Positions 1 to 44,117 of a stretch of 44,117 nt of DNA are shown piece after piece. The stretch covers positions 1-44,117 of the IMG/VR virus record IMGVR_UViG_3300048598_000584; one strand, 5' to 3'. This stretch comes from a virus. Its lineage: Duplodnaviria > Caudoviricetes. The notes beneath the pieces are model-generated. The model worked only from the letters and a program-made list of their open reading frames with translations, searched no databases and was not told the origin of the DNA. Positions within the stretch are counted from its first letter, which is position 1; each line of letters begins with the position of its first letter. The translations under genes and the position numbers were made by a program.

Positions 1-260
1 CTATTTCGGAGGCGATGGCTTCACTGACGAATGATGGTCGACGATCATCCAACGCTCGCCGTCCCTGACGTAGGTAAAGCTGTATCGCGCGGGCAAGCTC
101 TTCGTCTCACCATCCTTGACATAGGAGAAGGTGTCGTAGCCGGCATTGACCGCCGCATAGCCGTACACGCGGATCAATTGATCGCCGAAGGCGACTTTGA
201 GACCGGGCAGAATCTTGAAGGCGGTAACGAAATAGTCTTGTAGCGCGGCACGGTCGGAGC
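1..260 (-). pseudogene. C-terminal part of an NTF2-like SgcJ/EcaC (DUF4440/CaMKII association domain-like) protein, probably N-truncated; host gene
   Basis: Ends ARYSFTYVRDGERWMIVDHHSS, the typical C-terminus of this family. Resemblance is lost upstream of SDRAALQDYF and there is no convincing start. Confidence 0.55.
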
Positions 261-512
261 AAGTCCGCTGGAGACGGCCTCCATGCAGCGAGAGACGCAA
301 ATCACAATGCGCAGTCAGTGCGGAAAACTGGATTGAAGCTGTGCGCCACGAGGCCGTGTGCGCGACACGAGTGAAACTACATCATCAGCGAGGCACGAAC
401 CATCAGCGACATTGACTTGGCAGGTCGCAGGAATTCGCCCCTGGAGCTGCAGGCGGCGGCGCACACGCGGTTGCGGTCGTGGAGTCCTGTTGTGGCTCCG
501 GCTTGACCGAAC

Positions 513-881
513 CTAGGTCATTGTGCCCGGCATGAAGCAGCGGATATCGACGTCGTGGAGTACACCCGCGACGCGAACGTAGATCGGCCAAACGATGGTG
601 CGACCGTCCCGGTTCGGCTCCTTGATGACGGCATCATCAGGAACCGCCCACCACTTGCCCTCGATGAACACACGATAGTGGCCGTCATTGGTGTCCCAAT
701 CGACATCCTTGAGGGTCATGCCATCGGCGTCGGCGCAGCATGGGCTGCGCTTGCTCTGCAGACTTTCGAACCAGGGTTTCAACGGCGAGTTGGCATAACG
801 CCCGTCATCGCGAGCCTGCGCCAATCCGCCAGCAAGCGCGATCAACGCAGCGAGCGTGCACAGGCACGTCCTCGGCATCAT
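513..881 (-). CDS. Secreted hypothetical protein (host side of att)
   Basis: GGAG RBS, start MMPRT, signal peptide ending AQA, WFESLQSKRSPCCADADG and CFMPG motifs of a common rhizobial exported family. Confidence 0.7.
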   Translation of the reverse strand: MMPRTCLCTLAALIALAGGLAQARDDGRYANSPLKPWFESLQSKRSPCCADADGMTLKDVDWDTNDGHYRVFIEGKWWAVPDDAVIKEPNRDGRTIVWPIYVRVAGVLHDVDIRCFMPGTMT

Positions 882-1078
882 TCGCTTCTCCACACCGTTC
901 AGGGCTGCCCTGAGGGAACGAACGGCTGGCAGTCTGCTATGTTCCTGCCGGGGTTGGCGCAGACAGCGGATCGGATCACGCCGGACAATGTGCTCGTGAA
1001 AGAGAACGCCCTCAGGACCGGGCGTCAGAAGCGTGGAGGGAATGTCATAATCGCAGCTTGAGGCATCAAGCAGTTGGC

Positions 1079-1106
1079 TGGTCGGGGCAGCTGGATTCGA
1101 ACCTAC
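1079..1106 (-). other. Prophage att core: 3' end of a tRNA-Pro-type gene
   Basis: Minus strand GTAGGTTCGAATCCAGCTGCCCCGACCA = T-loop TTCGAAT plus acceptor 3' strand ending CCGACCA. No 5' tRNA half upstream; lies at the host/phage gene boundary. Confidence 0.8.
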
Positions 1107-1130
1107 CTCAACCCATTGGAATCGTTCACT

Positions 1131-1193
1131 GCGATTCTGACCACCTCCCCGATCCGGTACTGACCTCTCCCTAGAGCTCCCCGCGATTCTGAC
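1131..1193 (+). repeat. Direct repeat GCGATTCTGAC (1131-1141, 1183-1193); candidate integrase arm-type sites
   Basis: Two exact 11-mers and a partial TACTGACC between them, just inside the att core. Confidence 0.5.
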
Positions 1194-1232
1194 AGCCAAG
1201 ACCTCGGCGCCGGCAGCGGCTCCGCGCGTCCT

Positions 1233-1445
1233 GTTGCATCAGTTGCGTTGCGTACCCCACCCACCGAGAGCGGGAGAGCTTCATCGTGCGCGACCTCGAC
1301 GAGGACGACCACCTTCCGAGCGCCGTCTACGGCTGCCTCTCCGTCCTGCTCACCGGCCTGGCGGTCACCGTCGTGATCATCGTCGGCGCCGCCTGGTGGC
1401 TCACATGAACAGTTGCGTCAGTTGCGTTGCGTTTCCCCTCCCATC
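1233..1445 (+). repeat. About 33-bp imperfect direct repeat GTTGCRTCAGTTGCGTTGCGT...CCCCWCCCAYC (1233-1265, 1412-1445)
   Basis: Read directly; each copy precedes the RBS of a small ORF. Confidence 0.75.
1286..1408 (+). CDS. 40-aa single-TM protein (not in ORF track)
   Basis: GGAGAG RBS, GTG start, MRDLDEDDHLPSAVYGCLSVLLTGLAVTVVIIVGAAWWLT. Confidence 0.6.
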   Translation: MRDLDEDDHLPSAVYGCLSVLLTGLAVTVVIIVGAAWWLT

Positions 1446-1466
1446 AAACCCACGGAGAAACGGCCC

Positions 1467-1604
1467 ATGACTTGGTCGAAGCGCAGCCGGCGGGCGGCTG
1501 CCAAGCGCGCGCGGATTCGCCGCGAACAATGGGACCGCCGCCGCCGGCGCAGAGCGGTCGCCGACCGCGAGTGGATGATCATGTCGACGGGAGCTCGCCC
1601 ATGA
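1467..1604 (+). CDS. Small Arg-rich hypothetical protein
   Basis: GGAG RBS; ATGA overlap with next gene. Confidence 0.55.
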   Translation: MTWSKRSRRAAAKRARIRREQWDRRRRRRAVADREWMIMSTGARP

Positions 1605-2230
1605 GCATCACGGCCTATCCGCTCCGCTGGCCCGACGGCTGGCCCCGCGCGCAGTCCCGCAAGCAAGCCAGTTTCGGGACCAAGGGCAGAGCCGAAGGAC
1701 CAAGTGGCTGGCGGCCGACGCTCGACATCACCATGGCCGAGGCCATGAAGCGGGTGACGTACGAGCTCGAGCGCCTCGGCGTGAACGTCGCCGACGACTC
1801 GATCGTCTCGACCAACCTGAAGCTCAACCTGGCCGGCCGGCCCCGCGGCGACCAGGGCGAGCCGAGCGATCCCGGCGTTGCCGTCTACTTCCAGAAGAAG
1901 AACGGCCCGATGCGCGTGCTCGCGATCGACGCCTACCACCGGGTCCGCGACAACGTGGCCGCGATCGCCGCGACGCTCGAGGCCATGCGAGCGATCGAGC
2001 GCCACGGCGGCGCGCAGATCCTCGAGCGCGCCTTCACCGGCTTCGACGCGCTGCCGGCGCCGAAGAAGTGGTGGGACATCCTCGAGGTGCGCCAGGACGC
2101 CTCGATCGACACGATCGAAGCCAACTTCCGCCGACTCGCCCGCGACCGGCATCCCGACCGCGGCGGCAGCAACGCCGCCATGGCCGAGCTCAACGAGGCC
2201 CGCGCGGCCGCACTGGAGACGAGACGATGA
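1601..2230 (+). CDS. Phage J-domain (DnaJ-like) protein
   Basis: N-terminal AYPLRWPDGWPR; C-terminal J-domain WWDILEV...RHPDRGG...ELNEA with HPD motif. Confidence 0.88.
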   Translation: MSITAYPLRWPDGWPRAQSRKQASFGTKGRAEGPSGWRPTLDITMAEAMKRVTYELERLGVNVADDSIVSTNLKLNLAGRPRGDQGEPSDPGVAVYFQKKNGPMRVLAIDAYHRVRDNVAAIAATLEAMRAIERHGGAQILERAFTGFDALPAPKKWWDILEVRQDASIDTIEANFRRLARDRHPDRGGSNAAMAELNEARAAALETRR

Positions 2231-2484
2231 AAAACAAGCTGTCTGATCTCAACAATCACCTGTTCGCCCAGCTCGAGCGCCTGTCACAGGAGGATCTGAC
2301 GCCAGAGCAGATCAAGGTCGAGATCGAGCGGGGCGAGGCCGTCGCGGCCATCGCAGACCAGATCGTGCGGAGCTCGGCGCTGCAGATCACGGCCGCGCGG
2401 CTGGTGGCGGAGCACGGCGACAAGGTCGCCCATCGCCTTCCCTTGCTCGAGACCAGCAAGCAGATCGAGGTCAAGCCGTCGTGA
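2227..2484 (+). CDS. Conserved phage protein (HNH-associated)
   Basis: MKNKLSDLNNHLFAQLERL motif; ATGA coupling. Confidence 0.8.
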   Translation: MKNKLSDLNNHLFAQLERLSQEDLTPEQIKVEIERGEAVAAIADQIVRSSALQITAARLVAEHGDKVAHRLPLLETSKQIEVKPS

Positions 2485-3476
2485 ACAAGAAGTACACGGC
2501 GGCCGAGCTCGCCTTCATCAAGCGACGGCGAAAGTTGCCGCGCCGGGAGCTCCTGGTCGCATTCAAACGCAAGTTCCGGCGCCGCGACTTCACCTTGCTG
2601 AAGCTGCAGGATCTCTGCAACCGCAAGGGTTGGAGCGTCGGCTCACGGAAGGGGCGGAAGCGTGACTCGCGTCGGTACAGCAGGGCCGAGCTCACCTTCA
2701 TCAGCCGCCGGCGCAAGATGCCGCGGCGCGATCTCCATGCCGCGTTCGTCGCGAAGTTCCGGCGAAAGGACGTCTCGCTCGACAACATCAGGCAGCTGTG
2801 CACGCGTAACGGCTGGGCGACCGATCCGCGCCAGCGCCGTCGGCGGGGGCTAGGCCGCACCAAGTTCAGCAAGGCCGAGCTCACGTTCATCAAGCGCCGG
2901 CAGACAATGCCCCGCCGCGAGCTCCATGCCACTTTCGTCGAGAAATTCCTGCGCGAGATCTCGCTGGAAGGTTTCAAGGCACTTTGCGACCGCCGAGGCC
3001 TGCGCACCGGCCGCACCGGACAATTCCCGAAGGGCATCGTGCCGGCGAACAAGGGCAAGAAGATGCCCTACAACGCCAGTTCGGCCCGTACGCAGTTCAA
3101 GAAGGGACATCTGGGCGGCACGGCCCTCGAGCGGCAGAAGCCGATCGGCAGCGAGAGGTTCTCGAAGGAAGGCTACCTCGAGCGCAAGATCCACAACCGA
3201 CTGCCATTGCAGTCTCGATGGCGCAGCGTCCACCGGATCAATTGGGAAGCAAAGTACGGCCCGGTGCCGCGTGGCCACGTCCTCAAATGCCTCGACGGCA
3301 ACAAGCTCAATACCGCTCCCTCGAATTGGGAAGCGATTTCTCGCGCCGTCTTGGCGCGGCGCAACAAGCGCTTCGCCGGCACGCAGCTTCCTCCGGAGCT
3401 CGAACCGACAGCGATCGCGATCGCCAAGCTCGACCATCAGCTGGCTGCCACGCACAAAGGCAGAGACAATGTCTAG
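2481..3476 (+). CDS. HNH-family protein with three N-terminal Myb-like helical repeats
   Basis: Three repeats beginning (K/R)(Y/F)(T/S)xAELxFI; GQFPKG and TQFKKG motifs; HRINWE...GPVP...DGNKLN..SNW HNH_3-like core. Confidence 0.8.
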   Translation: MNKKYTAAELAFIKRRRKLPRRELLVAFKRKFRRRDFTLLKLQDLCNRKGWSVGSRKGRKRDSRRYSRAELTFISRRRKMPRRDLHAAFVAKFRRKDVSLDNIRQLCTRNGWATDPRQRRRRGLGRTKFSKAELTFIKRRQTMPRRELHATFVEKFLREISLEGFKALCDRRGLRTGRTGQFPKGIVPANKGKKMPYNASSARTQFKKGHLGGTALERQKPIGSERFSKEGYLERKIHNRLPLQSRWRSVHRINWEAKYGPVPRGHVLKCLDGNKLNTAPSNWEAISRAVLARRNKRFAGTQLPPELEPTAIAIAKLDHQLAATHKGRDNV

Positions 3477-3687
3477 AAGAGACAAGGCGAAATGGCGCGA
3501 GTATATGCGCGAGTATATGCGGCGCCGGCGGCGCCTCGGCCTCGACGTTCGTGACCCCGGCGCGCGCCAGGCGCCTCTCCAAAAAACCCGCGCGCCTGCC
3601 GTCTTTGCAGACTTAACCGCGGCGTTGATGGGTGATCCGCCGATCGGCCGGCGGGCACTCGACGAAAAGCGGGAGCGAGCACTATGA
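3469..3687 (+). CDS. Hypothetical phage protein
   Basis: Overlaps upstream stop; REYMREYMRRRR and TAALMGDPPIGRRALD motifs. Confidence 0.65.
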   Translation: MSRRDKAKWREYMREYMRRRRRLGLDVRDPGARQAPLQKTRAPAVFADLTAALMGDPPIGRRALDEKRERAL

Positions 3688-3980
3688 CCGCCCTTCCCCA
3701 GCTCGAGCTCTCCGATCATCACCGCTCGCCCTTCGACGAAGCCGTGCTGATCATCGGCGGCAAAGAAGAGCACACCATCACCATCGAGTGCGAAGGCGCG
3801 CTGGATCTCGCCGACAGGCTGATCCGCTACGTCAACGCGCACGAACAGGTGCTGCAGGCCCTCACCGCCGCGATGTATGCGCTGCGGTCCTACGAATTCG
3901 GCAACGCCGCTCCGGATCTTGCCGCCGGCGTCGCCGATCAGTGCGAGTCCATCATCAAGCAAACAGGAGAGGCCGCTTGA
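3684..3980 (+). CDS. Hypothetical protein
   Basis: ATGA coupling, GC3-rich codons. Confidence 0.7.
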   Translation: MTALPQLELSDHHRSPFDEAVLIIGGKEEHTITIECEGALDLADRLIRYVNAHEQVLQALTAAMYALRSYEFGNAAPDLAAGVADQCESIIKQTGEAA

Positions 3981-4186
3981 CCGATCTGCTCACCATGTTC
4001 ACGCGCCACCAGGCGCTTTACGACACGATCGCGCAAAGCCACCCGTCGCTGCTCAACGGCAAGGTCTATTGCGCGCGCTGTGGCAAGGCCCGCCAGGTCG
4101 ACGCCGCACGATGCCTGCGCGAGGGTTGGCCGAAGTGCTGCGGCGCGACCGTGAGCCTGGCGCCGGCGAAGGCGGACAACACATGA
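3977..4186 (+). CDS. Small Zn-ribbon-like protein
   Basis: TTGA overlap, GGAGAGG RBS, CARC and GWPKCCG. Confidence 0.65.
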   Translation: MTDLLTMFTRHQALYDTIAQSHPSLLNGKVYCARCGKARQVDAARCLREGWPKCCGATVSLAPAKADNT

Positions 4187-4593
4187 GCCGCCAGCACAGA
4201 GAAGCCTTTGCGCTCATGTGGTACGCCTGCGAATGTGGGCACCGCGAGCGCATCTGGAATTCGCGGGACGGCGTCACGCCGTTCGGCGGCATCCTCTGCA
4301 CCAGCTGCGGCGGAAAGGGCCTCCAGCGGCGCGGCCTGACGCATGTCGACTGGCAGCTCGATGAGCCGGCGCCCGACCACAAGCTAGCCAATGGCCAGCG
4401 CTTCTTTCGGGACGGCACGGCAGACGACGCGGTGCGCATCATCGAGCGCCGCATCGCGCAAATCGCTCAGCAAGGGCGCGCGCTCCCGGCGGACGTCGCC
4501 GAGAGCCTCCGAAGGGACGCCGCGCAGCAAACCGGCGAGTGGCTGAAGGGCTGGCCCATGATCGACCGCTACGCGGAGAGGCAAGACACATGA
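4183..4593 (+). CDS. Cys-containing hypothetical protein
   Basis: ATGA coupling; CECGHRERIWNSRDGVTPF...CTSCG. Confidence 0.7.
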   Translation: MSRQHREAFALMWYACECGHRERIWNSRDGVTPFGGILCTSCGGKGLQRRGLTHVDWQLDEPAPDHKLANGQRFFRDGTADDAVRIIERRIAQIAQQGRALPADVAESLRRDAAQQTGEWLKGWPMIDRYAERQDT

Positions 4594-4835
4594 TCAAGAT
4601 CCGAGCCACGGTCGGCGATCGGCCGACCATCATCATCGGATTGTCTCACGCCAACCTCGATCGACTGCGCCAGGACGATCTCCGCGGCGCGATCGTCATC
4701 AACGGCGCCGAGCTGGGGATCACCGCCGACATCTGGATCACCGCGGCTACGACCGAGGGCGCAATGATGGAGGCGTTCGGCGATCTGGTCGGCCCGGAAA
4801 CCAAGGTCCGCATCGACCCGAGGCTGAAGTCATGA
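4590..4835 (+). CDS. Hypothetical protein
   Basis: ATGA coupling, GGAGAGG RBS. Confidence 0.7.
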   Translation: MIKIRATVGDRPTIIIGLSHANLDRLRQDDLRGAIVINGAELGITADIWITAATTEGAMMEAFGDLVGPETKVRIDPRLKS

Positions 4836-5053
4836 GTCGCCGGCGTAGGGGACAGCAACTGATGTTGCCGGTTCGCATGTATCTCGTCCGTTGCGATGGA
4901 TGGGCGGATTCCGAGATCCAGGCGCAGACCGCGGCTGCTGCGAAGTACCAAGTCTACAAGCGAGCTCGCGAAGCCGGCTATTTTCGCGAAGGGTTTCGGG
5001 ACTTCCTCTCGCGCGGGTTCCAGGCGAGGGAGGTGAGGCGAGCGATCACATGA
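4832..5053 (+). CDS. Hypothetical protein
   Basis: ATGA overlaps at both ends. Confidence 0.6.
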   Translation: MSRRRRGQQLMLPVRMYLVRCDGWADSEIQAQTAAAAKYQVYKRAREAGYFREGFRDFLSRGFQAREVRRAIT

Positions 5054-5265
5054 GCATCCAGCAGCATCCCGACTATCACGAGGGCTTCTTCGATGCGGTT
5101 GACGGCGAGCCGCTGTTCGAAGGCGAATGCACGCCGGAATATGCCGCCGGCTGGCGCGCCTGGTGGAATTGCCGCGATATCCTGGCGAGCTTCGATGGTG
5201 GAGATCTGCCGGCGTCGACGGCCGCGATCATGCCAGCACATTTCGCCCGGAAGCTCGATGCCTGA
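5050..5265 (+). CDS. Hypothetical protein
   Basis: ATGA coupling; YHEGFFDA...EYAAGW motif. Confidence 0.6.
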   Translation: MSIQQHPDYHEGFFDAVDGEPLFEGECTPEYAAGWRAWWNCRDILASFDGGDLPASTAAIMPAHFARKLDA

Positions 5266-5305
5266 GGAATCGACTCTCCCGTGCCGGCATGCTCTTGTCG
5301 CGGGC

Positions 5306-5644
5306 ATGGTCGCCCCGCGTGAGCCTCTCTTCCTCCGCCGCACCGTCATCGGCGGCCAGACCGCACCCGACGACTGGCAGGTCATCTGGGACGGCCTGCC
5401 GATCGGCCGCATCCTGAAACAGCGGGGCATGCCGGCTGGCAATCCCAACTGGTCCTGGAGCATCATCCTGCACCGGCCGCAACAATCCTGGCAGCGCGGG
5501 ATCTGCAGCGACCTCGAGGAGTGCAAGAGGCGCTTCCGCGTGGCCTGGTCCGCCGTGCACCCCAAGCTCACGGAAGCCGACGTCGAGGAGCTGCGCGCAG
5601 GAGAGCGCGACGTCAAGAACCGGCCCTGGAATCGCCGCAGATGA
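5306..5644 (+). CDS. Trp-rich hypothetical protein
   Basis: LFLRRTVIGG...DDWQVIWDG..IGRI...WSWSI; alternative start at 5258. Confidence 0.65.
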   Translation: MVAPREPLFLRRTVIGGQTAPDDWQVIWDGLPIGRILKQRGMPAGNPNWSWSIILHRPQQSWQRGICSDLEECKRRFRVAWSAVHPKLTEADVEELRAGERDVKNRPWNRRR

Positions 5645-5943
5645 CCACTCGCTGGTCCGCCCGCTTTGAGTATCCCATTGCGCTGTCGGACGGCGGCGAG
5701 CTTGTGACACTGCGCGACGCAGCGACATACCTCACCAGATTGCCGAAGGCCGAGCAGGAACATCCCGCCTGGCAGCTCGCCGCGGCCACCCTGCTCGACG
5801 CGGCCGAGGGCCGGGACTTCCTGATGCATGCGCGGATATCGGTGCTGCGCGCCCTCAACCGCGACCGGCCTGTCCCGGCCCGCGTCAGGCGCGAGGACTG
5901 GCGGGACAAATGGCGGGCGAAGCGGCCCGCAACCTCTCGTTAA
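5641..5943 (+). CDS. Hypothetical protein common in Bradyrhizobium-like mobile DNA
   Basis: WSARFEYPIAL...LVTLRDAATYL...WQLAA...ARISVLRALNR; ATGA coupling. Confidence 0.7.
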   Translation: MTTRWSARFEYPIALSDGGELVTLRDAATYLTRLPKAEQEHPAWQLAAATLLDAAEGRDFLMHARISVLRALNRDRPVPARVRREDWRDKWRAKRPATSR

Positions 5944-6012
5944 CGAGATTATGGAACATTTCCGGCCGCGCGCGGTCCTTTTCCCGCGTATAGCGCGCGA
6001 CCAGGATCTCCG

Positions 6013-6378
6013 ATGGCCAGCCCCGCCCGCAAAGCGAAAGCCCCCACGCGCTCAGAGCTTTGCCGGGAGCTGCTCGACATCACCTTCAAGCACCGCGAGG
6101 CCTTCGCCCGCATCGATGCGATCAAGACCGAGTTGAAGGTCCAGGCCTCGAACGACGGCAAGTTCCGCGAGACGTTCGTCGGCCTCGGTTACGTGTCGGT
6201 TTCCCCGGCCACGCCCGAGCAGGTCACCGGCGAAGCCCCCGAGCTTGTGGTCGCGGCCTGGCAGGATCTCAAACAGTCACGCCGTGATGCGCTGCTCGAG
6301 CAGGGCCTGGTCGAGATCAAGCCGACCGTGAAGGGCGCCTATCACGGCCGGGTCGACGTCAAGCTTCACGCCACCTAG
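6013..6378 (+). CDS. Hypothetical protein
   Basis: AGGA RBS, 121 aa, GC3-rich. Confidence 0.7.
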   Translation: MASPARKAKAPTRSELCRELLDITFKHREAFARIDAIKTELKVQASNDGKFRETFVGLGYVSVSPATPEQVTGEAPELVVAAWQDLKQSRRDALLEQGLVEIKPTVKGAYHGRVDVKLHAT

Positions 6379-6389
6379 GGAGCCGCACC

Positions 6390-6917
6390 ATGATCATGCC
6401 GACCGTCGGCCGCATCGTCTGGTACCACCGCCACGTCGACGCCGGCCGCGATCCCAACGGCCAGCCGCTCGCCGCGATCCTCGCCAAGGTCATCGACGAG
6501 CGCATCATCAATCTCACCGTCTGCAACGCCGACGGCACCACCTTCCCCGCGCTGCATGTGCCTCTCCTGCAGGAGGGCGATCAGCTCGAGGATCCGAACG
6601 CGGCCTATGCCGAGTGGACGCCCTACCAGAAGGGCCAGGCCGCCAAGACCGAGCAGCTGCAGGCGACCGCGCCCGCGCAGATCAACTCGATCTACGCAGC
6701 GCTCGACCAGCTCGCCACCGGCACGCAGGCCAAGCTCGACCAGTTCGGCACCAGCAACCAAGCCAAGTTCGAAGATCTCGGCGCCTGGCTGCAGAAGACG
6801 GTCGGCGATCTCCAGAACCGCCTGGCGGCGTTGGAGAAGGCGAATGCCGCTCCGCCGGCGCCGGCCAACGTGCCGCCGATCGGCCAGAACACGGCGCAGC
6901 AGCCGGTCGGAACGTGA
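6390..6917 (+). CDS. Conserved phage protein with C-terminal helical/coiled-coil extension
   Basis: PTVGRIVWY...QPLAAI...NLTV...YAEWTPYQKGQA; GGGAG RBS. Confidence 0.8.
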   Translation: MIMPTVGRIVWYHRHVDAGRDPNGQPLAAILAKVIDERIINLTVCNADGTTFPALHVPLLQEGDQLEDPNAAYAEWTPYQKGQAAKTEQLQATAPAQINSIYAALDQLATGTQAKLDQFGTSNQAKFEDLGAWLQKTVGDLQNRLAALEKANAAPPAPANVPPIGQNTAQQPVGT

Positions 6918-7342
6918 CCGAGAAGCGGAAGACGCGCGCCGAGCTCGAGGCCGAGATCGCCCGGCTCGCGCTGAGCGAAGCGAGCTACCATGAGGCGCTC
7001 AAGGCCGCCCGGGACCAGGTCCGCGCCCATGAAATGGACGCGAAGGAAACCCGCAAGCAGGTCGACAGCCTCAAGGAACGCCTGGCGATCGCCGAGGCCG
7101 AGAACCAGCGCATGCGCGGCTACATCGAGCGCGTCCAGGAAGACGACGTCGTCCGCGAGGACCTGGTCAAGGTCGGCGACCCCGACGGCGATCACCAGCT
7201 GGTGCCGAAACGGAAACAGGCAAAGTTCTACGCGCCCAGCGCGTACGCCGAGAAGGCCACGGGGACGATGGTGACCGACTACGGCGCCTCGCCCTACGAC
7301 CGCGCCAAAAGCGCGCCGCCGAAGCACTGGGTCACGTACTGA
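6914..7342 (+). CDS. Coiled-coil hypothetical protein
   Basis: GTGA overlap; heptad-rich N-terminal half. Confidence 0.7.
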   Translation: MTEKRKTRAELEAEIARLALSEASYHEALKAARDQVRAHEMDAKETRKQVDSLKERLAIAEAENQRMRGYIERVQEDDVVREDLVKVGDPDGDHQLVPKRKQAKFYAPSAYAEKATGTMVTDYGASPYDRAKSAPPKHWVTY

Positions 7343-7413
7343 TGTGCTGGTGCACCCCGACCAGACGCACGCCTTTTTGCGGCAGCATTAACTGCCATCC
7401 GCCAGGAGCTAAA

Positions 7414-7794
7414 ATGGACAGCCTCAAAGCCTCTGATGCGGCCGCCGGCGCGCTGGCAATAGCGCCGCGCGTTACCCTCGCCGACATCGAGGGCGCGATC
7501 GCCGCGCGCTTCGATCTCGGCCCCGGGCACCTGTTCACCGCCCTCGGCGCATGGAGCACGAGCGATGGCCGCGACGGCTCGCCTCCACCGTCCGACGTCG
7601 TCGAATCTCTCAAGTGCTTCTCGGTCTGCCTCGTGGTGATGAAGAACGGCTTCACCATCATCGGCAAGAGCGCGCCGGCCTCCCGCGAGAACTTCAATGC
7701 CGAGTTCGGCAAAAAGCTCGCCTACGAGGACTGCATCCGCCAGCTCTGGCCCCTGATGGGCTTCTCGCTGCGCGACAGGCTTGTGGCGCCGTGA
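7414..7794 (+). CDS. N4 Gp49/Sf6 gp66 family protein
   Basis: PRVTLADIE...CLVVMKNGFTIIGKSAPASRENFNAEFGKKLAYEDCIRQLWPLMGF; AGGAG RBS. Confidence 0.85.
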   Translation: MDSLKASDAAAGALAIAPRVTLADIEGAIAARFDLGPGHLFTALGAWSTSDGRDGSPPPSDVVESLKCFSVCLVVMKNGFTIIGKSAPASRENFNAEFGKKLAYEDCIRQLWPLMGFSLRDRLVAP

Positions 7795-8024
7795 CACGAG
7801 CCAGCATCGCCCTCACGCCTCACGAGCTGCAGAGCGGGCTCGATCGCCAGCGTCATGCCGAACTGCTGATCCTGCAGCTTCCCGCGGATCACGACGGCCG
7901 CAACACCTGGTTGCTCAACTACGGGGTCGGCCGGGAAGCCGCCATGTTGCGCGCGTGCCGACGGGTCGGCTTCGGCGTGCAGTGGAACGAGGACACCCGG
8001 GCGGCGCAAACCGTCAGCTCGTGA
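7791..8024 (+). CDS. Hypothetical protein
   Basis: GTGA overlap; LILQLPADHDGRNTWLLNYG motif. Confidence 0.65.
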   Translation: MTRASIALTPHELQSGLDRQRHAELLILQLPADHDGRNTWLLNYGVGREAAMLRACRRVGFGVQWNEDTRAAQTVSS

Positions 8025-8230
8025 AAACGGAGGTCTGGATCATCCGCGGGCCCTTGCGCGGCCGCCGCGGATGGATTCGGGGCAGCCTCGATGACCGCGC
8101 GAGTCGCGGCATCACCAAGGCCCTTGTTCACGCCAGCGCCACCGTCGAGTTGCTCCCGATTGAGAACTTGCGAGTCGACCAACAGCCCGATCTATTCTCG
8201 GCGCGAGGAAGGTCGGATGATCAAGCTTGA
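8021..8230 (+). CDS. KOW-like small protein
   Basis: VWIIRGPLRGRRGWI resembles a KOW motif; GTGA overlap. Confidence 0.5.
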   Translation: MKTEVWIIRGPLRGRRGWIRGSLDDRASRGITKALVHASATVELLPIENLRVDQQPDLFSARGRSDDQA

Positions 8231-8423
8231 TCCCCAAATCGATTGGCCGCCAGGCCAGTCAGCGAAAGATGCTCTCGAGCCCGATATCCGCATGGTCCGA
8301 TGCGTACTCGCGGGATATCTCGACTGCCCGGCCAACACGCCGAAGGCATGCATCTGCTCATCGATGAGCGCCCAGCTCTATCTTGATCGCTCGCGCGCGA
8401 AATACGGTCCCGACGAGCTATAA
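8217..8423 (+). CDS. Small Cys-containing hypothetical protein
   Basis: GAGGAAGG RBS; last gene before the hairpin. Confidence 0.5.
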   Translation: MIKLDPQIDWPPGQSAKDALEPDIRMVRCVLAGYLDCPANTPKACICSSMSAQLYLDRSRAKYGPDEL

Positions 8424-8427
8424 ATGC

Positions 8428-8459
8428 AAAACGCCGCCGGCGCGGCCGCCGACGGCGTT
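8428..8459 (-). terminator. Intrinsic terminator of the late/lysis operon between convergent units
   Basis: Minus strand AACGCCGTCGGCG-GCCG-CGCCGGCGGCGTT followed by TT; 13-bp stem with one G-U pair. Confidence 0.7.
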
Positions 8460-8483
8460 GATGAGCTGATCCTGATCGGCTGA

Positions 8484-8726
8484 TCAGTGGCCGAGCAGCT
8501 TCGCGGCGTTGGTGGCGATCGTCAGCACCACGGCGATGAGGCCAAGGCCCCCGGCGAGCCAGGCGCCGACCTTCACGACGAACCAGTTGATCGTCCTCAG
8601 CGTCTTGAAGAACTCGTACATCTCGCCGACCTGGGCGGCGATCGCGTCATGCGCGTCGGCCCGTTTCTCGAGCGCGACGATGCGTTCGCCCTGTGTCGGC
8701 GACCTGGAGGCAGTGGCGAGCTTCAT
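8484..8726 (-). CDS. Small membrane protein, holin/XhlA-like candidate
   Basis: N-terminal coiled coil (ERIVALE) plus C-terminal TM; last gene of the lysis cassette. Confidence 0.6.
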   Translation of the reverse strand: MKLATASRSPTQGERIVALEKRADAHDAIAAQVGEMYEFFKTLRTINWFVVKVGAWLAGGLGLIAVVLTIATNAAKLLGH

Positions 8727-9031
8727 CGGGATATTCCCTCTCCGGCATATTCGTCGCGCATGTCGCGCACGCAGGCGCGGCCGCCGGCGATGCGATTGTT
8801 CGCAACGATCAGCGCAGCGTCGTCCTTCATGAAGGCGACAATGGCGTCGTCCCCGAGGACCTCCGGCATCTCCACGGGCGTCAGGATCCGCTCGCAGATG
8901 TCCGGCAGCGACGCCTTGAGAGGCGCCGGCAGGTCAGCGGCCCGAAAGCTTGCGCAGCCGCAGAGCATCAGGGCCGATAGTGCACTTGCCAGCAGGAGCG
9001 CCGGACGTCTTCGCGGGCTTCGTCTTTGCAT
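8723..9031 (-). CDS. Outer-membrane spanin (Rz1-like lipoprotein)
   Basis: Lipobox LCGC after a hydrophobic stretch; overlaps 3' end of the i-spanin gene in another frame. Confidence 0.75.
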   Translation of the reverse strand: MQRRSPRRRPALLLASALSALMLCGCASFRAADLPAPLKASLPDICERILTPVEMPEVLGDDAIVAFMKDDAALIVANNRIAGGRACVRDMRDEYAGEGISR

Positions 9032-9320
9032 GTTTGGCGACCTCACTTTCCAGGAGTTTCTTCTGCGCCTCGAGCTGCGCCAGCTTCGGGCCGTAGCGGC
9101 CCTCGAGATCCGCCTTGATCCCGGCATCGCGCTGCTCGGCCGCGGCCGCGGCGTCGCGCTTCATCTTCTCGATCCGCGCTTCCGAGCGCGCCTTCTCCAC
9201 CGTCACGCCATAGATCCCGCCGCCGAACAGCAGCGCGATTGCGGCGAGCACGGCCAGGCACGGCTTGCACTTCATCACCGCGCCCCCGATCGAGAGCGCG
9301 GTTACGATCGAATTCAGCAT
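8934..9320 (-). CDS. Inner-membrane spanin (Rz-like)
   Basis: N-terminal TM, coiled coil, C-terminal Cys (KCTIGPDAL); follows endolysin. Confidence 0.75.
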   Translation of the reverse strand: MLNSIVTALSIGGAVMKCKPCLAVLAAIALLFGGGIYGVTVEKARSEARIEKMKRDAAAAAEQRDAGIKADLEGRYGPKLAQLEAQKKLLESEVAKHAKTKPAKTSGAPAGKCTIGPDALRLRKLSGR

Positions 9321-9321
9321 C

Positions 9322-10320
9322 TCAAACTCCTTCGTCTCTGAGCTTCGTCCAGCGCTGCCAGGCGACGTAGGCAAAGGCCCCGACGATGACGGTCGAGAGC
9401 AGGAGCCAGGGCAGCGATGCGCTGGACAGGAATGGATGCAGCAGCGTGCCGACGGCGCTCGCGTTCTCCGCGGCATCCTTCGCAGCGCTTGTCACTTCCG
9501 AGGCCGTCTGCGACGCCTGTCGCGCGACCTCCGCGGTACTGAGGACCGCGCCGACGACGCCGCCCTTGATGATCGTCGACTGGGTGATGGGCTTGCCCTG
9601 CTCCTGGGGCGCCGCGCGCGGCCGCTTCGGCGGCTCCTCCACGCCCTCGAGCGCGTCCTTCCAGCGCCGCAGCCAGACCTTGCACTCGTCGACGCCGTTG
9701 AGCTTGGACACCGGGACCCGCTTGGACCCGCCGTTGACCAGGCGCCGCACGCCGATCGCGTCATCCGCCGCGGCGGGCTCGAGACAGCCCAGCGCCACAA
9801 ATTCCGTCACGGCGACCCGGAACGACGTCGCATAGTCCTCGAGCTGCTCCGGATCGTTCTCGAGATCGTGCCCGGTGAGCTCGCCGACTCGCCGGTGCGC
9901 GTCGCGGCCGGTCAGGCCGAGGTCGCCATTGCCGCGGTACCGGAAGCCGTCGCCCGGTTGCGTGTTGCCGAGCTCGCGCGCCTTTTTCGGATTACCGAGG
10001 CCATAGACCCGCTCGGCCAGGGCCTCGGGGTTGCGGACGAGCTGCTCGGCCTCCTCAGGCGTCACGCCGGCGCTGTGATGGTCGACGCCGAAGACGGCGA
10101 GGATCCGCCCCGGCGTGGTGTAGCTCATGTTCTCGCGCACGATCGTCCCGGCGCTGTTCTCGTGGCTGATCTGCGCCATGCAGTGCGCCTGCAGCTGCGG
10201 CGAATTGAGGCCGAGTTCCTGGAAGACGTGCGGGGCGACCGCGGCGATCGCCGTCACCTTCGCGCGCGGCGCGCGCGGCCACAGGCGCGCCAGGGCGGCG
10301 CCAAATGTTGCGTCGGTCAT
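9322..10320 (-). CDS. GH19 family endolysin with C-terminal TM region
   Basis: AQISHEN, RENMSY, GDGFRYRGNG..LTGR and NGG motifs; hydrophobic C-terminus. Confidence 0.88.
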   Translation of the reverse strand: MTDATFGAALARLWPRAPRAKVTAIAAVAPHVFQELGLNSPQLQAHCMAQISHENSAGTIVRENMSYTTPGRILAVFGVDHHSAGVTPEEAEQLVRNPEALAERVYGLGNPKKARELGNTQPGDGFRYRGNGDLGLTGRDAHRRVGELTGHDLENDPEQLEDYATSFRVAVTEFVALGCLEPAAADDAIGVRRLVNGGSKRVPVSKLNGVDECKVWLRRWKDALEGVEEPPKRPRAAPQEQGKPITQSTIIKGGVVGAVLSTAEVARQASQTASEVTSAAKDAAENASAVGTLLHPFLSSASLPWLLLSTVIVGAFAYVAWQRWTKLRDEGV

Positions 10321-10338
10321 GGAAAGCCTCGCGTTGTC

Positions 10339-11244
10339 TCAGGCGCCGGCGAATAGCGCGCAGTTGACGATCAACAGCGGTGGCACGATGCCAAAGGCGG
10401 TACTCGTTCCGCCCTGTGCATTGCCAATGAAGGTGGACGCGCCCTGTGACGCGGTAATGCTCGCAGCCGCCGAAGCCATCGCTGCGAAGGCGCCGCCACC
10501 CCCGCCATTGTTGTTGTTATTGCCGGCGAGAGAATTGGTGTTGTGATTGATCGTGATCGCGCCATTGGTGATGGTGCCAGACGGCGTGTAGGCGGGAAGA
10601 TTCGCTGTCACCAGCGTGCGGGTCTGGGTTCCGCCGGTACCGCCCAGCGTATTGCCGTCGGGTGAGACCGTGGTGCTGGTCAGCCGGCCGGCCGCCGAGC
10701 CGCCCAGGTTGTCCTTGGTCGCGCGGAATCGGCCACGCGCATCAGGAACGCCGAACGTCGTCGTTCCGTTGCCGTTGTTGTAGAGCGTATTGCCGGCGGC
10801 GATCTCTGCCTCGGCAAAATCCCACAAGTCAGGATAAGCGGTGCGGCTCAAGGTCTGACCATATGGCAAGACGCATAGCGCCGGCGCGGTCGATCCGGTC
10901 CAGTCAAAGATCTCGCCGATGTAGCGCGCGCCCTTCACGATGCCGGTGGGGCCAATCTCGACCGTCTCAGCTCCGGCGATCGCGAAGCCGATATTGCCGC
11001 TCCCCGTCTTGTACCAACCCGTGGTCTGCGCCGTGTTGAACACGAAGGCCGGCGCGCCGGCGGTACCGTCGATGCCCCTCAGCTTGCCCGTCATCGGGTT
11101 GGCGCCGTTGGCAGACAGGCGCGCGGTCAGGCCGGCGGCGATGTCCTGGAGCGGGCTGTTGTGCTGGCTCGGCTGGACGGTTTCGCCGGTTACGGCGAGA
11201 TAGCCAGGTGGCAGCGAATATACGCCGTTTGCGTCTGATGGCAT
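10339..11244 (-). CDS. Short tail fibre with tail-collar domain
   Basis: MPSDANGVYSLP virion-anchor N-terminus; IGEIFDW...GQTLSRTAYPDLW...GTTTFGVPDARGR collar motif. Confidence 0.85.
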   Translation of the reverse strand: MPSDANGVYSLPPGYLAVTGETVQPSQHNSPLQDIAAGLTARLSANGANPMTGKLRGIDGTAGAPAFVFNTAQTTGWYKTGSGNIGFAIAGAETVEIGPTGIVKGARYIGEIFDWTGSTAPALCVLPYGQTLSRTAYPDLWDFAEAEIAAGNTLYNNGNGTTTFGVPDARGRFRATKDNLGGSAAGRLTSTTVSPDGNTLGGTGGTQTRTLVTANLPAYTPSGTITNGAITINHNTNSLAGNNNNNGGGGGAFAAMASAAASITASQGASTFIGNAQGGTSTAFGIVPPLLIVNCALFAGA

Positions 11245-11341
11245 GGGCAGTTGTCCCCTAAAGCGAGGAAGGAAGGCGACGGATCGCGGGGAAAGGCGTT
11301 AGTGTTCGGCCAGACTGGCCGACTCGATGCAGGAGACCGCG

Positions 11342-11578
11342 ATGGACAAGCTGACCGCGGTGGCAGCGAATAGCTTGGCGAACGCAGCGATGATTGCTGC
11401 GCTGATCAGAACGCTCAATCGAGTGCAGGTCCTGGGCGACGCCGAGGTGCACGAGCTTTATGAGTTCGCGCTGCAGCTGATCGAGGAAGGTCAGGCGGCG
11501 TCCCAGGCCTCGCAGGAGGTTTTCGAGATCGCCCGGGAGCTGATCGAGCAGCATCTTCGCGGTCGGCCGAAGCCCTAA
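11342..11578 (+). CDS. Moron, helical hypothetical protein
   Basis: AGGAG RBS; opposite strand to the virion genes. Confidence 0.65.
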   Translation: MDKLTAVAANSLANAAMIAALIRTLNRVQVLGDAEVHELYEFALQLIEEGQAASQASQEVFEIARELIEQHLRGRPKP

Positions 11579-11710
11579 TGAAGCCGGCAACCGCCGCAAG
11601 GATTTCTCGCGCCCTCTGTTGGCTTTTCCCCATCATTGACCCCCGCGACTTGGAACAAACCCGGAATCATTATATACGCGGTCACCTCGACCCCGAGAAT
11701 GCGACTCCAC

Positions 11711-11968
11711 ATGGCAGAACTGATCACGCTCGTTGGCGCTCTTGTTCCGACGTTTCTGCTTGGCAGACTGTTCGCGTGGCTGTTCCGCAAGCTCATCGCT
11801 TCCGATCCTATAGTTGCGATACTGGCAAACGTCGGATCTCTCGCCGCTGCAGCCCTCATTCTCTACCTCGGCGACAACATGTACATGATCTGGACCTACT
11901 TCACGGCGCAGGCAATTTGGCTGGTCGTCGATCTCGTCCGGCTCCGCCGCACGGCGACGGCGCAGTGA
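11711..11968 (+). CDS. Moron, about 3-TM membrane protein
   Basis: Three hydrophobic segments; AT-richer upstream region. Confidence 0.65.
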   Translation: MAELITLVGALVPTFLLGRLFAWLFRKLIASDPIVAILANVGSLAAAALILYLGDNMYMIWTYFTAQAIWLVVDLVRLRRTATAQ

Positions 11969-12177
11969 ATCCCGTGGTCCTTCTTCAGCTCGCATTCGTT
12001 CTAGGTCTCGGAGCGCTCGCCGCCTTCCTCGTGGACAAGTGGGAACTGCTTATCGGCGACAAGGACACGGCGTTCCTGATCGGTTTTCCGCTGATGCTGC
12101 TCTACGGCCTCATCTACGATCTGCGGCAGGCACGACGCCGGCGGTCCAGCGCGGATCGCTCAACAGACGTGCGATAG
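11965..12177 (+). CDS. Moron, 2-TM membrane protein
   Basis: GTGA overlap; two hydrophobic segments and a basic tail; 3' end overlaps the convergent ejection gene. Confidence 0.6.
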   Translation: MNPVVLLQLAFVLGLGALAAFLVDKWELLIGDKDTAFLIGFPLMLLYGLIYDLRQARRRRSSADRSTDVR

Positions 12178-14164
12178 CGCGCGCGTTGTTGCCGGTCGCC
12201 TGCGCCGAGGCGAGCAGCTCGCGGCCGATCGCGTTCACTTCCGGACCGCGCGTGGCGAGGATCTCGCCGATCTGGTTCTTGGTGCTGGCGTTGCTCGCCC
12301 CCGACATCGCCTTCAGGATCATGTTGACGGCCTTCAGCCCAAGCGACGTCGCAGTCAGGTCATGGGGGACGTTGCCGCCCTCCGCGCCGGTCATCTGGCG
12401 CGCCGCCTCGAGGCGCTGCGCGGTCTGCGCATTGTGGACGATGTACTGATAGGCCTCGCGCATGCGGCGGTTGTTCATGATCGCGTCGGCGACCTGGCGA
12501 CGGGCGTCCTCGCCGAACACGGTCGCGAATTTCTGGCTGTTCCAGTCCTGGGGCGTGGCGAGCGTCCGCTCGAGCGCCAGGAGATCGTTGACCTGGGTGC
12601 CGACGACGCGGTCGAGCTCGGCGCGCGCGCCCTGGCGCATCCGGAACGGCGCCGCGGACGGGCCGACGAATGCGCTCTCGACCGCGCGCTCTGCCGGCGG
12701 ACCGACCTGCAGGCCGCCGGGGATCGCCTGGCGCTGGATCTCCTCAGCGAGCTCGATGGGCCGGATCGCCTCCTTGCCGACATCGAACACCTGGCCGCCG
12801 CGCGCGAGCGCATCCGACTGGCGCGCAAGCTCCTCATAGCGTGCGTCGACCTGCTTGATGCCAGGCACGTTGCGCGCGAGCTGGGCATCGACCAGCCGCC
12901 GCGCGGCCGTGAGCTGCCCGACCACCTGGGGATTGCTGGCCTCGGCCTTCATCATGCCGTCGATCGCGTTGCGCGTGGCGAGCAGCGTATGCGGGTTGCG
13001 GTCGAGGATGTCGCTGTTCGGCAGGTTCAGCATTTCGCGAACCTGGTTGAGGGTGCGCTGGGCTGGCCCGCGCGTCTCATGGGCCATGATGTCGAGCTGG
13101 CGGGCCAGCACGCGATTGTCGACCGGCCCCACCTGTTCGAACACGGGACCATAGGCCTCGGCGACTCGGCCGCGATCGGCGGCAAGGCCGGCCTCGATAT
13201 GCGACGGCGTCGGCGCGGGTCCCACCGCATTCTCGACCGCATCCGCCAGGCGCGCACCGGTGCCGGCATCGCGCTGGCGCAGCGCATTGGAGAGCAGCGT
13301 GCGGCCGGGCCCGGAGCCGGTCGCGGCGCCTTGGCCGAGCCCCAGCATGGAAGGGCCGGCGTCGACCAGCATGGCGGCGTCGCCCATCTCCGGCAGCGCG
13401 CGCAGGCCTGCCTCGTCGGCCTGCGCGGCCGCGCGCAGCAGTGCTGAGGCGCCGCGGCCGGCGCCCTCGACGCGTGGCCCGAGAAAGGCGGAGCCGGCGC
13501 GATACAAGTTGCCGGCGGCCGCGCCGAGGATCGGAAGTCCGCCGCCGATCAGCGCGCCGGTCGTCGCGCCGTGCTTGGCGTTCTCGATGTAGTCGCTGGC
13601 CTTGTCCGAGTAGGTGCTGCCCGCGCCGTGAGCGGCGCCGTAGGCGGCGCCCTCGGCGCCATAACCGAGGATACGCGGAAACAGTCCCGACCCCACCCGG
13701 CCGGCGAGCGTGACGCCGCTCTTGACCAGGCCGGCGCCGCTGGTCAATCCGCCGGCGGCCTCGGCCAGCAGCGCCACGCCGGGACTCGCCTTGCGCAAGG
13801 TCTCCGTCTCGGCACGCTGCGCCTTCACCCCTTCGTCGTAGGACTTCGCGCGGCCGGTGATCGCGTCCATGCCGCCGGCGAACTTGTCGGCCAGGCCGAA
13901 CGTCGCGCCGTTGGCGGCGAGCCGGACCGCATTGTCGAGCGCGCGGCCGACATGGGCCATCTGCTCGCCATAGGGCATCTGCGCCTGCACCGGCTGCGAT
14001 GACGTGACGCCAGTACCCATCGGATCGTCGATCGCGGGCGTTGGCGCCGCGGCAGGCGGCGGAAAGCTCTTCGCCATCACGCTCCTGATGACGTCGTCGC
14101 CGGTCCCCGCCGGAAACTCGACGATCGTCCCGTCGGGCGCGCCAATGCGGATCGGATCGGCCAT
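12110..14164 (-). CDS. Putative DNA ejection/internal virion protein
   Basis: 684 aa, Ala/Gly-rich; APDGTIVEFP and NGATFGLADK motifs; last of three internal-protein genes. Confidence 0.7.
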   Translation of the reverse strand: MADPIRIGAPDGTIVEFPAGTGDDVIRSVMAKSFPPPAAAPTPAIDDPMGTGVTSSQPVQAQMPYGEQMAHVGRALDNAVRLAANGATFGLADKFAGGMDAITGRAKSYDEGVKAQRAETETLRKASPGVALLAEAAGGLTSGAGLVKSGVTLAGRVGSGLFPRILGYGAEGAAYGAAHGAGSTYSDKASDYIENAKHGATTGALIGGGLPILGAAAGNLYRAGSAFLGPRVEGAGRGASALLRAAAQADEAGLRALPEMGDAAMLVDAGPSMLGLGQGAATGSGPGRTLLSNALRQRDAGTGARLADAVENAVGPAPTPSHIEAGLAADRGRVAEAYGPVFEQVGPVDNRVLARQLDIMAHETRGPAQRTLNQVREMLNLPNSDILDRNPHTLLATRNAIDGMMKAEASNPQVVGQLTAARRLVDAQLARNVPGIKQVDARYEELARQSDALARGGQVFDVGKEAIRPIELAEEIQRQAIPGGLQVGPPAERAVESAFVGPSAAPFRMRQGARAELDRVVGTQVNDLLALERTLATPQDWNSQKFATVFGEDARRQVADAIMNNRRMREAYQYIVHNAQTAQRLEAARQMTGAEGGNVPHDLTATSLGLKAVNMILKAMSGASNASTKNQIGEILATRGPEVNAIGRELLASAQATGNNARAIARLLSDPRWTAGVVPAADRR

Positions 14165-16044
14165 TACTCGAGCGCTCCGGTCATCGGATTGTAGCGGCGG
14201 ATCGTCGGCGCGCCTGGCGCGGCAGCAACCGCTGCCGGGGCAGCGGCGCCCGCGGCGGGCGCGGGCTTGTACTCGTCAAAAGGCCCGAACGTCGGCAGCA
14301 CGTCCGCCTCATTCATCCGGTTGCGTTGCGCAATGCCGCGATACATCGAGGCATCCTGGTCGAACATGCCCTGATAGGCCGTGATGCGGCTGCGGGCTTC
14401 CTGCATGATCGCCTGCCTCAGCTCGGGCGTCAGCCGGCCGTCGCCCGTCATCTGGCTCTTGATGGCGGCCTGGAGCTGCTGCGGCATCGTCGCGATCGCC
14501 TGCGCGATGCTCATCTCGCTTTCTCGCACCACCGATCCGGGATCCATGATCTTCGCCATGCCGTAGATCATGTTGACGTCGGCGGCCCTGTTGTCGCGGC
14601 CGGCGGCATCGAGCATCGATTTATAGACGGGCGCTGCCTGGGCGACGTTCTTGTAGGACGGCAGGCCCTGGATCTCGTTGCGCAGCTTCGACGTCGACTC
14701 TCCGGAGGCAGGCATGCCCTCCTCCGCGGCGCGCTTGGATTGCGCCTCGCGCCAGACCTTCGGATCGACGCCCGCCGGCGGCGGTGGAATGGTCGAGGGC
14801 TGCGCCGGCTGCGCGGCGGCCGGCTTGTATTCCTCGACCTTGCGGCCGGTGGCGTCGACGAACCCCATGACGTCCTGGCCGGTGACGGGATCGGTGCCCA
14901 CTTTCGCGAAGCTCGGCTTGGTCGCTGCGGTGTAGACCGGCACCGGCGAGCCGCCGCGCGGATCCATGCGCAGGATCGTGCCATCGGGCGTCGTCTGGTA
15001 GCTGTACTCCTGTGGCTTCAGCTGGGAGACAGCGAGCTGCGCCAGGCCGGGCGGCAGATAGGGATTGGCGAGCGCTCCCATGATGCGCGCGACGTCAGGC
15101 CGCGCAAGCGGGCTCGCGCTGGCCGCCGGCATCGCCGCGGCCACCGCCTGCACACCAGGCGAAGCCGATGCGCTCGGCGCAAACGCCGTGGCGCGGACCG
15201 GCGCATCGTCGGGCGAATTGAACACGTGGCCGCCGATGGTGACGCTCTCGCCCCCCGACCAGGACGGCGGGCGGCGCCCCAGGGCGGCCTGCGTCCCCGG
15301 CGAGTAGAAGTGCGTCATGCCCTCGGTCGGATCCTGCGGAGCGTTACCGCCCTCGCCATAGGCCGCCGCGATCGCGCGCTCGGCGGCGGCCCGCTGCGCC
15401 GGGTCGGCATAGGCCCGCTCCATGCGGGCGCGGCCCTCGGCGGTATTCCAGGGTTCGAACTGGTTCTTGGCCAGAACGACGCCCGACGGCGTGTCTCCGC
15501 CATAGCCGCCATCGACGGCGCGGGTGCGGATCACCGAGGCAACCGCGTTCTGGCCCAGCGCCGGCTCGTTGGCCGACTCGCCCAGGATCGTCATCGCCAT
15601 TCGCTTGCGATCATCGCCCGAGGGCGGGTCCAGCGGGCTCGGCTCGTCGTTCGCGTAGATCTTGCCGGTGGTGTCGGCCGCGGGCGGCACCGGCGCGCCG
15701 GCAGCCGCGGGCGCGGGCGATGGCCCGGGCGCCGGAACGGCCCCAGACGGGCTTGCGGCGGCCACCGGGAGGCCTCCCGCCGGCCCGCCCCCGAGTGCCG
15801 CCACGAGCTGGCCGATCGCTGCAGTCCGCGCGGCGGCCTCCTGCTCCTCGGCCTGGCGGCCTTGGTAGGCGCCGAGGATCGCCTTGGCCATCCGGTCGAC
15901 CCCCTGCCAGGGTGACCTGATCGGGCTCGAATCCATTCCCTGCGCCAGCATGGCGTCGGCGACCTTGCGTCGCGCCGAGATCTGGCCGGGCGTCAGCTGC
16001 TCGCCGGCGGCGCCCCAGATGAAGGGCATATCGCTCTGTGCCAT
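14164..16044 (-). CDS. Ejection protein with SleB/Hydrolase_2-type cell wall hydrolase domain
   Basis: TILGESANEP..GQNAVASVIRTR...NQFEPWN...DPTEGMTHFY...IGGHVF; start MAQSD coupled by TGATG. Confidence 0.8.
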   Translation of the reverse strand: MAQSDMPFIWGAAGEQLTPGQISARRKVADAMLAQGMDSSPIRSPWQGVDRMAKAILGAYQGRQAEEQEAAARTAAIGQLVAALGGGPAGGLPVAAASPSGAVPAPGPSPAPAAAGAPVPPAADTTGKIYANDEPSPLDPPSGDDRKRMAMTILGESANEPALGQNAVASVIRTRAVDGGYGGDTPSGVVLAKNQFEPWNTAEGRARMERAYADPAQRAAAERAIAAAYGEGGNAPQDPTEGMTHFYSPGTQAALGRRPPSWSGGESVTIGGHVFNSPDDAPVRATAFAPSASASPGVQAVAAAMPAASASPLARPDVARIMGALANPYLPPGLAQLAVSQLKPQEYSYQTTPDGTILRMDPRGGSPVPVYTAATKPSFAKVGTDPVTGQDVMGFVDATGRKVEEYKPAAAQPAQPSTIPPPPAGVDPKVWREAQSKRAAEEGMPASGESTSKLRNEIQGLPSYKNVAQAAPVYKSMLDAAGRDNRAADVNMIYGMAKIMDPGSVVRESEMSIAQAIATMPQQLQAAIKSQMTGDGRLTPELRQAIMQEARSRITAYQGMFDQDASMYRGIAQRNRMNEADVLPTFGPFDEYKPAPAAGAAAPAAVAAAPGAPTIRRYNPMTGALE

Positions 16045-17072
16045 CAGACGCCCCCGAGCTGCGCGTAATCGACCATCTTGAAGCCGCTGCGATCGATCGC
16101 GACGGCCCAGGGCGCCACCTGCTCGACCTCGTCCGCCATGACGCCGCGCTCGCGCCGGCCAAGGATCGTGTACTCGTAGACCGGCAGGCCATTTGGCAAC
16201 GTGCCGACGCGCACCACGTCGGTTTTCAGGCGGCGATCGCTGAACATCAGGATCGGCGCCGTCGACTTCATGGCGTTGATGCCGGCGGCGCCGAGCGTGC
16301 CGCCGAGGCCGAACAGGCCGCCCATCGTGGCGCTGTTGTTGGCGAGCTGCGAATTGTACTGCTGCATTTGAGCGTTGTAGTTGTTGTTCACGAGGCCGGT
16401 GTAGTCGACGCCGGCGACGTTGGTGGTCGGCGTCGACGTGTAACCCGGCTGCGAGACCTGCGAGCCGGACAGCAGCGCCGAGATCTCGTTGATCGGCTGG
16501 TTGCGCTCGGTGAGCGCCTCCTGGGCGCCCTGTCCGCGCGCGGACACGTAGAGCTGGTTGTAGGCATCGTTCTTGCCCTGCTGGAATTGCGTCATCTCTG
16601 CATTCCAAGCCGCCGAGCCAGGCTGAATGCCCTGGTTGGTCAGCCGCGTCCGCAGCGCGTCCTCGTCCCGCGCGAACTGCGGATCGAGCCTGGCCGCACC
16701 AAGCTTGGCGATCTTGTCCTCGGTCGCGGTGCTGAGATCGAGGTTGGTGCCCAAGAGCGAGCCGATCTTGGCGGACTGATCGACGCCGATCTGGCCGAGA
16801 TTGGTCTTGGTTTTGTTGGTCAGGTCGAGCAGCGCCTGCTGCTCGGGCGTCAGCGACTGGGTCGCCGTGAACTTCGGCACCGTGTAGGTCTGGCCGTCGG
16901 CGCCGGTAAAGGTGCTGGTCCCGGTCTGATCATATTTCAGCGTGCCGTACGGCGTGACCTGGTCGGTCTGGTTGAGAAGCTGCTGGGTGATCGCCGTGTT
17001 GGTGTTCATGTTGCCCTGCGCGGTCGCAGTGGCAACAGGATCCGGCGCAGCGGGCGGCGTGGGATCATTCAT
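16044..17072 (-). CDS. Virion pilot/ejection protein with C-terminal S74-like chaperone domain
   Basis: Q/N-rich body; FSDRRLKTD...GLPVYEY...GVMADEV...VDY; start MNDPTPP. Confidence 0.8.
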   Translation of the reverse strand: MNDPTPPAAPDPVATATAQGNMNTNTAITQQLLNQTDQVTPYGTLKYDQTGTSTFTGADGQTYTVPKFTATQSLTPEQQALLDLTNKTKTNLGQIGVDQSAKIGSLLGTNLDLSTATEDKIAKLGAARLDPQFARDEDALRTRLTNQGIQPGSAAWNAEMTQFQQGKNDAYNQLYVSARGQGAQEALTERNQPINEISALLSGSQVSQPGYTSTPTTNVAGVDYTGLVNNNYNAQMQQYNSQLANNSATMGGLFGLGGTLGAAGINAMKSTAPILMFSDRRLKTDVVRVGTLPNGLPVYEYTILGRRERGVMADEVEQVAPWAVAIDRSGFKMVDYAQLGGV

Positions 17073-17455
17073 CGGAACTTCCAGTCCTCTTTGAGGATGC
17101 CGAGCTCGATACCGTGCCGGCCCCTCCCGAAGTGATTGCGTTTCCGGCCTTCGGTTTGAGCGCCAAGCCGCTTTGCGTAGTCGACCACCTTTTCCTGCTC
17201 CGTCGTGATCGACATACGGAGACAGCCGAGCTGATCGAAAACATACCTGCCGACCGCGCGCAGAAAGGCGCGGTCGAAGCCCTCGCCGGCGACGGTCACG
17301 TGCACGTCGTTGCGGGTGAAGTTGTTGAAGACGACGCCGCCGATGATCTCGCCGTCGCGCTCGATGCCCATCGCCGTGAAGGGCGGGCAGATGATCGTGC
17401 TGCAGCGCTCGCCGACGAAGCGCGCCACGCAATCGTCGATGACGATCGCGCTCAC
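17069..17455 (-). CDS. GNAT-fold acetyltransferase-like virion-module protein
   Basis: GIERDGEIIGGVVFN...YVFDQLGCLR...RLGAQTEG..R...LGILKEDW. Confidence 0.75.
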   Translation of the reverse strand: MSAIVIDDCVARFVGERCSTIICPPFTAMGIERDGEIIGGVVFNNFTRNDVHVTVAGEGFDRAFLRAVGRYVFDQLGCLRMSITTEQEKVVDYAKRLGAQTEGRKRNHFGRGRHGIELGILKEDWKFR

Positions 17456-19071
17456 GAGACGAGCTCGCCCTGCTCATAGGTCATATCGACCTGCACGAGC
17501 TCGACGGTGGGCGCGACGATGCTGCCGCTCGTGATCTGCACGGCTGGTGCAACCGAATAGCCGCTGCCGCCGACCGACTGCCAATCCTTGAACACGGACA
17601 GCGATATCGCTCCACCCCAAGCGCTGACGCCCCAGATGGCCGCGCCCCATACGCTGCCGACCGGCAGCCCCGCATCGTTCGGCGCCGCCGGCAGCGACAG
17701 CACGTAATCGGCCTGCAGCGAGAGCTGCGGCAGCAGGGATGCTGCGGCGCGCAGCACCGCGCGCATCAGCAGACAGGTCTTGAGCGAGGCGGAGGCCTTG
17801 AGCGGATCGAACAGCCATACACAGGTCGCGGTGTATGGCGTGCCCTGGTCGGCGCCGGTGACCTCCGCCTCGATGATCTTGCCGTCGCTCGAGCCGAAGA
17901 GCATGCGCTCGCCGAACAGCTGCAGGCAGCGACCATCCCAGCCGACGGCGCGTCCCCAGCCGCCGGTTCGCGCATTGGCTGCGAACATCACCGGCTGATC
18001 GCCGACGGCGCTTGCCGCCGGCGCGACCAGCACCAGCTGCTTGGTCGGCCAAACCTCGCAGGACCAGCCCGTCGAGAAGCGATCGGCGACCGCCTCGTTC
18101 CAGCCGGTCTCGATCTTGTAGGAGATCGCCGCCGGCGACAGCGCCGCGAAGTCGCGCTGCACCGCCTGCGACAGCGGGACGAAGCCGATATCGGTCGCGA
18201 TGACGAGATCGCCGCCGGCACTGATGTGGGCCTTCGGCCCGAGCGGCCGGCCGATGCGGTAGACGCCGACCTTCGACCAGGTCGCCGCCGTTGACGGATC
18301 CGTGCCCTGATAGACTGCGGCTTCGCCCTCCGTCGTGACGAACACGCAAAATTCGGTCAGTCCGTTGCCGGTCTCGATCGACCAGGTCGCGCCGAACAGC
18401 AGCGAGCCGCCGCGGTGGAAGACGCCGCCGAGCGGCAGCACCACGGCGGTGCCGCCAATCGCGTCGGCCGGCAAGTACCAGGCATTGAGGCTGTCCTTCT
18501 GGACCAGGAAGATCCGGCGCTGGTGCACCCAGACATGCGAGAGGCTCGAGGGCGTCAGCCCGCTGCCTGTGATCGCCGGCGACGTCGACCAGGCTGACCC
18601 GTCGAACACTTGCGGCGTGTCGGCGCCGTTCACGGCGCGGATAAAGATGCCGCCGGGGCTCTCGAATTGCACCGCCGACCAGGCCGCGCTCGTCAGGCTG
18701 CCGACGTCGGGCGAGGCAACGGCGCCGCCGGCCGTCGCATCATAGATCCCGGTCTCAGTCGCGGCGAAGAGCTTGCGGTTGTTGCCGTTCACATAGGCGA
18801 ACATCGCGCCGACGTCTTCATCACCGGCGCCGAGGGTCGCAAAGACCTGCGAACCACCGCGCATCCGCACGCCGGTCGCGGTCGGAAACCAGTTGTCCAA
18901 AATATAGGCGCCGTTGACGCGCGAGCCGTCCGGCAGCCGTGCGCCAGGCGTTGCCAGCGCCTGGTTCTTGATCCAGCCGCCCACCGGCGCCGGGAAGGTC
19001 GCAGGCTTCTGCGTCTCGGGCGTCGGCGAAGAGGCACGCGCAGGCCTGCGCAGCTGTGCGGGGCGGCGCAT
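17452..19071 (-). CDS. Tail hub / packaged-DNA stabilization protein (P22 gp10-like)
   Basis: 539 aa beta-rich; FPAPVGGW, LDNWFP, YQGTDP; follows the adaptor; start MRRPAQ. Confidence 0.7.
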   Translation of the reverse strand: MRRPAQLRRPARASSPTPETQKPATFPAPVGGWIKNQALATPGARLPDGSRVNGAYILDNWFPTATGVRMRGGSQVFATLGAGDEDVGAMFAYVNGNNRKLFAATETGIYDATAGGAVASPDVGSLTSAAWSAVQFESPGGIFIRAVNGADTPQVFDGSAWSTSPAITGSGLTPSSLSHVWVHQRRIFLVQKDSLNAWYLPADAIGGTAVVLPLGGVFHRGGSLLFGATWSIETGNGLTEFCVFVTTEGEAAVYQGTDPSTAATWSKVGVYRIGRPLGPKAHISAGGDLVIATDIGFVPLSQAVQRDFAALSPAAISYKIETGWNEAVADRFSTGWSCEVWPTKQLVLVAPAASAVGDQPVMFAANARTGGWGRAVGWDGRCLQLFGERMLFGSSDGKIIEAEVTGADQGTPYTATCVWLFDPLKASASLKTCLLMRAVLRAAASLLPQLSLQADYVLSLPAAPNDAGLPVGSVWGAAIWGVSAWGGAISLSVFKDWQSVGGSGYSVAPAVQITSGSIVAPTVELVQVDMTYEQGELVS

Positions 19072-19775
19072 CACGGACCCAGAATGCCGGGATAGGCGAT
19101 CGACACGTCGCCGCGGACACGCTGCGGGCCCACGACGATGGTCCGCGTGCCCTTGTCCTTGGAGACTTCCTCGGCGAGCGCGATCTCGTAGTTCGCCATA
19201 TGCTCGGAATATTCCTGCCCCTTCGTCATTCGCCAGCGCCACATGAGCGCGAGCTTCAGCAACCGTTCGGAAAGCACGAACGCATCGCCGTCACCGGTGA
19301 ACTTGGTCTTGCTGCCCGCGGCGCCGTCGGAGGTGCCCACGATCTTGTTCGAAATATAGTAGTGCCGCGCGGTCTCGCCGGCCGGCATGGCTGCGAAGAT
19401 CTGCAGCTTGCCGCCGAGCAGGATCCACACCCCGGGCGTGCCCGAGATGTTGGTATCCTGCAGATACAGCCATTCGTCCTCGTCACGCGCGCGCCGATAG
19501 GCCGCGTTCTTCCAGGTCGAAGAGTGCAGCTTGCCGCCGTCCTTGAGCATCCGGCCATAGTCGTCCGGCAGGTCGAAGGCGATCGTCACGCCGTCGCCGG
19601 CATATGACTTCAGGAGCTTCAGCTTCTGCCAGTCGTAATACTCGACAATGGCCGCGGCCGCCTCGTTGGCCAGCGCGCCGAGCTCGAGACCGAACTGGTC
19701 GGTCCCGAACAGGCTCGCCGGCTTGCGGCCGAGCAGCAGGATGGCGGCATCCTGGGCCGCGGCGAGGACCGTCAT
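19071..19775 (-). CDS. Head-tail adaptor protein
   Basis: YDWQKL, FDLPDDY, LKLALMWRW motifs; position. Confidence 0.7.
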   Translation of the reverse strand: MTVLAAAQDAAILLLGRKPASLFGTDQFGLELGALANEAAAAIVEYYDWQKLKLLKSYAGDGVTIAFDLPDDYGRMLKDGGKLHSSTWKNAAYRRARDEDEWLYLQDTNISGTPGVWILLGGKLQIFAAMPAGETARHYYISNKIVGTSDGAAGSKTKFTGDGDAFVLSERLLKLALMWRWRMTKGQEYSEHMANYEIALAEEVSKDKGTRTIVVGPQRVRGDVSIAYPGILGP

Positions 19776-20536
19776 GCGGCTTCCCTGCTGGCGATCTCGG
19801 TTGCGAGCTCAATCAGCCGCGCACGCCCCGTATTTGCCGGTGGCGCCTTGCTGGTCTCGGCCTTGATGAAATCACGCAGCTCCTGGTCAGAGCAGTCGGC
19901 GAGATCCTTCTCGGTCTTGCCGTCACCGGCGCCAGCGCCACCCTCGCCCTCCTCGTCTTCGCCAATCGGCGCGATCGGCGCCGGCCGGGTGGCCGCCAGG
20001 CGGGCGTTCTCCTCCATCAGCATCTGGACCGTTTCGGTGAGCTTGGCGAGCTGGGCGGCCATGCCCGTCACGTCGGCGCTGCCGGCGGCCTTGGCGAGGT
20101 AGGCCGAGGCCTGGTTCTTCCATTCGCGGCCGCCCATGCCGAGCGACTTGAGGTTCGGGCCATCGAGCGCGGCCAGCGCCTCGATCGAGTGAATGTTGAG
20201 CGCGCGCAGCTCGCGACGCTTGGCCTCGGTCAGGAACGGCGCCTCCGCCAATGGCGTGCCGGCAACGGTCTGCTGCTCCTGGGCTCTGAACTTGCGATAC
20301 TGCTCCGCATGCGACTCGGCATAGGAGATTGGATGGCCGGCCTCGCGGCTTGCATTGGGGTCGGTCTCGAGCGCGGGAAACACGCACACGCGCCTGGCGT
20401 CGCCGGCGAACTGGAATTTGATCATGTCGACATCGTCGAAGATCGGCCGGCCGGCACGTTCGGATTTCGGCTGATTGATGACGGCTTCGGAATAGAAGCT
20501 GACGACGACGAGATTTTCGTTCTTGGCCTGGGCCAT
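19772..20536 (-). CDS. Conserved head-module protein with HhH-like motif and C-terminal HEH-like domain
   Basis: GRPIFDDVD, GTPLAEAPFL, LNIHSIEALAAL; C-terminal CSDQELRDFIK...GRARLIELA. Confidence 0.75.
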   Translation of the reverse strand: MAQAKNENLVVVSFYSEAVINQPKSERAGRPIFDDVDMIKFQFAGDARRVCVFPALETDPNASREAGHPISYAESHAEQYRKFRAQEQQTVAGTPLAEAPFLTEAKRRELRALNIHSIEALAALDGPNLKSLGMGGREWKNQASAYLAKAAGSADVTGMAAQLAKLTETVQMLMEENARLAATRPAPIAPIGEDEEGEGGAGAGDGKTEKDLADCSDQELRDFIKAETSKAPPANTGRARLIELATEIASREAA

Positions 20537-20544
20537 GGGACTGT

Positions 20545-20562
20545 TCCTGTCTGAGAGGGTGC
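20545..20562 (-). promoter_or_regulatory. GCACCCTCTCAGACAGGA motif, copy 1 (contains SD)
   Basis: Identical to 23472-23489; 8 nt before ATG. Confidence 0.65.
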
Positions 20563-20577
20563 GGAAGGTGAAAGGTT

Positions 20578-20610
20578 GGCCGCCGCGGCCGGGGGCGTAC
20601 CGCGGCGGCC
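20578..20610 (-). terminator. GC-rich hairpin after the decoration gene (weak terminator or stabiliser)
   Basis: GGCCGCCGCGG/CCGCGGCGGCC 11-bp perfect stem; poor U-tract. Confidence 0.45.
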
Positions 20611-20628
20611 GGGACGGGCGCGTGCCGG

Positions 20629-21138
20629 TTAGGCCGCGACCGCGTCGTCGACGAAGGGCCGGTCGATCTCGATCTCAGCGAGGCCTGCCGCGGGCGTGCC
20701 ATCGGCCGAGGCGAACTTCGCATTCTTGACGCGATCGCCAGCGACCACCGCATCGTCCAGCGTGCCGGCGGATGCAGTCGAATAAACGTTGCCGTTGTCG
20801 GCGACCGTGCCGGCCTTGACCACGCCCTTGCCCTTGATCTGATACCAGCCGAACAGGTTGGCCACGCTCGCGGCCATCGCGATCGCGACCGACCCGATAT
20901 CGTTCGCCGCAAGCAGCGACGTCGTCCAGTCGTCGGGGTTGTACAGCACGGCCGAGCCGCGGACGGTGTTGGCGGCTCCCTGGAGATAGATGAACTCCCC
21001 GACGCCGTAGTCCGGATCCACGGCCTTGACGACGTCGCCGAGCTTCCACGGCGAGCTGCGACCGGCAGCGTTCGACGCTGCCAGGGCAGAAGCGATCGGC
21101 GGGCAGCCGAGCTGAGGGTTGATGATGACGAAAGCCAT
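20629..21138 (-). CDS. Putative capsid decoration/cement protein
   Basis: Directly after MCP; GEFIY, AIAMAA and GWYQIKG motifs; AGGAG RBS. Confidence 0.65.
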   Translation of the reverse strand: MAFVIINPQLGCPPIASALAASNAAGRSSPWKLGDVVKAVDPDYGVGEFIYLQGAANTVRGSAVLYNPDDWTTSLLAANDIGSVAIAMAASVANLFGWYQIKGKGVVKAGTVADNGNVYSTASAGTLDDAVVAGDRVKNAKFASADGTPAAGLAEIEIDRPFVDDAVAA

Positions 21139-21223
21139 CTGCGCTTACTCCTGTTGATTGAGAATGGCATTGCGCCCGCCGCGGCCGAGGCCGGCGGCGG
21201 CGGGTCTCACGCGTCAGGCTGTG

Positions 21224-22243
21224 TCAGGCAGACGGGTTCGAGTCGTAGAACTTCCACTGGAACAGCGGATTGGTCATGGTGAGCTCGCCCATGAAGCCGA
21301 TGTACTGGACCACCGCGTCCTGGTTGATCGGCATCATCGAGCGGCCGATCTTGTCGAAGTTGCGTTCCGGGTGATACCGCATCCGGAGGTTCTTCGTATC
21401 GATGCCGTAGGTGGTGTTCGCCGGCATGTTCGACCCGATCCCGCCGTCCTGGACGATGGTGGCGGAGCGGCCGGCGCCGAAATACTTCAACGTCTGGAAG
21501 CCCAGCTTGCCGAGATCGGTCTCGTCATTCACGCGCTGGATCGCGACCGTCGCGGCATCATAGGCGCCATAGTGCTCGCCCGACATCAGCATGAGGTTGG
21601 CCGCCTGCTTGCCGCGCGACCGTTTGGTCATGATCTTGTTGAGGAACGGCCGGATCGTGGTCGCCGTCACCTGCGTGCCGATCGTGGTGTCGTAGGAGTT
21701 GGCATCGAACGCCGAGGTCTGCCAGATCGCATTCGAGCGGGCGATGCCGCCATAGGATCCGGAGCTGACCGCGGTCGGGACCGCAAGCTGCAGGCCGCCG
21801 AGCTCCTTGCCGCCAAAGCGGGTGCCGTTGCCATGCAGCGAGATATCCATCTCGTCGTTGAGCTCGTTCTCCGCCGCCTGGATGTGGGTCTCCATCACGT
21901 CCTCGAGCTGGTTGGTGCCCGAGTTGTTGAGGATCTCCTCGTTCGACAACGTCACCGCGACCGCCACCATCTTCGGGCGGTACTCGGCGTCGTTGAACAG
22001 CTCGGTCGGCGCCGAATTGAGGAAGTCATAGCCGTTGTACCAGACGGCCGAGCCGGTCTTGTTGTAGAGCAGCCGCTCACGGATGATTGGACCCGAATAG
22101 GGCTGCCACAGATCCTGCTTCCGCAACACGGCGAGCAGCGCGTTGGAGTTGGACACCAGATCCTGGTAGCCGGCCGAGCGGTCCTCGAGCGCGAGCGACA
22201 GGATCTCCTGGTTCTTTTCGACGGTAGTCAGCTGCGGAGCCAT
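21224..22243 (-). CDS. Major capsid protein
   Basis: 339 aa; DLVSNSNALL, LGGLQLAV and GFQTLKY motifs; strong GAGGAGG RBS; follows scaffold. Confidence 0.85.
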   Translation of the reverse strand: MAPQLTTVEKNQEILSLALEDRSAGYQDLVSNSNALLAVLRKQDLWQPYSGPIIRERLLYNKTGSAVWYNGYDFLNSAPTELFNDAEYRPKMVAVAVTLSNEEILNNSGTNQLEDVMETHIQAAENELNDEMDISLHGNGTRFGGKELGGLQLAVPTAVSSGSYGGIARSNAIWQTSAFDANSYDTTIGTQVTATTIRPFLNKIMTKRSRGKQAANLMLMSGEHYGAYDAATVAIQRVNDETDLGKLGFQTLKYFGAGRSATIVQDGGIGSNMPANTTYGIDTKNLRMRYHPERNFDKIGRSMMPINQDAVVQYIGFMGELTMTNPLFQWKFYDSNPSA

Positions 22244-22275
22244 GAAGCCCCTCCTCTATGAGCTTTGGATGTGCG

Positions 22276-23463
22276 TCAGCCTGCGCGCGCCGCAGCGCGT
22301 CTCAGGGCTTCGCGGATGGAGTTGGATCGCGGTCGCGCTGCCGGTTCTGAGCCGGGACCAGGTGCGCCCTTGATGGACTTGCTGCCCTTATCGGTCTGAG
22401 CGGTAAGGTCGGGGGCCGCGGCGGATGAGGCCGCGGGCTTGACGTCTTCGGCCGGCTTGGCCGGCTTCGCGAGCGCGGCCAGTGCGGGATGCTTCTGCAG
22501 CACCGCCTCATAGGCCGCGTCGAGATTGGCGGCGCCCGCCTGCAGCTCCACTGCAATGTGCGGGGCAATCAATTCGAAATGCGGCTTGTCGGCCGCCCAG
22601 TCCGTGATCTGCTGCTCGAGCGAGGTCCGGTGCTGCTGCTGCATGTTCTGCGCAACGCCGCCGACCGCCTGCTGGAGCTGTGCCACCGTTTGCCGCAGCT
22701 CGCGGATCGTGTTGTCCGACTGCGCCCGCTCCTGGTCCGGCGTGCGGCCGAGCACCATCTCGGCGACCTGGCGCAGCGACACGCCGATGTTATTGCAGAC
22801 CTCCTCGAGCCCGCGCAGCGGAGCCTGCCGCAGCAGGCCCTCCATCTTCGTGTAGCGGTCGAGCGCGATCTCGAGCGTGGTCCCGCCCCGCTCCGCCATG
22901 TCGTGGAAACGACGAACCTTCTCGTAGGCCTCGGCGCCGGCGCGGTGCTTCTCGATGCCCGCGGTCATCTCGCGATGCATGCGGTCGACCTCGGCCTTGA
23001 CCGGCTCTGGAGCCGTGTCCCAGACGGCCTTGGCATCGTTGCTGAAGCGATCAGGCGCAGCCACCGTGCGCTTGGCCGCCGGCGCCGGCAGCTCGGCCGC
23101 GGCTGGCTTCTCCTGCGCGCCGGGCTTTAGCGGGGCCTGGCCCTTGTCGGCCGCCGCAGCCGCCGGATCCTTCGGCGCGAACTTCCCCGATGCCGGGTCG
23201 CGCTCGAGCGCGGCGCCCTTCGCCGGATCCTTGACATCGCCCGCGGCCGGCGCGGCCTTGGCCGCTTCGTTCGCCTCCACCTTCTCCCTGGCCGCGCGCA
23301 GCGCCTCGCGCGTGCTCGGGATCTTGGCCGGCTGCTCGATCGGTGCCTCCTTGAGCGGCTGCACCTGTTCGGAAAGCGGCGCCGGCGGCGTCGCAACAGC
23401 TTCGATCGGTGCGGAGGGTTGAACGGGCGCAGCGGCAGCTGCCGCCGCAACAGCGTCGGGCAT
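22276..23463 (-). CDS. Scaffolding protein
   Basis: Ala/Pro-rich N-terminus, RDPASGKFA motif, coiled coil, terminal SIREALRRA helix echoing the N-terminal STREALRAA. Confidence 0.75.
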   Translation of the reverse strand: MPDAVAAAAAAAPVQPSAPIEAVATPPAPLSEQVQPLKEAPIEQPAKIPSTREALRAAREKVEANEAAKAAPAAGDVKDPAKGAALERDPASGKFAPKDPAAAAADKGQAPLKPGAQEKPAAAELPAPAAKRTVAAPDRFSNDAKAVWDTAPEPVKAEVDRMHREMTAGIEKHRAGAEAYEKVRRFHDMAERGGTTLEIALDRYTKMEGLLRQAPLRGLEEVCNNIGVSLRQVAEMVLGRTPDQERAQSDNTIRELRQTVAQLQQAVGGVAQNMQQQHRTSLEQQITDWAADKPHFELIAPHIAVELQAGAANLDAAYEAVLQKHPALAALAKPAKPAEDVKPAASSAAAPDLTAQTDKGSKSIKGAPGPGSEPAARPRSNSIREALRRAAARAG

Positions 23464-23471
23464 GGGAATCG

Positions 23472-23489
23472 TCCTGTCTGAGAGGGTGC
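23472..23489 (-). promoter_or_regulatory. GCACCCTCTCAGACAGGA motif, copy 2 (contains SD)
   Basis: Identical to 20545-20562; 8 nt before scaffold ATG. Confidence 0.65.
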
Positions 23490-23547
23490 TCGTGGAGCGG
23501 CCTTCCACCGCCTCGTCGGGTATCAGCCCCCGCTGGCATTCGTCGGG

Positions 23548-23901
23548 CTATCTGCCCTTGTAGATGTTGCGCTCGCCGCGCTCGAAACGGGCCTTCGCCT
23601 TGGCGACCGCGTCCTTGACTTCCTTCCGGCCGACCCTCGGCTTGACGAACGGCCGCAGCCGCGCCGGATCGTTGCCGACCTCGATCACGCCGGCCTGCCG
23701 ATAGTGCGCCCGGATCGCCGACTTGGAGTCGTACATCCTGCCGTCGACTTGGCTCTGCACCGGCTCCATGATGTCGGATGCGAGGCGCGGGCAAGGCAGA
23801 TCCGAGCGCGCCGGCGCACGCCGCTCGCGCTTCGCTGGCAGCACGATCTCCTTCGAAAAATCAATCAAGTGGAAGTTGTCGCTATACGCGGACATCTGCA
23901 T
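23548..23901 (-). CDS. Conserved phage head-module protein
   Basis: SDIMEPVQSQVDGRMYDSKSAIRAHY..AGVIEVGND; start 23901 or 23895. Confidence 0.75.
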   Translation of the reverse strand: MQMSAYSDNFHLIDFSKEIVLPAKRERRAPARSDLPCPRLASDIMEPVQSQVDGRMYDSKSAIRAHYRQAGVIEVGNDPARLRPFVKPRVGRKEVKDAVAKAKARFERGERNIYKGR

Positions 23902-23909
23902 CTCACGAA

Positions 23910-25199
23910 CTAGAACGGCCTGGTGAAGAGGCAGGGATTGACGACGATCAACCCCTTGGCGGTGTCGCCGGCGTAACCGTCCCCGGGCTCGCTTCCCGAT
24001 GTCGATAGCCCGATCGCGGCGTAGAGGCCGGCAGCCGCCGGATTGGTCAGGAACTCCGCCTGCACGCGGTGCAGCCCGTTCCCGAGCGGATAGATGCTGA
24101 AGAACTGGTTCCGGAATGACCCGCTGATGTCGCCGAGCGCTCCCGTGGTGAGGTTGAGGAAGCGCTGCGCGCGCCCCGAAAGCGCGCCATCGTAGCAGGT
24201 CAGCTTCGCCCAATCGCGACCGACCAGCTTCGCATCGAAGCGCAGCGAGCAGCGCGTCGGCGTCGCCGCGATGCTCGGTATGTTCTGGTAGCACCAGTGA
24301 TAGTCGGTCGCCGCCGTCTCCAGCATCTGCTGGCCGATCGCCGCCGGAGTGGGCGCGCCGAGCGCATTTTTGATCCACGCCACATTGCTGAAGTCGCCCG
24401 CCGAAACGAACAGGTTGGTGCGGCCGGCGGCCTCCGGACTGCCAAAGATATTCGCTGCCACGGCGTAGAACTTCGTGCCGGGAACACCGCCACCATTGCG
24501 ATAGTGCTCGAATGTCAGACAATGATTGGTGCGCGTGGCCGCCGCGGCCGACGTCACCGGCCCTATCTCACTGCCATAGCGCGACGTCGGGATCCTCAGA
24601 TAGATGTCGTTGCCGTCGCGGCGCCAGCCGGCGCGCCCCTTCTGGCCAAATGGCATGGCATCAAAGGTCCCGCTCGCCTCTGTCGTGATGTGGACGACGT
24701 CGGACTCGTCCTGACTGAGATATTGGACGGCCCACGATCCAGCGCCGAAGACAACATGAAGCGAAGAGGCGCCGACGCCCGCCTGCGACGCACCCGCCGA
24801 CGCGATCAGCGCCGCGATGTCATCACCATCAGAGTACGAGACGTCGGCGTAGATCGACTCGATGTCCTCGGAGAGCTCGATGGCATTATAGGTCGCCGAC
24901 TCCGTGGTGACGATCAGTGCGCCATTGCTGACCGTCGCCGGTCCAGCGCCGTCATAGCCGAGCACGAGCTTCTGCCCCGTCGCGAAATCGCCCGGCACGC
25001 CATCAGCCATCCTGGTGAAGTCGATCCACGCGTCGCCACGCAGCGCGCCGCCGCCGATGATCGGGATGCCGCCGCGGTCGACGAACGTCACAGCTGTGCC
25101 GAATCCGTTGGCTGCCTCCTCCACCGGTGTGCCCAGACCATTGGCGGCCTCGGTAACCGGCAGCCCGCCGACCGGGACGGTGACAATTGGCCAGGCCAT
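23910..25199 (-). CDS. Putative head fibre/spike with carbohydrate-binding-like domains
   Basis: Repetitive N-terminus (GGLPVTEAANGLGTPVEEAANGFG), beta-rich body, RTNLFVSAGDFSNVAW start of a CBM-like domain. Confidence 0.6.
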   Translation of the reverse strand: MAWPIVTVPVGGLPVTEAANGLGTPVEEAANGFGTAVTFVDRGGIPIIGGGALRGDAWIDFTRMADGVPGDFATGQKLVLGYDGAGPATVSNGALIVTTESATYNAIELSEDIESIYADVSYSDGDDIAALIASAGASQAGVGASSLHVVFGAGSWAVQYLSQDESDVVHITTEASGTFDAMPFGQKGRAGWRRDGNDIYLRIPTSRYGSEIGPVTSAAAATRTNHCLTFEHYRNGGGVPGTKFYAVAANIFGSPEAAGRTNLFVSAGDFSNVAWIKNALGAPTPAAIGQQMLETAATDYHWCYQNIPSIAATPTRCSLRFDAKLVGRDWAKLTCYDGALSGRAQRFLNLTTGALGDISGSFRNQFFSIYPLGNGLHRVQAEFLTNPAAAGLYAAIGLSTSGSEPGDGYAGDTAKGLIVVNPCLFTRPF

Positions 25200-25202
25200 C
25201 GG

Positions 25203-25460
25203 CTACAGCCCGCTCGCCGTTTTGATGACCCTGGCGAGCTCCGGTGCCCACATGCTCCGCGCAAGCAGGTGTGCGGAGAACGCGCCGGCATTGATCTGGC
25301 GCGCGAGCTCGGTGGCCTGCATGCCCGGGATTCCCACGGCCATCAGCTTGTTGACGTCGCCTCCGGAGGGCGCGCCGGCGGCCATCTGGCGCGCGATCTC
25401 GATTGCCTGGGGATAGGACAGGCCTGCGCCTGCGAGCGTATCGGCTGTCGACATTGCCAT
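25203..25460 (-). CDS. Small helical-repeat protein
   Basis: Repeats QAIEIARQMAAG / QATELARQINAG / APELARVI. Confidence 0.7.
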   Translation of the reverse strand: MAMSTADTLAGAGLSYPQAIEIARQMAAGAPSGGDVNKLMAVGIPGMQATELARQINAGAFSAHLLARSMWAPELARVIKTASGL

Positions 25461-25533
25461 CAGGCGAGCTCCTTGGTTGGGGCCTTCGCGGCCCGGGCAG
25501 CCGCGGCGTCCGCAGTGCGGATTGAATTCTCGG

Positions 25534-27791
25534 TCAAGCGACGCTGGTCTGCTCGATCTTCTTGTTGAGCAGGTCGATCTCGAGCGCGCCCTTCGCGATC
25601 TCCTGATCGTGCTTGGCCTGCATCAGCTCGATCTGCTTGTTGGTCAGCGCGATCTTGCCGTCTCGATCGACCTGCCGATCGGCCGAAGCATCGAACGCCT
25701 CCCGGGCCCGGATCTTGCGGTCCTGCTCGGCGTCGGCCGCTCTGCTCTCGGCCTCGAGCTGCTTCGCCCGCGCCTCCGCGGCGGTCCGCAGCGCGCCAGC
25801 CTGGCGTTCGGCATTCTTGGCCGCGGACGTCTCGGCATCGGTCTTGGCCTTCGCAGCCTTCGCGTCCGCATCAGCCTTGGCCTTGAGCGCCTCGGGGCTC
25901 GGCGGCTTGGGCTGGGCCGCCATCTGGACGAGCTTGTCGGCGAATTCGTCGATGACGGCCTCGAGCTGCCGGCCGGCGCGGAACTGGCTGGCGACGAATT
26001 TGAGCGTCTCCGCCGCGAGCGGCGCCGCCTCGGGCACCGTTTGCACCAGTGGCAGCGTCTCCTTCATGAAGCCGCCGACCGCGGTCACGAACTCGGTGGC
26101 GCGCTGCTTCTGCGCGTTCTCGTCGGGGGCGATCGTCGAGTCGGTCTCGATGTCGAGCACGAATGGGCGCAGCCGCTGCTCGCGCAAGAGCCCCATCACC
26201 TTCTCGATCGTCGGGACCTGCTTGAGCTTCGCGACCTGCGCCTGCAGCCCGGCGGCCTGCTGCTGGATCTGGCCGATGATCTGCTGCGCCTGCTGCGGAT
26301 TGGCCCGGGCAAGCTGCAGGACCTCCGGATCGCGCTGCGCGGTCCGGAGCTCGGCCTGCAGGCCGGCGAGTTCGCGCGCGAGCGGCGCCATCTGCTCGGC
26401 GATCTGGGCATCCGTCGCAATCTCGAGCTGCGACATGTCGAGCAGCGTCTTCGCCTGGAAGTTCTCCGCCATGATTTCGGCCGCGATGCGCACGATGTCG
26501 CGCGCCATGCGCACCATCTCGTCGCGCCGGTCCTTGATCCGGACCGAGCCATATTCGCTCTTGAGCTGCTGGGCGCCGAGCGTCTCGCTCGCCTCCGTCT
26601 GGCCGCGCATGATGTCGGAGAGGCCGGTGATCTGGTAGACGTCCTCCATCAGCTCCTTACGCAGGGCGACCAGTTCCTTGATTGTCGAAGCGACCTGGTC
26701 GATCGGCAGCCAGACGATCATGTCCTTGACGCCGCCACTGCCGACCATCGCCCAGTTGGCGATGCCGACCAGGAGCTTGTTGTTTGTCGTCGACGTCAAA
26801 GCCGCCTCGATCGCGTCGCCGATGTCGCCCGCGCCCGACGGATAGAAGCCCCTCACCTGCAGGGCGTCGGACAACGCGCCGATGCGCGCCGTGAGCTCGT
26901 TGATCTCCTCGAGCTGGTCCTTGTAGAACAGGAAGTCCGGCACCGGGATCAGCGTGCGGCGCTGCACCGTCGAATAGGCCGGCCGCGGGCAAGGGAAGAA
27001 GCCTCGAGCTTGAGGTGCGGCTCGCCCTCGTCGAGCACCAGGTCGCAGCCCTCGGCGACCCAGACCACCCTGTTCTGCGACTTCGACCAGATCTCCCAGA
27101 CGCCGGCCTTCCGCTTGCCGTCGTCGGCGTCCTCGGCGTCCTTTCGCTTGGAGAACGTCGCCTTCTTGTAGGCATCGCCCGACGTCTTCCTAAAGCGGGC
27201 GCGCATCTCCGGCCTGGTCAGCCAGGCCCGGGAAGCGACCCAGTCGACGTCCTTCCACTTGCGCTGCGGATCGTGCAGGAAGTCGCGCCTGTCCTTGTGG
27301 TCGACGCAAACCGTCTCCTTGAACTCGCGGCCCTTCCCGCTCGCCTCGTAGCGCAGCCAGGCCGCGCCACGGGCGCTGATCGTCAGATCGTCGCGAACCA
27401 GTCGCATGACCTGGTCAATGTCCTCGAGCTCGAACGAAACGATCGTCGAGCGCTCGAGCAGCTCAGAGGCGACGCGCGGCACGGCGCGGCGATCGCGGAA
27501 GCGCGGCACCACCACCGGCACCGGCGGCCGCGAATAGATCGACGGGCCCAGCACCGAGACGTTGGCCCAGAACAGCTGGAATTGCCGGTCGCGCGCAACG
27601 TTTGCGAGTCGCTCGAGCTCGGCATACTGCTTATCGATGTTGTCGCATTTGGCCTGATAGGTCTCGAACACGCGCTCGGCGTCGTCGAGCATCTTGAGCC
27701 ACGCCTTCGACGATCGGCCCGCCGGCGAGGCCGCGGCCTCCTCGCCACTCTCGCCGTCCGGCAGCTGGTCGTTCTCGAAACGCTCGGCCAT
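25534..27791 (-). pseudogene. Portal protein split by a 1-bp deletion at about 27002 (real lesion or sequence error)
   Basis: Adding one G joins ...EPHLKLE to GFFPCPRPAYSTVQRRTLIPVPD...; located after TerL. Confidence 0.8.
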
Positions 27792-27895
27792 CAGGTCAAC
27801 GCCTCAAAATGGAAGCCGCGACGGAACACGAAGACGCACCAACCGCCAGCGGCCGAGCGATAGATCCAGAGCAGTTTGCGCCAGGGCAGCTTCAT
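27791..27895 (-). CDS. 34-aa ORF coupled to portal start (not in ORF track)
   Basis: MKLPWRKLLWIYRSAAGGWCVFVFRRGFHFEALT; ATGA overlap upstream, TGATG downstream. Confidence 0.5.
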   Translation of the reverse strand: MKLPWRKLLWIYRSAAGGWCVFVFRRGFHFEALT

Positions 27896-28101
27896 GCTCG
27901 CCGCCCGCTGGGGCCGCCCCAAAGCAAGAACAGCGCGATCGCGCGGGGCAGCGGTTCGCCGGCCTTCGGCAGGTGGCCATCGTGGAATTCGAAATCTTCG
28001 GGCAACGGCGGCTGGCCGCGCACCAGGTCGCGCTGAACCGTCGCTACCAGCTTGCCGGCCTCGTCGTAGATCTTGTCCCCGGGCTTTGCGAAACCGATCA
28101 T
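27892..28101 (-). CDS. Hypothetical protein between terL and portal
   Basis: ATGA overlap with terL stop; GAGGA RBS. Confidence 0.6.
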   Translation of the reverse strand: MIGFAKPGDKIYDEAGKLVATVQRDLVRGQPPLPEDFEFHDGHLPKAGEPLPRAIALFLLWGGPSGRRA

Positions 28102-29609
28102 ACTCGGATCCTCACTCCACTCGACGCCACCGGCGGCAGCGGCAGGGGCACCTGGCCCGGGCCAGGCTTCGGCTTCTCGTCCTCGGGCGGCTTGCGCACC
28201 CACGGCCGCGACATGCAGCCGTATCGGACCATGTCGGCCGCATGATCCTCGGCTGTCGTGTCGAGATCTTCAGGCCGGTCCTCGTCGTGCTGCAGGGCCG
28301 GCACCGTCCGGACCGTGTGGACGCAGGTCTCGAAGAACACGAGCATCGGGAGCTCGTCCTCGTTGCCGAGGAGCCGCCCGCGGACCTGATCCCAGCCGCC
28401 CATCGCCCCGCGCTGGGACACGCGAGCGTTGTCAGCCTCGGTGAAAGTGACGCCCTTGCCTTCCGCCTGCATCATTTCCGCGATCGACGGGCCGCCGTTG
28501 TGCGCGAACGCTGCAGGATCGAGCTTGCCGTACGCGATCTTGTCGCCCTGCTCGAGGAGACGGATCTTCTTGCCGACCTCGGCTGCCGGCATCTTCAGGC
28601 CGACATCCGGTTTGAACTTGCCCTGACTGTCGGTTTTGACGCCGTAGTACTCGCGGTACATCACCAGGCAGCCGCGCGGCAGCACGCGGCCATCAGGCGT
28701 CAGGAAATCGTCGTCAACGACGGCGAACCAGCCGAACGCGAAGGGCTTCGCCGATCCCCAGTCGCCCGCCCGGAAGCGAAGCCACCGCTCCGGCACCTTG
28801 AACGGCTTGCAGACATGCTTGCGCTTGCTGAAGCAGTCGAAGAAGGCGCCCTCGATGATGTCCCAGTCGCCGTGGCGCATCGCCTTGACCAGGCTCTCCG
28901 ATCCCAGGCCGAGCAGCCGGTTTTCGTAGCCGGGATCCTGCTCGGCCATCGAGGGATTGTCCTCGAGGATCGCAGGAATGAACTGGCGGAGCATGCCGCC
29001 TTCATCGTTGGCGGCGCGATATGCCATTAAGGGAATGGCGCCGTCGATGAACGTGGTCTTGACGAACTGGTGGCCGATGCCGCCCGGGTTAGCTCCGCAC
29101 AGGATACGCGGGAAGCGCCCTTCGTACTCCTTCGGGACCGTGATGCCGACCATCCGCACGCGGTTGCGCAGGAAGCGGTAAATCTTCTCCGTGAAGTGCG
29201 TCAGCTCGTCGATGATCAGCACGTGGATCTCGGCGCCCTGATATTTGAACCGGTGCGCCTCGTCCTTGCAGTGGCAGAGATAGATCTTCGAGCCGTTCCA
29301 GAACCTGATCTGGTCCTCAATGATGTCGCAGAAGCCGCAAGCGACCCAGCCGGCCAGCAGCGCCCGAAAGCCGTTCGGGCCCTCCATGTGGTTCTTGATC
29401 AAATCGTCGCGCAGGCGCCGAAACAGGTAGACCTGCAGGCCCGGGATCATCGAGCACCAGATGATCGCAGCAACGCGCATCAGGTGCGACTTGCCGCCGC
29501 CGGCGGCGCCGCCGTAGAGGATCTCAGTCGCTGGCGAGTCGAAAGCGAACTGCTGCTTGGGATGCAGCTCGAGGTTCAGCTCGGCGTCAGCCGGAAGCGC
29601 GACGGCCAT
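28098..29609 (-). CDS. terL: Terminase large subunit
   Basis: Walker A YGGAAGGGKS, Walker B LIIDELTHF, GANPGG, nuclease GDWG and DHAADMVRY. Confidence 0.95.
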   Translation of the reverse strand: MAVALPADAELNLELHPKQQFAFDSPATEILYGGAAGGGKSHLMRVAAIIWCSMIPGLQVYLFRRLRDDLIKNHMEGPNGFRALLAGWVACGFCDIIEDQIRFWNGSKIYLCHCKDEAHRFKYQGAEIHVLIIDELTHFTEKIYRFLRNRVRMVGITVPKEYEGRFPRILCGANPGGIGHQFVKTTFIDGAIPLMAYRAANDEGGMLRQFIPAILEDNPSMAEQDPGYENRLLGLGSESLVKAMRHGDWDIIEGAFFDCFSKRKHVCKPFKVPERWLRFRAGDWGSAKPFAFGWFAVVDDDFLTPDGRVLPRGCLVMYREYYGVKTDSQGKFKPDVGLKMPAAEVGKKIRLLEQGDKIAYGKLDPAAFAHNGGPSIAEMMQAEGKGVTFTEADNARVSQRGAMGGWDQVRGRLLGNEDELPMLVFFETCVHTVRTVPALQHDEDRPEDLDTTAEDHAADMVRYGCMSRPWVRKPPEDEKPKPGPGQVPLPLPPVASSGVRIRV

Positions 29610-30234
29610 TCAGATTGATGACCGGCACCAGCTCGACCTTGCCCTTGTGATCGTGCTCGTGCTTGTGCTTCTCCTCGAACATGCCCAGGTGCCGGCCGAT
29701 ATCGACTAGCGCGGCACGCTTGTCGTGGAGCTTGAACGTCACCTTGCGGACCTCGCGGCCGCGGCGCCGGCGGAGCTCTCCGCCATGGCCTTGCGGCTCG
29801 GCCTCGTCATCGGCGCCGCCGCGAGCGTCGATGAAATCCTCCACCGTGAACGACGCGATCGCGGCAGCCTGCACGCGCGTGATGTCGGACAGGTCGATGT
29901 ATGGCTCGCCCTCCTCCGTCACCCGGGCGTAGTCCAGCATGTTGGCGAAACCGATCTTGGCGAGCTCCTCGAGCACCTGCTCGGTGGTGATGACGGCGCG
30001 CTCGACCACCTTCTCCGTCACGCGGCTGTCGAGAAGACGCAGTCGCCTCGCGAAGTCAGCATTCTTGAGCAAACGGCTGAAGCCGGTCCTGGCCGCGGCC
30101 TCTGAAGAGCGCGGATAAACAACGAGATAGGCCTTGAAGCCAACGCGCTGCGCATCCGCGATGTAGGTCTGCAAAACCGCCTCGTGCTTGGCGTTCTTGA
30201 GCGGCTTTTCAGCATTTTTAGCAGAGGTCGACAT
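29587..30234 (-). CDS. terS: Terminase small subunit
   Basis: N-terminal HTH (AYLVVYP..SEAAARTGFSRLL), EQVLEELAKIGFAN, KLHDKRAALVDIGRHLGMF. Confidence 0.9.
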   Translation of the reverse strand: MSTSAKNAEKPLKNAKHEAVLQTYIADAQRVGFKAYLVVYPRSSEAAARTGFSRLLKNADFARRLRLLDSRVTEKVVERAVITTEQVLEELAKIGFANMLDYARVTEEGEPYIDLSDITRVQAAAIASFTVEDFIDARGGADDEAEPQGHGGELRRRRGREVRKVTFKLHDKRAALVDIGRHLGMFEEKHKHEHDHKGKVELVPVINLNGRRASG

Positions 30235-30294
30235 GCGGTCCCGCGTGGTCTGAGCACGCGCTCCCTCGCCGCCGGCAGCGGCACTTTCGGAAAA

Positions 30295-30597
30295 TCAGCC
30301 AGAAATGGTCTCGCGCAGCGTGTCCAGCGCATGCTGCACAGCCGGATCCACCGGCGTGTCGTCCAAGATCTCGTAGCCCGCGACGACGAATTGATCAGGA
30401 CCGCGCTGCGCGACCGGTCCGGAATCCGGAATGCGCAGGATCAGCGAGTCGACGAGCTCGTGCTCCATCGGCGCCGGCACGCCGGGCTTCCCCATCCGAT
30501 GCGCCTCGAGGGCGGCACAATGAGCCTGGATGCGGACGGCGAAGGCCTCCGGCGAGTCGGCGATCGCCACAACGGTGGAAAGCGGGATCTCGATCAC
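30295..30597 (-). CDS. Hypothetical protein
   Basis: GAGGAG RBS, GTG start, 100 aa. Confidence 0.7.
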   Translation of the reverse strand: MIEIPLSTVVAIADSPEAFAVRIQAHCAALEAHRMGKPGVPAPMEHELVDSLILRIPDSGPVAQRGPDQFVVAGYEILDDTPVDPAVQHALDTLRETISG

Positions 30598-30612
30598 GCG
30601 AGCAGCTCCTCA

Positions 30613-30645
30613 CAATGAAAGAGGGCGCCAATCTGGCACCCTCTT
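30613..30645 (-). terminator. Terminator-like hairpin upstream of the packaging genes
   Basis: Minus strand AAGAGGGTGCCA-GAT-TGGCGCCCTCTT followed by TCATT. Confidence 0.55.
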
Positions 30646-30716
30646 CGGAAAGCCGCCTCTCCGCTGCAGCCGTTCCTTCTCTGCCGCGCCTGTCGGAGAG
30701 CGCGCTCTGGATATTC

Positions 30717-30812
30717 CTACCGCTTGCGGGCCGGCGTCTTCCGTCGCGCGGCTGATTTGGCGGGACGCTTGGCCGTCTTCATCTTGCCGGCCGGCTTGCG
30801 CTTCGTTCCCAT
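30717..30812 (-). CDS. 31-aa histone H1-like basic peptide (not in ORF track)
   Basis: GAGGAGAGG RBS; MGTKRKPAGKMKTAKRPAKSAARRKTPARKR. Confidence 0.65.
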   Translation of the reverse strand: MGTKRKPAGKMKTAKRPAKSAARRKTPARKR

Positions 30813-31007
30813 GACCTCTCCTCTGTTGCCGCGGGCAAATCACCCGCGGAACGGAGGGAATCACGGTCGATTCGAACTAGCAAGTTGCCGCCTTAACGCT
30901 TCCGTTAAACTGCGCAGAATGCTTGCAAGTTCTGGTGTCCGTTAAGAGCTGTTATCGGACACCAGCATCCGCTACGCTCGGGCGCCGATCGAGAGCGGGG
31001 AACGCAA

Positions 31008-31241
31008 ATGGACGAGATGGCACAGGCGGAGATGCGCGAAGGGTCCGCCTATATTTCCACGCTGCGGGGCAACGTCCTGCGCGTCTGGCTGCATCACGAC
31101 GGGACGCCGCGCATGGAATTCCTGCCCGAAGATGAAAGGCAGCGCCTGCGCCATCGGAACGGTGCACCCATGTTCTCACCGACGGGCATGATGCTCGACG
31201 AGCACGGCAACCGCGCGATCTTCGATGACGTCGACGAGTAG
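31008..31241 (+). CDS. Hypothetical protein (moron)
   Basis: GGGGA RBS; opposite strand to late genes. Confidence 0.6.
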   Translation: MDEMAQAEMREGSAYISTLRGNVLRVWLHHDGTPRMEFLPEDERQRLRHRNGAPMFSPTGMMLDEHGNRAIFDDVDE

Positions 31242-31446
31242 GAAGCCGAATCCCTTCAAAGTTGGCGACTACGTTCGCCGGCGCCTCGGCACATTGGGCG
31301 GGACCGGCAAGGTTGGGCTCGTTACCGCGGTCGTCATGAAGGGCGACCATGAGTGCCTGACGGTCGATTTCGGCGATCGGCGCGAAACCTTTGCGTGGTC
31401 TACCTACGAAGTCCCGCGCCGCAGAGACGGACGTCATATCCTATAA
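31225..31446 (+). CDS. Small SH3/KOW-like protein (moron)
   Basis: FKVGDYVRR...GKVGLV...LTVDFG. Confidence 0.6.
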   Translation: MTSTSRKPNPFKVGDYVRRRLGTLGGTGKVGLVTAVVMKGDHECLTVDFGDRRETFAWSTYEVPRRRDGRHIL

Positions 31447-32370
31447 AAATCCGCCGCCGGCGTGATCGTCGAAATCGGTCTCGCGCCGGTCGTAGATCTT
31501 GAGCGTATCGACCTTCTTGTGGCGCGTGATCTTCATGATCTTCAGCGCGTCGACCTTGTCGTCCAGCGCCGAGGTCACGAAGCCGGCCCGCATCGAGTGG
31601 CCGGAGAAGATCCGCTCGTCCAGGCCGGCCGCCTTGACGGCCCGCTTCACCACCCGCGCCACCGAGCGATCCGAAAGTGGGGCTGACCCCACCTTCCCGT
31701 GCCGATCGACCTCGCGGAAGATTGGCCCCTCGGCGATGCCGGCGGCCTCGAGCCACGCGTCGAGGGCGTCGACGGGCCGCAGCTGGCGGCCGTTCGGCAC
31801 CGGGAGCTCCTCGCCCTTCCCTTCCTGGTCGGTCTTGGAAGCCTCGATGTGAAGCACAATGCCGCGGGCGCGGCGCTCGATGTGATGCACATGTAAAGCG
31901 GTCAGCTCGGATCTGCGCAGAGCCGCGGCGAAACTGACAACCAAAATCGCCCGATCTCGCAAGCCGGCGAGCGTTTTTGGCAAGCTGTGAATCACACGGA
32001 CGAGCAGCTCGGCCGTGGTCGGCGCCTTTCGGGTCGGCTTGGCGCCCAGGGTGCGGCGGATGCCACGCATGGTCGCCTTCACGCCTTCGGCGCTGGTCGG
32101 CGGCGGGTCGAATCGGGCGGCGCGATGGGCCGCGGCGATCGCGGCGACTCGCCGCTGAATGGTGGATGTCTTGCTGCCGCTGTCGGCGAGCTGCGCCAGG
32201 TAGCGCGCGATGGTTTCCGGCTCGGCCGGGAGCGGTTGCTCGAGGACCTGGCCGCACCAGGTGGTGAAGTCGGCCCAGTCCGAGCTGTAGGCCCGCCTGG
32301 TGTTGCTCGAGCTTGAGGCCGCGAGATAGGCTCGCACCGAGGCCATCGGGTCGACGAGCTCGGTGGACAT
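31441..32370 (-). CDS. Cre-like tyrosine recombinase
   Basis: N-terminal NTRRAYSSDW..F..WC; catalytic ALRRSE, SKTD, GHSMRAG, TRH and IY. Confidence 0.92.
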   Translation of the reverse strand: MSTELVDPMASVRAYLAASSSSNTRRAYSSDWADFTTWCGQVLEQPLPAEPETIARYLAQLADSGSKTSTIQRRVAAIAAAHRAARFDPPPTSAEGVKATMRGIRRTLGAKPTRKAPTTAELLVRVIHSLPKTLAGLRDRAILVVSFAAALRRSELTALHVHHIERRARGIVLHIEASKTDQEGKGEELPVPNGRQLRPVDALDAWLEAAGIAEGPIFREVDRHGKVGSAPLSDRSVARVVKRAVKAAGLDERIFSGHSMRAGFVTSALDDKVDALKIMKITRHKKVDTLKIYDRRETDFDDHAGGGFL

Positions 32371-32567
32371 CCTGGGAGCGCTCGAATGTGGACTGACAAG
32401 CAAATCGACGCCGCCGCCGCGGCGGCCGCCGAAAAGGCGAACGGAGGGAAATTCTCAGACCCGCTGTTCTATGCGCCCGAGCATCGGGCGTTCTGGCGCG
32501 AAGTCGTCAAAACCGCGCTCGAGGCGGCGCAGGCGACGCCACCCAGCTAGGGCGGCTTTATGCATTT

Positions 32568-32762
32568 TTATGCATTTCCGGCCGAGGTATGATTGTCGAT
32601 CGGCTCGCAGATCCAGCGAGGCCCGCCGTTGCCGCACGTCAGGATCTCGCGAAATTCAAGGCGGCCGCTGCACAAGCGCACGCCGGGAGAACTCTCGAGC
32701 TGCTCGCGCGACAAGCCGCACGCCAGGCAGTGTTCGGTGAGGCCGTTCCAGGCGTGAGGCAT
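32568..32762 (-). CDS. Small Cys-rich protein
   Basis: HAW...HCLACG and further Cys residues. Confidence 0.45.
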   Translation of the reverse strand: MPHAWNGLTEHCLACGLSREQLESSPGVRLCSGRLEFREILTCGNGGPRWICEPIDNHTSAGNA

Positions 32763-32901
32763 CGAGTTTCTCGCGGGCCGGATTTTCCGCTGCAGCGGCA
32801 GAGCCGACCGGTATCCGGTTTTCAGAATCGAGCTGTCCGCCGTTCGCCGCGCCCGGTCTCGAGCCGGTGACGCGTCCTGGTCGCGCCAGGCCGCCGCAAG
32901 T

Positions 32902-33093
32902 TCAGTTGCCGCGCTCGAGCAGCTCCTTGAGCTCGAACACGGTCATTTCTTCGGGCACCGCTTCCAGAAAGCGGGTGATTGTCGACCGAGCGCGCGCCGT
33001 GGCGAGCCCGGCGGACCGGGAACGGGACGGATCGGCGGATATCTGGGCGTTGCGATCGCCGGCAGCAGCTTCGATCGCGTCCACGATATCCAT
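32902..33093 (-). CDS. Hypothetical protein
   Basis: TGATG coupling; RFLEAVPEEMTVFELKELL. Confidence 0.6.
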   Translation of the reverse strand: MDIVDAIEAAAGDRNAQISADPSRSRSAGLATARARSTITRFLEAVPEEMTVFELKELLERGN

Positions 33094-33341
33094 CAGTCGG
33101 AAATGTCGATCGGCTTGACTTCGATCGTCGCGCTGGAGTGCGGCGACCAGGTGCCTCCTTCGCAGAGATGGCCGTTTGCCTTGACGAAGAGAACCCGCTG
33201 GGCGTCCTTCGCCGGCTGGATGTTGTCGATTGCCGAGGACAGAAAAGCGAACACCGGCGCCGGCAGCGAGGTCTTGTAAACCTCGAGCTGGCGCTTCGCA
33301 TGAAGGCGCGATCGTGCGTAGAACTCGACGCTGAACGACAT
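33093..33341 (-). CDS. Hypothetical protein
   Basis: GAGGG RBS; MSFSVEF...VKANGH. Confidence 0.7.
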   Translation of the reverse strand: MSFSVEFYARSRLHAKRQLEVYKTSLPAPVFAFLSSAIDNIQPAKDAQRVLFVKANGHLCEGGTWSPHSSATIEVKPIDISD

Positions 33342-33597
33342 TACATCGCACCCTCGCTTTGGCACGCTTCGCGCGTAGCTAATCTCTGCACGAGATCAGT
33401 CTTCGTGGCGCCTGGCGCGATGCGGAACATCGTCGCGACGGCGCGCGGGCACACGTCCCTTCAGAGAAGTTCGATGCGCTCGCCCGCGGCATATCAGCGC
33501 CGCGTTCACATTGCCCGGACAGAATACGCGCGCCGGAATCGAGGGTGATTCACAAGGGGCGCGGATCCGTGCGGCGTGGTTAAGATCGCGTTGCGGC

Positions 33598-34212
33598 TCA
33601 GACGTCGACGAAGCGCACCAGGTGCGGCTCGATCGGCCAGCTCCTCCGTCCGAAGATTTCAGTCTCGAGGCTCACCTCGATCCGGCCGCGCGCATCCAGC
33701 CCCTCGATCGTGCCGAGCAAGCGGCGCGTCATGATGTCAGCCCAGACCTGGCGTCCGCGGTGGTAGGGGCTCTCCTCCTTCTTCGCGAGCTGCTTGCGCC
33801 ATTTGCGGTCCTTGATAGCTTCGACCTCGCGGATGATCTCGATCACGCGATCGGGCACCAGTGCCGGCTTGAGGTCGCCCATCATCATCACGAAGTCGTC
33901 GACGTCGCGCAGCTCGCGCACCAGGCAAAAGGCCTCGGCGCTCAACGGCAGCTGTACAAAAATCCGATCGCCGAGCAACGGCTCCTCGATCTCGCGCTTA
34001 CGCCGGCGGCCGGCTGCAATCGAGCGATGCTGCACCGGCAGGTAGGGCTTGAGCGCCAGGCCCTCCATCTCCTTGACGACGAGATGAGCCCGATGCGGAT
34101 GCGTGCGCACGATGTGCCAGAACAGAGGCCCGGACAACAGCAACGGCCGCGGCCGCGAGATCCGCGCGAAGCCGGCGTGGTCCCCGATCTTGCAGTTGAG
34201 CGGGTCAAACAC
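33598..34212 (-). CDS. NusG/RfaH-family antitermination factor (phage paralog)
   Basis: NGN: WHIVRTHP...YLP...EEPLLGDRIFV...VDDFV...PALVPDRVI; KOW-like C-terminus with EIFGR; lambda Q position. Confidence 0.85.
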   Translation of the reverse strand: MFDPLNCKIGDHAGFARISRPRPLLLSGPLFWHIVRTHPHRAHLVVKEMEGLALKPYLPVQHRSIAAGRRRKREIEEPLLGDRIFVQLPLSAEAFCLVRELRDVDDFVMMMGDLKPALVPDRVIEIIREVEAIKDRKWRKQLAKKEESPYHRGRQVWADIMTRRLLGTIEGLDARGRIEVSLETEIFGRRSWPIEPHLVRFVDV

Positions 34213-34420
34213 CAGCCTGCGCTTCCTTCGCCCGCTTCAGCGTCTCGAGACCGAATTCCACCAGCTGGCGGACCTGGTCGGCCGCGCTCGTCTTCTGTGC
34301 CACCGCGAGCTCGCGGATCTCCGCAAACGTCGCGTCGTCAAAGCTGGTCGTGAGCCGCTTCACCGCGGCCGTGCGATGACTGAAGCCTTCGGCTGGATTG
34401 CGGCGCCGGCGTCCCTGCAT
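34205..34420 (-). CDS. Ribbon-helix-helix-like protein
   Basis: RLTTSFDDATFAEIRELAVAQKTSAADQVRQLVEFGL; TGATG coupling. Confidence 0.65.
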   Translation of the reverse strand: MQGRRRRNPAEGFSHRTAAVKRLTTSFDDATFAEIRELAVAQKTSAADQVRQLVEFGLETLKRAKEAQAGV

Positions 34421-34785
34421 CAGGCCACCTGTCGCGGAAAGTACGGATCGAGCGCCGTCGGCGAAAACGCGACGTCGGCGCCGGCGATGATGTGCCAGCG
34501 ATCGAAGCCGGACGGCCGCGACGGCGTGTACAGGATGGCGCTGATCGACAGAGGCCGCGCCGCCGCGAGGCCCGATACCAGGCCGGCCGCATCGTCGAAG
34601 ACATGCTCGCGTGAATCGCCCCGCACGCGCACCAGGCCGCCCTCGATCTCGGCCTGGCACCCCCGCGGCAACGGCAGTATGCCGTTCGCCAGGCGAATCC
34701 CCCGCGGCAGCAGGAACCTCAGATCGAATGAACCGGGGTGGGAACGCATGCACATAACCCCTTGGACCGTCAGGGGTAGCCGCAA
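34420..34785 (-). CDS. Hypothetical protein (start uncertain)
   Basis: Stop coupled to the next ATG. Confidence 0.55.
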   Translation of the reverse strand: MRLPLTVQGVMCMRSHPGSFDLRFLLPRGIRLANGILPLPRGCQAEIEGGLVRVRGDSREHVFDDAAGLVSGLAAARPLSISAILYTPSRPSGFDRWHIIAGADVAFSPTALDPYFPRQVA

Positions 34786-34811
34786 CGGGTGTGCAAGCCG
34801 TTAACGGCCCC

Positions 34812-34997
34812 TCAAGGTTCCTGACGCGGCACCAGGCTCGCGATCGCGTCCCGGGGGATCCAGTGATAGCTCCAGCCGCCGCCGGCCATCGGGCGCCTGG
34901 CCAGGAAGCTGTCGAGCTCGGACGGCTGCGCACGGCGGATTTCGAAGCGGACCAGGACGAGGTCGCCTTCGCGGTATTCCGGCAGATCGGACGGCAT
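34812..34997 (-). CDS. Small hypothetical protein
   Basis: GGAGGG RBS; YREGDLVLVRF. Confidence 0.55.
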   Translation of the reverse strand: MPSDLPEYREGDLVLVRFEIRRAQPSELDSFLARRPMAGGGWSYHWIPRDAIASLVPRQEP

Positions 34998-35122
34998 CAG
35001 CCCCTCCCCCAGGGCCCCATAAATGGGGAAAACTACCGGAATTGCAATCAGTTGGTACGTGCAGCGCAAGCTGAGGGATATGCGGCGCGCAAAAAAATAT
35101 CTCAAATCCAGCGATAAATATC

Positions 35123-35157
35123 TTGTGCGATAGCGATAATATCGCTATATTATCGCC
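35123..35157 (+). promoter_or_regulatory. Leaderless sigma70 promoter with overlapping palindromic operators
   Basis: TTGTGC-17-TATATT, ATG 6 nt later, no SD; inverted repeats TAGCGATA-A-TATCGCTA and GCGATAATAT-N4-ATATTATCGC. Confidence 0.75.
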
Positions 35158-35409
35158 ATGAAAACGATCGTCCTGACCCACTCGGCCGCGAAAGACCTGG
35201 ATGCTTTGCCGCAGGATGCGCGGGACAGCGTCAGCGCGGGCCTTCACCGCTACGCCGTGACGGGCCAGGGCGATGTCAGGAAGCTCGCCGGCCGCGATGG
35301 ATATCGCCTGCGGATTGGCGCCTATCGCGTCATCTTCGAGGAGGACGCCGCCACCATCCTGGCGATCTACATCGGCCGCCGCGCCACGACCACTTATGGG
35401 AGAAACTGA
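35158..35409 (+). CDS. RelE/ParE-family toxin
   Basis: AAKDLDALP...GDVRKLAG..GYRLRIGAYRVIF...IGRR...Y. Confidence 0.9.
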   Translation: MKTIVLTHSAAKDLDALPQDARDSVSAGLHRYAVTGQGDVRKLAGRDGYRLRIGAYRVIFEEDAATILAIYIGRRATTTYGRN

Positions 35410-35410
35410 G

Positions 35411-35806
35411 ATGCCTCCGATCCGCCCACAGACCATCCGAACCAGTTCCGGCGAGGAGCTGGTCGTGCTCACCCGCGCCGAGTTCGACGCGCTCGCGGCC
35501 GCCGCCGCCGAACACATCGAGGACGCCGACGATGTCGCCGTCTATGACGCCCGCAAGGCCGCGCTGCAGGCGGAGGACAACCCCATCCTGCCGGCCGAGG
35601 TCAGCGCCGCCATGCTCGCCGGAGACAGCCTGTTGCGGGCGCTCCGCCGCTGGAAGGGGATCACCCAGGCCGAGCTCGCGGAGCGGACCGGGCTCGCGCA
35701 GGGCTACATCAGCGACCTGGAGACCGGCCGCAAGACCGGCACGGCCGACACTCTGCGCGCGATCGCCGGCGCCCTCGAGGTCGACTCAGTATGGCTGGCG
35801 CCGTGA
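35411..35806 (+). CDS. XRE-HTH antitoxin (toxin-first order)
   Basis: GEELVVLTRAEFDAL N-terminus; LRRWKGITQAELAERTGLAQGYISDLETG. Confidence 0.9.
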   Translation: MPPIRPQTIRTSSGEELVVLTRAEFDALAAAAAEHIEDADDVAVYDARKAALQAEDNPILPAEVSAAMLAGDSLLRALRRWKGITQAELAERTGLAQGYISDLETGRKTGTADTLRAIAGALEVDSVWLAP

Positions 35807-35809
35807 TCG

Positions 35810-36052
35810 TCAGAGCACGTACCGCAGGTCAATCGCCTCGATTGTCTCGGCCGAGGGCGCGCCGCTCTTCACCAAGTCACGGTTGAACTCCGCCTCACGC
35901 CCCTGCCCGGCCAGCACCTGCACGAGCGTGATGTACGCCGTGAACTTCACGCCGCCCTCGGTCTCGCCTTCCCAGACCCGCGCCGCCGCCTTGCGGCCCT
36001 GGGGGTCCGACACGTCGACAATGCGATTGGTCGAGGTGAGTGTCGCCTTCAT
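35810..36052 (-). CDS. Hypothetical protein
   Basis: ATGA overlap with rep; GAGGAG RBS; ARVWEGETEGG motif. Confidence 0.7.
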   Translation of the reverse strand: MKATLTSTNRIVDVSDPQGRKAAARVWEGETEGGVKFTAYITLVQVLAGQGREAEFNRDLVKSGAPSAETIEAIDLRYVL

Positions 36053-37158
36053 GACGCGCTCCTCTTTCGCTCGCCCGGGCGCGGCGGCATCAGGTGCAAC
36101 TCGGGGCCCTTCCGCGCCGTCGCGACATGCCGCCGCCACTGGTCGGTGATGATGGTGTGGAAGCGCGCCCCGATATAGCCCGCCTTGTCGGCAGCCTGGA
36201 TGATCGCCGCCAGCGCCTCCTCGTCGTCGAGTTCGCGGCGCCACCGCTCGATGTAGGTCTCCGCGAGCTGCGGGCGAATCTGCAGGTACTCGACCAGCAT
36301 TCGCGCGCCTTCGGTGTCGACCCAAAGGCGGGCTTGCCTGGCGCTAGCGCTGCCCTCGCCAGGATCGCCCTCCGGCGAGCCTTCGGTCTCGCCCCGGGCG
36401 CCGTCCGCAGAGTTGTCTACAGCAGAGGATTTGCTCTCCTCTAAAACTGTTCTCTTCTCTGGCGTGACCGTCACAATGTCACAACGGTCACTTTGTGACC
36501 GTTCGGACCCAAGCATCGGTGCTGCGGCACCGATCCGGTCACGTTGTGACATTCGTGACGTCGGTGGAGTTGTGGACAAGTCGCCGCGCGCTGTGGACAA
36601 CTCGGCCCGCGCGAGCCGGTCTTGCAGGCTCGCGAGCTCGGCGTCGGAGATGCCTTTGAGCGTCACCTCGATCGACAGTCGTTCCTCCGTCGTCACCTTC
36701 CCCTGGCGCGCCAGCCGCACGAGCAGCTCGCGGATCGCCTTGCGCGTGCGCGACCGCCGCTTGCGGGTGCGGACGTCCTCGGCATCCTCTTCCCGGTCTG
36801 GGTTGCGGTCCCAGAAGCTCGAGATGTGGCGATCAGAGATCCAGCCAATCTTCTCGTCCTCGAGCGCTGCAAAGATGCGCGCGGCTTCGTCTGAGGCCAT
36901 GCCGAGCGCCAGACCAAACTCGTCCGCGTCGAACTGCTCGACGCTGCCGCGCTGCAGCCCATGATTGGCGGCGTTGTTGGCAATCTCCTCGAGCCGATTC
37001 ACGAAGGCCAGCACCTGGTAGAGCGGCAGGTTGCAGCGTTGCGCGACCAGCCGCCACAGCGGCATATCCGAAAAGCCGTTGTCCCGGCGGCTCCACGTGT
37101 ACTTGCGGTGCCGCTTCGCCTGCGCAGCCTTGTCATAGGTCTGGCCGATCTGCTTCAC
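36049..37158 (-). CDS. Phage replication initiator (O-like)
   Basis: N-terminal WSRRDNG...WRLVA; RTRKRRSR; internal iteron linker; position after cro and MTase. Confidence 0.7.
   Translation of the reverse strand: MKQIGQTYDKAAQAKRHRKYTWSRRDNGFSDMPLWRLVAQRCNLPLYQVLAFVNRLEEIANNAANHGLQRGSVEQFDADEFGLALGMASDEAARIFAALEDEKIGWISDRHISSFWDRNPDREEDAEDVRTRKRRSRTRKAIRELLVRLARQGKVTTEERLSIEVTLKGISDAELASLQDRLARAELSTARGDLSTTPPTSRMSQRDRIGAAAPMLGSERSQSDRCDIVTVTPEKRTVLEESKSSAVDNSADGARGETEGSPEGDPGEGSASARQARLWVDTEGARMLVEYLQIRPQLAETYIERWRRELDDEEALAAIIQAADKAGYIGARFHTIITDQWRRHVATARKGPELHLMPPRPGERKRSAS
36413..36600. repeat. Putative replication origin inside rep
   Basis: Eight GTCAC/GTGAC pentamers (36464-36559), palindrome AACGGTCAC-TTT-GTGACCGTT, DnaA-box-like TGTGGACAA x2 and TTGTCTACA, pyrimidine-rich tract 36431-36460. 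Confidence 0.65.
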
Positions 37159-37859
37159 GCGGGCGCCCCCAGCGTCACGGTCGCGTCGAACTTGCCGGCC
37201 TCAAAGCCCCAGGTGTCCCAGCCCGGGCGTGAGGTCCGCGAGAACAGCTCGACGCGGCGCGCGTTCGGATACCAGCGCTCGCAGAACTGGTAGGCCTCCT
37301 CCGGCTTGCGCGAGTGCTCGCGTGCCAGGCCCTCGATCAGGTTGCGCTCGCGCCTGGTCGTCGGCGGGCTGCCGATGATGCCGATCAGGAACGGCTCGCA
37401 TGCCGAGCGCAGCCGATAGCCGGTCCCGAAGGCCGTCTTGCCGTGCCGCGTCCTCTTGTGCCAGGCGCCGCCGGTGACGTAGCGGAAGCCCCAGGCCTTG
37501 AGACAGGCGCCGATCGGCGAGTACGACGCGTCGGCGCCCTTGAAGTGCCGCTTGGGATCGCCACCGTTGAGCAGCAGCGGCCACGTGCAGAACACCACGG
37601 CCACGCATTTGGGCGAGGCGAGCTGATTGACCGGCAGCGCCATTAGCTTCGGCCAGCTCATGGAGCCGTAGTAGCGCGCGAAGCTCTTGCCCTCGCCCTT
37701 CGGCGAGCGCATCTCCGTCGGCCACGGCGCGTCGATGAAAAGCAGATCGTAGCCGAAGGGTCGCAGCGCGCCGAACGGCCAGCTGCGGGGATCACCATCG
37801 AAACGCTCGGCAACTGTCTCGCCGCGGACGTCGAACGGATGCGCGGCGCCTTCCATCAT
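37155..37859 (-). CDS. MT-A70 family adenine methyltransferase
   Basis: YDLLFIDAPW, WGFRYVTGGAWHK, GTGYRLRSACEPFLIG, REHSRKPEE, ELFSR..RPGWDTWG. Confidence 0.92.
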   Translation of the reverse strand: MMEGAAHPFDVRGETVAERFDGDPRSWPFGALRPFGYDLLFIDAPWPTEMRSPKGEGKSFARYYGSMSWPKLMALPVNQLASPKCVAVVFCTWPLLLNGGDPKRHFKGADASYSPIGACLKAWGFRYVTGGAWHKRTRHGKTAFGTGYRLRSACEPFLIGIIGSPPTTRRERNLIEGLAREHSRKPEEAYQFCERWYPNARRVELFSRTSRPGWDTWGFEAGKFDATVTLGAPA

Positions 37860-38053
37860 GCGAAGCGGAGCTCAAAGGGCGGCGCTGTGAAGATGTCGGC
37901 CGCGGCCGGCGCGCGCGCGATTTGCGAGATCGCGATCGCGGCGGCAAAGGCGAGCGCGACAGCAACCCAGAATGTGACGCGGTCGATCTGCGGCAGCTCG
38001 ACGAAGAATTGGTGGATGGCGGTACGGCGCCAGCGATCGCGCAGAAGTTTCAT
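37856..38053 (-). CDS. Small single-TM protein
   Basis: Hydrophobic VTFWVAVALAFAAAIAI; ATGA overlap with MTase. Confidence 0.55.
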   Translation of the reverse strand: MKLLRDRWRRTAIHQFFVELPQIDRVTFWVAVALAFAAAIAISQIARAPAAADIFTAPPFELRFA

Positions 38054-38208
38054 CGCGGCATCAGCCACTTGGAGGGAAAGACGAGAAAACGCGACGCAAC
38101 ACACAAAACGCAAAAATAGTTATCCACAGACCTCTCCGGGCCTTGCGCCCGATTCGACTCTATGTCTGCAGGCGTGATGACTCCGCGGCATGTACACGCG
38201 TAGCCGCA

Positions 38209-38463
38209 TCACGCCGCAGCCTGCTTCATCTCGGGAATGGTCACCTGCCCCCATAGCGATGGATGAGCGCGCAGCCGTTTCTTCTGCAGTGCCCATGTCA
38301 TCACGAGGAAGTAGCGGGAGGGAAAGTTCTTCGCTCTCCCCCAACCCGACACGAGCTTGTAGGCGGCGCCAGTCAGTCCCGCGACCGCGCGAAGCCCACC
38401 AAGCGCCTCGATCACATCCGCGGTCGTATGCAGCGACCGCACGTCCCTACGACTCATCGCCAT
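38209..38463 (-). CDS. Cro-like regulator
   Basis: TTADVIEALGGLRAVAGLTG....VSGW....FP; divergent from cI. Confidence 0.8.
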   Translation of the reverse strand: MAMSRRDVRSLHTTADVIEALGGLRAVAGLTGAAYKLVSGWGRAKNFPSRYFLVMTWALQKKRLRAHPSLWGQVTIPEMKQAAA

Positions 38464-38469
38464 CGAATC

Positions 38470-38498
38470 GGAATAATCCGAGTTTCACGGATTTGCAA
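38470..38498 (-). promoter_or_regulatory. PR-like promoter with operator ATCCGA-GTTTC-ACGGAT (38476-38492)
   Basis: TTGCAA-17-TATTCC; the operator fills the spacer; cro ATG 6 nt downstream. Confidence 0.65.
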
Positions 38499-38553
38499 CG
38501 ACCCGAACATGCTCGATAGCTTCGAATCCCTTGCGCGTTCACCTTTTGGCGCC

Positions 38554-38871
38554 ATGGCAAGGAAGAAAACATCAGCGCCCGCAGAGCGGCAGACTGAAGA
38601 TCGACTGGAAGATCAGAGCGATCGGCTCAAGCGTTTGCGCAAAATGCTCGGCTACGAAACCGCGGCTGCTTTCTCCGTGTTCCTCGAACTTGGCTACACC
38701 ACATACCATCCGTTCGAGAAAGGCCAGCTCCTCAGTCGCGACGCTGCTTTCCGACTGGTACGCAAGATTCCGGGCCTAACGCTCGATTGGCTTTACTTTG
38801 GCAAACCCGATGGACTGCCGCTTGAGCTAGCGCGACGCCTGGGCGTCTTTGGAAATCGCAATACGGACTGA
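38554..38871 (+). CDS. CI-like XRE repressor without S24 peptidase domain
   Basis: RLKRLRKMLGYETAAAFS...TYHPFEKG...GLTLDWLYFG; 105 aa. Confidence 0.8.
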   Translation: MARKKTSAPAERQTEDRLEDQSDRLKRLRKMLGYETAAAFSVFLELGYTTYHPFEKGQLLSRDAAFRLVRKIPGLTLDWLYFGKPDGLPLELARRLGVFGNRNTD

Positions 38872-39035
38872 TCTTTGCGGCTTTCCGGCGGTGTCGGATC
38901 CGGCAATTCACCGTCCAAGAAGCGTATGAGTTGTTCGGCACAACTCAGAATAGCAAGAGCATCTTCCGTTTCCTCTGGCAGTTGCGCGGCTATTTGAAGC
39001 GCTTGCCGCTGCCGCCATCTTTCCTTTGCTTCCAT
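38793..39035 (-). CDS. Small protein convergent with and overlapping cI
   Basis: GGGA RBS; RQALQIAAQLPEETEDALAIL motif. Confidence 0.6.
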   Translation of the reverse strand: MEAKERWRQRQALQIAAQLPEETEDALAILSCAEQLIRFLDGELPDPTPPESRKDQSVLRFPKTPRRRASSSGSPSGLPK

Positions 39036-39127
39036 AGTCCCAAGCCCCCGGGCACGCACAAGCTCGAACACGCGCGCACTTCAAGGTAGCCACATCGGTT
39101 AACTGCCCGCACCAACCATTTTGGGAC

Positions 39128-39184
39128 AAAATCCGAGTAATTCGGATTTTCTAGATTGTGTATCCGAATTTCTCGGATTAGCTT
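39128..39184 (+). promoter_or_regulatory. PL-like promoter with two operators ATCCGA-N5-TCGGAT (39131-39147, 39162-39178)
   Basis: TTGTGT-17-TAGCTT with a perfect operator as spacer; second perfect operator 31 bp upstream. Confidence 0.8.
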
Positions 39185-39359
39185 CCCCCTTGTCCGACGG
39201 CGAGTCGGGCGGCCGGTTGCCTAGGTGGGGCCGGTCCCTACCCGAGAATACGGCGGTCGTTTCGAAGTTCCCGCCGCTCTCGCGCGGGCCGGATTGTCCT
39301 GGCCAGCCCCGGATCGCGTTCCGGCCCGCGCTTTTCCATCACGCTCATGAGGGGAAGCC

Positions 39360-39827
39360 ATGGCGTACAATCCGCAATTCGGTTCGAAGGCGCGCGAGCG
39401 GTTGTATTCGCGCGAAGCGTTCAAGGCGCATCTGGCGGGTCGGGGCCAATACCCGATCTGCCCGCACTGCGATCTGCCCGTCACTCCCGACCAGGCCTGG
39501 GACCGCGCGCACGTCACGGTGCCCGCGGCGCTCGGCGGCAATCTCGTCGGCGTCGGGCACCGCAAGTGCAACCAGCTCGACAACAACCAGGTCGTCACGC
39601 CGATGGTCTCGCGCGCGAACGAAATTCGCAAACGTCACCTCGGCATCAAGGGCCCCGGCCTCGGCCGCCGCCCGATGCGCTGCGGCCGCCGCTCCCGCTT
39701 CAAGGCGAAAATCGGCGGCGGCATGGAGCCGCGCCTCACGCTGGCGCAGCAGCACCAGGACTTCCTGCGCCGGCGCTTCTTCATCGAGGTCGACGACATC
39801 GACGGACCGATCGAGGTGCAGCCGTGA
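39360..39827 (+). CDS. HNH/Zn-finger-like protein
   Basis: CPHC...WDRAH...ALGG...HRKCN; GAGGGG RBS. Confidence 0.75.
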   Translation: MAYNPQFGSKARERLYSREAFKAHLAGRGQYPICPHCDLPVTPDQAWDRAHVTVPAALGGNLVGVGHRKCNQLDNNQVVTPMVSRANEIRKRHLGIKGPGLGRRPMRCGRRSRFKAKIGGGMEPRLTLAQQHQDFLRRRFFIEVDDIDGPIEVQP

Positions 39828-40159
39828 GCGATCTCGAAATGACGCGCCAGCTGCGGCAGGCCGAGCTCACCAAGCAAATGGAAGCGCTCGCGCGGCTAGT
39901 CTCGATCGCCCACGGCAACACCGGCCAAAGCGCGCGCGCCGCAAACTTCCTCCTCGCCTGGTGGAATGCCGATCGCGACGGCGGCTTCAATCTCACCGAT
40001 CTCTGGAACCTCGACCAGCAGATTTGCGACGACATGATTGCGGTGTTCACGATGGTGGCGAACCATCGCCACCATGCCGACGCCTACGGGCTCCGCGACG
40101 ACTTCGAACGGCTGGTGACCGAGTGGCGCGGGCGCCGGCGGTCGGGCGGGAGGCGCTGA
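39824..40159 (+). CDS. Conserved mobile-element protein
   Basis: ALARLVSIAHGNTGQSARAANFLLAWWNA..GGFNLTDLWNLD. Confidence 0.75.
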   Translation: MSDLEMTRQLRQAELTKQMEALARLVSIAHGNTGQSARAANFLLAWWNADRDGGFNLTDLWNLDQQICDDMIAVFTMVANHRHHADAYGLRDDFERLVTEWRGRRRSGGRR

Positions 40160-40437
40160 TGCGGATCACCGCCAAATTTGGCGTCAATGCTGCTGACGCT
40201 CTGCGCCTGGTTCGCGAGGCGGAGAAGGTGCAGATCTTCCTCGGCGAAGGTGACGATCGCTTCATCCTTCAAATATCGAAGGCATCGATTGTAAGCGATC
40301 TAAAATCGGTTCCCGCGCACAGGCCCCGGCCGTGCTATCTCGACGTGGATAGTCGGACGCTCTTCTTTGGAAGCGTTCGGACCTCGCATCACGCCGAGCG
40401 CGTGAGACGCGCCGCGGCCTTGAGGGTGGCGCCATGA
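40159..40437 (+). CDS. Hypothetical protein
   Basis: TGATG coupling, GGAGG RBS. Confidence 0.6.
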   Translation: MRITAKFGVNAADALRLVREAEKVQIFLGEGDDRFILQISKASIVSDLKSVPAHRPRPCYLDVDSRTLFFGSVRTSHHAERVRRAAALRVAP

Positions 40438-40739
40438 TCCGCGCCTATTGCTACGCCTCGGGTCATATCGGGTTCGGCCGCACGATCCCCAAGGGCGCAT
40501 TGATCATTGCGCGCGGCCCGGCGAAGGAGCTGCGGGATTTCGTCGAGGTCCATGCGCGGCACGGCTACAAGACGCGCAGCGTGAACGGGCGCCCGACCAA
40601 GATCGCGGGCTCGGACATGCTGCTGGTGCCCGGCATCCCTGAAGCGGAGAGTCAGGCGCTCGCGCTCAACGCGCTGCACGCCTGGATGAAGTGGATCGGC
40701 GCCAACGCGCCGAAGGGCATCAGGGTGCACCGTCCATGA
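40434..40739 (+). CDS. Protein resembling the family annotated as host nuclease inhibitor
   Basis: AYCYASGHIGFG...ARHGY...LLVPGIPEA; function label uncertain. Confidence 0.6.
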   Translation: MIRAYCYASGHIGFGRTIPKGALIIARGPAKELRDFVEVHARHGYKTRSVNGRPTKIAGSDMLLVPGIPEAESQALALNALHAWMKWIGANAPKGIRVHRP

Positions 40740-40999
40740 CCGTCACCTGCAGCCACTGCGGCGAAGCCGAGGGCGGACACCGTCGCGCGCTCGAGGAAGT
40801 GGTCCGCCACGAGATGGTGATGGAGCGCGCCGCGGCCACCATCCTCTCGCTCTACGAGGTCCTGCACGATCGCGATGAAGCGCCCCTGCCGCCCTGGCTC
40901 GAGCGCGAGGCGATGCAGATCCACGCCGAGCTCGTCCGTCCCCAGGCGGAATTCGAGAACATCTACCACTGCCTGGTCACGCGCGGGGCCGCGCGATGA
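40736..40999 (+). CDS. Hypothetical protein
   Basis: ATGA coupling; CSHC. Confidence 0.65.
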   Translation: MTVTCSHCGEAEGGHRRALEEVVRHEMVMERAAATILSLYEVLHDRDEAPLPPWLEREAMQIHAELVRPQAEFENIYHCLVTRGAAR

Positions 41000-41217
41000 C
41001 AGCGATCATCCTCAAGTTTCCGCCCCGCGCACCCGCGCCAAGCCCTCGCGCGGAGCCGGGTCTCGTGCTGGTCCTGCCGGTGATCCGGATCGAGCGCGAG
41101 CCGAACGGCTATTCGTCGCTCGACGGCACCAGGCGCCGCCGCCAGCGCGAGCCCGTTGTCGTCTGCACCGATTTTCCGCTGATCGACGGCAGCCTCTCGG
41201 GAGGTGCCGATGACTGA
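40996..41217 (+). CDS. Hypothetical protein
   Basis: ATGA coupling; VLVLPVIRIER motif. Confidence 0.6.
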   Translation: MTAIILKFPPRAPAPSPRAEPGLVLVLPVIRIEREPNGYSSLDGTRRRRQREPVVVCTDFPLIDGSLSGGADD

Positions 41218-41494
41218 CACTGTCGTCATCCTCACCCCGCGGGAGGCCATCAAGCGCATCCGGCCCGGCGCGATCAAGGCCGTGCATCTGCTGTTTCAGG
41301 CGCGTGGAGGCCAGGTCTCGCTCGCCGAGCTTCCGAAGGTGCGCGTCAGGCACATGCTCGAGAATCTTCCGTCCGATGCGACTGTCTCGGTCGTCATCGT
41401 GGATAGCAGATTCGCCGTCATAGCTGGCGCGATCGGTCCCGTTCGCGCGGGCGAAATCTCCCTGGCCGCCGGAATCGCAAGGCGGCTCTCATGA
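41210..41494 (+). CDS. Hypothetical protein
   Basis: GGAGG RBS; overlaps upstream stop. Confidence 0.6.
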   Translation: MTDTVVILTPREAIKRIRPGAIKAVHLLFQARGGQVSLAELPKVRVRHMLENLPSDATVSVVIVDSRFAVIAGAIGPVRAGEISLAAGIARRLS

Positions 41495-41505
41495 TCATCA
41501 TTCAC

Positions 41506-41581
41506 GCGGGTATAGCTCAACGAGAGCGCCGGAGGGCACCCTCCTCCGGAGACGGTCGTATCGAATCGACAGCCCGCTCCA
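41506..41581 (+). ncRNA. tRNA-Gly-like cloverleaf (atypical or pseudo tRNA)
   Basis: GCGGGTATAGCTCA...GAGC...TCGAAT...GCCCGCTCCA; 76 nt, four arms, encoded CCA. Confidence 0.7.
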
Positions 41582-41600
41582 CCGTCTCGAGGAGGAGCTG

Positions 41601-41912
41601 ATGCGCTGCGATCCCGACGAACTGAACACGCGCCCGCGTCCCGCCGGCATGGCTTGCCAGGTCTGCGGCTGCACCGATGACAAGGCCTGCCCTGGCGGCT
41701 GCTACTGGGTCCTCGACAATCCGCCGCTCTGCTCGGCCTGCGTGACCGAAGAGGACCTCGCCGCGTCCGAGGAGACCTTCGCCATGGGCGACGGCTTTGC
41801 CTATGGCACCGAGCGCTGCCCGGCATCGTCGACGCCGGCCGCGCACGTGCTGATCTGGATCAACGACACCTCGGGCTATTGCGCGCGCTGCCGCGCGGGG
41901 TTCGTCACGTGA
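41601..41912 (+). CDS. Zn-finger protein
   Basis: CQVCGCTDDKACPGGCYWV...LCSAC and CARC; GAGGAGGAG RBS. Confidence 0.75.
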   Translation: MRCDPDELNTRPRPAGMACQVCGCTDDKACPGGCYWVLDNPPLCSACVTEEDLAASEETFAMGDGFAYGTERCPASSTPAAHVLIWINDTSGYCARCRAGFVT

Positions 41913-42133
41913 AGGATCCGCGCGTTCCCTTGCAGGCCGCCGTCTCGGTCACCACGCGGCTGGTGCCGCTGATCACCAACCGCGTGGTCACCGCAGCGCA
42001 TTCCAGCAAGCCGCAATCCTATCGCGCCTATTGTCTCGACGAGGCGATCCGCCACGCCGAGGTCCTGCTCAACGAGCTCAAGCTGCAACAGCAGCGATTG
42101 GGCTGGCCCAGCACGCGCGGAGACGCGGCATGA
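41909..42133 (+). CDS. Hypothetical protein
   Basis: GTGA overlap. Confidence 0.6.
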   Translation: MKDPRVPLQAAVSVTTRLVPLITNRVVTAAHSSKPQSYRAYCLDEAIRHAEVLLNELKLQQQRLGWPSTRGDAA

Positions 42134-42354
42134 ACAGCGGGCCGATCTGGTCGCATCCGGTCATCAGCACAGCGCACGTCGTTCGCATGACCAGGGACTA
42201 TCCGGCGGGCGTCGCTTGGTGCGTGGCGACCTGCCAGTGTGGGTGGTCCTTCCGCGCCGAGCTCGGCCTCGGTAAGGGCGCGGCACTCCGCGACGAAGCC
42301 GCGCACGAGCATTGGCGCGACGTCGTCGCCCAGGCCGTGGAGCAGACGCCATGA
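42130..42354 (+). CDS. Small CxC/H Zn-binding-like protein
   Basis: ATCQCGW...AAHEHW; ATGA coupling. Confidence 0.6.
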   Translation: MNSGPIWSHPVISTAHVVRMTRDYPAGVAWCVATCQCGWSFRAELGLGKGAALRDEAAHEHWRDVVAQAVEQTP

Positions 42355-42536
42355 AGGCGGCCGAGCGCGAGAGCGCTGCCCTCATGGCGCGCATGCTCCT
42401 GTATAGCCAGGTCGCCGAAGCGGCGATCGCCATGCGTCTGTGCGCATGTCCGCCGCCCTACGCCGCGCAGTTGCGCGAGCAGCAGCTCCGGCTGCGGCAG
42501 AACATCCAGCGCATCCGGGAGCTCGCCGCACAATGA
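42351..42536 (+). CDS. Hypothetical protein
   Basis: ATGA overlaps at both ends. Confidence 0.55.
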   Translation: MKAAERESAALMARMLLYSQVAEAAIAMRLCACPPPYAAQLREQQLRLRQNIQRIRELAAQ

Positions 42537-42940
42537 GCAAGCCCGACGAGCGCGCCGAATCGGGTGGCCTTTACGTCGGCTGGGACGAGCTGCGGGCCAA
42601 AGTCGCGCCGACGCTGGGACGTGACCGATTTCGCGCGCTCATCAGGAATGCACAGGAACATCACGGTTTTCCACCGTTCCGTGACACCTGGGGCGGTTTC
42701 TATTGGCCCAAAGTGAGGGAGTGGCTGGACTCGGACAACGGGGTTGGAACAGATGGACGGGTCGCACACGCCGCAGAAGTCGAAGACGGCCCCGAAAGCT
42801 TCAGACATGCCCCGCCGCGGAGAAAGGCCCGGGTTCAAGATCGGCCGGAACAACCTCGGATATTGGCTAGCCAGCCAGGTCACCCGCGACCCCATGGGGT
42901 TTCCCGACACTTGCATCCCGTTGCCGGTGGGCGCGACTGA
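42533..42940 (+). CDS. Excisionase-like winged-helix protein
   Basis: GFPP...WGGFYWPKVREWLD; directly precedes and overlaps integrase. Confidence 0.6.
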   Translation: MSKPDERAESGGLYVGWDELRAKVAPTLGRDRFRALIRNAQEHHGFPPFRDTWGGFYWPKVREWLDSDNGVGTDGRVAHAAEVEDGPESFRHAPPRRKARVQDRPEQPRILASQPGHPRPHGVSRHLHPVAGGRD

Positions 42941-44117
42941 CGAAGAGATCGGGGAGCTATGTCGCGGCTACACGGCGCAACTGAGGGCGCACATCGAGGC
43001 GGAAAAGAAAAGGCTCGAGACCAACGAGCCCTCGCTGACGCGCACGCGCTACGACGGCACGATCAGGACGGCATGCCAGATCTACCAGGAGCACCCGAAC
43101 TCCGCGTTCAACTACAACATCAGCCACACGACGCGGCGCAGCTATCTCGCGGATCTGAAGGTGATCATCGAGAGTGTTGGACACCGGCGGATCAAGAACG
43201 TCACGGTGCTCGACGTGCAGGCGTGGTACCGGGAGTGGCGGAAGGGCGCCGAGTACATCGACGAAAAAACCGGCGAGCATTGGTTCGGTCCGGAACGGGT
43301 GGCCCGGGCCCACAACGCGGCCGCAATGTTGCGAACGGTCCTGCGGTTCATGGCCGCTCTGCGATATGCGGACTGCAAGCTGCTCGCGGAGGAGCTCGCC
43401 AAGATCCAGTTCGAGCGGGAGGGCGCGCGCGAGCAGGAACTCACCTACGGCCAGGTGCGGGACTTCGTGCGCGCCGCCGGCGAGATGGCGGACAAGGGTC
43501 TGATTGCCCGCGATCGCGCGCTCTATCTCTCCATCGCAACGGCCGCCCAGTTCGAGTTGATGCTGCGCCAGGGCGACATCATAGGCAAATGGCAGCCCCG
43601 CAAGGAGGGCACCAAGTTTCCGTCAGGCATCACGCTGCTCCACACCGACAAGGAGACATGGGCAGGATTTTTCACCTGGGAGAAGATTCCCGGGTGGCGC
43701 TGGCGCACGCGCACGTCGAAGTCGAAATATCGGGCCGCGGTCGAGTTCGATCTGCAGATCTACGACCTGCTATTCCCGTTGCTCGAGCAGGTGCCGATGG
43801 ACGAGCGCGCGGGCGCCATCATCAAGGGCGAGCAGGGCCTGCCGATCCGCTACCGCACCTTTGTGAAGGCCTTCCGCAAGATCGCCCAGGTGGCGAAGAT
43901 CCCCGACGATGTCTGGAGCATGGATGCCCGCGCCGGCGGCGCCGGCGAAGCCGACGAGGCTGGGGTCGACACTACCCTGATCTCGGCCGGCCTGACGCAC
44001 ACCAACGTCACCACCACCGGCCGCTACTTGCGCCGGCGAGCCAAGAAGATCGTCACCATCGCCGAGGCGCGCAAGCAGTCGCGCGCCGCCGGCGACGATG
44101 AGGGAGGCACGGCGTGA
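42807..44117 (+). CDS. int: Phage tyrosine integrase
   Basis: LMLRQGD, TSKS, MDARAGG, LTH and TGRY catalytic positions; prophage end; likely start MPRRGERPG. Confidence 0.88.
   Translation: MPRRGERPGFKIGRNNLGYWLASQVTRDPMGFPDTCIPLPVGATDEEIGELCRGYTAQLRAHIEAEKKRLETNEPSLTRTRYDGTIRTACQIYQEHPNSAFNYNISHTTRRSYLADLKVIIESVGHRRIKNVTVLDVQAWYREWRKGAEYIDEKTGEHWFGPERVARAHNAAAMLRTVLRFMAALRYADCKLLAEELAKIQFEREGAREQELTYGQVRDFVRAAGEMADKGLIARDRALYLSIATAAQFELMLRQGDIIGKWQPRKEGTKFPSGITLLHTDKETWAGFFTWEKIPGWRWRTRTSKSKYRAAVEFDLQIYDLLFPLLEQVPMDERAGAIIKGEQGLPIRYRTFVKAFRKIAQVAKIPDDVWSMDARAGGAGEADEAGVDTTLISAGLTHTNVTTTGRYLRRRAKKIVTIAEARKQSRAAGDDEGGTA

Follow-up and report, generated by a model that had tools for sequence, protein, structure and literature searches.

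A rebuilt tRNA-Gly inside an open reading frame of a phage early operon is under selection as RNA and may serve as a decoy for tRNA-Gly-targeting toxins

The window analysed here, the whole stretch of 44117 bases of record IMGVR_UViG_3300048598_000584, is a complete IMG/VR provirus in which a tRNA-Gly-like element forms part of a rightward operon. The genes of this operon are small and coupled; the first is repressor-like and the last, at the right end, encodes the integrase. The head of this early operon is formed by the repressor-like gene (38644-38871, + strand) and a divergent Cro-like gene (38209-38463, - strand; P22_Cro, E 0.007), both named from weak matches together with position, and no sigma-70 promoter was detected in 38800-43000. 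The element is preceded by an early gene of 94 aa (41210-41494, +) without a family match, homologues of which also precede the element in loci L063 and L093; used as a query, this protein returned two weak, unrelated loci only. An ORF of 36 codons (41491-41601, +) spans the RNA and, as the original prediction had described, is real and joined to its neighbours on both sides, overlapping the stop of 41210-41494 through ATGA and the start of the next gene through TGATG. It comprises a 15-nt A/U-rich 5' leader with a pyrimidine at -1 (41491-41505, +), a candidate RNase P leader; the tRNA-Gly-derived RNA itself (41506-41581, +; 76 nt, with a Gly acceptor end, U73, CCA and an ACC loop); and a 3' trailer (41582-41600, +), which carries the ribosome-binding site of the next gene and, in the window only, has an alternative pairing with 41544-41557.

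The downstream gene c0 (41601-41912, +) encodes 103 aa of no family, with two Cys/His clusters that are likely to be zinc-binding; its relatives were unnamed look-alikes only, and it occurs in phages of the window lineage both with and without the element. Gene c2 (41909-42133, +; 74 aa, no confident family) accompanies the element often, though not always: in the c0 set it was present at 8/8 element loci versus 1/6 others, and it was not found in L063, L075, L076, L098 and L104, some of which are short loci. Operon and provirus end together in a tyrosine integrase gene (42744-44117, +; PF00589, E 6e-6), confirming the integrase half of a predicted downstream xis/int pair; xis is placed by position only, at 42533-42940, which has no family match. 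Elsewhere in the window, a ParE-like toxin and HTH antitoxin pair (35158-35806, +) is inserted against the direction of its operon, an MT-A70 methyltransferase gene (37155-37859, -) adjoins a replication gene, a NusG/UpxY-like antiterminator gene (33598-34212, -) lies ahead of the late genes, and a second tyrosine recombinase gene (31441-32370, -), common to 7/8 of the prophages compared, lies between early-left and packaging genes. The portal-like gene (25534-27791, -) consists of two overlapping ORFs, 26949-27791 and 25534-26967, the latter matching positions 293-700 of phrog_12082 only, which suggests a frameshift or a split.

All parts of the cloverleaf were found where they had been predicted. 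The acceptor stem (41506-41512/41571-41577) holds five G-C/C-G pairs (G1-C72, C2-G71, G3-C70, G4-C69 and G5-C68), one U-G pair and one A.A mismatch; the D stem (41515-41518/41524-41527) closes a 5-nt loop without GG; the anticodon stem (41529-41535/41543-41549) carries a 7-nt loop that has ACC (41538-41540) at its centre and lacks U33; and a T stem of 4 bp (41555-41558/41567-41570) with an 8-nt loop is followed by U73 at 41578 and an encoded CCA at 41579-41581. The Gly identity elements G1:C72, C2:G71, U73 and C35/C36 are present and U33, the D-loop GG and the canonical T loop are lost, just as had been claimed. Folded in isolation, the 76-mer gave the cloverleaf at -34.6 kcal/mol (z -2.9; equally good shuffles 1/200), and its MFE fold gains an eighth anticodon-stem pair, a G-U, closing a 5-nt loop. 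The anticodon arm of the window element is 4 nt too long and places the loop CC 2 bp further out than is usual for tRNA-Gly, and its acceptor-T helix consists of 6 pairs, a mismatch and 4 bp, as opposed to the canonical 7+5 bp. A pseudogene or undetermined call had been expected from tRNA finders; the outcome was no call at all, ARAGORN reporting 0 genes in the window and, at lowered thresholds, noise with none of the matches listed lying on the strand of the element at its coordinates, and Rfam at E<=5 giving a single unrelated chance match and no tRNA in 38000-44117. Model R1, which was built with the window sequence included, scored the element at 69.6 bits. The cloverleaf is more than a chance fold, since homologues with compensatory changes exist.

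Homologues were collected by several routes. A pattern restricted to the 5' part gave 2 true homologues among 4 matches, and the integrase query gave a third among 6 loci, while patterns of the T loop and 3' end gave matches of which, by eye after folding, 10/16 viral, 5/34 genome and 35/41 metagenome ones were true; the false positives discarded in this way were 6/16, 29/34, 6/41 and 8/11 in four sets. One locus in the 8/11 set (L040:2492-2549, -) is tRNA-like, with a GG-less D loop and an 8-nt T loop as in the element, but was rejected on its differing, non-Gly acceptor stem. The core set comprised 36 distinct sequences, window included, of which 15 constitute the window lineage, that is, prophages sharing neighbouring genes. 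Because the outer acceptor pairs, T loop and UCCA were prescribed by the patterns, their conservation in the 36 sequences is by construction. The anticodon loop and the D loop had been left free: CC, required by no pattern, was found in the anticodon loop of 36/36, and the D loop was without GG in 34/36.

A c0-protein search together with the 5'-only pattern added seven lineage members (L253, L260, L340, L348/L373, L361, L363 and L405). Among the 10 distinct lineage members found without the 3' pattern, U73 and the loop CC were each present in 10/10 and CCA in 8/10, the other two ending in CCC or CCU, whereas the 8-nt T loop was seen in 4/10, other T loops in 6/10 and the D-loop GG in 2/10. 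One of them, L405, is near canonical at the elbow, with GG kept and a 7-nt T loop; L044, L021 and L087 keep U33 and the canonical arm length. Anticodon arms otherwise range up to 7 bp with a 10-nt loop, and up to 24 nt (L348). The constant part of the RNA is the Gly acceptor end plus CC, and the elbow is broken in several ways.

Where hosts of the window lineage are named, they are Bradyrhizobium. The element was found in 2/151 genomes of this genus, the other best matches scoring ~61 bits; the 28 such loci examined were the host tRNA-Gly(CCC), which has the D-loop GG and a 7-nt T loop. Presence is also patchy within the family, 8/14 same-family loci having the element; G014, the closest integrase relative, does not have it beside that gene. 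BLAST against annotated phages gave no match over the element, and no description of this RNA was found in the literature searched, which consisted of main texts with few subscription articles among them. In a tree based on only 75 columns, the 15 lineage sequences grouped together, with three Deinococcus-type elements inside, and apart from elements linked to the DNA-modifying enzyme Mom (91/99). In L052, L056 and L114 (Deinococcus altitudinis plasmids and a metagenome contig), the element stands first in an array whose other members are odd tRNA-like genes too, a YqeY-domain gene lies near the array in L052 and L114, and no Mom was found in G012.

The 15 lineage sequences carry a clear signature of selection on the RNA. 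Paired cells amounted to 93.6% versus 84.7% after shuffling, and two-sided changes were seen at 9/19 pairs and in 21 cells versus 3.4 and 5.0; any of the pairing measures was reached by 0/500 shuffles, a control that ignores kinship among sequences that are kin, and slid-structure controls were 37-50% paired. A separate per-sequence pairing count picks the best register and leans high. Covariation was found in 4/4 tested anticodon-stem pairs and 3/4 T-stem pairs, and acceptor pairs 1, 2, 4 and 5 were invariant, partly set so by the search patterns, with pairs 6-7 often broken. Comparison of the window with five relatives gave identities of 69-88% for the element and 61-71% for the c0 gene. The peptide is not conserved, its 5' half being read in different frames by close relatives, so that a comparison of covariation with peptide conservation, proposed in the original prediction, came out in favour of the RNA. 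The cloverleaf is real and under selection. A decaying captured tRNA, or a relic of a lost mom cassette, with no present function, would fit with the patchy distribution, the want of a partner enzyme (see below), the acceptor A.A mismatch, the damaged CCA in two members and poor folding in context at 4/15 loci. However, this reading is largely refuted for the window lineage by the covariation, in a lineage that has no Mom, and both the balancing of indels to keep the frame and the higher conservation of the element than of the neighbouring gene speak against it as well; we consider it very unlikely, in line with the earlier view that this is no decaying tRNA.

Neither does the RNA look like an ordinary decoding tRNA, a second prediction upheld by the loss of GG, U33, the canonical T loop and the arm length. 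With canonical tRNA-Gly the element shares the GlyRS identity set G1-C72, C2-G71, U73, C35, C36 and CCA; in contrast, it is without the D-loop GG, the 7-nt T loop, U33, the 5-bp anticodon stem and the 7+5 bp helix, and it is missed by ARAGORN and the Rfam tRNA model. Moreover, the wobble base varies (A, U, G, C) and GGC accounts for 68-79% of the Gly codons in each of the eight phages counted; the anticodons do not follow codon use. An unusual but working decoder, resistant to host anticodon nucleases and sustaining translation, would find its best candidates in L044, L021 and L087, with U33 and a canonical arm length, and in L405 with its GG and 7-nt T loop, and phage isoacceptors do overcome PARIS and retron defences (PMC11559606). 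Nevertheless, the window arm exceeds the usual length by 4 nt and has no U33, the acceptor-T helix lacks one pair, 34/36 D loops are without GG, arms reach 24 nt and anticodons do not track codon use, and such a decoder is thus improbable.

The open frame through the RNA is itself a conserved feature. A start codon <=30 nt upstream with the frame open through the RNA was present in 22/23 lineage loci, the miss being L088, and under a loose rule 20 of the 23 were flagged as coupled to the upstream stop. An ATG <=27 nt upstream in an open frame occurred in 15/15 loci versus 2.8 expected from shuffled leaders, in a test that left out L088, the contig of which ends 10 nt after the element. The frame of entry follows element length: frame 0 serves at 16 loci with elements of 73, 76, 79 or 82 nt (3n+1) and frame 2 at four with elements of 75 nt, which makes the frame leaving the RNA constant, with L253, L017 and L088 as exceptions (the element of L104 is 76 nt). 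This frame usually continues into a small gene, c1, which is missing from the window; there, as in L363, L348 and L361, a stand-alone bridge ORF is found instead. In L257 and L258, c1 starts directly without the element, and a fixed protein partner was rejected on the grounds of its absence from the window and its presence in these element-free loci. The c1 protein (L044:1957-2220 and relatives) has AYxxGxxDG...YxxG motifs, and its nearest named Atlas clusters, DUF2623 (0.83) and ribosome modulation factor (0.81), are leads only. The simplest reading of the conserved frame is that an RNA insert would be tolerated in so tightly coupled an operon only if ribosomes cross it.

In its mRNA context the window element folds differently. 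ViennaRNA gave, for 41491-41610, an alternative fold at -44.9 kcal/mol versus -41.8 for the cloverleaf, with P(G1:C72) of ~0.001; this fold pairs the trailer with the RNA and hides the ribosome-binding site of the next gene. However, the alternative pairing was seen in 1/14 loci, the window alone, which equals the chance expectation, no conserved alternative fold was found among lineage loci, and the cloverleaf is kept in context at P>=0.83 in 9/15 of them. Conserved ribosome passage across the RNA accords with the earlier proposal, whereas a gating of the fold by ribosomes would be conjectural, the competing fold being predicted for the window. The leader has a pyrimidine at -1 in 34/36 elements (15/15 in the lineage, 23/23 in the extended lineage set) and its last 8 bases are 62% A/T in ~65% GC DNA. 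A pyrimidine at this position and an A/U-rich leader suit the preference of RNase P, and the leader features fit processing by this enzyme.

These observations would also suit a role mainly in cis, in which the element, as an RNase P cut site or an operator bound by GlyRS, divides or tunes the early mRNA before c1/c0, c2 and the integrase and is switched by crossing ribosomes. The close, in-frame start codons, the frame that follows element length, the pyrimidine at -1 in 23/23 lineage loci and the hidden ribosome-binding site of the window all agree with it. Yet any insert in a tightly coupled operon needs read-through too, the gene that is entered differs (c1, c0, others, or the stand-alone bridge of the window, L363, L348 and L361), the alternative pairing is window-only, and several elements outside the lineage were judged by eye to have a promoter-like sequence of their own in front of them or to belong to tRNA clusters. 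Nor does a cut site need the loop CC: the pure RNase P site offered by the original prediction leaves unexplained the retention of CC in loops that differ greatly in length. We therefore regard a mainly cis role as rather unlikely.

The C4 RNAs of P1/P7 and the CI RNA of P4 are immunity RNAs that are likewise cloverleaf-like and lie in a translated early prophage region, from the early transcript of which they are probably released by RNase P; in this class, sequences complementary to the loops lie up- and downstream as targets and covary with the RNA. The element resembles them as a small cloverleaf-like RNA nested in such a region, and possibly in its release by RNase P, but differs in its full tRNA-Gly identity. 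For 15 members, the longest complement within the own flanks (+-600 nt) was 5-9 nt versus cross-flank means of 7.0-8.4, and an antisense role of C4/CI type was not supported, there being neither own-flank targets above the cross-controls nor an Rfam match.

Outside the window lineage, a candidate partner enzyme could be recognised. Mom (PF25680) lies within ~1.5 kb downstream of 8/21 distinct elements, as compared to 0/80 c0 loci and 0/80 tRNA-pattern loci; the count of 8/21 rests on flanks of up to 4 kb and is a lower bound because many contigs are short. Mom transfers glycine from Gly-tRNA-Gly to DNA adenine (PMC13219725), and the Discussion and searched passages of that paper mention neither phage-encoded donor RNAs nor such a link to tRNA-Gly. 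In a Mom-first search, 2/80 loci matched model R1, L142 (4080-4170) and L143 (5908-5996), and in both the translated 5' end of mom contains a tRNA-Gly-like RNA with U73, CCA and the loop CC. Furthermore, 42/120 Mom proteins (P0001-P0120), retrieved with a query built on element-linked Moms, start with a translated T-arm/CCA motif of the GGSxPxxPL[HQ] type, which 1/120 carries further in; those N-termini have probably been shaped by the RNA and not by the protein. The Mom-linked look-alikes share with the window lineage the acceptor end, the GG-less D loop, the 8-nt T loop, the NCC loop and the nesting in a translated 5' gene end; in most of them the T stem is bulged, and a promoter-like sequence of their own is frequent. 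In contrast, the window lineage has no Mom and a separate branch in the tree of few columns, and its T loop varies. A tandem of rebuilt tRNA-Gly-like genes, both with ACC loops, occurs in a T4-like phage (L019:2375-2524; also L092), in L019 downstream of a DruA-like gene (664-1794; PF14236, E 1e-9).

Within the window lineage, the search for a glycine-using partner was negative over the material covered. Profile searches found no Mom in G000, G001 and G170 (100% complete), G005 (90%), the partial lineage records and two Bradyrhizobium genomes, and a six-frame search with the Mom profile had a best E of 1.2. Among the 75 proteins of the window and 121 representatives (105-620 aa) of clusters from six related prophages, Pfam revealed no Mom, DruA-like, Fem or shared GNAT protein and no shared transferase, although a diverged transferase could escape Pfam, PHROGs and the Mom profile used; DruA-like genes were absent from the five lineage records tested. 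The window does encode one GNAT acetyltransferase (17069-17455, -; phrog_4470, E 4.5e-21), inside the virion structural module, but its family occurs in 3/9 element-bearing versus 1/5 element-free records and is absent from the complete G001; it follows the type of head-tail module and not the element.

These findings bear on the suggestion that the RNA is a private glycyl donor for a non-ribosomal transferase, of the phage or of the host, that our searches did not recognise. The Mom neighbourhoods outside the lineage, the use of Gly-tRNA-Gly by Mom and the same nesting in mom genes all argue for such a donor, and the option, raised originally, fits the Mom-linked relatives; it fails to find its enzyme in the window lineage. 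In addition, the tree separates this lineage from the Mom-linked elements, the other T loops in 6/10 independently found members imply that the shared 8-nt loop may be convergent, and only 2/80 Mom-first loci match model R1. A donor role in the window lineage is for these reasons doubtful, if a little less so than a role mainly in cis.

A precedent for a glycine-charged RNA kept from translation exists in Staphylococcus, where the non-proteogenic tRNA-Gly NP1-NP3 serve as glycine donors for FmhB/FemA/FemB and are charged yet avoid EF-Tu and the ribosome, having changed T loops and longer anticodon stems (PMC7826273). The element shares with them the GlyRS identity, an altered T loop and an extra anticodon-stem pair with a 5-nt loop, and it may likewise be steered away from EF-Tu and the ribosome. 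On the other hand, it is phage-borne, lies inside a translated ORF and does not belong to the staphylococcal lineage, and no Fem or other partner enzyme was found among the phage proteins scanned. Where NP1-NP3 have weak A-U pairs at 49-65/50-64/51-63 (A49-U65, U50-A64, A51-U63), the element has an 8-nt T loop and a 4-bp T stem; being G-C rich and shorter by one pair, this stem does not allow these positions to be mapped. Overall, the RNA would seem to work like a non-proteogenic tRNA-Gly, yet it fails the canonical, staphylococcal, Mom-linked and C4/CI classes on the features tested.

Since the lineage lacks Mom or a shared enzyme using Gly-tRNA, within the limits of profile searches, we tentatively favour as the most likely job that of a processed, GlyRS-read, non-decoding decoy for host toxins that target tRNA-Gly, a reading drawn from sequence comparison to which we would give somewhat less than an even chance. 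A tRNA-Gly captured by a phage would have been rebuilt into a non-decoding RNA that is transcribed within the early operon, and RNase P and 3' trimming would release it from a share of the transcripts, each transcript thus serving either as mRNA or as a source of RNA. The ORF would act as a ribosome bridge; it is conserved as a read-through frame and presumably preserves translational coupling to the downstream early genes. Host GlyRS, an enzyme that reads C35, C36, U73 and the first acceptor pairs (PMC9908026), would recognise and probably charge the RNA through the identity elements it has kept, whereas the broken elbow, the short T stem and the over-long anticodon arm would keep it off EF-Tu and the ribosome. 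Unprotected by EF-Tu, the charged RNA might then be offered to enzymes that attack tRNA-Gly, and an early decoy could sequester anti-phage or toxin-antitoxin enzymes of the host, FaRel2-type toxSAS and AtaT2-type GNAT toxins being examples. FaRel2 recognises tRNA-Gly by G1-C72, C2-G71, G4-C69 and Pu5-Py68 and also modifies a minihelix, its class having been implicated in defence against phages; AtaT2 accepts no substrate other than Gly-tRNA-Gly (PMC11559606).

Several features point to this decoy: the selection on structure in a lineage without Mom, the invariance of the pairs such toxins read, the CC and U73 kept on variable arms, and a wobble base unlike codon use; patchy presence (8/14 same-family loci, 2/151 genus genomes) is what an accessory trait for counter-defence should show. 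Since an anticodon is not needed to decoy toxSAS, the retention of CC calls for a target that takes charged tRNA or for another explanation. What counts against the decoy is that the window cloverleaf is predicted to be disfavoured at equilibrium in the mRNA context, that 2/10 independently found members end in CCC or CCU, and that the window has one GNAT. More specifically, and with the same reserve as for the private donor, we speculate that Bradyrhizobium-type temperate phages may carry a glycine-charged, EF-Tu-evading sponge that RNase P sets free whenever no ribosomes cross it, for instance upon a stall caused by a toxin, and that absorbs tRNA-Gly-targeting toxins. If so, these phages would have an RNA counter-defence that triggers itself, for which no description was found in the literature searched, and the RNA would be one of many that escape tRNA finders through their position within ORFs.

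Anti-defence phage tRNAs active against PARIS and retrons, as cited in PMC11559606, are comparable in being accessory, patchily distributed tRNA-type genes with a plausible counter-defence role, but they are decoding isoacceptors that escape the toxin, whereas the element looks incapable of decoding, keeps the determinants that toxins read and would act as bait. Apart from its function, the element is a conserved tRNA-like RNA lying in frame within phage coding sequence, with both frame and fold kept by selection, and the wider set ties a rebuilt tRNA-Gly to DNA modification by Mom. As the window lineage keeps the RNA without Mom, there would be a second use for the private tRNA-Gly of a phage, and if that use is the decoy, an RNA sponge would be added to phage counter-defence.

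Related elements were also seen in other settings. Two have a context that does not look like phage, one following a PEP-CTERM gene in a gammaproteobacterial genome (L058:4001-4071, -) and one preceding an outer-membrane protein gene (L102:749-819); G013, checked alongside them, had no Mom. On ten low-GC contigs that probably derive from large phages (L077, L082, L090, L095, L103, L105, L107, L109, L115 and L081), the element lies near SET, IF3, NUDIX and APS-kinase genes, with no Mom within the flanks examined. Finally, the element at L018:2383-2449 (the same as L002:1434-1500) has a leader made up of a four-copy 15-nt tandem repeat, which is in frame with the downstream gene.
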